The position numbers were made by a program, and so were the translations under genes. Shown one piece after another: positions 1-40,393 of a DNA stretch of 40,393 nt. The notes beneath the pieces were generated by a model that saw nothing but the letters and a program-made list of their open reading frames with translations, was not told where the DNA came from and did no database searches. The DNA lies in IMG/VR virus record IMGVR_UViG_3300020045_006075, positions 1 through 40,393 of that record, one strand, 5' to 3'. Origin of the DNA: a virus (lineage: Duplodnaviria; Caudoviricetes). Positions within the stretch are counted from its first letter, which is position 1. Every line of letters starts with the position of its first letter.

Positions 1-11
1 GGTGTTAACTA

Positions 12-122
12 TTAAATTTTGCCAGTACCTTTGCATTTAGGACAGATTTTTTCTTCAACTAAACCTGAACCCTTGCAAATAGGACAGATGTCTAACTTTT
101 TAACTTCTTTTTTCTTTGCCAT
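12..122 (-). CDS. 36-aa DnaJ-type zinc-finger miniprotein (not in ORF track)
   Basis: Hand translation MAKKKEVKKLDICPICKGSGLVEEKICPKCKGTGKI*, with two CxxCxGxG motifs. Confidence 0.8.
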   Translation of the reverse strand: MAKKKEVKKLDICPICKGSGLVEEKICPKCKGTGKI

Positions 123-142
123 AACTTTGTTTAATTTATAAC

Positions 143-180
143 GGTTGCTCTAGGGCAGTTTCCCGCCCTAGAGTTGAACC
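143..180 (-). terminator. Strong hairpin after the major capsid gene (stabiliser or atypical terminator)
   Basis: CTCTAGGGC-GGGAAACT-GCCCTAGAG (148-173) with an outer GGTT/AACC pair. No U-tract follows. Confidence 0.6.
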
Positions 181-191
181 ATAGCTTAAAC

Positions 192-1244
192 TTAAGCTGA
201 AGTTATTCCAGTCAAGACACCATTAAGTCTTGGATTTTTACCCACTAGTTGTCCTAGGAGCAAAATTTGTCCAATTTCGGCATATTGATTGACTGGGTCT
301 TTCAAACCAGTCCAAGCAAAGCCAAATGACTTTGGAACTCCTGGACCGTCATATTCATTTCCTTCGTGGAACTTAGCACTCAAATCAATGTTGTTGTATT
401 TGTGTGATTTCAAACCATACCATTGGATAGAGGGTTCATTTAACATATACAAATATTGAGCAGTACATTTCTCATCTTTAACGATTGGCATACCTCTAAA
501 GTATAGAGCGTCATAACCAACTTCACCTCTTAATGCACCTTGGGAAGCAACGACTCCGAAACGAGTTACTTGTGGGTAACCCATAGCGTCATAGTTAGCT
601 CTCACAGTTGGAGCATAAAGGCTTTCAATTAAAGACCAAACGGTTTCATTACAGATACCAAGGGTTGGTTTATGTTGACCAACTTGACAAGAGTCATAAA
701 GAGTTCTCATCTTAGCAAGAGTAATTGAACCACCTGATGCTGTTTTAGTAGCAGCAAGTCCAGTATAAGTGGAACGAGCAACACCACCGTAAGTAGCAAC
801 AGTATTTCCATCGTCAACGATGTCTGGTAAGCCTAAGAAAGCTTTACCTGCTTGGGCGGTGTAGAACAAAGTTCCAACACTATCAAGCATATCTTCCATA
901 GCACTTTCCATTTCAGTTTTAACTAGGTCAAGAACTTGTGCTGGGGTTTGATTTACATCAATTTCCATACCGTTCATAGTAACTGATTGGTAATAACCAG
1001 TTGGGTTGAACGACATTTTGGCACGAGTATTAACTTTAGTGGTTGTAAAAGTATCAAAACCATCAAAAGCACCACCAGAGGTAGATTTTTGATATTTGAA
1101 AGGAACTTTTAGAGTTTCACCACTCCAAGGTTTACCATTTGAAAGGAAACGAAGTGATACAACGTTACCTGACAAGACGGTATCAACAATCTTAGGGACG
1201 ATTTCGTCCTGTGTGATTGTTTGTATATAATCATCAAATGTCAT
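192..1244 (-). CDS. Major capsid protein (HK97 fold, podovirus type)
   Basis: 350 aa directly after a scaffold-like gene. Capsid-like segments include IVPKIVD..L, GLPDIVD...YGGVARSTY, K..LYDSCQVG..KP and F.GMPIV.D. Confidence 0.9.
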   Translation of the reverse strand: MTFDDYIQTITQDEIVPKIVDTVLSGNVVSLRFLSNGKPWSGETLKVPFKYQKSTSGGAFDGFDTFTTTKVNTRAKMSFNPTGYYQSVTMNGMEIDVNQTPAQVLDLVKTEMESAMEDMLDSVGTLFYTAQAGKAFLGLPDIVDDGNTVATYGGVARSTYTGLAATKTASGGSITLAKMRTLYDSCQVGQHKPTLGICNETVWSLIESLYAPTVRANYDAMGYPQVTRFGVVASQGALRGEVGYDALYFRGMPIVKDEKCTAQYLYMLNEPSIQWYGLKSHKYNNIDLSAKFHEGNEYDGPGVPKSFGFAWTGLKDPVNQYAEIGQILLLGQLVGKNPRLNGVLTGITSA

Positions 1245-1266
1245 TTTTGTTAATTTAAAATATTAA

Positions 1267-1992
1267 TTACTTGTCAAACTTAGAAGCAGCATTTGAGATA
1301 AGAGTGTCAACGCTTTCGTGTTTCCACCTACCGTAATTTGTTTTTTCACCAGTCTTTGAACTTCCGCTTGAACCTCCTGGTCTTACTTTAGAATTAGCGT
1401 CTTTCCTATCCTCTATCTTTTTATCCCACACACCTTCTTTTTTCATCATACGAACAGCAACCGCTAATGGAACATAATCGCCACTTTCCTCGGACTCTTT
1501 GATAGCGTATTTGATTACTCTATTCTCTTGGTCTTTAGAAGTGATTATGTCCTTTTCCCATAAGTCATCTATTTCTCGGTTAACCTTTTCTTCAACTTGT
1601 TTTTCTTCATTTTTCAATTCATTTTTCACACTGCTTACAAATTGAGTTTTCATCTCAGGGTTTTCTAATAAAACTTTAAGGAACTGCTTTGGCAATTCAT
1701 CAAAAACTTCGTCCCAACTTTGGGCATTTTTGATACGATTATCCCAAACACCCTTTGGGGTTTCAGTCGGTTTTTTGGTTAAAGTTTCAAACTTCCCTTT
1801 CAGGTCGTTCAATTCTTCTTCTAGTTTTTGAGCTTTGCGACTAGTAGCTTCTAATCTTCGGTATGGGACTGTTTGCTTGTCCTTCCAATCGTCAGACTTT
1901 TCTTTATCATCACCGTTTTCCTCTTTTTCTTCTTCGGATTTGTCATTAAAATCTAAATTAAGGTCTTTGTCATCAACATTTTCATTTAGCAT
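1267..1992 (-). CDS. Scaffolding protein
   Basis: Acidic N-terminus, VPY.R motif followed by coiled coil, position immediately upstream of the capsid gene. Confidence 0.8.
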   Translation of the reverse strand: MLNENVDDKDLNLDFNDKSEEEKEENGDDKEKSDDWKDKQTVPYRRLEATSRKAQKLEEELNDLKGKFETLTKKPTETPKGVWDNRIKNAQSWDEVFDELPKQFLKVLLENPEMKTQFVSSVKNELKNEEKQVEEKVNREIDDLWEKDIITSKDQENRVIKYAIKESEESGDYVPLAVAVRMMKKEGVWDKKIEDRKDANSKVRPGGSSGSSKTGEKTNYGRWKHESVDTLISNAASKFDK

Positions 1993-2031
1993 ATTCTCTA
2001 CTCCTGTGACGGTGGAGCACCGTTTGAGAAT
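1993..2031 (-). promoter_or_regulatory. Structured leader (possible pseudoknot) over the scaffold gene Shine-Dalgarno
   Basis: ACGGT/ACCGT stem whose GCTCC loop is complementary to the downstream GGAGT SD, plus an outer ATTCTC/GAGAAT pair. Confidence 0.55.
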
Positions 2032-2044
2032 TAATAATTAATTA

Positions 2045-2053
2045 ATTATACCA
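2045..2053 (-). promoter_or_regulatory. Extended -10 promoter (TGGTATAAT) upstream of scaffold-capsid
   Basis: Perfect TGnTATAAT in intergenic DNA. The same motif recurs at 2708, 6068, 20728 and 33237. Confidence 0.6.
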
Positions 2054-2269
2054 TTATTTCTTAGCCACCAGAGTTATCTGGGGAATACAACCGTTTCTGC
2101 CAACTATCATAACGGCATCTAATCCACAATTATATTTCGTGAGTAATTTAACCAATTCATCTTCACACTCCTTAGCTCTTTTGTCGGCTTCCTCTTTTTC
2201 CTTAACATCTTGTAAATGTTTTGCCACTTCGTCAGCAGCTTTGAGGTCAGATTTTTTTATTTCGTTCAT
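2054..2269 (-). CDS. Hypothetical protein
   Basis: 71-aa ORF in the head operon. Confidence 0.7.
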   Translation of the reverse strand: MNEIKKSDLKAADEVAKHLQDVKEKEEADKRAKECEDELVKLLTKYNCGLDAVMIVGRNGCIPQITLVAKK

Positions 2270-2278
2270 AATGCATTA

Positions 2279-2545
2279 TTAATTTCTAATTTTACTTTTA
2301 AGGATATCTAACCATTTTGATAATTCGGTTTGAACATTTTCTAATTGGGTTAATAGGTAATTGTTCTCGGCATTTTCACCACTAAAGTCGGATTGTTTTC
2401 CAACGGGTAACTTATTAGCCTTGTTATCGTCAGAAGTCGTTTCGGGGGTGTTAGTAGCGTGTTGTTCAGGCTTGGATAAGTACTTACTCTTTAAATAACC
2501 TAGGATTTGGTCAGAACTCACTTCATTGTCAACTTTGTTTTCCAT
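2279..2545 (-). CDS. Hypothetical protein
   Basis: 88-aa ORF with AAGGA upstream. Confidence 0.65.
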   Translation of the reverse strand: MENKVDNEVSSDQILGYLKSKYLSKPEQHATNTPETTSDDNKANKLPVGKQSDFSGENAENNYLLTQLENVQTELSKWLDILKSKIRN

Positions 2546-2681
2546 TTTCTTTTTCCTTATAAACTTCGCATTTATTAACTGCGTCTATTATCTCTTGGAC
2601 TTGGACATAGGATAAACCAGTCATCAGAACTAGGGCATTAACAATTTTGTTAAGCAGTTCTATTGGAACTATTTTTTTCAT
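2529..2681 (-). CDS. 50-aa hypothetical protein (not in ORF track)
   Basis: MKKIVPIELLNKIVNALVLMTGLSYVQVQEIIDAVNKCEVYKEKENGKQS*. Follows a promoter and the conserved leader motif. Confidence 0.7.
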   Translation of the reverse strand: MKKIVPIELLNKIVNALVLMTGLSYVQVQEIIDAVNKCEVYKEKENGKQS

Positions 2682-2707
2682 TTTGAGTCTAAACTTTTAA
2701 TTAACTA

Positions 2708-2716
2708 ATTATAGCA
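2708..2716 (-). promoter_or_regulatory. Extended -10 promoter (TGCTATAAT)
   Basis: Perfect TGnTATAAT directly after a stop codon. Confidence 0.55.
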
Positions 2717-2758
2717 TTATTTCTTTTTACCGCCTTTCTTTTTTCCACCGCAAGCCAT
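2717..2758 (-). CDS. 13-aa basic micropeptide MACGGKKKGGKKK
   Basis: Hand translation. Fills the intergenic gap exactly and has the A-rich leader typical of this genome. Confidence 0.55.
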   Translation of the reverse strand: MACGGKKKGGKKK

Positions 2759-2777
2759 ATTTTTATTTAATTATTAA

Positions 2778-3791
2778 CTATTCTATCCACCCTCTTAAAG
2801 TAACTTGACAATAAGAACCAGCAAGATTACTAACCGCACTAATCTTTAAATCTGCCGTAGCAGGAATAACGATTGGTATTTCAAAATCTCTATGAAAAGA
2901 ACTATCTTCGGTTATGATTTCAAAAAATGGTTGGAAGAAATTTATTTTTGTGGTTGGGGCAGTATCATCAACTTGAGCTCTACCAATCCATCTAACAACT
3001 TTTCCTGAAGTAGTAAAACCGCTTGATAATGCTATTGAAGTAATATAAAGAGTCTTGCCTAATGGAACAGTATAAGTTAATCCTCTACCCCGAGTAAAAC
3101 CTGCTGAAATTTGTCTAACAGTATTTGTTCCAACAACAGTTCTACAAATTATATCCCCCGCAGCTACTCCACCAGTTCCAACTTGGACAGCCCGAATTGA
3201 ATTAACTCGTAAAATAGTAGTATCTGTTAATGGTACAGGTGTACCTCCTGCCATATCTAGTGTTTGAGTTTGTTGAGAATAATCAGCATCAAGATAAGTT
3301 ATTTTTACCTTTTGAACCCCTGTACCAGTTAAAGTATCATTAGCAGCCCCCGCACCAGTAGATAAAACTTCAAGGGCGGTAGCAGTAGGTATCCAATAAT
3401 AAGTTCCACCTTGAGTAATAATATCTTCCTCGGTAGAACCGACATCACCGTTATAACCTAATTTAGAAAATGGAGTATGTCCTGCTACATTTCCCTCGGC
3501 TATGTCGTAAAGATATGGCATAGATGAAACTCTTGGCTTATTATTTATATGTTTAACCCCATAAGCTACACCTAATTCATCAACAAACTTAGATGATTGA
3601 TTTCCATTTGTTTGGTTAGCCGAAGTAGCAGCTCCAGTTGGTAAAACCGATGAACTAACAGCACTTTCAACCAAAGCTCTACCAGTTGTTGGGTCCATTA
3701 AAAGACTTCTAGTTTCACGATTGGCGTCATTGGTTTCCCCTTGGACTACTGGTTGCCAATTATCATCTCTTTTAGCATTGGTATTAGCCAT
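2778..3791 (-). CDS. Probable virion structural protein (beta-rich)
   Basis: Thr/Gly/Val-rich, lies between portal and scaffold, N-terminal KRDDNWQPV motif. Confidence 0.6.
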   Translation of the reverse strand: MANTNAKRDDNWQPVVQGETNDANRETRSLLMDPTTGRALVESAVSSSVLPTGAATSANQTNGNQSSKFVDELGVAYGVKHINNKPRVSSMPYLYDIAEGNVAGHTPFSKLGYNGDVGSTEEDIITQGGTYYWIPTATALEVLSTGAGAANDTLTGTGVQKVKITYLDADYSQQTQTLDMAGGTPVPLTDTTILRVNSIRAVQVGTGGVAAGDIICRTVVGTNTVRQISAGFTRGRGLTYTVPLGKTLYITSIALSSGFTTSGKVVRWIGRAQVDDTAPTTKINFFQPFFEIITEDSSFHRDFEIPIVIPATADLKISAVSNLAGSYCQVTLRGWIE

Positions 3792-3948
3792 AATATTTTT
3801 CTAGTTTTTCTAATAATAACTTAAATTCTTTATAAGCACTCTTTAAAGTGTTCTGCTTATCCTCTAAAACTTTCTCTCTTTTAGTTATTTCTTTTTCCCT
3901 TTCATCTAAAATATCAGATATTTGCTTTAGTTCTTTTAGATTTTTCAC
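3784..3948 (-). CDS. 54-aa coiled-coil protein (GTG start; not in ORF track)
   Basis: MKNLKELKQISDILDEREKEITKREKVLEDKQ...YYG*, overlapping the next start codon. Confidence 0.55.
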   Translation of the reverse strand: MKNLKELKQISDILDEREKEITKREKVLEDKQNTLKSAYKEFKLLLEKLEKYYG

Positions 3949-4039
3949 TTAGTCTTTTTAAAACTTTTAATTTAAGGTCATCTTTGTCAACAACCTTTTT
4001 AATCATTTTGTCTTTCATTTTTTCTATTCTTTCGTCCAT
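3914..4039 (-). CDS. 41-aa basic hypothetical protein (not in ORF track)
   Basis: MDERIEKMKDKMIKKVVDKDDLKLKVLKRLSEKSKRTKANI*, starting 5 nt after the portal stop. Confidence 0.5.
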   Translation of the reverse strand: MDERIEKMKDKMIKKVVDKDDLKLKVLKRLSEKSKRTKANI

Positions 4040-4043
4040 ATTA

Positions 4044-6026
4044 TTATTGAATAGGTAACTCCTCAGGTGCTTCGGTTGGGGCTTCTTCCATTGGTGCTTC
4101 CTCTGTCACTCCAGCTTTTTGTTGTTTAATAAAGGCAATTTCAGCTTTAACGTGGTTAAGGTAAAGTTGCTTTTGTCCGTCATCTAATTTATTGAACTCA
4201 TCACTATCCATATAAGCCGAGTGTCCTTGGATATGAGCTTGAGCTGTTTGTGGGTCTTGCAACTCACGATTAACAGGTGGTTCTTCACCATTTTGAATAG
4301 CTTCGGTGTCTTTAATCATACCCTCGGTGTAGTTCTCTTGTGGGCTTCCGCCTTGACCTGTAATAGCAGCAGCTAATTCTGGGAATAAAGTTTGAGGTGA
4401 TTGTTGCCATAGGAATAATCTCTTGGCTCTCATTTCAGGATTAGAATTATTTAATTCTTCATATAAAGACAATGGGTCAATTCCCCCAGCACCCCAAAGA
4501 TTAATTGCATTGTTCATACGACTAACATCATCGGTAGGTAAGGTTGAACCTCGTTTAACCATACAGATAGGTTTAACAAACTTGTAGGTTTCTTCATATT
4601 TCCCCCCTCGTAATTCGTTCTCTTTGTACTTATAAACCTTTGATAGTTCCGTAGTTAGTAAATCTCGGCTAATCGTTACATCGTCCTCTTGTTCAAGGGG
4701 AATTAAGTGGTCATCTTCATAGTGAATTATCATCATTTGTAAAGTCATATTGAAATAGTCCTCGCAGAAGTCCTCGTAAGATTTAACAAGGTCGTCAATT
4801 CGTCCATAGTCTTGTTGCTTTTCCATTACTGCTTCAGTGGCGGTATCTGATTGTGAACCCGCACCTCTAGTTGTAGAGTGAGTTCCCATTATGTTATCTA
4901 TTTCACTTTTAGTCATTACAAAGTCATCTTGAACATAACCTTGCATAGGATTTCCCGCAATTCTAGTAATAGCAGCTCTGGCGTCACCTTTTTCTACCCA
5001 AATCCTTTCTCTGGGAAGTCCTTTGATAGTGGCAAATTGGTCTTTAGATATAAAATCCCCCGAACCAATTAACGAACCATTAGCTTCCTCGGCGTTTTCG
5101 TTTATCTGTCGTTTTCGTTTATTGATAAGGTCTTGTAAAGGTATAGCTTGTTCTATTAAAGAAGTATCACCATATATTTCCTCATTGACATTAAAAGTCT
5201 TGAGAAAGATATAAGGCATCGTTGGTTTTTTAAGGATATTAAACTGTTCTGTAACAACTTCTCCCATTTCATCAACGGTTTCAGTTTCACCCCAATCCCA
5301 ATTTGGATTTTTTTGTTTGTCTAGGATAATGTTTCTATACTTCCAAACGGTGAATTCGGGAGTGTGGTATTCAATAAAGGTAAGAGTTCCACCTAAAAGT
5401 TTTTTATCGTTCTCGGTAGCTCCTACTGATTTTAATAATTCTTTCTTGTTCTTTGGGTAAATCTTAATAACTTCCTCTAGGGTTAAATCGTCAACTATTT
5501 GAGCCACGAACTTTCCCTTAGGGTCAACTATAACGTGGTCGTTCTTGACTGTTTCCCAGATAACTTCTTGCTCGTCATTATCGTATCGGCATTTCATTAC
5601 TCCTAAATACCAGAAAAAGTTCCTACGAATACTAATTCGGGATTTTTCTAACATCTTGTCAATTACTTCCCACTTCATCTTAAGTATCTTAGCCAGTTTC
5701 TCAGCAAATTTCTTATTAGGGTGGAATATTCTTGGCTCGGGGGTAGAGGAAGTAATAATAGGGATAATCGTTTCCGTATTTCTAAAGATAATGTTTTCAA
5801 CAATCCTAGTGTCTTGGTCAGAGCCGAGTTTTACCTTTTCTTCTCCCAAGTAATAAGCAAAATTCTTGTCGCCTTTCTCACTGGTTTTTTCTTTCCAAGT
5901 TTTCTTAGCTTCCTCTATATTCTTGTCAATTTCCGCCACTAAAATATCATCGTCAAGTTTAAGGGATAATATCGGCTTTAATTCTTCACTAACTTCTTCA
6001 AATGTATCGTTTTCTATAATGTCCAT
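4044..6026 (-). CDS. Portal protein (P22-like); likely start MDII at 6026
   Basis: About 660 aa downstream of terL. Podovirus-portal-like segments include ENIIF...ETIIP, YG..SLIE...PLQD.IN, DNIMG.....RG...TATE and V..GSTLP. Confidence 0.9.
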   Translation of the reverse strand: MDIIENDTFEEVSEELKPILSLKLDDDILVAEIDKNIEEAKKTWKEKTSEKGDKNFAYYLGEEKVKLGSDQDTRIVENIIFRNTETIIPIITSSTPEPRIFHPNKKFAEKLAKILKMKWEVIDKMLEKSRISIRRNFFWYLGVMKCRYDNDEQEVIWETVKNDHVIVDPKGKFVAQIVDDLTLEEVIKIYPKNKKELLKSVGATENDKKLLGGTLTFIEYHTPEFTVWKYRNIILDKQKNPNWDWGETETVDEMGEVVTEQFNILKKPTMPYIFLKTFNVNEEIYGDTSLIEQAIPLQDLINKRKRQINENAEEANGSLIGSGDFISKDQFATIKGLPRERIWVEKGDARAAITRIAGNPMQGYVQDDFVMTKSEIDNIMGTHSTTRGAGSQSDTATEAVMEKQQDYGRIDDLVKSYEDFCEDYFNMTLQMMIIHYEDDHLIPLEQEDDVTISRDLLTTELSKVYKYKENELRGGKYEETYKFVKPICMVKRGSTLPTDDVSRMNNAINLWGAGGIDPLSLYEELNNSNPEMRAKRLFLWQQSPQTLFPELAAAITGQGGSPQENYTEGMIKDTEAIQNGEEPPVNRELQDPQTAQAHIQGHSAYMDSDEFNKLDDGQKQLYLNHVKAEIAFIKQQKAGVTEEAPMEEAPTEAPEELPIQ

Positions 6027-6040
6027 AATAAAATAATTTA

Positions 6041-6076
6041 TAAAGGACATCAAAGTGTCTCTTTACTATTATATCA
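6041..6076 (-). promoter_or_regulatory. Extended -10 promoter (TGATATAAT, 6068-6076) and leader hairpin (6041-6065) for the portal gene
   Basis: TAAAG-A-GACA...TGTC-CTTTA stem between the promoter and the ATG at 6026. Confidence 0.55.
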
Positions 6077-6235
6077 TCTCTTGAACTTCTTAGTTTTTCC
6101 ACAATGTTTACACTTTATGTAAATATAGGTTTCATCGTAAAAGAATAAGGTTTTTCCACAAAAGCATTTCTCTTTATTGACCACACTCTCAATCTCTTTT
6201 TGAAGTTCTTTTATCTTATTCTGTATTTCACTCAT
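6074..6235 (-). CDS. Com-like zinc-ribbon protein, 53 aa (not in ORF track)
   Basis: MSEIQ...KCFCGKTLF...YIKCKHCGKTKKFKR*, a pattern like Mu Com (C..CGKxL...IKCxxC). Confidence 0.7.
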   Translation of the reverse strand: MSEIQNKIKELQKEIESVVNKEKCFCGKTLFFYDETYIYIKCKHCGKTKKFKR

Positions 6236-7559
6236 TGGGTTCTCCTACAAAATCTTTAATATTCACCGCTGGGACTTCCCCCGCTTCCCCTACAACAAAC
6301 GACTCTCTAGATAATTTCTCTCGGTCTTGAGTTATAAACATTTCGGCTTCAACCCTATTAGTGTGAGTGATTGCGAAGTATCTAATCATATCCATAGCGT
6401 CATCATTAACCTTGGAGGGAACTTCTCTCACTACTCCGTCAGAACTCTTATTCTCTATCCACCTGTAAGTTTCAAACTCATCAGCTATCCAAGCCAAATC
6501 TTTATTAAACATCAGGGTAGGTTTTCCTGTGTCGGCTCTAACCTTTAAAAGTTCTGCCACTCTAACTATTCCGTTCTTTACACTATCGGTTTCTTTATCT
6601 ACTCCGTCAAATCTCACTCCTAAATGAAAAAGTTGAGCTATGTTCATCGGTTGAGCTGAGTCGGCTACTGGTTTAATGATTTCTTTGCCTTTGTCTTTCT
6701 CTCTTACGATTTCGGCTATTTGGCTTTCAAATAACCCTGACTGATAGATACCGTCATATAAATAAATTTCGTCTTTTGTAGGGCTGATAGCAAAGTATCC
6801 TAAGGCTGACTTGTGGGCAAATCCAAAGTCTAAAGCTCGGGTAAAAGTCCAGTCTTGGGTAAACTTAAAACTTGGAATATCTACCATATGTATATCTCGG
6901 TTAAACTCTTTGTAGATTAATCCCGACATCTTTCTAAATTCTCCTAATACTTCTTGGGCAAATGAGTCCTCGTCCATTTCCCGTTTCATTAAATCTAACT
7001 CTTTCATATCAAGGAAAGGGTTATCGTAAGAAGTAAAGTGAAAAGAAGCCCAATCATCACTTCTAGTTTCGTATAGTTCTTTAAAGTGGTTAAATCCGTT
7101 CGGGGTTGAGATAAACCAAACCTTAGCCTTGCTATCTACGAGGGTAGGACGGATAACTTTCCAAACTTCACTCCAACGGGAAAAGAAAGCAGTTTCATCA
7201 AAGACACAGAAGTCTATTTTGACACCTCTTAAACTATCAGGATTATCGCCACCCTTTAATAGAAGTCTTGAATTGTTTACTAATTCAATAATCAATTCGT
7301 TTTCATTACATTTCTTTATAGCCTTATAGGGAACTATCTCTTTAAGCATTTGCCACATTATGGACTTGGATTGCTTATAGGTCGGGGAAATATACCAAAT
7401 ATCTGTATCGGGGTGTTCTACTGCAAAGTTCATCATTTCAAAAGAAACTAAAAAAGACTTTCCAGCTCTACGCCCACAGTTTATTACTTTATATCTATGT
7501 TCGTCTAGGGAAACTTTGCTTTGCCATTTGCTTAATCTAATTTCACTTATCTGTGTCAT
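6228..7559 (-). CDS. terL: Terminase large subunit
   Basis: Walker A GRRAGKS, Walker B VFDE, ISTPNG coupling motif, RNase H-like nuclease residues LDFG, ADSA and DDAMDMIRY. Confidence 0.97.
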   Translation of the reverse strand: MTQISEIRLSKWQSKVSLDEHRYKVINCGRRAGKSFLVSFEMMNFAVEHPDTDIWYISPTYKQSKSIMWQMLKEIVPYKAIKKCNENELIIELVNNSRLLLKGGDNPDSLRGVKIDFCVFDETAFFSRWSEVWKVIRPTLVDSKAKVWFISTPNGFNHFKELYETRSDDWASFHFTSYDNPFLDMKELDLMKREMDEDSFAQEVLGEFRKMSGLIYKEFNRDIHMVDIPSFKFTQDWTFTRALDFGFAHKSALGYFAISPTKDEIYLYDGIYQSGLFESQIAEIVREKDKGKEIIKPVADSAQPMNIAQLFHLGVRFDGVDKETDSVKNGIVRVAELLKVRADTGKPTLMFNKDLAWIADEFETYRWIENKSSDGVVREVPSKVNDDAMDMIRYFAITHTNRVEAEMFITQDREKLSRESFVVGEAGEVPAVNIKDFVGEPNE

Positions 7560-7908
7560 AGACTACCTTTATTAATCCTTTTAAGTCAGTTCCTTCCGCC
7601 CCTGTTAGTTCTGTCCTTTCCGCAAATTCAGATTTCTTTTTGCGAGATAGATACCATTGGGCGTGAATTGGATTATCAAGGTTCTTAAAAAGGGTAGCTT
7701 TTGCCTTTAATAGCGGGTTTTGTTTCAACTCCTCAATTTCCTCTATATATTCTGGGTGTTCTTTACAGTACTTATAAAAAGTTGATTGGGGAACTTTGGC
7801 GTAAGCACAGGCTTCAACGTTATCAAACCCTGTCAAAAATCCTTCCCTTAAAAGATTAAGAATTTCTGGAGTCACTTTGTTAGGTCGTCCTACTCTATTT
7901 TTTGTCAT
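7543..7908 (-). CDS. terS: Terminase small subunit
   Basis: N-terminal GRP.K plus HTH (AC.YA.V..STFY), overlapping terL. Confidence 0.85.
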   Translation of the reverse strand: MTKNRVGRPNKVTPEILNLLREGFLTGFDNVEACAYAKVPQSTFYKYCKEHPEYIEEIEELKQNPLLKAKATLFKNLDNPIHAQWYLSRKKKSEFAERTELTGAEGTDLKGLIKVVYDTDK

Positions 7909-7922
7909 AATTTATTTAATAA

Positions 7923-8633
7923 TTAAAACTTATTCCAATTAAATCTTATCTCACTTAATTGATGAGTTTTATTATAGATTATCTTACAAGCACTACCATA
8001 TCTTTTTTTCAGGATTTCGCATTGCTCTTTGATTAGGTCGGGTTGATTGTAAAGATAACTTGCTCCCCCGTCCATACTTTTCATCTTGTGAACAAACATA
8101 TATTTATACCAAGTAGCATTTGTTCTCCCACTCATTAGAAGTCTAGCCGAGATTTCGTAATCATTGAAAATTAAAAGGTTTTCCGAGTATCCGCCAACAC
8201 TCTTAATATCTTTGGCGTTCATAAATCCCATACACCAAACTGGTTGTTTTAGTTTTAGGTCTTTATGGTAATACCAGTTGTGTCCCGAAAAACTAACTCC
8301 TAATTGGCTGAACTTGTTCTTTCGTATCATTTCCTCTCCCTCTTTTAGGAACTCATCTACATTAAAAGGTTGATTGTCTTTTCTTTTCATACCAAATATA
8401 TCATCATCAGCAAATAAAAATATATCTTCACCGTTTTCAAGGGTGTACTCTACCATTGAGTTCATCATATAACCGAAACCACCGTTGTTTTTCTTTAATT
8501 GGACTATTTCTAAATTAGGTCTAGACTTTTTATACATCTCGTATTCCTGCGGTTCTACGAATAAAACTATATTAGGAATATATTTATCAATAGTAAAATT
8601 TAATCTATTTTTACTTCCGACTAGAACTTTCAT
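7923..8633 (-). CDS. GT-A fold glycosyltransferase resembling the TET/JBP-associated (TAGT/GREB1-like) family
   Basis: SKNR, FVEPQEY..Y, N.G....N, ADDD (DxD) and NDYE motifs, and a C-terminal GG. Confidence 0.75.
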   Translation of the reverse strand: MKVLVGSKNRLNFTIDKYIPNIVLFVEPQEYEMYKKSRPNLEIVQLKKNNGGFGYMMNSMVEYTLENGEDIFLFADDDIFGMKRKDNQPFNVDEFLKEGEEMIRKNKFSQLGVSFSGHNWYYHKDLKLKQPVWCMGFMNAKDIKSVGGYSENLLIFNDYEISARLLMSGRTNATWYKYMFVHKMKSMDGGASYLYNQPDLIKEQCEILKKRYGSACKIIYNKTHQLSEIRFNWNKF

Positions 8634-9867
8634 ATTTTTTCTGATTGAATTTATAAACTACATCACCGTTTTCGTCTAATCTATCGGGAATAAGAATACC
8701 GTCAAAATATTTGTAAGGACTTTTAGCACTCTTAGGAGTATTCCAGATATTCCTCATATATTCTAAGATAGACTCTTTCTTGTGTTTTCCCGCACTTACT
8801 AATCCTAATCTTTTAATCGGGGACGAACTCTTAACCTTATCTAAGAAATTATGCTCGTGTTTCTTAATGTCCGAGAATTTAACCTCTCCCGCTTTCTTGG
8901 CTTGAACTATCGCTTGAGTGAATTGACATTTAGCAAAGTTCTTAAAATAAGGACTATCATCAGGCAACCCACAACAACTTCCGCATTGACTTCTTTCCTT
9001 GTGATTGGCGTCACTAACAAAAAACTTCAGGTCAATTTCCTTACAAAGTTTTTCCATTTCCTCAATATAAGGGCGTTTGACTTCGTAGTTAAGTCTAAGG
9101 TATCCCGCCCCTTTGGATTGTAGGCGATAGAATTCCCAAAGGTCAAAACCTGCGTATTGGCTCATTAACTTATATCGTTCTTTAAGTCCATTTCCTCTGG
9201 TTTCCAAACAAAAAAACTCCGTAGATAAACCGTAAGCCCCGACTTCTTTGGCTCGCCTAATAAGTTCTAAGTGCGTTGGATTAGTAACCCCGATAATAAA
9301 AGGTCTTAATCTCAAATTAACGGCAGCCACTCCTAACTTAGCATATTCCCCAATTCCCCATAATCTTTCCTCAGGGGACGGGACACCTTGTTCTATGACT
9401 CTAGCCTTTTCCTCGTCTAAGGTAATAATTGAAACTTTGATATGAATATTTTTGGCGTCCTTTAAAACAGCTCGGTATCTTTCGTCTTTTAAGTGCCAAG
9501 TGCTTTTACTAGATAAGGAGATAGGATAATCTATCTCCCGAAAGAACTTTAAAAGTTCAAGGGTAGTACCGTGCTTTTGCTCTAAAAGGTCAAAGGGTTC
9601 ACTCATACCGCCCCATTGCATAGGGATTCGTTTCTTAACATATTCGCCAAACTCCGAACTATCAGGTTCAAGGAAAATCTTTTTGACCTTATTGACATCT
9701 ACTTGTTTAAAGTCTTTTCCCATTACACTTTCGTTGTGCATTTGCTGATAAAAAGCAAAACAGTACTGACATTTATACGAACAATAAGAGTAAGTATCAA
9801 AAGTCATCGGCATACTACAATCTAGTATCTCGTAACTCCACCTTGGACTTTGGTAATAATTTCCCAT
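8611..9867 (-). CDS. Radical SAM enzyme, spore-photoproduct-lyase-like
   Basis: DTY..CSYKCQYCFA (CxxxCxxC), GGMSEPF, IE.GVPSP.ERL, RLRP.I.GV, and an extra CGSCCG cysteine cluster. Confidence 0.9.
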   Translation of the reverse strand: MGNYYQSPRWSYEILDCSMPMTFDTYSYCSYKCQYCFAFYQQMHNESVMGKDFKQVDVNKVKKIFLEPDSSEFGEYVKKRIPMQWGGMSEPFDLLEQKHGTTLELLKFFREIDYPISLSSKSTWHLKDERYRAVLKDAKNIHIKVSIITLDEEKARVIEQGVPSPEERLWGIGEYAKLGVAAVNLRLRPFIIGVTNPTHLELIRRAKEVGAYGLSTEFFCLETRGNGLKERYKLMSQYAGFDLWEFYRLQSKGAGYLRLNYEVKRPYIEEMEKLCKEIDLKFFVSDANHKERSQCGSCCGLPDDSPYFKNFAKCQFTQAIVQAKKAGEVKFSDIKKHEHNFLDKVKSSSPIKRLGLVSAGKHKKESILEYMRNIWNTPKSAKSPYKYFDGILIPDRLDENGDVVYKFNQKKYESSSRK

Positions 9868-10457
9868 TATTTTTTAATTTCCTCTATTAAATCAGTTAAC
9901 TTAGTTCCGTCAATTTTCTTTAGATATTTCCCGTCGTTCAAGAACTCCGAAACGGTTTTAGCTTCTTCCTCGGTATCAAACATAAAGACGAGTATTTGGC
10001 TTTCACCCGAAGTTAAACCTTGAATTTCCTCAGGATTTATTCCGCCCACCTCAGAGTCTGGACCTTGATTGTAAAATCCTAATTCCCAATCTTCAAAACC
10101 TGATAATTTAAGGTCAAACTCACTATTCTGCAAGCTCGTGATTAATTCCTCTAATTTACTTCTGTCCCACCTACCCGAAATTCTATTTAAGGCTAAGTTT
10201 AAAAGCTTCTCTTTATCCCCGTCAACCTTAACGATAACGCAAGGCACTTCTTTAAGTCCTAATTCTAAGGCAGCTTTGGCTCTCATATGTCCGCCAACGA
10301 TGTAATTCTTGTGATTGATAATAATCGGCTCTACCATACCAAATTCTCTAATAGAGTTTTTAAGATTTTCAAACTCCTCTGGGGTGATTTCTCTTGGATT
10401 GTACTCAGAGGGAATAAGTGTAGCGGGGTTTAGATTTTTTATTTCTAATTCGTTCAT
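9867..10457 (-). CDS. ParB/Srx N-terminal domain protein
   Basis: L.P..YNPR, L..SI.EFG..EPI, I.GGH.R..A, LALNRISG.WD. This is the phage DNA-modification-associated ParB type. Confidence 0.9.
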   Translation of the reverse strand: MNELEIKNLNPATLIPSEYNPREITPEEFENLKNSIREFGMVEPIIINHKNYIVGGHMRAKAALELGLKEVPCVIVKVDGDKEKLLNLALNRISGRWDRSKLEELITSLQNSEFDLKLSGFEDWELGFYNQGPDSEVGGINPEEIQGLTSGESQILVFMFDTEEEAKTVSEFLNDGKYLKKIDGTKLTDLIEEIKK

Positions 10458-10855
10458 AGTTTATTTAAATTAATATTTTCTTCCGCCACCCTTGTATCTC
10501 CTGATACTTCATCGGGTTCACTATTAACTTGTGGTGCGGGAGTTTTAAGTGGATTATAACCATAAGCTCTACCAAAATCTTCATTAAACTTTCCTGTTTT
10601 GGGGTCTATGGGTTGTATCATATTTTTAGCGTTATCGGCTCTATCCTTTTTAAGTTCTACTCGTCTTTTTTCCGAGATAAATAATTCTGGACTGTAAGAA
10701 GTAAGATTGCCAACATTAATCTCTCCACACTTAACGCATTGTCTAACAACGTGGTGCATATCTTGTTCTATAATTTTCCAACACCCGCCATATTTTACAT
10801 TGGCGTCCATACCTAGCATCGGATAGTGATTACAAATTGGGGATTTTTTGGTCAT
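10454..10855 (-). CDS. Hypothetical protein with Cys/His zinc-ribbon-like N-terminus
   Basis: CNH...C...CVKC. Confidence 0.6.
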   Translation of the reverse strand: MTKKSPICNHYPMLGMDANVKYGGCWKIIEQDMHHVVRQCVKCGEINVGNLTSYSPELFISEKRRVELKKDRADNAKNMIQPIDPKTGKFNEDFGRAYGYNPLKTPAPQVNSEPDEVSGDTRVAEENINLNKL

Positions 10856-10988
10856 AGGATTGTTTTAACTTTAAAATCTCTTGATTTCTTTTCCTTATCA
10901 TTTCTCGTCTTGCATTATGTTCGGAGCATAAATGCTGAGTATCAAAAGTAGTTGCTGGTTTTTCGCAATAATCGCATTTAATTTCCAT
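10830..10988 (-). CDS. 52-aa zinc-finger protein (not in ORF track)
   Basis: MEIKCDYCEKPATTFDTQHLCSEH...NL*, CxxC...CxxH. Confidence 0.7.
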   Translation of the reverse strand: MEIKCDYCEKPATTFDTQHLCSEHNARREMIRKRNQEILKLKQSYDQKIPNL

Positions 10989-11211
10989 TTTCCCCCCTTA
11001 TGGTTTTCAAAATTCTTTCTTCCCTTTCAATCGCAATTTCTTCCTCAGTCTGGGGTTCATCGTCAAAAATAACGGCTGACTCTTTGGGTTTTACCTCTTT
11101 AATGGCTTCCTTAACTCCTTTCAACGATAGTAAATAGATTAACCCGATAATTTCCCCCGCCAAAAAGAAAACTAAGACCAAAGATATTAAAATCTCAATT
11201 AGAATAATCAT
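10978..11211 (-). CDS. Small membrane protein
   Basis: Hydrophobic N-terminal ~30 aa followed by a charged tail. Confidence 0.7.
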   Translation of the reverse strand: MIILIEILISLVLVFFLAGEIIGLIYLLSLKGVKEAIKEVKPKESAVIFDDEPQTEEEIAIEREERILKTIRGENGN

Positions 11212-11672
11212 AATGCATTATGAAGATTATTTAACTCCAAAACCTTAAACTTATAAGTTTTGATTATTTCCTCTAGTTCATCACGAGTATACTTCTTAGT
11301 TTGGTTAGAACGGAAAATTAAATCATCAACAAAATCCTTTCCATAGTCGTTTATCAATTTGATTGCGTATATTCCCAAGTTCCCACTAAGCCATTTATTA
11401 CACTTAACACATTGACCGTGTAAATTATTCTCATCAAAATCTAGTTTACCGTGTCTAAAATGCCCCGCCTGAAAATATCGCATATCCGTATCAGCCCCGC
11501 AGGTATAGCATTTACCGTGGTGTAAAGTTTTAGTGGTGTTTAAACAATCTCGTAATCTGACATACCAATGTATCCATTTCTCGGCTTCTTTCTTGAGCTT
11601 CGGATAAGGTCTTAAACTATTTTTCCTAATTTTATTAGGACTTTTTAGTGTCTTTTTTTTCAAATTGGTCAT
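11208..11672 (-). CDS. ninG: NinG/Rap-family HNH endonuclease
   Basis: YVRLRD, CYTCG, QAGHF, FDENN.HGQCV.CN...SGN...Y. Confidence 0.9.
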   Translation of the reverse strand: MTNLKKKTLKSPNKIRKNSLRPYPKLKKEAEKWIHWYVRLRDCLNTTKTLHHGKCYTCGADTDMRYFQAGHFRHGKLDFDENNLHGQCVKCNKWLSGNLGIYAIKLINDYGKDFVDDLIFRSNQTKKYTRDELEEIIKTYKFKVLELNNLHNAL

Positions 11673-11898
11673 ATCCTCTAATTCTTATTTTACCAAGATT
11701 GGCTAGGTGTTGTAAAGTGGCGACGATTAAAGAGAAATCTCTTTCATAGTAAATCGGCACTACTCTACGACCATTTTTCATATAAGAACTAGGTTTAATA
11801 TAACCCTTTTTGACATAAGTCCAAAGAGTTACATAGTCTATACTCCAATTAAGAGTTTTTTTAAATTGTTCTAACAATGTTGTATTGTTATAGTCCAT
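11635..11898 (-). CDS. MerR/excisionase-like HTH protein (likely start MDYNN)
   Basis: I...TL..YVKKG.I.P...NG.R...Y pattern. Confidence 0.6.
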   Translation of the reverse strand: MDYNNTTLLEQFKKTLNWSIDYVTLWTYVKKGYIKPSSYMKNGRRVVPIYYERDFSLIVATLQHLANLGKIRIRGYDQFEKKDTKKS

Positions 11899-12433
11899 AA
11901 GGTGTAATATCCAAACCGCCACTACAATCGCAGATTTGGCTTGGGTCGTATTTAATTATTAATTTATTACAGGTAGCACATTTTATAATTTTAAATGGTC
12001 TTACTACTTCAACGCCATTATGGATTGCTTCAATCTTAAAATCCTCATAAGATAAAGTTCTAGCCTTGGCTAGTAATTCACTTCTATCCTCATCGTTTAA
12101 ACCCTCTAGTTTAGACTTCATCATATTCAATCTTACTAGGGGAATATCTAAAACTTCATCTTTTGATAGCTTAAGTTTTTCAATATAGAATTCATAAACT
12201 TTAATATAAACATCAGCCGTAGAGGGAGTTATATTAATTTCGGGATTAGCCAAAAACGACCGCCAAGTATCAAACCCACCGTCACCCATTTCTTTATAAA
12301 GTTGATTATTCTTTATCTTACTCAAAACACTTCCGAGGTCTAAAAATAGCTCTCTTTGTTCTTTGAGTAAGTTCTTTGTTAACTGGTATAAAGCAAAGGC
12401 TTCTTTTCTTTGTAGTTCAATATTGGCGGTCAT
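11888..12433 (-). CDS. DUF3102-like protein with C-terminal CxxC
   Basis: FL.LG..L..IK...LY....F.TW..FL.....I....A..YI pattern. Confidence 0.6.
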   Translation of the reverse strand: MTANIELQRKEAFALYQLTKNLLKEQRELFLDLGSVLSKIKNNQLYKEMGDGGFDTWRSFLANPEINITPSTADVYIKVYEFYIEKLKLSKDEVLDIPLVRLNMMKSKLEGLNDEDRSELLAKARTLSYEDFKIEAIHNGVEVVRPFKIIKCATCNKLIIKYDPSQICDCSGGLDITPYGL

Positions 12434-12447
12434 AGTTTTATAAATTA

Positions 12448-13110
12448 TTAAAAGGGCATTTTTTCCTCGGGTTTTTCCTCATCAGGAATAATTATATCCT
12501 CAACTTCATCTCTACCGAAAGTTTGAGTTGATGCCTTAACCCCTGTAACAAGTTCCTCTAGGTCTAAACTACCAAGTCGCCCCATTTCGTTAACCTCATC
12601 GGTGGTTAACTCTTTGGTTTGCTTACTGTCTATTCTGGTTAGCTTGTAATACTTAGCTGGACTTTCCTCGGTTCTGGTTAGGACATAATCGTACTCGTAA
12701 ACATCAATCCCATCTTTATACTCTTGTTCTAATTCTTGACGAACTCCGATTGTAGTTTTAAGTATCTTTCCTTTACCGTCCTCTCGGTCTATAACTGGGT
12801 AATAAAAAGTCATTTTGACTTTAAAGTTTTCGGCTTCTTTCATTACACTTTTCTTTTCTTCATCATTTTTTAGTAAATCGGCTTGAGTTTTAATCGCCAA
12901 GTATTTATTACAATACTCGCACTCCGAACCGTTCATAATTCTCGGACAATTACTGATTATCCACTTATCACCGTTCTTGATGAAGTGTTTACCGTCATAG
13001 TATCCGCCTTTTATTAACCTGAATTTAATCTTGTCACCCTTAGATTTAAGTTTGACAAACAAACCGCCTTTATCTATGTTTAGGGTTTCACCCATACTGA
13101 AATTTGGCAT
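12448..13110 (-). CDS. ssb: Single-stranded DNA-binding protein (T4 gp32-like)
   Basis: F.KL...GD...FR, H...C...C..C zinc ligands, V.DR..G..KIL, D..LTR.....Y, and an acidic tail ending in PF. AGGAG RBS. Confidence 0.8.
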   Translation of the reverse strand: MPNFSMGETLNIDKGGLFVKLKSKGDKIKFRLIKGGYYDGKHFIKNGDKWIISNCPRIMNGSECEYCNKYLAIKTQADLLKNDEEKKSVMKEAENFKVKMTFYYPVIDREDGKGKILKTTIGVRQELEQEYKDGIDVYEYDYVLTRTEESPAKYYKLTRIDSKQTKELTTDEVNEMGRLGSLDLEELVTGVKASTQTFGRDEVEDIIIPDEEKPEEKMPF

Positions 13111-13145
13111 AGTTTTTTCTCCTTTTAGTCAATTAATAATTGTGA

Positions 13146-13670
13146 CTAACTAGTGTGATTGACATAACTAATAAATGGTTTTAATTGATAAGCCTTAATT
13201 GCGTGATTATCCCATTTCAGTTTAACGTGGTAGGATTTTTCCATAAAGTCGTCAAAGCTAATAACTCCGTAAATACTAATCGCTTTATAGTCGTAATCTA
13301 CCTTTACAAAGCAAAAATGGGTTATACCTTTTTCTCTTATACTTTCTAATTCACTATCAAAGACTAAAAACTGACTATTAAAGACATTTGAAGTGCCTTT
13401 AACATCAATTAAATCGTTCTCGTATTTAATATCCCCTCTATCGCCAAAGGTTCTCCTTTCTAAACGATAACTTTCAAAGGGATAACCTAGTTCTTTGAAT
13501 TTTATCTCTACCGCCTGATGAGCCAAAGAGCCAGTAATATCTCTATTCTCGGTAGCATTTCTAGTCTTTTGACCAATACTTGACTTCAAGCACTCAGCGT
13601 CAACTTCTGCTAATTTAAGCATTTCGTCAGTAATTGGAATTGAACTTATAAACATTATAAAGTTAAACAA
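13146..13670 (-). CDS. PD-(D/E)xK restriction-like nuclease
   Basis: G.LA..AV...D..DI......IDVK. Confidence 0.65.
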   Translation of the reverse strand: MFNFIMFISSIPITDEMLKLAEVDAECLKSSIGQKTRNATENRDITGSLAHQAVEIKFKELGYPFESYRLERRTFGDRGDIKYENDLIDVKGTSNVFNSQFLVFDSELESIREKGITHFCFVKVDYDYKAISIYGVISFDDFMEKSYHVKLKWDNHAIKAYQLKPFISYVNHTS

Positions 13671-13945
13671 TAAACATTAATAATAATAGTCACTAGGCTA
13701 AGAATTGAAAAAACCCTGTATATAGTTTTTTTATGTTTCAATCTTTCGGTTGTCAAAATCACTAAGATTAAAGCTAAAATCTGATAAGGAATAAATAGCC
13801 CCTTTTCCCCTATCCACCTCATAGTAGGGTTTAGCTCAACTCCCCAACCACCATATTTATTGATATTGAGTATGGTTGTTATTACATCTAGTATTCTAGT
13901 TATTATTAATAAAATCATTTGTTGTATTTTGTTGTTAACTTCCAA
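13655..13945 (-). CDS. Small membrane protein (DUF5658-like)
   Basis: LD..TT...G..E.NP.M and three hydrophobic segments. Confidence 0.65.
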   Translation of the reverse strand: MEVNNKIQQMILLIITRILDVITTILNINKYGGWGVELNPTMRWIGEKGLFIPYQILALILVILTTERLKHKKTIYRVFSILSLVTIIINVYCLTL

Positions 13946-14232
13946 TCAAACCATTTTTTATGAGTACGATCTGTTTTTTGTTTTTTAACATTTAACCAAT
14001 AGTCTACTGGTGGTTTATATTTAATTTTAGTAGAACCTAATTTTTTTTGTAACAAACCAACCTTTTTGACTGGACAATTTATATGTAATTTAGGTTTAGC
14101 TGTTCTTTTATTCCTTTCACTACACTCTTTAAGAGCTTGTTCAAAGGGTTTTAATTCCTCTTTACTTAAGTAATCACCTTTGTAAAGTGAGTTCATAATT
14201 ATTTTTCCCATTTTGAACGACTGGCGTTCCAA
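13915..14232 (-). CDS. Basic hypothetical protein
   Basis: Gap-filling ORF. The true start may be internal. Confidence 0.55.
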   Translation of the reverse strand: MERQSFKMGKIIMNSLYKGDYLSKEELKPFEQALKECSERNKRTAKPKLHINCPVKKVGLLQKKLGSTKIKYKPPVDYWLNVKKQKTDRTHKKWFDWKLTTKYNK

Positions 14233-14726
14233 TGATTTAAAGCTTTTGGATAACCGTCAGTTTCTAATACTTTATAAAAGCAATCAATGTTATCTTTGAA
14301 ATCGTAAACATTTTTACCTTTACAGTAGGCGTGCCAAGTTCCATTGATAAATTGATAAATCCCCGTAGCAGTTGAATTTCGGTTCTTAGCCATAGGGTTA
14401 AAATTACTTTCAGCTCGTGCTATTCTGATAAACTTTGATATAGTAAAATCGTCATAACCCAACTGTTGTCCACGACATCTTACATAGGTAATAGGGTCGT
14501 AATCGCAAGGAATTTCAATAGCCTTTACTTCCTCTACTTTCACAGGCAAAGATTGTCCTGTGGGCTTTAGTGAGCCATTAGGTCTATCCGCAAGGTAGCA
14601 ACCAAATAAAGAACCAATAATTAGCCCCCACATAGCAGCAGCTAAGGTTCTGCGGTTTACCCAAAATGATAAGCGTTCATAAAACTTGGTTCTTTTGTCA
14701 AGTTTTCCTGTTTTTGTTTTTTTCAT
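14199..14726 (-). CDS. Membrane-anchored lytic transglycosylase (SLT domain)
   Basis: N-terminal TM helix, IARAESNFNPMAKN..STATGIYQF...TW. Confidence 0.9.
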   Translation of the reverse strand: MKKTKTGKLDKRTKFYERLSFWVNRRTLAAAMWGLIIGSLFGCYLADRPNGSLKPTGQSLPVKVEEVKAIEIPCDYDPITYVRCRGQQLGYDDFTISKFIRIARAESNFNPMAKNRNSTATGIYQFINGTWHAYCKGKNVYDFKDNIDCFYKVLETDGYPKALNHWNASRSKWEK

Positions 14727-14731
14727 ACTTT

Positions 14732-15010
14732 TTATAAATTATTAACTAAATTTTTTTCAATTTTCTCCCAATTTATAATACCTTTTTCTACGAATTGTTT
14801 AACCTCGTCCCACCAAACACCATTTAAACCATTTGGAATTAAAAATGCTTGATTGGTTTCTCTTAACTTATCCTCGGCAATTTTTCCGAACTCTTTATAA
14901 GCTTTAACTTTCATCTCATCATCTTTGGGATTATATAAACCGTACTTGCTAGCGTAATTCAAGGCTACAATAAAATCTTTACTTAACATTTTTACCCCCT
15001 CTAAATCCAA
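14732..15010 (-). CDS. Hypothetical protein (likely start MLSKD after GAGGGGG)
   Basis: ORF track entry with an SD-like run upstream of the internal ATG. Confidence 0.65.
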   Translation of the reverse strand: MDLEGVKMLSKDFIVALNYASKYGLYNPKDDEMKVKAYKEFGKIAEDKLRETNQAFLIPNGLNGVWWDEVKQFVEKGIINWEKIEKNLVNNL

Positions 15011-15110
15011 AAAAACTATTTAATGGGTCTAAGTTTTGAACCTTGACCTCATTTCTTTTATTCATAGCTCTAACCTTTCGGTTATTGGCTTTTATTTCTT
15101 TTTTAGTCAT
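14979..15110 (-). CDS. 43-aa basic protein (not in ORF track)
   Basis: MTKKEIKANNRKVRAMNKRNEVKVQNLDPLNSFFGFRGGKNVK*, the first ORF after the 15137 promoter. Confidence 0.55.
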   Translation of the reverse strand: MTKKEIKANNRKVRAMNKRNEVKVQNLDPLNSFFGFRGGKNVK

Positions 15111-15136
15111 ATCTTTTTTAATCATTAACTAATCTG

Positions 15137-15164
15137 ATTATAAATCATATTATTTACAAGTCAA
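15137..15164 (-). promoter_or_regulatory. Sigma70-like promoter with operator copy 3
   Basis: TTGACT-16-TATAAT. 15138-15159 matches the 22-bp palindrome at 19/22. Confidence 0.8.
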
Positions 15165-15481
15165 TGAGTAGGTTTTAAGTTCTTTTTTGGCTCTACATAC
15201 CGCCAAATGAATTTTTTAAAAGTTTTAAACTTACCGTGTAATGCCCTTTGAACATAATATGGTCGGTATCCTAATAGTCTTTGGATTTCCCCTAGTGAGT
15301 TCCAATAGGCAACGATATCGCCTGTTTTCTTGTCTATTTGATAAAAAGGCTTAGAGCGTTTAACGCAGTGGTGTTTTTTACCTTTAATACATTTCAAATG
15401 AGCAGTGCTTTGGTAGTATTTAGTTGGTTTACCGCAAATACGGCACTTTGGATAATTACGCATTATTATTTTTAATAACAT
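15161..15481 (-). CDS. NUMOD1-type DNA-binding domain protein with zinc finger
   Basis: CRIC...H..C followed by KP..Q.D...G.....W.S......LG.....V.....G...T...F.WRY. Confidence 0.75.
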   Translation of the reverse strand: MLLKIIMRNYPKCRICGKPTKYYQSTAHLKCIKGKKHHCVKRSKPFYQIDKKTGDIVAYWNSLGEIQRLLGYRPYYVQRALHGKFKTFKKFIWRYVEPKKNLKPTH

Positions 15482-15531
15482 AAAGGCTTATACCTAAAGT
15501 GCTTTGTCAAGAGATACAAGCCTTAATATTA

Positions 15532-15603
15532 TTAATTATGGACTCCTATCAACCAAAGTAGGATGGGGACCAGTAGACAAAAACCTACAATAAGATTTTT
15601 CAT
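15532..15603 (-). CDS. 23-aa hydrophobic peptide (not in ORF track)
   Basis: MKNLIVGFCLLVPILLWLIGVHN*. Confidence 0.45.
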   Translation of the reverse strand: MKNLIVGFCLLVPILLWLIGVHN

Positions 15604-15614
15604 ATAATCTAGTT

Positions 15615-15866
15615 TCATTTTTTCTCCATTTTCTCTTTAATTTCTAATCTTAGTTGGTTTCTGATAAAGGCTGAAGTATTAGGAAAATTATTTTTATCAA
15701 AAACATCTTCTAATCCTCCCACCGCTTCTATCCACTCTTTATCTCTGTTATCTAGTTCTGATTTGATGAGTTTTAATAAAATTTTACAAGTTTTATCAAC
15801 ATCTTCGCTATAAATAACTTCAGTTAAAATAGGAACTAATCTTTCTTCTAGTGATTTAGTTTTCAT
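15615..15866 (-). CDS. Hypothetical protein
   Basis: ORF coupled to its neighbour by an ATGA overlap. Confidence 0.65.
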   Translation of the reverse strand: MKTKSLEERLVPILTEVIYSEDVDKTCKILLKLIKSELDNRDKEWIEAVGGLEDVFDKNNFPNTSAFIRNQLRLEIKEKMEKK

Positions 15867-16078
15867 AGTTTTTCAAAATAAATATTATCTAATTCTTTTG
15901 CATTAACTCTAATTTTATGGTTATCAAATAATTGAGGTAGAATAAAAATCAAACTTTGCATTTGGTCTTTATCTAAATCAACTTGATGAATTTTACCTTT
16001 TACTTCAATTAAGACTGCACATTTTTGGTCTTTTACTTTCCAAGTGTTTCCCATAGTTGGTTTAATGGTTTTTGGCAT
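15863..16078 (-). CDS. Hypothetical protein
   Basis: ORF in a tightly packed early cluster. Confidence 0.65.
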   Translation of the reverse strand: MPKTIKPTMGNTWKVKDQKCAVLIEVKGKIHQVDLDKDQMQSLIFILPQLFDNHKIRVNAKELDNIYFEKL

Positions 16079-16081
16079 TAG

Positions 16082-16273
16082 TTATTTATTTAAAATTTTA
16101 TTAATAAACATTTTCCAAGGTGATAGCCACTCAACTTTACAAATTCCAGTTCCATACATAAAACTATTTCTAGTCCACTTTCTACGGACATAATCAATAC
16201 TATGGTGGTATCTTTTCTTTCTTTTAATCTCAAACTTGATATTTAAATTCCCAATCCATTTATTAATTTTCAT
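16082..16273 (-). CDS. Hypothetical protein
   Basis: TAATG coupling to the upstream gene. Confidence 0.55.
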   Translation of the reverse strand: MKINKWIGNLNIKFEIKRKKRYHHSIDYVRRKWTRNSFMYGTGICKVEWLSPWKMFINKILNK

Positions 16274-16740
16274 TACTTTTCCTTTTGTAAACTAATAAGT
16301 AATTGTTTATTAAAAAGTACTAACTGGTTTATTTTATCCCACATCTTTATACCAGAAGTAAGTCTTATACAATCTCCTATTCCCTCTAATCCACCACCAA
16401 GACTATCTGGCACTACTAACTTATCTAGGTGTTTAGTGGTTTGGGTAGAGGGAGATTTAAACTCGGTTAAAGACATATTACAGAAACAACACCTCTTGCC
16501 ACCAGTCATAGTTTCTTGAAATTTATGTTTGCATACTGGTTTATCTTGTTCGCATTTTAGACAAATTCTATAATAATCTCCGTGAAAAGGACAGGTATAG
16601 ACAAATCTTTGGTCTAGGGTTTTATCTTCTCTTACTGGTTTATCTTGTTTGGCCAATAGGTCTTTAATTATAAATTCATAATCACCTTCTAATTGGCGTA
16701 ATCCCCAAACAATATTTTTTCTACTGTGTTTCCAAATCAT
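16273..16740 (-). CDS. Hypothetical Cys-rich protein
   Basis: CPFH..CLKC and CKH..CCFC, with an internal QDKPV duplication. Confidence 0.6.
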   Translation of the reverse strand: MIWKHSRKNIVWGLRQLEGDYEFIIKDLLAKQDKPVREDKTLDQRFVYTCPFHGDYYRICLKCEQDKPVCKHKFQETMTGGKRCCFCNMSLTEFKSPSTQTTKHLDKLVVPDSLGGGLEGIGDCIRLTSGIKMWDKINQLVLFNKQLLISLQKEK

Positions 16741-16907
16741 CTTTGTTTTGAATTAATAAACTGTTGAGCTTCCTCATCGTCTACCACCCAGATTTCAATA
16801 TGGTTTTCTTTTACTTTGTGGGCGGTTTTGAACTTACCTTGTCTGGCATAGTTGTTAATTGTGGTTCGGTTTAGTTTAAGGATTTTTTGTAGTTCAGTTA
16901 TTTTCAT
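16737..16907 (-). CDS. 56-aa excisionase/MerR-like HTH protein (not in ORF track)
   Basis: MKITELQKILKLNRTTINNYARQGKFKTAHKVKENHIEIWVVDDEEAQQFINSKQR*. Confidence 0.85.
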   Translation of the reverse strand: MKITELQKILKLNRTTINNYARQGKFKTAHKVKENHIEIWVVDDEEAQQFINSKQR

Positions 16908-17928
16908 TTTCTTCTTCCAATATTTCAGGATTTTGTTTAACTTTTAATTTAGCCAGTTCTACATATTCATCAAATCTTGGGAAACCTCGCTTGATTTCCT
17001 CTATCACTTCTAAATTTAACTTAGTCATTTTATCCCCGTTGACTACCCTCTTAAAAACTCTGTTCCATTTACTCGCCACAGGGCTAAACATATCTTGATA
17101 TTCCATTTGTTCTTTAAAGCCATAAATCTTAGTTAAGTAAACCGAATAACCGACTTTCCAGTTATAACTAAATCTCAAACTATCCTCGTCAAAGGTCAAT
17201 AGTTCCTCTTTTGGCGGTTCTAAATCATCATTAAAATATTTGGTCATAGTTTCAATATCTTTCTTATAGATTTCCTCTATCGGGCTTGGATTAAATACTC
17301 CTAACTCAAGCATACGGCAATCGTCCTTACAGATATAAATAATATGCCCCTCTGGTAGATTCTTGGCTTTAAGGTAATGATAGAGTTGGAGTTTGTGTCC
17401 GAGGTTGGCTTCCCCAGTTCTTAAATAACTTTCAAACATAAAAGAAGATACGCTTTTAACCTCTAAGACAAGCGTTTCTAGTCCATAGGGGTAAGTTTTA
17501 CTAAGATACTCAATAATTTCGTTTGTAGCCCGTTTAAAGATGTCTGGTAACGATAATCCTTCCATTTCCACTTGGGCTTTTTCCCAATCAGGCTTTCCCC
17601 CCGCAAGGTGGTCTAATCTACCCGAAACTTTTAACAAGTTAGGATATTGATAATCTAAATGTTCTTGGCTGTTGATAAGTATTCCCGCCCTTTTTAAAAT
17701 CAACTCAACTATCCACTCAAATATATTTCCAGCTTCAAATTTTCTTAAACTTCGCATATTAGGGGGATTGGTATAAGCTACACCTTTCATTTTGTAGTAG
17801 CGGTCAATAAATGCCCCGCCTACTTCACTAGCATAGATATAATCTCTTGGGGCAAGTTTTCTGTCGGTCTTGCCTTTTTCAATGCTAGTATTCCAAACTT
17901 GACTAAAAGACCATTTTAAGTTGTTCAT
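16894..17928 (-). CDS. Cas4/RecB-like PD-(D/E)xK exonuclease
   Basis: YASEVG...RYY, F..GN.FE, SGRLD, LEVKS, H..QL..Y. Confidence 0.8.
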   Translation of the reverse strand: MNNLKWSFSQVWNTSIEKGKTDRKLAPRDYIYASEVGGAFIDRYYKMKGVAYTNPPNMRSLRKFEAGNIFEWIVELILKRAGILINSQEHLDYQYPNLLKVSGRLDHLAGGKPDWEKAQVEMEGLSLPDIFKRATNEIIEYLSKTYPYGLETLVLEVKSVSSFMFESYLRTGEANLGHKLQLYHYLKAKNLPEGHIIYICKDDCRMLELGVFNPSPIEEIYKKDIETMTKYFNDDLEPPKEELLTFDEDSLRFSYNWKVGYSVYLTKIYGFKEQMEYQDMFSPVASKWNRVFKRVVNGDKMTKLNLEVIEEIKRGFPRFDEYVELAKLKVKQNPEILEEENENN

Positions 17929-18051
17929 TATTTTTGTCTTAACTTTTAATTTAATAACTTGGGAGAGGAGAAGTATCTGCCCTTTCTACTTCTTCCTCGC
18001 CCCAGTTATTAAACTGGGGAAACAATATACTGTTCCTACCTGCTTAATATC

Positions 18052-18079
18052 ATTATAAATGATATGATCTATAAAGCAA
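18052..18079 (-). promoter_or_regulatory. Sigma70-like promoter with operator copy 2
   Basis: TTGCTT-16-TATAAT. 18053-18074 matches the palindrome at 20/22. Confidence 0.8.
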
Positions 18080-18099
18080 TGGGCAAATATCATAATGCA

Positions 18100-18402
18100 T
18101 TATTTTCTAACTGCCGATAATGGTTTCTCGGTAAAATGTAAATCCCTTTCAATACCTAATCCAAAAGTTCCCACATAACTTTCCAACTCGTCTAAACTAA
18201 AATAACCGAGTTCGTCATTATCATCGCCAAAGATTGATACAAATCCAAAAAACTCTTTTCTTTCTGGGTCGTATTCTGTAGCATACCAAGTTCCCGCCCC
18301 CGTGGGATTAAAGAACTTACAAATAATAATTGGGTCGGCAACACTTTCTTGCGAGCCAACTTTCGCAAACCTTTCAAGGATTTCCTTTGTGAGTAGTTTC
18401 AT
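18100..18402 (-). CDS. DUF2958 family protein
   Basis: KFF.P.G..TWY.TE......FFG.V......ELGYFSL.EL......L.IERD. Confidence 0.85.
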   Translation of the reverse strand: MKLLTKEILERFAKVGSQESVADPIIICKFFNPTGAGTWYATEYDPERKEFFGFVSIFGDDNDELGYFSLDELESYVGTFGLGIERDLHFTEKPLSAVRK

Positions 18403-18405
18403 ACT

Positions 18406-18699
18406 TTAGTTTTCCTTTGTTTCAAAGTCGGGGGTTACATTTTTCCACCCGTCTTGTAAATAATAATTTTTGATTTCATCATATTTAATATGTCCGATTA
18501 ATTTGTCGGGGAGTTCGTAGTAAATAGTTCCAATTTGTCCATTGGTAGAAACTATATAAGCTTTTTCCTCAGGCATATTTTTTCTTTCTTCAAAAGGAAG
18601 TTTGATAAGTTTTCGGTAGTATTCCCTAGTCGGACCTTTAAATAAAGTTAGTTGAAAAGTTTTTCCGTCTTTGTTTAATAAAATTGATTTTTGTTTCAT
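18406..18699 (-). CDS. Hypothetical protein
   Basis: Coupled ORF in the early operon. Confidence 0.65.
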   Translation of the reverse strand: MKQKSILLNKDGKTFQLTLFKGPTREYYRKLIKLPFEERKNMPEEKAYIVSTNGQIGTIYYELPDKLIGHIKYDEIKNYYLQDGWKNVTPDFETKEN

Positions 18700-19097
18700 A
18701 ATTGTTTTCCGTTACGATAAACAGTAATAACTCCATTTTTAACTACAATCCCGTTTGCTCTTGCCTTGTTTCGCCAATTTCTAGTTTGGAACTTCTTATA
18801 TCTTTTAGGAATAGGTTGTCCTAATTCTTTCATAACCTTTCGCCATTTGTCAGTATGTCCGTCCTTGGCGATTAAGTGGGCTAATTCGTGCCAAGAAGTT
18901 CGGCTTGGTTCACCCTTTGGATTAAAAACCCTTTTCATTGATAAAAAGCAAATCCAACCGCAACTTGGGTCGTGGCAATTACAGTGGGCGTGGGCAATAT
19001 GTCTAAATCTTGAACCCTCGCCCCGAGTAACACAACCACCGACAAAAGCCCCTTTAAATTCGGGGTATTTTTCAAATTGTTCAATCTTTATAATCAT
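18696..19097 (-). CDS. SprT/zincin-like metallopeptidase domain protein
   Basis: HELAH.....GH...W...M..LG. Confidence 0.75.
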   Translation of the reverse strand: MIIKIEQFEKYPEFKGAFVGGCVTRGEGSRFRHIAHAHCNCHDPSCGWICFLSMKRVFNPKGEPSRTSWHELAHLIAKDGHTDKWRKVMKELGQPIPKRYKKFQTRNWRNKARANGIVVKNGVITVYRNGKQL

Positions 19098-19103
19098 AAG
19101 AGT

Positions 19104-19131
19104 ATTATAAATGATATCATTTATAAGTCAA
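19104..19131 (-). promoter_or_regulatory. Sigma70-like promoter containing a perfect 22-bp palindromic operator
   Basis: TTGACT-16-TATAAT with TTATAAATGATATCATTTATAA at 19105-19126. The ATG is only 6 nt after the -10 box, so the mRNA is probably leaderless. Confidence 0.85.
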
Positions 19132-19146
19132 TGACTAAATTAACCC

Positions 19147-19479
19147 CTATTCTTTCCGAGTATCTTCTTTTTTCCCGAACCGCCAAAAAAATAACTTTAT
19201 TTTCCCTTCATCGGTTAAAGGTTTGGTATAGTCCACTAAAAACGAATAACACTTTTCTAACTTCCCCGACCGACCCGAATTAAAAGCCCTCTTAAATAGG
19301 GATAACCATTTTGGTAGGTCTTTCTTATTTCTTTTAAAATCTATTTTTAACTTTTCGGCAATTTCAAAGGCTTTGTCTTGCCACTCGTAGGCACAGTGCT
19401 TTTTCTTGGTGATTTCAAATTTCTTTAGACAATCACCGATACTTTCTACTTTTTTCTTTTTGTAGTAAGTTATATCCAT
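19147..19479 (-). CDS. Hypothetical basic helical protein
   Basis: 110-aa ORF, second gene after the structured element. Confidence 0.7.
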   Translation of the reverse strand: MDITYYKKKKVESIGDCLKKFEITKKKHCAYEWQDKAFEIAEKLKIDFKRNKKDLPKWLSLFKRAFNSGRSGKLEKCYSFLVDYTKPLTDEGKIKLFFWRFGKKEDTRKE

Positions 19480-19480
19480 A

Positions 19481-19693
19481 TTAAAATAAAGTTTCCCTTT
19501 GTAACTTCTTGCGTTCTTTCATAGCCAAAAAACTTTCAGGAGTAAAAATATCTACACTCCACCTTTGCATATTCCCGTCCCAATGTTTAACCAATACGAA
19601 CCCGTTAATTTCTAAACTCTCATATTGTTCTTTGTCTTGTTTAAAGAACCTTAATAAAAAGTTTCTTTTATTGTCTTTACTTATATTACTCAT
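19481..19693 (-). CDS. Hypothetical protein
   Basis: 70-aa ORF, first gene after the structured element. Ends in ..TLF. Confidence 0.7.
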   Translation of the reverse strand: MSNISKDNKRNFLLRFFKQDKEQYESLEINGFVLVKHWDGNMQRWSVDIFTPESFLAMKERKKLQRETLF

Positions 19694-19714
19694 AACTGTA
19701 TTAATAAATAATTT

Positions 19715-20019
19715 TCCCCTGTAGTTTTGATAATACTTCCCCTTCGGTTTCCCAAAGGATACGCATAATTAACTACATTGTTTTTTAATAATTTAGTTTT
19801 AAGAAGTTTTAATTTTCCCGCCTAATTTTAGAGCTAAGGTCACGCCCAGATTATCAATAGTGGTCGCCCACACAACACTCAGACTCGTCCAGTTGTAGTT
19901 TAACCGAGTAAGGTTTCCCTTTTGTGTTGTCTTCCCCCTGTCTTATTGCCTACGCCTTTAAGACAGCCTACGAACGGTCAGGTATATCCTGGTTGGAGTT
20001 AACTAAATTATTAAAGAAC
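19715..20019 (-). ncRNA. Candidate large structured RNA (or ssDNA element), family unrecognised
   Basis: Perfect 15-bp closing stem (20001-20015 with 19784-19798), nested helices, and three GNRA tetraloop hairpins readable only on the minus strand. No credible minus-strand ORF. Confidence 0.75.
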
Positions 20020-20029
20020 TTTTTGGGTC

Positions 20030-20113
20030 AAAAAATACCCCCGACTTTTTGTTGGCACAAGAGGTATCGGGAGTAGTTGATATATTATAGTTGAAAATTC
20101 CCACTTGTGCCAT
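20030..20113 (-). promoter_or_regulatory. Attenuator-like leader: terminator hairpin with a pseudoknot-forming loop
   Basis: UACUCCCGA/UCGGGGGUA followed by U6. The loop CUUGUGCCA is complementary to upstream UGGCACAAG. Confidence 0.65.
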
Positions 20114-20250
20114 AGTAAGATTATTATGCCCCATTTTTAATAAAAAAGTGGGGGTAAATCAATATCAAATTATGTCAAATAGGGTTTTGACCAAAAAAAA
20201 TCCCCTCAGCTCGTTTTTTATATAAACTCACCAAAAGGAATAAATCTATA

Positions 20251-20580
20251 TTACTCTCTTACTTCCGACTTGTCAATAAAGCCATAGTTAACCAAACTCT
20301 CTTTCATTTGTTTTCTGGCTAGTCCGAATAAAAGCATTACATCTTTGTTGACCTCGGCATCTTTGGATTTCTCTAAAATTCCATTACAAATCATTTGAAT
20401 TTTCATTGGGATAGATTTCACTTGTTCTTTGACTATTCGGCACTCATCACATAACTTGGGTAAAATTAGTTCAGATTTTAATTCCTCGGACTTTTTTTTG
20501 AGATAATTAAACTGAGCTGGTAACATTACAAACTCTTTTTTACATCTCTTACATTTTATTTTGATATCCATTTGTTTCAA
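20251..20580 (-). CDS. Zinc-ribbon protein (zf-trcl-like)
   Basis: D..I.CKRC.KEF.....Q..Y........PKLCDECR. Confidence 0.75.
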   Translation of the reverse strand: MKQMDIKIKCKRCKKEFVMLPAQFNYLKKKSEELKSELILPKLCDECRIVKEQVKSIPMKIQMICNGILEKSKDAEVNKDVMLLFGLARKQMKESLVNYGFIDKSEVRE

Positions 20581-20727
20581 AACTTTTAAAATAACAGGTC
20601 AAATACAACTATACACATAACTTACAAGTTCACGACTTAGTAAGTGGGACAGAGCATAAAAGTATTCTAAAAAACTAGACTTTATTTTATATGTTTTTAT
20701 CGTCTTGTTTTTTGTCCCTGTTTAATA

Positions 20728-20736
20728 ATTATATCA
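20728..20736 (-). promoter_or_regulatory. Extended -10 promoter (TGATATAAT)
   Basis: Perfect TGnTATAAT followed by a structured ~130-nt leader. Confidence 0.55.
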
Positions 20737-20742
20737 TCAACT

Positions 20743-21045
20743 TTACCTTTTTTTACAATGTTTTTTTCTAATTTGAAATTTCCAGTTGTCAGCTCTCTGT
20801 AATTCAAATAGTTTGTCATTGAAGTCTAATCGGTGATGAAGTTCCTCGTGGTCAGTTTTCTTTATGGGAATTAAATTGCTTACTTGGTCAATATCATAAT
20901 CTAGTGGGACTAAATCTCCCCTATCGTGTTTACAAATTATGTGGTGGCAATTATAGTTTTTGTTATTAGGGTTAATTCCATAAATCTCAAACACCCTATT
21001 TCTGTTCTGGAGGTATATTTCTTTTTCCGTCATTTCCCCAATCAA
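20743..21045 (-). CDS. HNH-like endonuclease
   Basis: HHII......NLIPI...DH..LH. Confidence 0.7.
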   Translation of the reverse strand: MIGEMTEKEIYLQNRNRVFEIYGINPNNKNYNCHHIICKHDRGDLVPLDYDIDQVSNLIPIKKTDHEELHHRLDFNDKLFELQRADNWKFQIRKKHCKKR

Positions 21046-21220
21046 TGGTAACTTTTAACCCGAAATAATCCATTAGAAAACTCTCACTAACTCCCTCTAA
21101 ATTAACCCTATTAGTAACCGTTCTGCTTATCTCTTTGTCAAGACAACCGTTCTCATCTGTGGTGGTATTTACTGTTGTGGTGGTTTCACTAATTATTTCC
21201 ACTTTCGGTGCTTTCTCCAT
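20996..21220 (-). CDS. Hypothetical protein
   Basis: ORF in an overlapping small-gene cluster. Confidence 0.6.
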   Translation of the reverse strand: MEKAPKVEIISETTTTVNTTTDENGCLDKEISRTVTNRVNLEGVSESFLMDYFGLKVTIDWGNDGKRNIPPEQK

Positions 21221-21422
21221 TTAGGTTGTTTAAATCATAACGAACTGGTTTTAAGTGCAATTCTTTATCAAGTTGTTGTCTTAATAAATCAGTATTAACT
21301 GTTTTTGAATTAGCTTCTGTTTGGGAAATTAAATTCATCAAGGCTAATATATGGTCGTAGTCTAGTTTTTCAGAGTTTGTCATAGGGTTCTCCTGTGTTT
21401 TGATTAATAAGTTTTGGAACAT
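21189..21422 (-). CDS. Hypothetical protein (likely start MTNSE)
   Basis: AGGAG upstream of the internal ATG. Confidence 0.6.
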   Translation of the reverse strand: MFQNLLIKTQENPMTNSEKLDYDHILALMNLISQTEANSKTVNTDLLRQQLDKELHLKPVRYDLNNLNGESTESGNN

Positions 21423-21582
21423 CTGTTACTCTTAGGGCTTTCCTAAAAGTTGGACAACAAGCAATGTTTTTTTTCACTTCAACTTCACCATCATAAACGG
21501 GGACTATTACCTTTTGCCTTTCACCAATCCCTTCGCAAAACTTAGATGGTTGGCATAAATAACATCGTTCTATTTCTTTCAT
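21370..21582 (-). CDS. Small Cys-rich protein
   Basis: CYLC....C...CCP. Confidence 0.6.
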   Translation of the reverse strand: MKEIERCYLCQPSKFCEGIGERQKVIVPVYDGEVEVKKNIACCPTFRKALRVTDVPKLINQNTGEPYDKL

Positions 21583-21710
21583 TTAAATAATAAATAAATA
21601 ACTCCGAAAAGAAAACACCAAACAAAAATAGATATTACAGTTCCGAAAACTGCATCGTCTTGTTCGTCTCTTTCTTTTTTAGCTCTTTCTATGGGGGATA
21701 GTTTTTTCAT
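21579..21710 (-). CDS. 43-aa single-TM protein (not in ORF track)
   Basis: MKKLSPIERAKKERDEQDDAVFGTVISIFVWCFLFGVIYLLFK*, with ATGA overlaps at both ends. Confidence 0.7.
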   Translation of the reverse strand: MKKLSPIERAKKERDEQDDAVFGTVISIFVWCFLFGVIYLLFK

Positions 21711-22627
21711 TTTTTTCCAAATGTTATTAATCTTGGTGTAAACTCTCTGACCGTTTCACCGTTAGTCTTGGCTTCAACTATCCAACCACCAATATTGGAA
21801 GTCAAACCAAGTCGTTTTTCAAACTGTAATGATTGGTCTTTAAAGCAGGGAGTTTGTAGGAAGTGAATACCACGATAGTTTAGGTATAAACTATTATGAT
21901 AATGTCCGTAAGTTAAAATATCTGGCAAGTCATCTGGGGGCATAGCATTGATATTTCTCTGGGCTTTATAACTTACCGCATAAGCCTGTGAACCTAAAGG
22001 GTGTAACATATCCATATTTACTTTATCCGCCATTTTTACTCTAGCCGAATACTGTCCAATATAAGTGATGTCTTTTCTGGCTCTAGCTAATTGAACTAAT
22101 GGGTCAGCCCCGTATTTTTCGTACATTTTAAGGTCGTGATTACCTGAGATAGCAATAGTCTGAATTCCTGCCCGTTTAGGATAATGTTTAATTGCATAAT
22201 CAATCTGGGCTTGTTGTCCAAAGGTGTGTTGTTCAAATTCTTGACCTTGATAGACTCCACTCCCGTCAGTTAAATCCCCAACGTGAAAGACAGTCCTTAT
22301 CCCCGCTTGTTGGAAACGGTCGTACATCACCTCTAAGGCGTCTAATCTTTCAAATTTAGAGCCGAGGTGAGTATCGCTAACTATTCCAAAATTAAGTAGT
22401 CCATCTTTAAATAATTTACTGGCATCAAAGTTTACTTTTCCCTCATTGGATTTACTGCGGACATAAACACCGTCTACCTTTACAAATTTAAAACCGTCCT
22501 CAATTAAAGTATCAATTACTTTTACTACTTCTCCGACTTCGGTCTTATATTTCTCGGCTAATATTTCGGGGGTAAATTCACCCCTTTGTTTCAGAACTTC
22601 GTGAGGAAGATTTATTTCTTTAGACAT
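21707..22627 (-). CDS. Calcineurin-like metallophosphoesterase with N-terminal wHTH
   Basis: SDTHLG, GDLTDG, GNHD, H, GHYH. Confidence 0.92.
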   Translation of the reverse strand: MSKEINLPHEVLKQRGEFTPEILAEKYKTEVGEVVKVIDTLIEDGFKFVKVDGVYVRSKSNEGKVNFDASKLFKDGLLNFGIVSDTHLGSKFERLDALEVMYDRFQQAGIRTVFHVGDLTDGSGVYQGQEFEQHTFGQQAQIDYAIKHYPKRAGIQTIAISGNHDLKMYEKYGADPLVQLARARKDITYIGQYSARVKMADKVNMDMLHPLGSQAYAVSYKAQRNINAMPPDDLPDILTYGHYHNSLYLNYRGIHFLQTPCFKDQSLQFEKRLGLTSNIGGWIVEAKTNGETVREFTPRLITFGKK

Positions 22628-22657
22628 AAAAAAACGGCTACCATTTTCGGGTAGCCG
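22628..22657 (-). terminator. Rho-independent terminator-like hairpin abutting the phosphoesterase ATG
   Basis: CGGCTACC-7-GGTAGCCG-TTTTTTT-ATG. Confidence 0.7.
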
Positions 22658-22799
22658 ATATTGTTTAAATTTCTAATTTTAACTTTACTCATATTTTTAG
22701 CAACAATCTTGACTGATTGCTAATAAACTGATATACTTTTATATAAAACCTACATTGATACATAAAAAAGTATCTAGCTCCCCAGCTTTTGTAGGTTTT

Positions 22800-23102
22800 T
22801 TATTTGTCTAAAATCGTTCTTTTGCCAAGGTCATAAAAGCCCCCAGCCGAAAGTCCAATAATCAAACAAGCAATAATAGATTGATAAAGAGTAAAACTCT
22901 CCATCAATAAAGGAAAGGCAATAAAGCCTAAAATAAGGTTAACAATAGGTGAAAACCTACTATCTAATCCTACTTTTTTTAATAAAGAATTTATCCCAAT
23001 TATTACAGGGATAATCCCAACTATTAAATTAGCACCGTTTAATATAATATCCATTTTATTTTTTAATAAATAACTTTTTAAGACCAAAGATAATGTGTTC
23101 AA
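22800..23102 (-). CDS. Holin (likely start MDIIL)
   Basis: Three TM segments, LKKVG...RF.P and GLSAGG.YD, directly after the endolysin. Confidence 0.85.
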   Translation of the reverse strand: MNTLSLVLKSYLLKNKMDIILNGANLIVGIIPVIIGINSLLKKVGLDSRFSPIVNLILGFIAFPLLMESFTLYQSIIACLIIGLSAGGFYDLGKRTILDK

Positions 23103-23982
23103 TAGGAGTCATCTGTACATTTTCCTCAATCAGTTTTTCTAGTTCTTCATTGACTCTTAACAACTCATCTTTTACTGCGTTTAATTCTTTACATTTATTG
23201 TCATACAAGTTCCAATTATCCTTAGCTTTTCTATCTAATTCCGAAATTGTTAAATTTAATTCGTCAATCTTAGAGTTAGCAGTCATAATGGCTTTCTGCT
23301 GAACAACTATCTGTTTTTCTTTTTCTACAAAATTTAGCTTTAATTCAGCTATTAAAGATGAATTATCAGCCATTTGTTTTTCTAAATCACTCACTTTATT
23401 AGTAAGTCTTAAAATTTGTTCATCAATTTTAGGCTTATCGTTTAAATATCCAAAAGCCTCACGAACATCACCCTCACTTTTACCAGCCAAGAAGTCTAAA
23501 ATTCTTTTTTGTTCTTCTGTTATTTCCATAACATTAATTATACTCTTTGCCATATTAACAAGTCTATCAATATCTAAAGTTCCAGGGCATTGAGTGGCTT
23601 TAATTTCTCGGTGTCCTTTAATATGTTCTCTGTCAATCGGAATAGAATATCTTTGACAAATTTCATTTATTAATCTAGCCGAAGTTTGATAGGTTGTTTC
23701 ACTAATAGGTAAATCGGGTCCACCCTCGTGTTCTATCCCTATTGATTGGCGATTAACAGTTAAATTACCAGCGTGCCAAGCGGTATCTTCTTCTTTTACA
23801 TATTGGTGAATTTCGTCATCGCCTATTCCATAATGAGCCGAAGCCAATCTGGTAGGATTTTGAAATGTAGCATCACAACTTTCTAATGTACCAACAATCC
23901 AATGAACTATTATTTTGTCTATTTTTTCACCGTTTCTACCAACTCCGTAATTATTTTTATTTGCAGGAACTTGTTTAATCAT
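23056..23982 (-). CDS. Endolysin: N-acetylmuramoyl-L-alanine amidase (Amidase_2) with C-terminal coiled coil
   Basis: IIVH, SAHY.I, AWHAG...N..SIGIE, GH......CPG. Confidence 0.95.
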   Translation of the reverse strand: MIKQVPANKNNYGVGRNGEKIDKIIVHWIVGTLESCDATFQNPTRLASAHYGIGDDEIHQYVKEEDTAWHAGNLTVNRQSIGIEHEGGPDLPISETTYQTSARLINEICQRYSIPIDREHIKGHREIKATQCPGTLDIDRLVNMAKSIINVMEITEEQKRILDFLAGKSEGDVREAFGYLNDKPKIDEQILRLTNKVSDLEKQMADNSSLIAELKLNFVEKEKQIVVQQKAIMTANSKIDELNLTISELDRKAKDNWNLYDNKCKELNAVKDELLRVNEELEKLIEENVQMTPIEHIIFGLKKLFIKK

Positions 23983-24000
23983 TTTAATTTAAACTGATAA

Positions 24001-24438
24001 CTATTGAACCACAAATGATTTCGTGTGGTTTATTATTTTTATGGTTCTAATTGGATTTACTTTGTACTCCGCTACTGTTTTTATCGTATAGGTTCCAGCT
24101 GGTAGGGCTTTAGGAACATAAGCGTCAGAAATAATCTCTCCACAACCCACAGGAATAATACTTTGGGATTTTGGAGTTTCAAAAATAACTCCGTCAACAA
24201 AAAATTTAGTAATCATAGGTGAAACATCAACCCACTTGCAGTATTTAATGACATATCTAACCCTATCACCTCGTTTTACCACTGGATTGACTATCTCAAA
24301 GGGAGTTTCAAACTCTGCTATTTTATAAGGATAGACTAGCCAAAAAGTAATCAAAAGCATAAGTACCATAGACGAGGATAATGTTAGCCAAGAAAAAGCA
24401 TAGAGTATTCTTTTTTTTGCTGATTGTATATTTTTCAT
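24001..24438 (-). CDS. Membrane-anchored protein of the lysis region
   Basis: N-terminal TM helix followed by a beta-rich domain with two cysteines. Confidence 0.65.
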   Translation of the reverse strand: MKNIQSAKKRILYAFSWLTLSSSMVLMLLITFWLVYPYKIAEFETPFEIVNPVVKRGDRVRYVIKYCKWVDVSPMITKFFVDGVIFETPKSQSIIPVGCGEIISDAYVPKALPAGTYTIKTVAEYKVNPIRTIKIINHTKSFVVQ

Positions 24439-24662
24439 TTTTTTAATAAAAATATTAAACCTGATAAAGCAGTTAAAAATTCAATCAGTACAAATGTAAC
24501 TAGACCGTTGACCAGTTTCTTTTGGTTGCCGTATTCTGAGTTCACCCACTCTTTGGTGGCGTAATTAGAGTCTAGTTTTAGTTTTATGTCCGTCACATCT
24601 TTACCTATATATTCTATATCTTTTATTAGTTTTGCGATATCTGTATCGTTTTTAGTTGTCAT
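24435..24662 (-). CDS. Small coiled-coil + C-terminal TM protein (XhlA/holin-like)
   Basis: Heptad pattern followed by a hydrophobic C-terminus. Confidence 0.65.
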   Translation of the reverse strand: MTTKNDTDIAKLIKDIEYIGKDVTDIKLKLDSNYATKEWVNSEYGNQKKLVNGLVTFVLIEFLTALSGLIFLLKK

Positions 24663-26338
24663 TTTATTTTAAACTTATCAATATTAACAATTACTCCCTC
24701 ACCGTTTTTTGACATAACAGCGTCATAGCCTTTTTCTTTCAACCACCTAGTAATAATTTCAGGGGTTGGGGTATTGTAGCGATATTGAGAACCCCATAAT
24801 TTTTCAGCATCGTCTTGTATTGATTTACCCATATCAAAGGCAGTATTAAACCAAGCAATTTTTGCGTCTTTAGCGGGAGTTACTTCTGAAACATCTCCAT
24901 ATTGAAGTGCTTGATTTTTATTAACACTCACAGACGGTCCACTAGCATACATAGCCCCTACCTTGTTTTCACTAAATCCACCAGTATTACTTTTTTGACC
25001 TCTGTAAAGCGGTGGCAATTCTTTTGGTGCTGGTATTTGTCCTTCAATTAGTTTTACTTCTGGTATAGAGGGGGATTGAGATTTGTTCCATATATCAGTA
25101 AGTTGGGTTCTAGTCTTAGCTAATAAATCTCTGTAATCGTTCAACTCTTTAGTTGTTTCACCAGAATACTCAACTGCTTTAAGCGAAGTTATACCTTTGT
25201 TTTTAGCTTCCAACCACCTGTGTGTACCATCAGTTATCTCATAACCTTTGGATAATTTCCTAACAATTAGTGGTGCGTTTCCAGAACGGGATAATCTGCC
25301 CTCTGCAATATTCTTTTTAGTCGTCTCTAATTTATCTCCAAGAACAGGTCTTGCGTCATCTAAGTTAAGGTCAAAAGGTGTTTTATCTTTAAATATAGGC
25401 ATTTGTTGTGACTTTATAAAATCTTCGGCACTCTTATATTTCCTTGCTTCTTCAATTAATCCTTTACCTTTTACTTCTGGTATAGAGGGTTGAACTGATT
25501 TTTTACCAGCTAAGAAATTCTGAATTTCATCAGTAGTTTCATTTGCTTTACTACCTTTAAATAACCCTTTTTCTCCTTTGATATATCTTGATGAACTTTC
25601 ATTAGGTTTCAAGAAGTTTTTAATTTCACCAGTATTGTCAAAGGTTTTATCTATTGTTTTTCTAGTTAAATCGGCAATTTTATTTAGCTTGTCCTCTTGT
25701 AACATTTTCTTATTAGTTATAATGTTTCTAACCTCGTCCTCTCCTATAAACTTTTCGCCTAATTTAATGATAGAATTTTCCGCTTTCTGGACATCTTTTA
25801 AGATACTTTTATCATTAGATAAAACATCTATGGCTTTATTTAATTCTTCCCTAGAGTTTCGTGTTTTGAGTATTCTTCCTACAAAACTTCCAGTAGAGTC
25901 AATTAAGTCATCACTTTTATTAATTGCTTTTCCTAAATCGTCAAGTTTACTTAAATGTTTAACTTGTCCGAACTCTCCCGCTCCAGGGATTGCCAAAGAA
26001 CCCATAAATCCTAAAGGCATAGCCAATGCGGGGTTCATACCTCTAGTTACTAAAGCCCCACCAATATCACTTCCTCTACTAAAAGACTCTTTTAATCTTT
26101 GACCGAAGTTTTTATTTGGGTCTTTGCGAATAACAGAGTCAACTACATTTTCAATCGGGCTTAAAATACTAGTTACTGGACCGAGATATTTATTGAATTT
26201 ACTACTTATTTTTTGCGTAGATTGTGGATTTGGGTCGGCTTGAACATTAGCAGTATTACTTCCAATACCCGCAGAATATAAACTCCCCCATTTGTTTTGG
26301 GGTGGGGTATTTTTAATGTCTTGCCAACTTAATGTCAT
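24659..26338 (-). CDS. Probable ejection/polyvalent protein with ParB-like and ADP-ribosyltransferase-like domains
   Basis: PLIV......YEITDGTHR (ParB-like). LYRG...GPSVS.N...A..YG...GYDAV....E.V (ART-like). Confidence 0.7.
   Translation of the reverse strand: MTLSWQDIKNTPPQNKWGSLYSAGIGSNTANVQADPNPQSTQKISSKFNKYLGPVTSILSPIENVVDSVIRKDPNKNFGQRLKESFSRGSDIGGALVTRGMNPALAMPLGFMGSLAIPGAGEFGQVKHLSKLDDLGKAINKSDDLIDSTGSFVGRILKTRNSREELNKAIDVLSNDKSILKDVQKAENSIIKLGEKFIGEDEVRNIITNKKMLQEDKLNKIADLTRKTIDKTFDNTGEIKNFLKPNESSSRYIKGEKGLFKGSKANETTDEIQNFLAGKKSVQPSIPEVKGKGLIEEARKYKSAEDFIKSQQMPIFKDKTPFDLNLDDARPVLGDKLETTKKNIAEGRLSRSGNAPLIVRKLSKGYEITDGTHRWLEAKNKGITSLKAVEYSGETTKELNDYRDLLAKTRTQLTDIWNKSQSPSIPEVKLIEGQIPAPKELPPLYRGQKSNTGGFSENKVGAMYASGPSVSVNKNQALQYGDVSEVTPAKDAKIAWFNTAFDMGKSIQDDAEKLWGSQYRYNTPTPEIITRWLKEKGYDAVMSKNGEGVIVNIDKFKIK
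25052..25489. repeat. Exact 21-bp direct repeat (25052-25072, 25469-25489) flanking the ParB module
   Basis: ttttacttctggtatagaggg occurs twice and encodes PSIPEVK both times. Confidence 0.9.
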
Positions 26339-28608
26339 AATCCTGTTAAGTAGTCTGATAACTGAGATGCCCTATCGGTTGGGATACTTTCAAGCACCGC
26401 TCTAGCATTGTCAAACCAAGCCTTAGCCACAGTTTCAGAAGTGTATTCGTTCGGGAAAGATTTCATTGCCAAACGTTCGTATTCCCCACCATTTAACACA
26501 CCTGCCCCAGCAGCTTGGTTGATAGCACCAGCGACTAAAGCCATTTGAGTTTTGTAGTTATTTAATCTATCTACAAAATCTTGGTCTTTTAATTTCTTGT
26601 ATTCTGTTTTAGCTCTAGCTTGAACTCCGCCACCTAATAAGGTAGTTTTTGAACCCATAGACAAAGACTTATCACTTCCCGCTCCGTATAGTTTTTCCAT
26701 CATACCAATACTGGCTGATACTCCACCGCCCTTCTTCTCTTTTTCGGCTTTGGCTAGTTTTTCTTGATAAGAAGTTTCCTTATCGTACATATCTATCAGT
26801 TGAGTATAAGAAGCCTTATCTCCTGCTTGGTAAGCACTCATAGCAGCCGAGTATAATTTTTCAGGTGTATAACCCGTTAAACTCTTGGGTGTTTCTGCTT
26901 GAGCTCCCTCGTATGGTATCCAGTCTTGACTAGTTTCGTCCCATTGCCATTGACCGCCCTCGGATAGAATAGGTGTTGGGGTTGGTAGTTTTCCCGTTTC
27001 TAATCCAGCACTCGTTGCAGGGGTTGTAGCAGGGCTTTCTGTGGGTATTAAAGGCTCTCCGCCCATTTCCATAGGTGTTTCAGTTGGGGCAGTTTCACCT
27101 TGTGGTGTCATCAAAGCCCCAACGGCTAATTTTTGGGTTACAGGACTTTCTAAAATTGCTCCCGCTCCTTTCATAACTCCAGGGATTGCTTTTTCTCCGA
27201 CTGCTTCTAATGCTGGTCCAACAATAGGATAAGTTAAAGGTTTAGTGACATCAAATCCCTTTTGGAATAATCCTTGACCTGATTTAGAAATTAATGAACC
27301 TCTTGCTTTTTCAACTACTGGTCTTAGTGTTAGAATTTCCGATTGAGTAGTTAAGGCGTCTTTCAATTCAGGAAACATCGTTTTAAGGGTATCTCTCATT
27401 GTTTCGGCAATAGTCATTTGAGCCACCTTAACCGTTGAACCCTTTGGAGTGGTAGCCATAGCTTTTCCATATTTAGAGTTAGCTATTCTTAACAATTTAA
27501 GAGCTTGTTTGGCAGTAATACCGTTCTGATATTTCTTTTCAGCTTGTTTAATTATTTCTGTTAATCCGTTTACAACATCATCGTCTAATCCAGCTTTATG
27601 AAGATTTAACTCTTTTTTCAAAGCATTAATAACTGTCTTTCCGTCAATTTTAATACTACTTCCAGCTTCATCTACTGTTTGTTGGATAATGTTTTCAGCT
27701 TCTTTTAGTTTAACAGCAAAAGTTCCACCTCTGTTTTTCTCACTAATTGGTCCTAATAATTCGTCAGTATTTTTCCCATATTTAGTTGCTAATTCGTTTA
27801 CAGTAGTGCCAAATTTCTTAATAATGGCGTTTTCACTAGCACCAGTAGCCTTAATAGCTTTTTGAGTAAATTGTTTACCCGTCCACCTAAGACCTTGACC
27901 TAAAGCACTAAGTCCACCACCAATAGCAGCTCCACCCAAAGCACCCCCGACTTCTTTACCGTATTCACTTGAACCTAATCCTCTCATACCACCACCTAGG
28001 GCAGATAATCCAACTTTAGCACCAAACCCTAAACCTTTTCCCGCAGGAACGGCATAACTTGCTTGTTCTAAAAATTGTTTTGCTCCTCTACTGGCATAAT
28101 CGCCTAAAGTTCCAGTTCTACCCGCAGCAGCTTGGTCTTGGGTATATTGAGAAAATTCAGGGGCAGCAATCTTTTCCCCCGCACCAGATAAGGACTTAGA
28201 CTCGTTATAAAGTTGTTGAGTTCTAGCAGTATCACCCGCTATCCTAGCTTCTCTCATTTCCACCGCAATTTCGGCTAATCTTTTAGTTATAGCTTCCTCG
28301 TCTTGGACATATTTTTTTGTTTTACCACTAGCACCAACTATAATGTCTTTCACATTAGCCGTAGTCATTGGAGCAAAAAAATTCCCCACTTTTTCAATAA
28401 AGCTTTTAGGTTTAGATAATTTTGTTTGACCCAATAATTCACTTGGTCCAGTTATTCCCATAGAATTTCCACCCATAGAAGTTCCACTTGTTGAAGTTTG
28501 AATTGGCGGAGTATAAGTTCCACCAAGAGCCTTAACCTTTTTAGCAATAGTATCTTCGGAGATACCTTGACTTCTTAATGTTTGTATTACTTGTTGTGAT
28601 GTTGCCAT
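26335..28608 (-). CDS. Probable DNA ejection (internal virion) protein
   Basis: Large, helical, Gly/Ala-rich hydrophobic patch, located after the tail genes. Confidence 0.7.
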   Translation of the reverse strand: MATSQQVIQTLRSQGISEDTIAKKVKALGGTYTPPIQTSTSGTSMGGNSMGITGPSELLGQTKLSKPKSFIEKVGNFFAPMTTANVKDIIVGASGKTKKYVQDEEAITKRLAEIAVEMREARIAGDTARTQQLYNESKSLSGAGEKIAAPEFSQYTQDQAAAGRTGTLGDYASRGAKQFLEQASYAVPAGKGLGFGAKVGLSALGGGMRGLGSSEYGKEVGGALGGAAIGGGLSALGQGLRWTGKQFTQKAIKATGASENAIIKKFGTTVNELATKYGKNTDELLGPISEKNRGGTFAVKLKEAENIIQQTVDEAGSSIKIDGKTVINALKKELNLHKAGLDDDVVNGLTEIIKQAEKKYQNGITAKQALKLLRIANSKYGKAMATTPKGSTVKVAQMTIAETMRDTLKTMFPELKDALTTQSEILTLRPVVEKARGSLISKSGQGLFQKGFDVTKPLTYPIVGPALEAVGEKAIPGVMKGAGAILESPVTQKLAVGALMTPQGETAPTETPMEMGGEPLIPTESPATTPATSAGLETGKLPTPTPILSEGGQWQWDETSQDWIPYEGAQAETPKSLTGYTPEKLYSAAMSAYQAGDKASYTQLIDMYDKETSYQEKLAKAEKEKKGGGVSASIGMMEKLYGAGSDKSLSMGSKTTLLGGGVQARAKTEYKKLKDQDFVDRLNNYKTQMALVAGAINQAAGAGVLNGGEYERLAMKSFPNEYTSETVAKAWFDNARAVLESIPTDRASQLSDYLTGL

Positions 28609-28609
28609 A

Positions 28610-29503
28610 TTATGCTGATAAATTTAATAAACGATTAGGCATAGTAGATGTTGACATTGGTTTAGTCTTTGGTTTAGTTTCAATTTTAATTCCACCACCG
28701 AGAATAAGGTTGCCATATTTGTCAAATTTTTGAGTAGAAGTTTTAGTTGGTTGATTAATATTTCCGCTATCGTCAATAGTTACTCCTTTTAATAAGGCAT
28801 CGGCTTTTTGGTCTTCACCCTTTGGTGCGGTAGTTGGTTTTGGTTCTTTTCCGCCAAGGTAAGTGCTTAAATCACCCGCAGCCTTTGTCTTATTACTGGC
28901 TTCAATATCTATTAAAGATTTAAGGTATTCAATTCTACCCACTCGGCTTTCTTTGGCGTAATCCATTAAAGTGTTTACTAGATTTGCTTTGGCGGTAGCT
29001 TCGGCACTAAGTTTAGACCTACTTCGTAATATGTCCGCATATTGAGTTCTTAAAGGTTCTTCACCCGCAGTCACCATACGCCCCCTTTGACCTTCGGTGA
29101 TTAGATAATTCCCGACTTCTTTGTTTATATTCGGCTCAACTTTGGCAATTTTATCCTCTATATCAGAAACGGTATTATCTATATCAGTAATTAATTTATT
29201 CACATCAGTCAATCCTTGTTTTTGGGCAAGGTCTTGATACATCGCCATATAATCAGGGGTTTCCGATGCTTCCTTGGCGTATTGGTTTTGTAGGTTAGTA
29301 AAACCTTTTATTGGGGTAAAGCTAGGTTTATTTGCTTGAACCGTTTGGTTTCCACTCGTTAATTGGGCAGGATTAGGTTGTTTTTGTAAGACATTTAGAC
29401 TAGGATTTTTAGCACCCCAATCTGCCTGAGCTCCTGGCTCGTCCCAAGCGGTATAGGCTTCTGTGCCGTATTTACTTAAACTTTGTTCTCTGGTTAGTGC
29501 CAT
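28610..29503 (-). CDS. Probable ejection (internal virion) protein
   Basis: Helical/coiled-coil protein, first of three genes after the tail genes. Confidence 0.6.
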   Translation of the reverse strand: MALTREQSLSKYGTEAYTAWDEPGAQADWGAKNPSLNVLQKQPNPAQLTSGNQTVQANKPSFTPIKGFTNLQNQYAKEASETPDYMAMYQDLAQKQGLTDVNKLITDIDNTVSDIEDKIAKVEPNINKEVGNYLITEGQRGRMVTAGEEPLRTQYADILRSRSKLSAEATAKANLVNTLMDYAKESRVGRIEYLKSLIDIEASNKTKAAGDLSTYLGGKEPKPTTAPKGEDQKADALLKGVTIDDSGNINQPTKTSTQKFDKYGNLILGGGIKIETKPKTKPMSTSTMPNRLLNLSA

Positions 29504-29509
29504 AATTTA

Positions 29510-30889
29510 TTATAAACTTTTAATTTTTAATTTATCTACTTCATCTTTTAGTTGAAGTATTGCTATCCTTTGAATTTCAATCAATCTATCCAAAGAATAA
29601 CCTTTTTCTCCTTTGTCGTTAATAGTCAAAATGTCTTTATGTAATTTTTCGTGGTTAACAATACTCCAACCACTTTTATCAGTTGTACTTTCAAGACTAT
29701 TTAAAATAGAAAAAGGTTCTCCTTTAAAAACTTCTGATCTAGTATTGAAATGATAAGCCCAAACAGTATCACAAGCGTCTATATCTTTTTCGTTCATATC
29801 AAGATTACTTTCCAATTTAACTTTATTAGAACCCTCGGCATCTAAAACTAAATTACCACTATTAGAAGTAAATTTATTTGCTTGAAATTCTGCTTTATGA
29901 TAAGCCCTATCATTGGAAACGGTAAAATAATTATCATTTTGAGCAAAGTTCTTAATATAGAAAGTATTATTACTTCCTAAGGTAAGCCAAAATTGTTGAC
30001 CACTAGTTACTGAAATTCCACCATAACCACCCGAAGACGTTAATAAAACCGAATAATTATTATCTATTACAAAATCACCACCCATAAGATTTGCTCCCCC
30101 ATTTCCAGCGGTTGTGGCTTTCAAAAGACCTTTAACAGCACTTCCAGTTACAAAAGCGATATAAGGAACTCCACCACTCATAAGCATAGAAATACCAGCG
30201 GTGGCACTCCCAACTAGAATAGAACCGCTACTGTCTAAACTAACACTTGTTCCAGAAAGAGTAGTAGCACCTATTGTCCAACCCCCGATTGTTCCAGATG
30301 TAGAAGTTATTGAACCAGATATTGTTGCATTTGTAGCCGTCAAAGCCCCCGCCATTGTTACCCTAAAAGGAGCATCGGCAAAGGTTGAGTCACCTAAATA
30401 AATTCCATTACTATCGGCTTTAAAAATATTATCACCGCTCCCGATTGAAATAGAACCGCTAAAAGTTCCACCTACGGCTGATAAAGTGCCTTTAATAGTA
30501 AAAGTTCCTGCTGATTTGTCGTAGAATACCCCTGCCCCGCTATCATAAGCTCCAATAGTTACATCTCCGACATTAGTTCCACTTATTTCTGCTTTAAATA
30601 CTGAGTTTGTTCCGTCAGTTACATTTACACCAGTTGAAGCGTCTAAAGTAATTTGTTCCGAACCCGTTAAACCGTAACCGTGAAAACCGCTAGAAGTAAT
30701 AATAGTTGAGTCTAAAGTTCCATTATTAACAAAAATTCCAGTCTTATTTATTCGTAGCGGTCCATATCTTAATCCTCTAGTGGAAGTGAATTGATTTTCT
30801 TGACCTACTTCGGGCTTATTCGTAAATAAATTTTGAAACCAATTAGGAGTTATTGAAGTCGTAGATTTAGAGGATTTTTTATAGCTCAT
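29510..30889 (-). CDS. Tail spike/needle-like protein
   Basis: APFRV...G.L.A....ISG.I....G.IGGW.I beta-repeats and a C-terminal coiled coil resembling an intramolecular chaperone end. Confidence 0.7.
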   Translation of the reverse strand: MSYKKSSKSTTSITPNWFQNLFTNKPEVGQENQFTSTRGLRYGPLRINKTGIFVNNGTLDSTIITSSGFHGYGLTGSEQITLDASTGVNVTDGTNSVFKAEISGTNVGDVTIGAYDSGAGVFYDKSAGTFTIKGTLSAVGGTFSGSISIGSGDNIFKADSNGIYLGDSTFADAPFRVTMAGALTATNATISGSITSTSGTIGGWTIGATTLSGTSVSLDSSGSILVGSATAGISMLMSGGVPYIAFVTGSAVKGLLKATTAGNGGANLMGGDFVIDNNYSVLLTSSGGYGGISVTSGQQFWLTLGSNNTFYIKNFAQNDNYFTVSNDRAYHKAEFQANKFTSNSGNLVLDAEGSNKVKLESNLDMNEKDIDACDTVWAYHFNTRSEVFKGEPFSILNSLESTTDKSGWSIVNHEKLHKDILTINDKGEKGYSLDRLIEIQRIAILQLKDEVDKLKIKSL

Positions 30890-32277
30890 AAATTATCCTC
30901 GTTTTCGTATTCAAAAATAATCTTACTAACTGACGGCATAGTTGAAGTTCCTGTCAAGGTTACTCGGACTTCTAAATCAACACATCTAAATCCATAGGCA
31001 AATAGTTTTTGAGTTACCGCCCCGTCCGAAGCATAAGAAGCAGTTCCTACCGTTTCCCACGTTCCTTGGTCTTTTTTAATCTGTAAGGTAATAACTTCTC
31101 CACTAGCTAGGGGTTTAAAGAATAATTTTTGTCGGGTTACACTCATCGGGAAAGTAGTCGTAACCACGAGGGATTGATAATCCACCGATAATTGATTGGT
31201 AGAAGTAGATAATTTGTCTATTCCGTAAGTTGTATTGTCTTGCCAACCTACATAAAGGTCAGAACCGATTGCCTTAATTGCCCCGATATTTAAAGTCGTT
31301 CCTTGTGTAGTGCCTGTTGAGATATAACTCTCTAAATTTAACCCGTCAGGATAACCTATTTCAGGTGAACCAAAAGAGTATATTCCTTTATAAGCAGTAG
31401 TAGAAGTTCCCCCCGCTAGACCAAAGAAGCACATACCCTTAAAATTAGTTTCTGCTCCTGGGTAAACATAAACCGTTGAACCTTGACCGATATAGGGAAT
31501 TTTCTTTACCTTGCTAGTCGCACCATTATACTTATAGATATTCCCACTAGAACCCGCAAAAATATAAACTGCTTCTTGATTGGCTTGGATTGACGATATA
31601 CCTGAACCCTCTAAAACTTCGGTAAAGAAGTTATAAGTTGAAGATGTGCCGTCCCAAAAGAATAGAAATCCTCGTTTGGCTTGGGTGATGTCCTCATTAT
31701 CATTGACCGCTAAAACCATATACTCACCCATTACTCCTAAATCCCTAACGTGGTAACCAACGGGAAAAGTTAGTTTGTTGTAAGTAAAGGTAGCATCGTC
31801 CCACGTGGCTAGATATCTACCATTGGAAAAAGCCACGAAATTAAGAAAAGTCATTATCGGGGCAAAATCGGTTACAGTTTGAACATTAGAAGTCTGCCAA
31901 GCATCGGTAAAACTCTCTCCTGCTAAAGCCATACGCCCTATTTGAGAATTTTGGCGATAATACATATAGGCGTTATAAACCTCTAATCCTTGACCAGTAC
32001 AGTTTGATACAGTTCTTAGAACTGAATAAGTTCCAGCACTATTCTTGTAAATCCTTCCCCCGCTACCGATTGAGTAAACTAAGGCGTTATAAGAAGTAAT
32101 AAATTTAGGTAGGTCTAAGACTGTCGCCCCACTATCCTTAACAAAAGCTTTATTAGCAGTAATATAATCAGGGTCGTCTTTGTAATTTAGACCAGAACTA
32201 TATCGGCAAGTTCCCTCACCGCCACTTTTAGAGCCTAAACTCCAACCGCCATAAAATTTTTCTATTGTTAAATTCAT
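30886..32277 (-). CDS. Tail nozzle/stabilisation protein (beta-propeller-like)
   Basis: I..F.GG N-terminus, repeated WDG/YNG blades, position after the adaptor. Confidence 0.75.
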   Translation of the reverse strand: MNLTIEKFYGGWSLGSKSGGEGTCRYSSGLNYKDDPDYITANKAFVKDSGATVLDLPKFITSYNALVYSIGSGGRIYKNSAGTYSVLRTVSNCTGQGLEVYNAYMYYRQNSQIGRMALAGESFTDAWQTSNVQTVTDFAPIMTFLNFVAFSNGRYLATWDDATFTYNKLTFPVGYHVRDLGVMGEYMVLAVNDNEDITQAKRGFLFFWDGTSSTYNFFTEVLEGSGISSIQANQEAVYIFAGSSGNIYKYNGATSKVKKIPYIGQGSTVYVYPGAETNFKGMCFFGLAGGTSTTAYKGIYSFGSPEIGYPDGLNLESYISTGTTQGTTLNIGAIKAIGSDLYVGWQDNTTYGIDKLSTSTNQLSVDYQSLVVTTTFPMSVTRQKLFFKPLASGEVITLQIKKDQGTWETVGTASYASDGAVTQKLFAYGFRCVDLEVRVTLTGTSTMPSVSKIIFEYENEDNL

Positions 32278-33152
32278 TAACTTAAATTAACGGGATAATC
32301 GTTTGGATTAATAACTTGATTTTCTGAAGCCCTAAAAACGCTATTAGAACTTCTGGTAAGGTATCGGCTTTTTAAGTCCCTAATACCCATATCGTATAAA
32401 TTCTTATAAAAGGTTGACCTGCTTTCCTCACCTGTCATCATAAAATAATCCTCTAAAGGTTTGTATAAAATAATGTCTTGATAGCCGTCAGGTATTATAG
32501 GACAATCCCCAATCGTATAACTTGCCCCCGCAGTAGTAGCCCCCTCGTAGGTCTTGTAAAGAGATATATTTGTAGCATTAGTATAGGTTCTAATCTGATA
32601 CCAAATTCCGTCTGGTAATTTAATCCACCTATTAATCATCGCACTAGTAAAAGTTGTGGCTGCTCCAACAATCGCTGCCGAGTTTAGGGTTGCAGTAATT
32701 GTTCCAGTAGAATAATCATCAGCCGACATTTCTCTAGGCATTTGTCGGAATTTAGCATAAATCGTCCAAGAAGTATCACTTGGTAACGGGTAGAAATTAA
32801 TATAATCGTTATAAATACAGTAATATTCTGGGTAACTTGAAGTAGAAGTATCAATGGCTATGCTTTCAAATTCAGTAGTTGAGTGGATTTCCTTTGGGAA
32901 GTATTTAATCCCCCCTTGTAGAACATAAACCGTTGAAATACTATTTGGCATATAATTTGACGGTAATCTGTAAGCTGCTTGACTTGCTACCGAAGTGGCA
33001 TACATTTCATCGTCTAAAAAAGTAAAATTAGCTGATTGGCAAATAGATTTCTGGGAGTCGTTTATTCTTTTCTTACCGTCTGCGACTGCGGTGGTAGAAG
33101 TGTCCTTGGTTAATCTTCCATATTTTGTGTATAAATCTTGAAAAGTTAGCAT
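32277..33152 (-). CDS. Head-to-tail adaptor
   Basis: TF..L...IN...IC....F, Y.LP..., P..Y.....I.FYP.P, P.IP..Y, with an inserted YSTGTI beta domain. Confidence 0.75.
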   Translation of the reverse strand: MLTFQDLYTKYGRLTKDTSTTAVADGKKRINDSQKSICQSANFTFLDDEMYATSVASQAAYRLPSNYMPNSISTVYVLQGGIKYFPKEIHSTTEFESIAIDTSTSSYPEYYCIYNDYINFYPLPSDTSWTIYAKFRQMPREMSADDYSTGTITATLNSAAIVGAATTFTSAMINRWIKLPDGIWYQIRTYTNATNISLYKTYEGATTAGASYTIGDCPIIPDGYQDIILYKPLEDYFMMTGEESRSTFYKNLYDMGIRDLKSRYLTRSSNSVFRASENQVINPNDYPVNLS

Positions 33153-33225
33153 AAATTAATTTTAAAATTATAATTACGGTATGCTGTAAGCCTTTATATG
33201 TCAAAATAAGTCGTCAGAACAGGAT

Positions 33226-33247
33226 AATGATATTTAATTATATCATT
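33226..33247 (-). promoter_or_regulatory. Extended -10 (33237-33245) within an AATGATAT-6-ATATCATT inverted repeat
   Basis: Seen directly. A TTGACA lies just downstream at about 33199-33204. Confidence 0.5.
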
Positions 33248-34037
33248 TTTTAGTCCAGCCTGAAGTTACATCGCTTGGTTTTTCCCAACCCGAAGTAATG
33301 TCTGACGGTTTAGTCCAACCAGTAGAATAATCTGTGTCTGGTGTCCAACTTCCTGTATAAATTTCATAAGTTAGACTTTTTGTTAAAGCGGTAGTAGTGC
33401 CAACAAGACAGTATTGTAACGACTTAGTTTTAATCTTTGAAGCCAAAACAGTATATTTTAAAGTCTTGGTTTTATCGGTAGAGGTTAAGACTGTATATTT
33501 TAACGATTTGGTTACTTGTACAGGAGAAACTATAGTATAGGTTAGTTGTTTTTGAAATAAAGTGTAGCAATCTAATAAAATCTTACCCCCGTTCTCTTGG
33601 ATTAGAAAATCATTGTTCTCTTGAAGTAGATAACAAGTATCGGGATTATCAGGGGTGGTAACAATACAATATTTAAGACTTTTAGTTAGTGAAGTTGAAC
33701 CAGAATAAACACAATACTTAAGAGATTTAGTAACATCAACATTTCCTTGAACTTTATAAGTAAGGTCTTTTTGAGTCGCAGTAACACTAACAACACAATA
33801 TTCAAGAGATTTAGTCTTGGCGGAAGGAGTAGAAGTAACTGTGTATTTAAGAGATTTTGTCTTGGCACTAGGCGTTGAAGTAACAGTATATTTAAGACTT
33901 TTGGTTAAACTGGTATCAGTTAAAACTGTATATTTAAGTGATTTGGTAATTACAATAGGGGCAGCGACATCTAAAATTATCTTGTCATTATTCTCTTGAA
34001 GTAGGAAGTCGTTATTTTCTTGAAGTAAAAAAGACAT
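33243..34037 (-). CDS. Repeat-rich virion/fibre-associated protein
   Basis: About 12 TKSLKYTV-like repeats, two LLQENNDFL(L/I)QEN blocks, and C-terminal GWxKPSD repeats. Confidence 0.7.
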   Translation of the reverse strand: MSFLLQENNDFLLQENNDKIILDVAAPIVITKSLKYTVLTDTSLTKSLKYTVTSTPSAKTKSLKYTVTSTPSAKTKSLEYCVVSVTATQKDLTYKVQGNVDVTKSLKYCVYSGSTSLTKSLKYCIVTTPDNPDTCYLLQENNDFLIQENGGKILLDCYTLFQKQLTYTIVSPVQVTKSLKYTVLTSTDKTKTLKYTVLASKIKTKSLQYCLVGTTTALTKSLTYEIYTGSWTPDTDYSTGWTKPSDITSGWEKPSDVTSGWTKK

Positions 34038-34119
34038 ATTGTATTATTTAGTTTCCATTGTATTGGATTTTTTAATTTTTATTTCTTTCTCCCACTACAT
34101 TTTTTATTCATAGGGTTTA

Positions 34120-35757
34120 TTAGAGTTCATTACTAAATGCTAAATAAGCACTGGCATTATTGTTACTAGCTAAAATGGCACAATTATTGCTTGTTAGACC
34201 ACTTGCAACGGTTGCTTTAATGGAGGCAGTTGCTTTAGTGCTTTCGTTTGCTCCAGATAGGGCTGGTACGGCACTACAAGCAACAAATGAACCTGTTATC
34301 CATACAGCATATTGATTTGCTGTTCCTGTTGTTTCAAGGGTATAAGCATTATTCCTTTTTTGTACACTAAAGTTATAAACTCCGTGTAACTCAGTAGTTC
34401 CAACACACATACCAGACATAAACCTAAAATAAGTACCACTTGCTTCAGCACCAACCTTTTCATAATACCTCTGACAAGCTCTTAATTCTTCTTCATAGCT
34501 TTTTGGCATAAAAGGTAGATCTACATCACCAGCACAGAGTTGGACTTGAGCTATATCTATGTTTCCACTTCCAACAAAAGACTCTGCTCCATCAGCTCCA
34601 ACATAGGCGTCTGTTGTTGTTCCCCACATTGTTGCTATAGCAAGACCAAAATTATCATCATTATCAGTTCCAAATGTTTTACCCGATAAAGTATTGGTGG
34701 TTATTGTATGGGTATATTTAGTCCAAGTAGAAGTTAATGTCCAGTTAGTTCCATTTATTATTTCAATTGAACTAGGACTTCCACCACCACCATAATATTG
34801 AATACTATAAACACCTATTTTTTTATTAGCAATATCTGATTTGGCCCAGAAAGAAACTGTTACTTTTTTACCATCTCCACATAAATATCTAGTTCCATGT
34901 TCAATAAATTGAGCCCAAGTTCTTCCAAGAGCGTTAGCACCAAAACTAGAACCAGCACCATTTACATTTAATCTTGAGTGATAAAAAGCATTTGGGATAG
35001 CTCCTGAAGTAATTATTTGTCTGCTCATTACGATAGTTGGAGCAGTACCACCATCAACGGTAAGTTGATATTTCCACCTATCTGCTGTTGGATAGGTATT
35101 AGTTGTTGGTCCTGTAGATGTTGTTCCTCTCTGCCATACATCAAAGTTTCCATTTATTATGGCTTGTCTAGCCATTGAAGAATTAGGTACAACATCAAAA
35201 TATTGGGCATCGTTCATTGAATAGGCTTGTAGGTGTCCAGTTCCTTTTCCTGTAATTTTTACATCAATGTTAGTATCATCACCAGTAGCACTAATTATTG
35301 GGGAATTTGTAGTGGCAGCGTTGGTAACTGTAATTTCATTAACCGCACTTCCCGTAGCAGGGGTTATAATAACTTCGTTTCCGCTTGTATCAGTAATAGC
35401 CGTTCCAATTTTAGGACTAGTTAAAGTCTTATTTGTCATCGTAACAGCGTGGTCTTTAAATACAAACTCATCGTTTCCAGTAAGTAAGGGCAAAGTAACG
35501 GTTCTATCCGCACCCAATTCAGATACAGCTAGGACATATTGGTGGTCGGCAGAAGTATCTTGAATTTCTAAGGTCTTTGGTAGAGTGACAGTTCCAGTAA
35601 AAGTAGGAGAAGCTATCGGGGCTTTAGCAGCCGTAGCATTAGCAATAGTAATTTTCTTTGTAATAGGTGTTCCTGCGGGGTCGTCAACAATCGCTAGTAA
35701 ATCAGATTGGTCAACTGATGTAAGTTCTGTTAGAGCTGTAATTTTTGCGTCTGCCAT
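34120..35757 (-). CDS. Tail fibre / receptor-binding protein
   Basis: MADAKITAL N-terminus, TMTNKTLTSP, and an IINGNFDVWQRG...VTVSFWAK...EEL..CQRYY carbohydrate-binding-like module. Confidence 0.85.
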   Translation of the reverse strand: MADAKITALTELTSVDQSDLLAIVDDPAGTPITKKITIANATAAKAPIASPTFTGTVTLPKTLEIQDTSADHQYVLAVSELGADRTVTLPLLTGNDEFVFKDHAVTMTNKTLTSPKIGTAITDTSGNEVIITPATGSAVNEITVTNAATTNSPIISATGDDTNIDVKITGKGTGHLQAYSMNDAQYFDVVPNSSMARQAIINGNFDVWQRGTTSTGPTTNTYPTADRWKYQLTVDGGTAPTIVMSRQIITSGAIPNAFYHSRLNVNGAGSSFGANALGRTWAQFIEHGTRYLCGDGKKVTVSFWAKSDIANKKIGVYSIQYYGGGGSPSSIEIINGTNWTLTSTWTKYTHTITTNTLSGKTFGTDNDDNFGLAIATMWGTTTDAYVGADGAESFVGSGNIDIAQVQLCAGDVDLPFMPKSYEEELRACQRYYEKVGAEASGTYFRFMSGMCVGTTELHGVYNFSVQKRNNAYTLETTGTANQYAVWITGSFVACSAVPALSGANESTKATASIKATVASGLTSNNCAILASNNNASAYLAFSNEL

Positions 35758-35760
35758 ATT

Positions 35761-36162
35761 TTATTCAAAATTAATAATATCGGGATTTTCTGTTAAAACA
35801 GTTTCCCCCGAAGGTAATATAACTAAGATAGATTTGTTTGTTTTCCCGTGTGTATTGGTTTCGTAACCAAAACAGTAAAGGGTGAAGTTTCTTTCATCAG
35901 GGGTAAAGATGTTTAGTCTTTTCCTCTTGTAGTAATGAATTAACTTCATTTTGTCAGGGTCAAACAGTAAAGTATGGCATTTTTCATCATTAACCATTTT
36001 AAAAGCAAATAACTTTGATTGGTCAATCTCTTTAAACTGATGAAAAAACCCTGCTTCGTCAAACTGTTTCAAAACAAATCCATTGTTGTAATGGGCTTCC
36101 CAGCACCATTGCTCTTTTTCTGTTTCTATTGTCTTACCGTCTTTTATAAATTTATACATCAT
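35761..36162 (-). CDS. Hypothetical protein (structural region)
   Basis: W.A.Y..G..L.QFD pattern. Confidence 0.7.
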   Translation of the reverse strand: MMYKFIKDGKTIETEKEQWCWEAHYNNGFVLKQFDEAGFFHQFKEIDQSKLFAFKMVNDEKCHTLLFDPDKMKLIHYYKRKRLNIFTPDERNFTLYCFGYETNTHGKTNKSILVILPSGETVLTENPDIINFE

Positions 36163-36181
36163 TGTATTGAAGTAGATTTTT

Positions 36182-36685
36182 TTAGGCTACTTCGTCATAT
36201 TGATAGTTCATCGTAGAAGTTGAACCTGCTACATCACCCGCATCGGTGACAATTTGATGAACTAAATAATCCGAGTAACCGTTAGCTATAAGAGAACCCG
36301 ATAGTGATGTTCCAATTCCGAGGTTAGCAGTAGAGGGTTCAGCCGTAGGCATAGCATTATCTACATTAGCAATAGCTGTCTTAACAGGTTGGGCATAGGT
36401 CTTTGCCGAGTAGTCGGTAGTTTCACCCGCATTGGTAACGTGAGTGGCACTTCCACCCAAAGCACCTGTTCGCCAAACTTTTAAATTTAAAATAGCGGAA
36501 GATGTAGAAATATCCGACAAATTTATTCTTTGATATTTGGCGTAGGTATTTGCTCCAGGGGTTACAGGATAGGCTACAGGGTCAAGATTGACCGCATCGG
36601 TATTTCCCATATTGGTATTGGTAATAGAAGCTGTTATCGTTTCACCCGCTCCGTTACTTTCTGATATTGATACTGTTGCTGCCAT
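36182..36685 (-). CDS. Probable virion structural protein
   Basis: Thr/Ala/Gly-rich beta protein ending YQYDE. AAGGAG RBS. Confidence 0.7.
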   Translation of the reverse strand: MAATVSISESNGAGETITASITNTNMGNTDAVNLDPVAYPVTPGANTYAKYQRINLSDISTSSAILNLKVWRTGALGGSATHVTNAGETTDYSAKTYAQPVKTAIANVDNAMPTAEPSTANLGIGTSLSGSLIANGYSDYLVHQIVTDAGDVAGSTSTMNYQYDEVA

Positions 36686-36737
36686 AGTTAATTATACTCC
36701 TTGTTTATTTTAAATTAAATAATTCAGACATTATGGG

Positions 36738-37244
36738 TTAATCCGTAGTAGCCACAACACTAGCATCGTCTGATAATGGTGACCAAATAAGATAAAAGTC
36801 AACCACACCCGCTTCTGTATTGGCAGTTTTGGTTGTCATTATAATGTCATTACCATTTAAAAAATATTCAGGTAAATTGTCGGCTGCTGCGGTAGATTCT
36901 CCAACTATGTAATAAGTTGCAGGGGTAGCATTGTTTAACCAAATATGACCAGCGTCCAAAGATGTCATAGTCGTAACTGGCATAAAGATTGCCGTAGCCC
37001 CTGTAATTCCCACTTCGTCAGTAGAACCCGCACCCGTAGCACTTGTCTTACAAACTGCTACTAATTTGGCTTTAATAAGCCCCGTAACTGTAAATAAAAC
37101 TCCACCGTCTTTAGCTCCGCCATCATTTCCCCAAGCATCAGCAGTAGCCCCGTCAAAAGTAACTGTCCTTTTAGTTAAAAACCCCTCGTTTTGGATAGGC
37201 ACACTATTGGCGTCCCTATAAAAACTAGAACTTATTATAGCCAT
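36738..37244 (-). CDS. Probable virion structural protein
   Basis: Beta-rich, with an N-terminal RDANSVP motif. Confidence 0.65.
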   Translation of the reverse strand: MAIISSSFYRDANSVPIQNEGFLTKRTVTFDGATADAWGNDGGAKDGGVLFTVTGLIKAKLVAVCKTSATGAGSTDEVGITGATAIFMPVTTMTSLDAGHIWLNNATPATYYIVGESTAAADNLPEYFLNGNDIIMTTKTANTEAGVVDFYLIWSPLSDDASVVATTD

Positions 37245-37260
37245 AATTTATTTTAAAAAA

Positions 37261-37737
37261 TTAACTTAATGATTTTATGTCAACACCCTTGTACTCCGAA
37301 GTATGTTCTACTTCTGGAATATCTTCTACCTCATTAGACTTACTAACAGGAGATGACTTTGTTTCATTTTCGCCAATTAATTCTACTTTAGCTTTTTTAG
37401 GAGCTGATACTTTAATTATTCTTGACTTTGTTGGCATACCGAGTAAACGAGATGCTTCGTCTTGACTAATTAAAATCTTTTTAGCAGTTGCTTCTCTAAG
37501 GGTTTTGTCCATCATAGAAGCTTCATTTGTTCGGATTAGTTCACGATTTATCAAATGTTTTGCCAAATGATTAGCAAGAAATATTGGGTAGAATTTAATT
37601 TCCCCCGCTTTAACTAGATAAGGTCGGCTATTCCACATAGCACCTTGTTCTTCGGTAAAGTCCTCGCTAGTAAAATTATAAAAGGGCGTAGTCTCAAAAC
37701 TTTCTGAGTTTGGTTCAAGATTTTCTGTTAGTGGCAT
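37261..37737 (-). CDS. Hypothetical protein
   Basis: FYNFT.EDF...W...P....GE......LA.HLAKHL..R, with an acidic tail. Confidence 0.7.
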   Translation of the reverse strand: MPLTENLEPNSESFETTPFYNFTSEDFTEEQGAMWNSRPYLVKAGEIKFYPIFLANHLAKHLINRELIRTNEASMMDKTLREATAKKILISQDEASRLLGMPTKSRIIKVSAPKKAKVELIGENETKSSPVSKSNEVEDIPEVEHTSEYKGVDIKSLS

Positions 37738-37824
37738 AATGTTTTGTCTAAACTTTTAATTAATAAACTTATTAAGTTTATCATTTTTGCCCCCCACTAT
37801 AAAGTGAGGAGCAATTCCATAAAC

Positions 37825-38535
37825 TTAGTCTATGTTAACCCAAATTGGGTGAGCATAAGAAGCTTCCCCAGCTTGAATAAAGTATCCCAATTTCCATTGA
37901 ACTAAATCGTCAGTACAGTCATCAACTGCACCTGCGGTTGTAGCATCACAGATAACTGGAACACCAGCAGAACCAGCAGAGTGAGCAAAAGCACCCATAA
38001 CTCCACGAGTAAGTAACCAGCCATAATAACCAGAAGTGAAACTCCTAAGAGCACCACCAGTTGGGCAAGTTACGACTGAAGTATCCATCAAAACACCGTT
38101 CCAAGGATTGTGAGCTAATGATATTTTAGAGGTCGTATCAAGAGCCACAATTAATGGGTCTTCAAGGTAAAGAATAGAAGCACCACCACTAGTAAAAGCA
38201 GCGTGGCTAGAAATCTTTAATGTTTGACCGATACCAGTTCCGTAAGAAACAGTAACAAAACCGTCTGCGTATTCATTAGCAGTAGAGGTTGTGGCAGCGT
38301 GAGTAAAAGAGATACTTTTTGCTCCGATAGCAGCCGTAGCAGTAACAGCCATTTTAACTGTTGCACTATCAATAGCAGGACTTTGAGTCATATAACCCAA
38401 AGTAACAGCTTCGCCCATTTTCGCATATCTAAATATACGACCATCGGCAGTTTCACCCATAGCACCGAGTTGGTGTTGTTGAGTTGCACTTTCTTGCCAG
38501 ATGTCTTGAGCACCTAAAGAGATTAAACTTGGCAT
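37825..38535 (-). CDS. Capsid decoration/cement-like protein, paralog B
   Basis: LG......DGR.FRYAK...YGWL.TRG, collinear with 38559-39272. Confidence 0.75.
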   Translation of the reverse strand: MPSLISLGAQDIWQESATQQHQLGAMGETADGRIFRYAKMGEAVTLGYMTQSPAIDSATVKMAVTATAAIGAKSISFTHAATTSTANEYADGFVTVSYGTGIGQTLKISSHAAFTSGGASILYLEDPLIVALDTTSKISLAHNPWNGVLMDTSVVTCPTGGALRSFTSGYYGWLLTRGVMGAFAHSAGSAGVPVICDATTAGAVDDCTDDLVQWKLGYFIQAGEASYAHPIWVNID

Positions 38536-38558
38536 AATTTTTTTCCTTTAATAAATAA

Positions 38559-39272
38559 TTAATCCCATTTTAAATAAACGGGGTGTGCATATCCATCTTC
38601 AGAAGCTTGGATAGCTTGTCCTAATTGGACTTGAGTCAAATCATTTGCGGTTACATCAATAGAACCGTCCTCGGAAGCATCATAAGAGAAAGAATATCCA
38701 GCAGCAGCCACACCATCAGCAAAAGCTCCGAATACTCCTCTAGTTTGAAGCCAACCGTAATAAGCATTGGTAAAACTTCTAATTGCTCCACCACCAGCGG
38801 TAGTAACTAAGGAAGTTGACATCAAAACTCCACGCCAAGGGTTGTGAGCTAAATCTACTCTTGAAGTAGTATCTAGGGCAACAATCAAAGGGTCTTCTAA
38901 GTAAACAGTAGAAGCACCGCCTGATGTTAAGGCAGCGTGACTTTTAATTTTTAAAGTTTGTCCAATTCCTGTTCCATAAGATACGATTAAATATCCTTCG
39001 GCATACTCATTTTCAGTTGAAGTCGTAGCAGCGTGGGTGAAAGAAACCGAAGTAGCACCAACGGCAGCAGCAGCAGTTACACTCATTTTGACAGTAGCAC
39101 TATCAATCGGTGCAGATTGGGCAACTCTACCAATAGTGATAGCTTCTCCCATTTTGGCGTAACGGAATAATCTTCCGTCAGAAGTTTCTCCCAAAGCACC
39201 TAGGGGGTGTTGTTGAGTAGAACTCTCACTCCAAATATCCTGAGCAGCTAAGGAAACTATATTTGTTGACAT
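38559..39272 (-). CDS. Capsid decoration/cement-like protein, paralog A
   Basis: Same motifs as paralog B. AAAGGA RBS. Confidence 0.75.
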   Translation of the reverse strand: MSTNIVSLAAQDIWSESSTQQHPLGALGETSDGRLFRYAKMGEAITIGRVAQSAPIDSATVKMSVTAAAAVGATSVSFTHAATTSTENEYAEGYLIVSYGTGIGQTLKIKSHAALTSGGASTVYLEDPLIVALDTTSRVDLAHNPWRGVLMSTSLVTTAGGGAIRSFTNAYYGWLQTRGVFGAFADGVAAAGYSFSYDASEDGSIDVTANDLTQVQLGQAIQASEDGYAHPVYLKWD

Positions 39273-39404
39273 AATTTTTCCTTTTTAAATAATAAGTTTT
39301 TATAAAAGGCTTTTATGCGACCTCTTACAATCAGTTACTTTACTTTATTGGTAAAGTTTCTTATTTCTCCCCACCCAAGCAGGTGGTGAGGAGTTTAAAA
39401 ACCT

Positions 39405-40379
39405 TTACGTAGCAGTTGTCAAAATACCCGTTGTATTGGAAGCATAGACAGGTTCAACTCTTAGTTGATTGAAGGCACTTGCCCAATCAGTTGCACCAGT
39501 CATAACAGTTCCACCTCGGATTATAACTACACCACCTGGAGCAGCATTTAGTGTCATTAAGACAGTTTGTGCCACACTTGTTCCATCAACATAGTTGATA
39601 AAAACACAACCGTTGAAATCAACGAAACGACCAATATCATTGGCAGTATCGGCTTTAATGTCAATAGCAGTTGCAGCAGTAGCATAGGTTAAGAAACGAC
39701 AACTTTCAAAAACAGTCTTTGATGTTCCGCCTTGGAAATCAATCAAAGTGTTAGCAGCACTTCTAGCAACATTGTCGTTACCGAAAGTACAACCTACAAA
39801 TCTATTTTCTTCAGCACCGTTCATTAATAGAACAATACCACCAGCTTCAGCAGCAGCAGTTGCGTCAGATAAACCAGCAAAATGACAATTCTCAAAATAA
39901 TTGTAATCACCAGTGATACTTGCCATTACATAACTATCGGCAACTCCCTGATAGAAAGTTATATTTTTAAAAATACAACCGTTCTCGGACAATACGAATT
40001 GTGGAGTTGTAGTCGCAGCAGCTAGAGTAAAACTCATACCTGAACGAATACTAGTAGCAGTAGGAGCTCCGCAACCAATTAAATGAGTAAATCTTTTTGA
40101 CCAAGCAATAGCAGCAGTTTCAGTAGTTCTACCAGTTCCACCCGTTGGGGCAATTAAAACTACATCATTTTTACCACTAGTACACTTAGCATAAGCAGCA
40201 GCAACAGTCTTTAAAGCATTGTCCTGACTTTCGCCAGAATTAGCCGTATCGTTTCCTGCGTATGGGTCAACATAATAAAGATTACCAATAACAGGTAAAC
40301 CTAAAATACCCGCTATATCTTCGGGCATTATTTTTGCTCCCCATTTCATTGCGGGAACGTAATTTCTTACTTTTAGCAT
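39405..40379 (-). CDS. Pectin-lyase-like beta-helix structural protein
   Basis: YYVD...GND..NSG....ALKT...A, repeated F.NC.F beta-helix rungs. Confidence 0.8.
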   Translation of the reverse strand: MLKVRNYVPAMKWGAKIMPEDIAGILGLPVIGNLYYVDPYAGNDTANSGESQDNALKTVAAAYAKCTSGKNDVVLIAPTGGTGRTTETAAIAWSKRFTHLIGCGAPTATSIRSGMSFTLAAATTTPQFVLSENGCIFKNITFYQGVADSYVMASITGDYNYFENCHFAGLSDATAAAEAGGIVLLMNGAEENRFVGCTFGNDNVARSAANTLIDFQGGTSKTVFESCRFLTYATAATAIDIKADTANDIGRFVDFNGCVFINYVDGTSVAQTVLMTLNAAPGGVVIIRGGTVMTGATDWASAFNQLRVEPVYASNTTGILTTAT

Positions 40380-40393
40380 ATTTTTCCTTTTTT

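Follow-up and report, generated by a model that had tools for sequence, protein, structure and literature searches.

RESULTS

A folded element lies in the middle of a tailed-phage record

The window, that is, the whole 40,393-nt stretch of DNA analyzed here, is a linear phage record with a CheckV completeness of 40% and ends without terminal overlap, so replication genes could lie outside it. All of its recognizable genes are on the minus strand, among them those for the major head, portal, terminase, endolysin, and holin proteins, and a Cas4-like exonuclease and a NinG/Rap nuclease are also encoded. Ahead of the terminase gene, glycosyltransferase, radical-SAM-like, and ParB-like genes (7923-10457) suggest a DNA-modification cluster. 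ARAGORN found neither tRNA nor tmRNA in the window, an Rfam scan of it at gathering threshold returned nothing, and GC skew, which is uninformative where all genes share one strand, made no turn near 20 kb. Around that position the following features were recognized, given in the direction of transcription.

20251-20580, minus strand: 109-aa zinc-ribbon ORF, upstream synteny marker of the slot described below, 85% identical in relative L055 and also found in relative L103
20030-20113, minus strand: leader, a predicted attenuator with a promoter-like ATGGCA-N18-TATAAT (20113-20084), then a hairpin (20075-20036) and a T-run, from the sequence and its relatives
19715-20019, minus strand: enlarged EGFOA-type structured element (predicted RNA), from folding, Rfam, and pairing; its 5′ end may reach further up, near 20077
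19481-19693, minus strand: 70-aa ORF, modeled as four strands and a helix, weakly PUR/PC4-like in its predicted structure (putative single-strand binder)
19147-19479, minus strand: 110-aa ORF, C-terminal domain of the lambda-O/DnaD-like type of phage replication initiator, here as a separate gene, from a profile search

The folding energy of 19715-20019 was -85.6 kcal/mol on the minus strand (z -4.17), a value that none of 100 shuffles reached, and -69 kcal/mol on the plus strand (z -2.61). When 68 sampled 305-nt minus-strand windows were compared using 12 shuffles each, the element ranked second (z -4.3; median -0.4). The best-folding sampled window (15-320, minus strand, z -5.4) holds a strong hairpin just past the major head gene, probably a terminator, and then a small zinc-ribbon ORF.

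A pairing check of the window confirmed that the helices of the original prediction all lie where it had placed them and are fully Watson-Crick complementary, namely the 15-bp stem, CAGG/CCUG, CUGUCUUA/UAAGACAG, ACAACAC/GUGUUGU, ACUCG/CGAGU, GUGG-GCGA-CCAC, UGUAGUU/AACUACA, and the GAAA hairpin. The parts outside the pseudoknotted core described below, together with one hairpin at the border of that core, are as follows.

20001-20015, minus strand: 5′ arm of a perfect, AU-rich 15-bp closing stem, predicted from complementarity
19860-19871, minus strand: GNRA hairpin, loop GCGA in the window and GAAA in one relative's contig (depth 3.7)
19821-19839, minus strand: additional hairpin, new to this analysis, in which both bases of one pair differ in a relative (U-A to G-C, compensatory; one contig, depth 3.7)
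19784-19798, minus strand: 3′ arm of the 15-bp closing stem, from complementarity
19720-19777, minus strand: 3′ domain around a C/U-rich/G-run hairpin (19741-19760), which corresponds to the one located 3′ of most EGFOAs

Parts of the element are covered by two low-depth Logan contigs from relatives. One had 0 differences over 19870-20035 and 14 differences in 20036-20097. The other carried both the GCGA to GAAA loop change and the double change at 19821-19839; one pair of the 3′-domain stem is broken in it at 19772.

The core is a divergent EGFOA with an 11-pair pseudoknot

The RNA had been described as unrecognized, and this description does not hold for its core, which matched the Rfam family EGFOA (RF02955) over the entire model.

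19871-19998, minus strand: EGFOA core (RF02955 model positions 1-108), 35.7 bits, E 9.1e-5; E 1.2e-6 in a further scan
19968-19992, minus strand: pseudoknot 5′ strands CCAG (19992-19989) and UU-C-GUAG (19974-19968, bulged C), from pairing in the window and covariation in 23 other EGFOAs
19888-19904, minus strand: conserved 17-nt loop giving the pseudoknot 3′ strands (CUAC, AA, CUGG), from the Rfam match, pairing, and covariation

Because the score of 35.7 bits stays 2 bits below the gathering threshold of 37.7 bits, the element is filed here as a divergent, enlarged EGFOA variant and not as a curated member. It presents P2, the P3/P4/P5 three-way junction, P5 with the 17-nt loop, the pseudoknot, and a 3′ G-run hairpin in the same order as EGFOA. 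It differs in a P2 lengthened to an 8-bp stem with an internal hairpin (a 21-nt local P2 segment in the Rfam match), in the extra 15-bp closing stem, in ~100 nt more before the 3′ hairpin, in its size (~305 nt versus <200 nt for the solved EGFOAs), and in its place in a tailed-phage initiator slot. The 3′ hairpin stem is nearly identical to those of the EGFOA loci L082 and L090. Models for ARRPOF, GEBRO, and PAGEV gave no match for 19600-20300 at E up to 10.

Rfam's EGFOA model does not contain the pseudoknot, which was derived here from 23 other members and consists of 11 pairs between the 17-nt loop and two 5′ strands, 5 pairs with one and 2 plus 4 around a bulged C with the other. The 23 alignment rows, from which the window was left out, came from Bacillota genomes, viral contigs, and plasmids; 19 were Rfam matches over the cut-off, selected by a model that lacks the pseudoknot, and 4 (L099, L100, L117, and L119) were identified by complementarity at loci hit with a pattern or with blastn. 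From 16 viral loci hit by pattern, 6 were removed as non-complementary (5 of these were scanned and had no Rfam match) and 1 as a duplicate, and the Bacillota EGFOAs comprised 3 of 21 pattern matches and were found in 4 of 151 and 7 of 151 genomes of two orders, seeds included. With P5 counted, 98.9% of the alignment cells were paired versus 78.2% in shuffles, and the covariation score was 0.59 versus 0.18 shuffled, with slid controls at most 0.11. The covariation is thus strong within this alignment, although it is not independent counting, since the rows are relatives of one another and some invariant pairs were imposed by the search patterns.

Of the 11 pseudoknot pairs, 10 are preserved in the window, where one otherwise invariant G-C is replaced by U-A, a compensatory change. 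A pairing descriptor, written with the window already seen, matched the window once, 0 of 600 shuffles, and elsewhere in 751 kb only EGFOA loci, missing two true members; 21 of its 23 distinct matches, window included, have a GGGG run within 39-140 nt. The window was not detected by a covariance model of the pseudoknot alone that was derived from other members; this model is weak, with 11 pairs, 0.59 bits per position, and a poorly aligned middle. Since the pseudoknot that covaries across the family takes up the bases of CAGG/CCUG with its 5′ strand, this helix of the original prediction, complementary as it is, probably does not form in the RNA. Pairing of UGUAGUU with the core loop was likewise set aside because the pseudoknot uses that loop.

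A loop-only pattern hit at least 50 loci in viral contigs, with no EGFOA among the matches listed; a window-shaped pattern had 2 viral matches, both inside ORFs, and the 21 genome matches with the 3 EGFOAs counted above. No EGFOA was found in 151 Patescibacteria genomes, a search in which no positive control matched, and plasmid blastn with EGFOA queries gave one 33-nt match (L062 query) and none with four other queries.

The element occupies the slot of the N-terminal half of a replication initiator

A profile of the 110-aa ORF found 155 proteins, in which it mostly corresponds to the last ~100 residues of 220- to 480-aa proteins. For 24 of the 30 top matches, the N terminus matched PHROG initiator, O-like, or DnaD-like families, and because of these full-length relatives, the 110-aa ORF is, judged by profile, a detached initiator C-terminal domain. 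Foldseek found no PDB match for its model. Both the domain family and the gene position of the lambda O/DnaD-like initiators (PHROGs 1701, 6251, 270, 428, 678, 1408, and 2514) are retained in the window, whereas their N-terminal DNA-binding domain with its in-gene repeats is absent from the window and present in L055. When the first 130 residues of 114 long relatives were searched against the window, no convincing N-terminal counterpart appeared; the matches were the same C-terminal domain and three marginal ones (E 0.001-0.009) in unrelated places, whereas L055 was matched down to E 1e-38. The view that the phage has no visible initiator therefore needs correcting for the C-terminal domain, which is present, and stands for the N-terminal half within the window.

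L055 is a close syntenic relative, in which C-domain and Cas4-like genes follow the shared upstream marker. Its slot contains a zinc-finger ORF as well as a 162-aa ORF for the N-terminal half of an initiator. The latter, which has a short tandem repeat close to its end, matches phrog_1701 (DnaD-like, E 9e-14) and phrog_6251 (replisome organizer). The slots are of similar length, 783 nt in L055 and 771 nt in the window.

A metagenome scan yielded three more relatives, two of them (L101 and L103) with upstream DNA and both without an N-terminal gene directly upstream. Instead, a second conserved noncoding element of ~300 nt sits in their initiator slots (L101 88-416; L103 3684-3994), with shared sequence blocks and a 3′ hairpin. 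Neither copy had an Rfam match, ARRPOF, GEBRO, and PAGEV included, and the element pattern was found in 0 viral contigs and, by blastn, in no plasmid. The L101 copy folds at z -3.3, and the L103 copy, at z -0.28, no better than shuffles; the L103 slot also holds a 155-aa ORF in the opposite orientation. We regard this element as a candidate new RNA class. Across the four genomes, the slot thus holds the protein half in one (L055), EGFOA in one (the window), and the other element in two; only three relatives show the slot, and EGFOA is there in none of these three. Single-protein locus searches found nothing.

Two side observations concern the initiator family. Stand-alone 92- to 95-aa relatives of the C-domain lie among housekeeping genes on Patescibacteria chromosomes (L120 1489-1776 and L121 1465-1743; 2 of 401 genomes), and these weak chromosomal relatives are the basis for our guess that the phage has a Patescibacteria host. 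In the initiator-family proteins P0013, P0021, and P0026, the C terminus is apparently fused to a membrane segment and a transglycosylase-like domain.

A shared leader precedes the noncoding elements of the slot, and a small ORF follows EGFOA

The leader layout is common to the window, L101, L103, and one Logan contig, and the motif was not found in L055. Its hairpin loop carries a copy of the -35 side in reverse complement, and in four sequences, one Logan contig counted, differences in one copy are matched in the other. The leader is not taken to encode a peptide, as its three ATG frames have in common neither length nor sequence beyond the promoter bases, and a second antisense promoter arising from the inverted -35 copy was rejected by eye on spacing. 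Further up, a promoter-like TTGACA/TAATAT followed by a 50-nt hairpin (internal loop partly conserved) and a T-run lies after the 109-aa gene in the window (20193-20276, minus strand), L055 (~690-745), and L103 (~2950-3030), and may be a small RNA or a terminator.

No homologue was found for the 70-aa ORF. PUR repeats ranked first and took several of the top 30 rows for its model, with a best Z of 5.6 (rmsd 3.5, 63 aligned) that lies within background and a Foldseek E of 0.5 or worse.

EGFOA is found on plasmids and at other loci that look mobile

All EGFOA loci inspected look mobile. They include integrase elements of ~5 kb that sit at tmRNA and have excisionase-like genes just upstream, as well as recombinase-flanked islands, inovirus-like elements with a Zot-type ATPase, plasmids, and phages. 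Plasmid NZ_CP118103.1 is arranged zincin-repA-EGFOA-parA. Zincin (88% identical), EGFOA, and parA are also present on a related complete plasmid, NZ_CP144923.1 of Brevibacillus borstelensis, on which tblastn found no RepA. On the Paenibacillus durus replicon NZ_CP009289.1, the gene before EGFOA matched a PHROG annotated as topoisomerase, and no Rep was annotated in its incomplete gene table of 29 CDS (24 scanned by Pfam, 20 by PHROGs). The equally incomplete table of NZ_CP019657.1 lists 57 features and no annotated Rep; a tubulin-like gene is found close to EGFOA there, and a CHC2 zinc-finger protein is also encoded. Phage L108 carries its EGFOA amid genes for a primase and a DnaB helicase. 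EGFOA is thus not always a substitute for an initiator, given its co-occurrence with repA on NZ_CP118103.1 and with DnaB helicase and primase in L108.

Some of these elements may be described in their own right. L098 (NZ_CP009289.1), L095, and L116 are Bacillota-type inovirus-like elements with a Zot-type ATPase and EGFOA, and the scanned proteins of L098 and L095 include no Rep. The ~5-kb integrase elements L062 (1860-7100) and L072 lie at tmRNA and contain EGFOA together with cargo and a set of two or three small HTH-type genes, with no recognizable Rep or relaxase. Separately, several phage contigs (L013, L018, L022, L035, and L038, ~1400-1720) share a conserved element directly behind a tRNA gene, which in L013, L018, L035, and L038 had no Rfam match at E 0.05; L038 also carries ROOL, and L035 an HDV-like ribozyme.

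DISCUSSION

What is new here is the divergent EGFOA variant and a functional lead, the EGFOA motif itself being already known. By cryo-EM, EGFOAs form a trimer and a 3′-strand-exchanged dimer, and the available part of the preprint terms them putative small RNAs of large gene-free intergenic regions and gives no function (bioRxiv 10.64898/2026.07.01.735769). A plasmid or phage link may already stand in the discovery paper (PMC5737381), the supplement of which probably describes contexts. A literature search on RNA serving as a primer or an origin in phages or in plasmids of Bacillota, covering few subscription papers, found nothing on EGFOA.

Because the element sits where a relative encodes the DNA-binding half of the initiator, an EGFOA RNA in this place would likely do the origin-opening job. 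Some origin role, whether as RNA or as single-stranded DNA, is in our judgment probable. The more specific reading, that the element is an RNA-made replication origin (a ColE1-like R-loop or primer) in the slot of the initiator N-terminal half, is put forward tentatively, at somewhat less than an even chance. The original prediction had already proposed an RNA origin working with the two small downstream proteins; that idea now draws independent support from the slot, with its N-terminal half in L055, and from plasmid replication regions with and without repA, while the priming itself is a prediction. Points against this reading are the Rfam score below threshold, the miss of the window by the pseudoknot-only model, the carriers that have repA or a helicase and a primase as well, the possible incompleteness of the record, the small number of relatives with the slot (three, none with EGFOA in it), the poor fold of the L103 element, the broken pair at 19772, the incomplete gene tables and profile searches behind the plasmids scored as lacking Rep, the topoisomerase PHROG next to EGFOA on NZ_CP009289.1, the RNA I-like layout not seen in the element, and the background level of the PUR/PC4 resemblance.

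From the observed parts, namely the EGFOA-type fold, the pseudoknot, the slot, the orphan C-terminal domain, and the shared leader, we infer all later steps of a possible mechanism. Host RNA polymerase would start at or above the leader and sometimes read through the terminator-like hairpin, and the transcript would fold cotranscriptionally into the pseudoknotted core. Its G-run 3′ end would stay hybridized to the template near 19720-19695 as an R-loop, which would open the duplex and supply the primer in the manner of ColE1 RNA II. The displaced strand might be bound by the 70-aa PUR/PC4-like protein, and recruitment of the host helicase or its loader would fall to the 110-aa domain, a role that we assume from lambda O. 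The leader with its co-changing complementary copies could set the rate of read-through and hence the copy number.

The priming mechanism of ColE1 RNA II has been described (PMC5043065). The window element resembles RNA II as a noncoding RNA that would replace an origin-binding initiator, in its G-rich stretch, and in an upstream hairpin region as possible control. It has, however, no Rfam match or sequence similarity to RNA II and is ~305 nt rather than 550 nt long, and the window, unlike ColE1, retains the initiator C-terminal domain. Neither an RNA I-type antisense promoter nor, in the 305 nt, the long antisense layout of RNA I was seen, a weak plus-strand site (20098-20127) points away from the element, and in place of an antisense RNA there is the same-strand leader with its covarying complement. 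ARRPOF of the Fusobacterium plasmid pKH9, likewise pseudoknotted and similar in size, is an RNA that, like EGFOAs, forms oligomers. It lies in a replication region, one needed for rep-independent replication (PMC5737381), and forms a dimer (PMC12990946). That pKH9 has rep and can replicate without it parallels EGFOA with and without repA. ARRPOF differs in sequence, has its own Rfam model, which the window does not match, and belongs to a plasmid, not a phage.

The element might instead be a nonreplicative RNA of mobile elements, such as a regulator, an antitoxin, a protein-binding oligomer, or a scaffold, that landed in the slot when the N-terminal half was lost, with replication proceeding by recombination or through genes outside the record. 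EGFOA neighborhoods in phages are varied, EGFOAs oligomerize in vitro (bioRxiv 10.64898/2026.07.01.735769), the window encodes the Cas4-like exonuclease and the NinG/Rap nuclease, the record may be incomplete, and C-terminal-like domains stand alone in the Patescibacteria chromosomes described above, all of which would suit such a passenger. We consider it somewhat unlikely, as it must face two unrelated noncoding elements in one slot behind the same leader with the C-terminal half kept, and an EGFOA that lies between repA and parA on one plasmid and persists where repA is missing.

Alternatively, the fold could act as single-stranded DNA in an origin region, as a single-strand origin or a primosome assembly site that host factors (RNA polymerase, primase, or PriA) recognize. 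RNA and DNA are not told apart by covariation or by GNRA/GNNA loops. EGFOA occurs in elements that can be single-stranded at some stage, namely inovirus-like elements, conjugative plasmids, and small integrase elements, and the discoverers warn that their motifs may be single-stranded DNA (PMC5737381). A DNA role would also account for the coexistence with RepA and primase, but it leaves the opening of the duplex in the phage unexplained, and the promoter-like site and the leader lie directly upstream on the same strand. Single-strand origins are, to our knowledge, far simpler than an 11-pair pseudoknot with a conserved bulge. Moreover, two EGFOAs form ordered tertiary structures as RNA (bioRxiv 10.64898/2026.07.01.735769), and we judge an action as DNA to be unlikely.

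A ribozyme, self-cleaving or DNA-nicking, whose cut makes a primer end or processes the transcript, would fit the compact double-helix pseudoknot with its invariant unpaired bases and bulged C, but is very improbable: no ribozyme family was among the Rfam matches at E up to 10 (19600-20300), and the available part of the structure preprint does not mention cleavage (bioRxiv 10.64898/2026.07.01.735769).

Returning to the RNA-made origin, a broader and more speculative possibility is that any of at least two unrelated RNAs with pseudoknots, EGFOA and the uncatalogued element of L101 and L103, can take the place of the initiator half that recognizes and opens a phage origin, while the replisome-recruiting half is kept, and that EGFOA is a portable RNA origin common to integrative elements, inoviruses, tailed phages, and plasmids of Bacillota. 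Adding the present pseudoknot to the Rfam EGFOA model would improve it. For a family solved to near-atomic detail but with no function assigned, the slot swap together with the repA/parA surroundings offers a functional lead that can be tested in culturable Paenibacillus and Brevibacillus plasmids. If the RNA-made origin is true, such origins would extend past ColE1 to Gram-positive plasmids and tailed phages, some replicons without a recognizable Rep would be explained, and an RNA would have replaced one domain of a protein in evolution.
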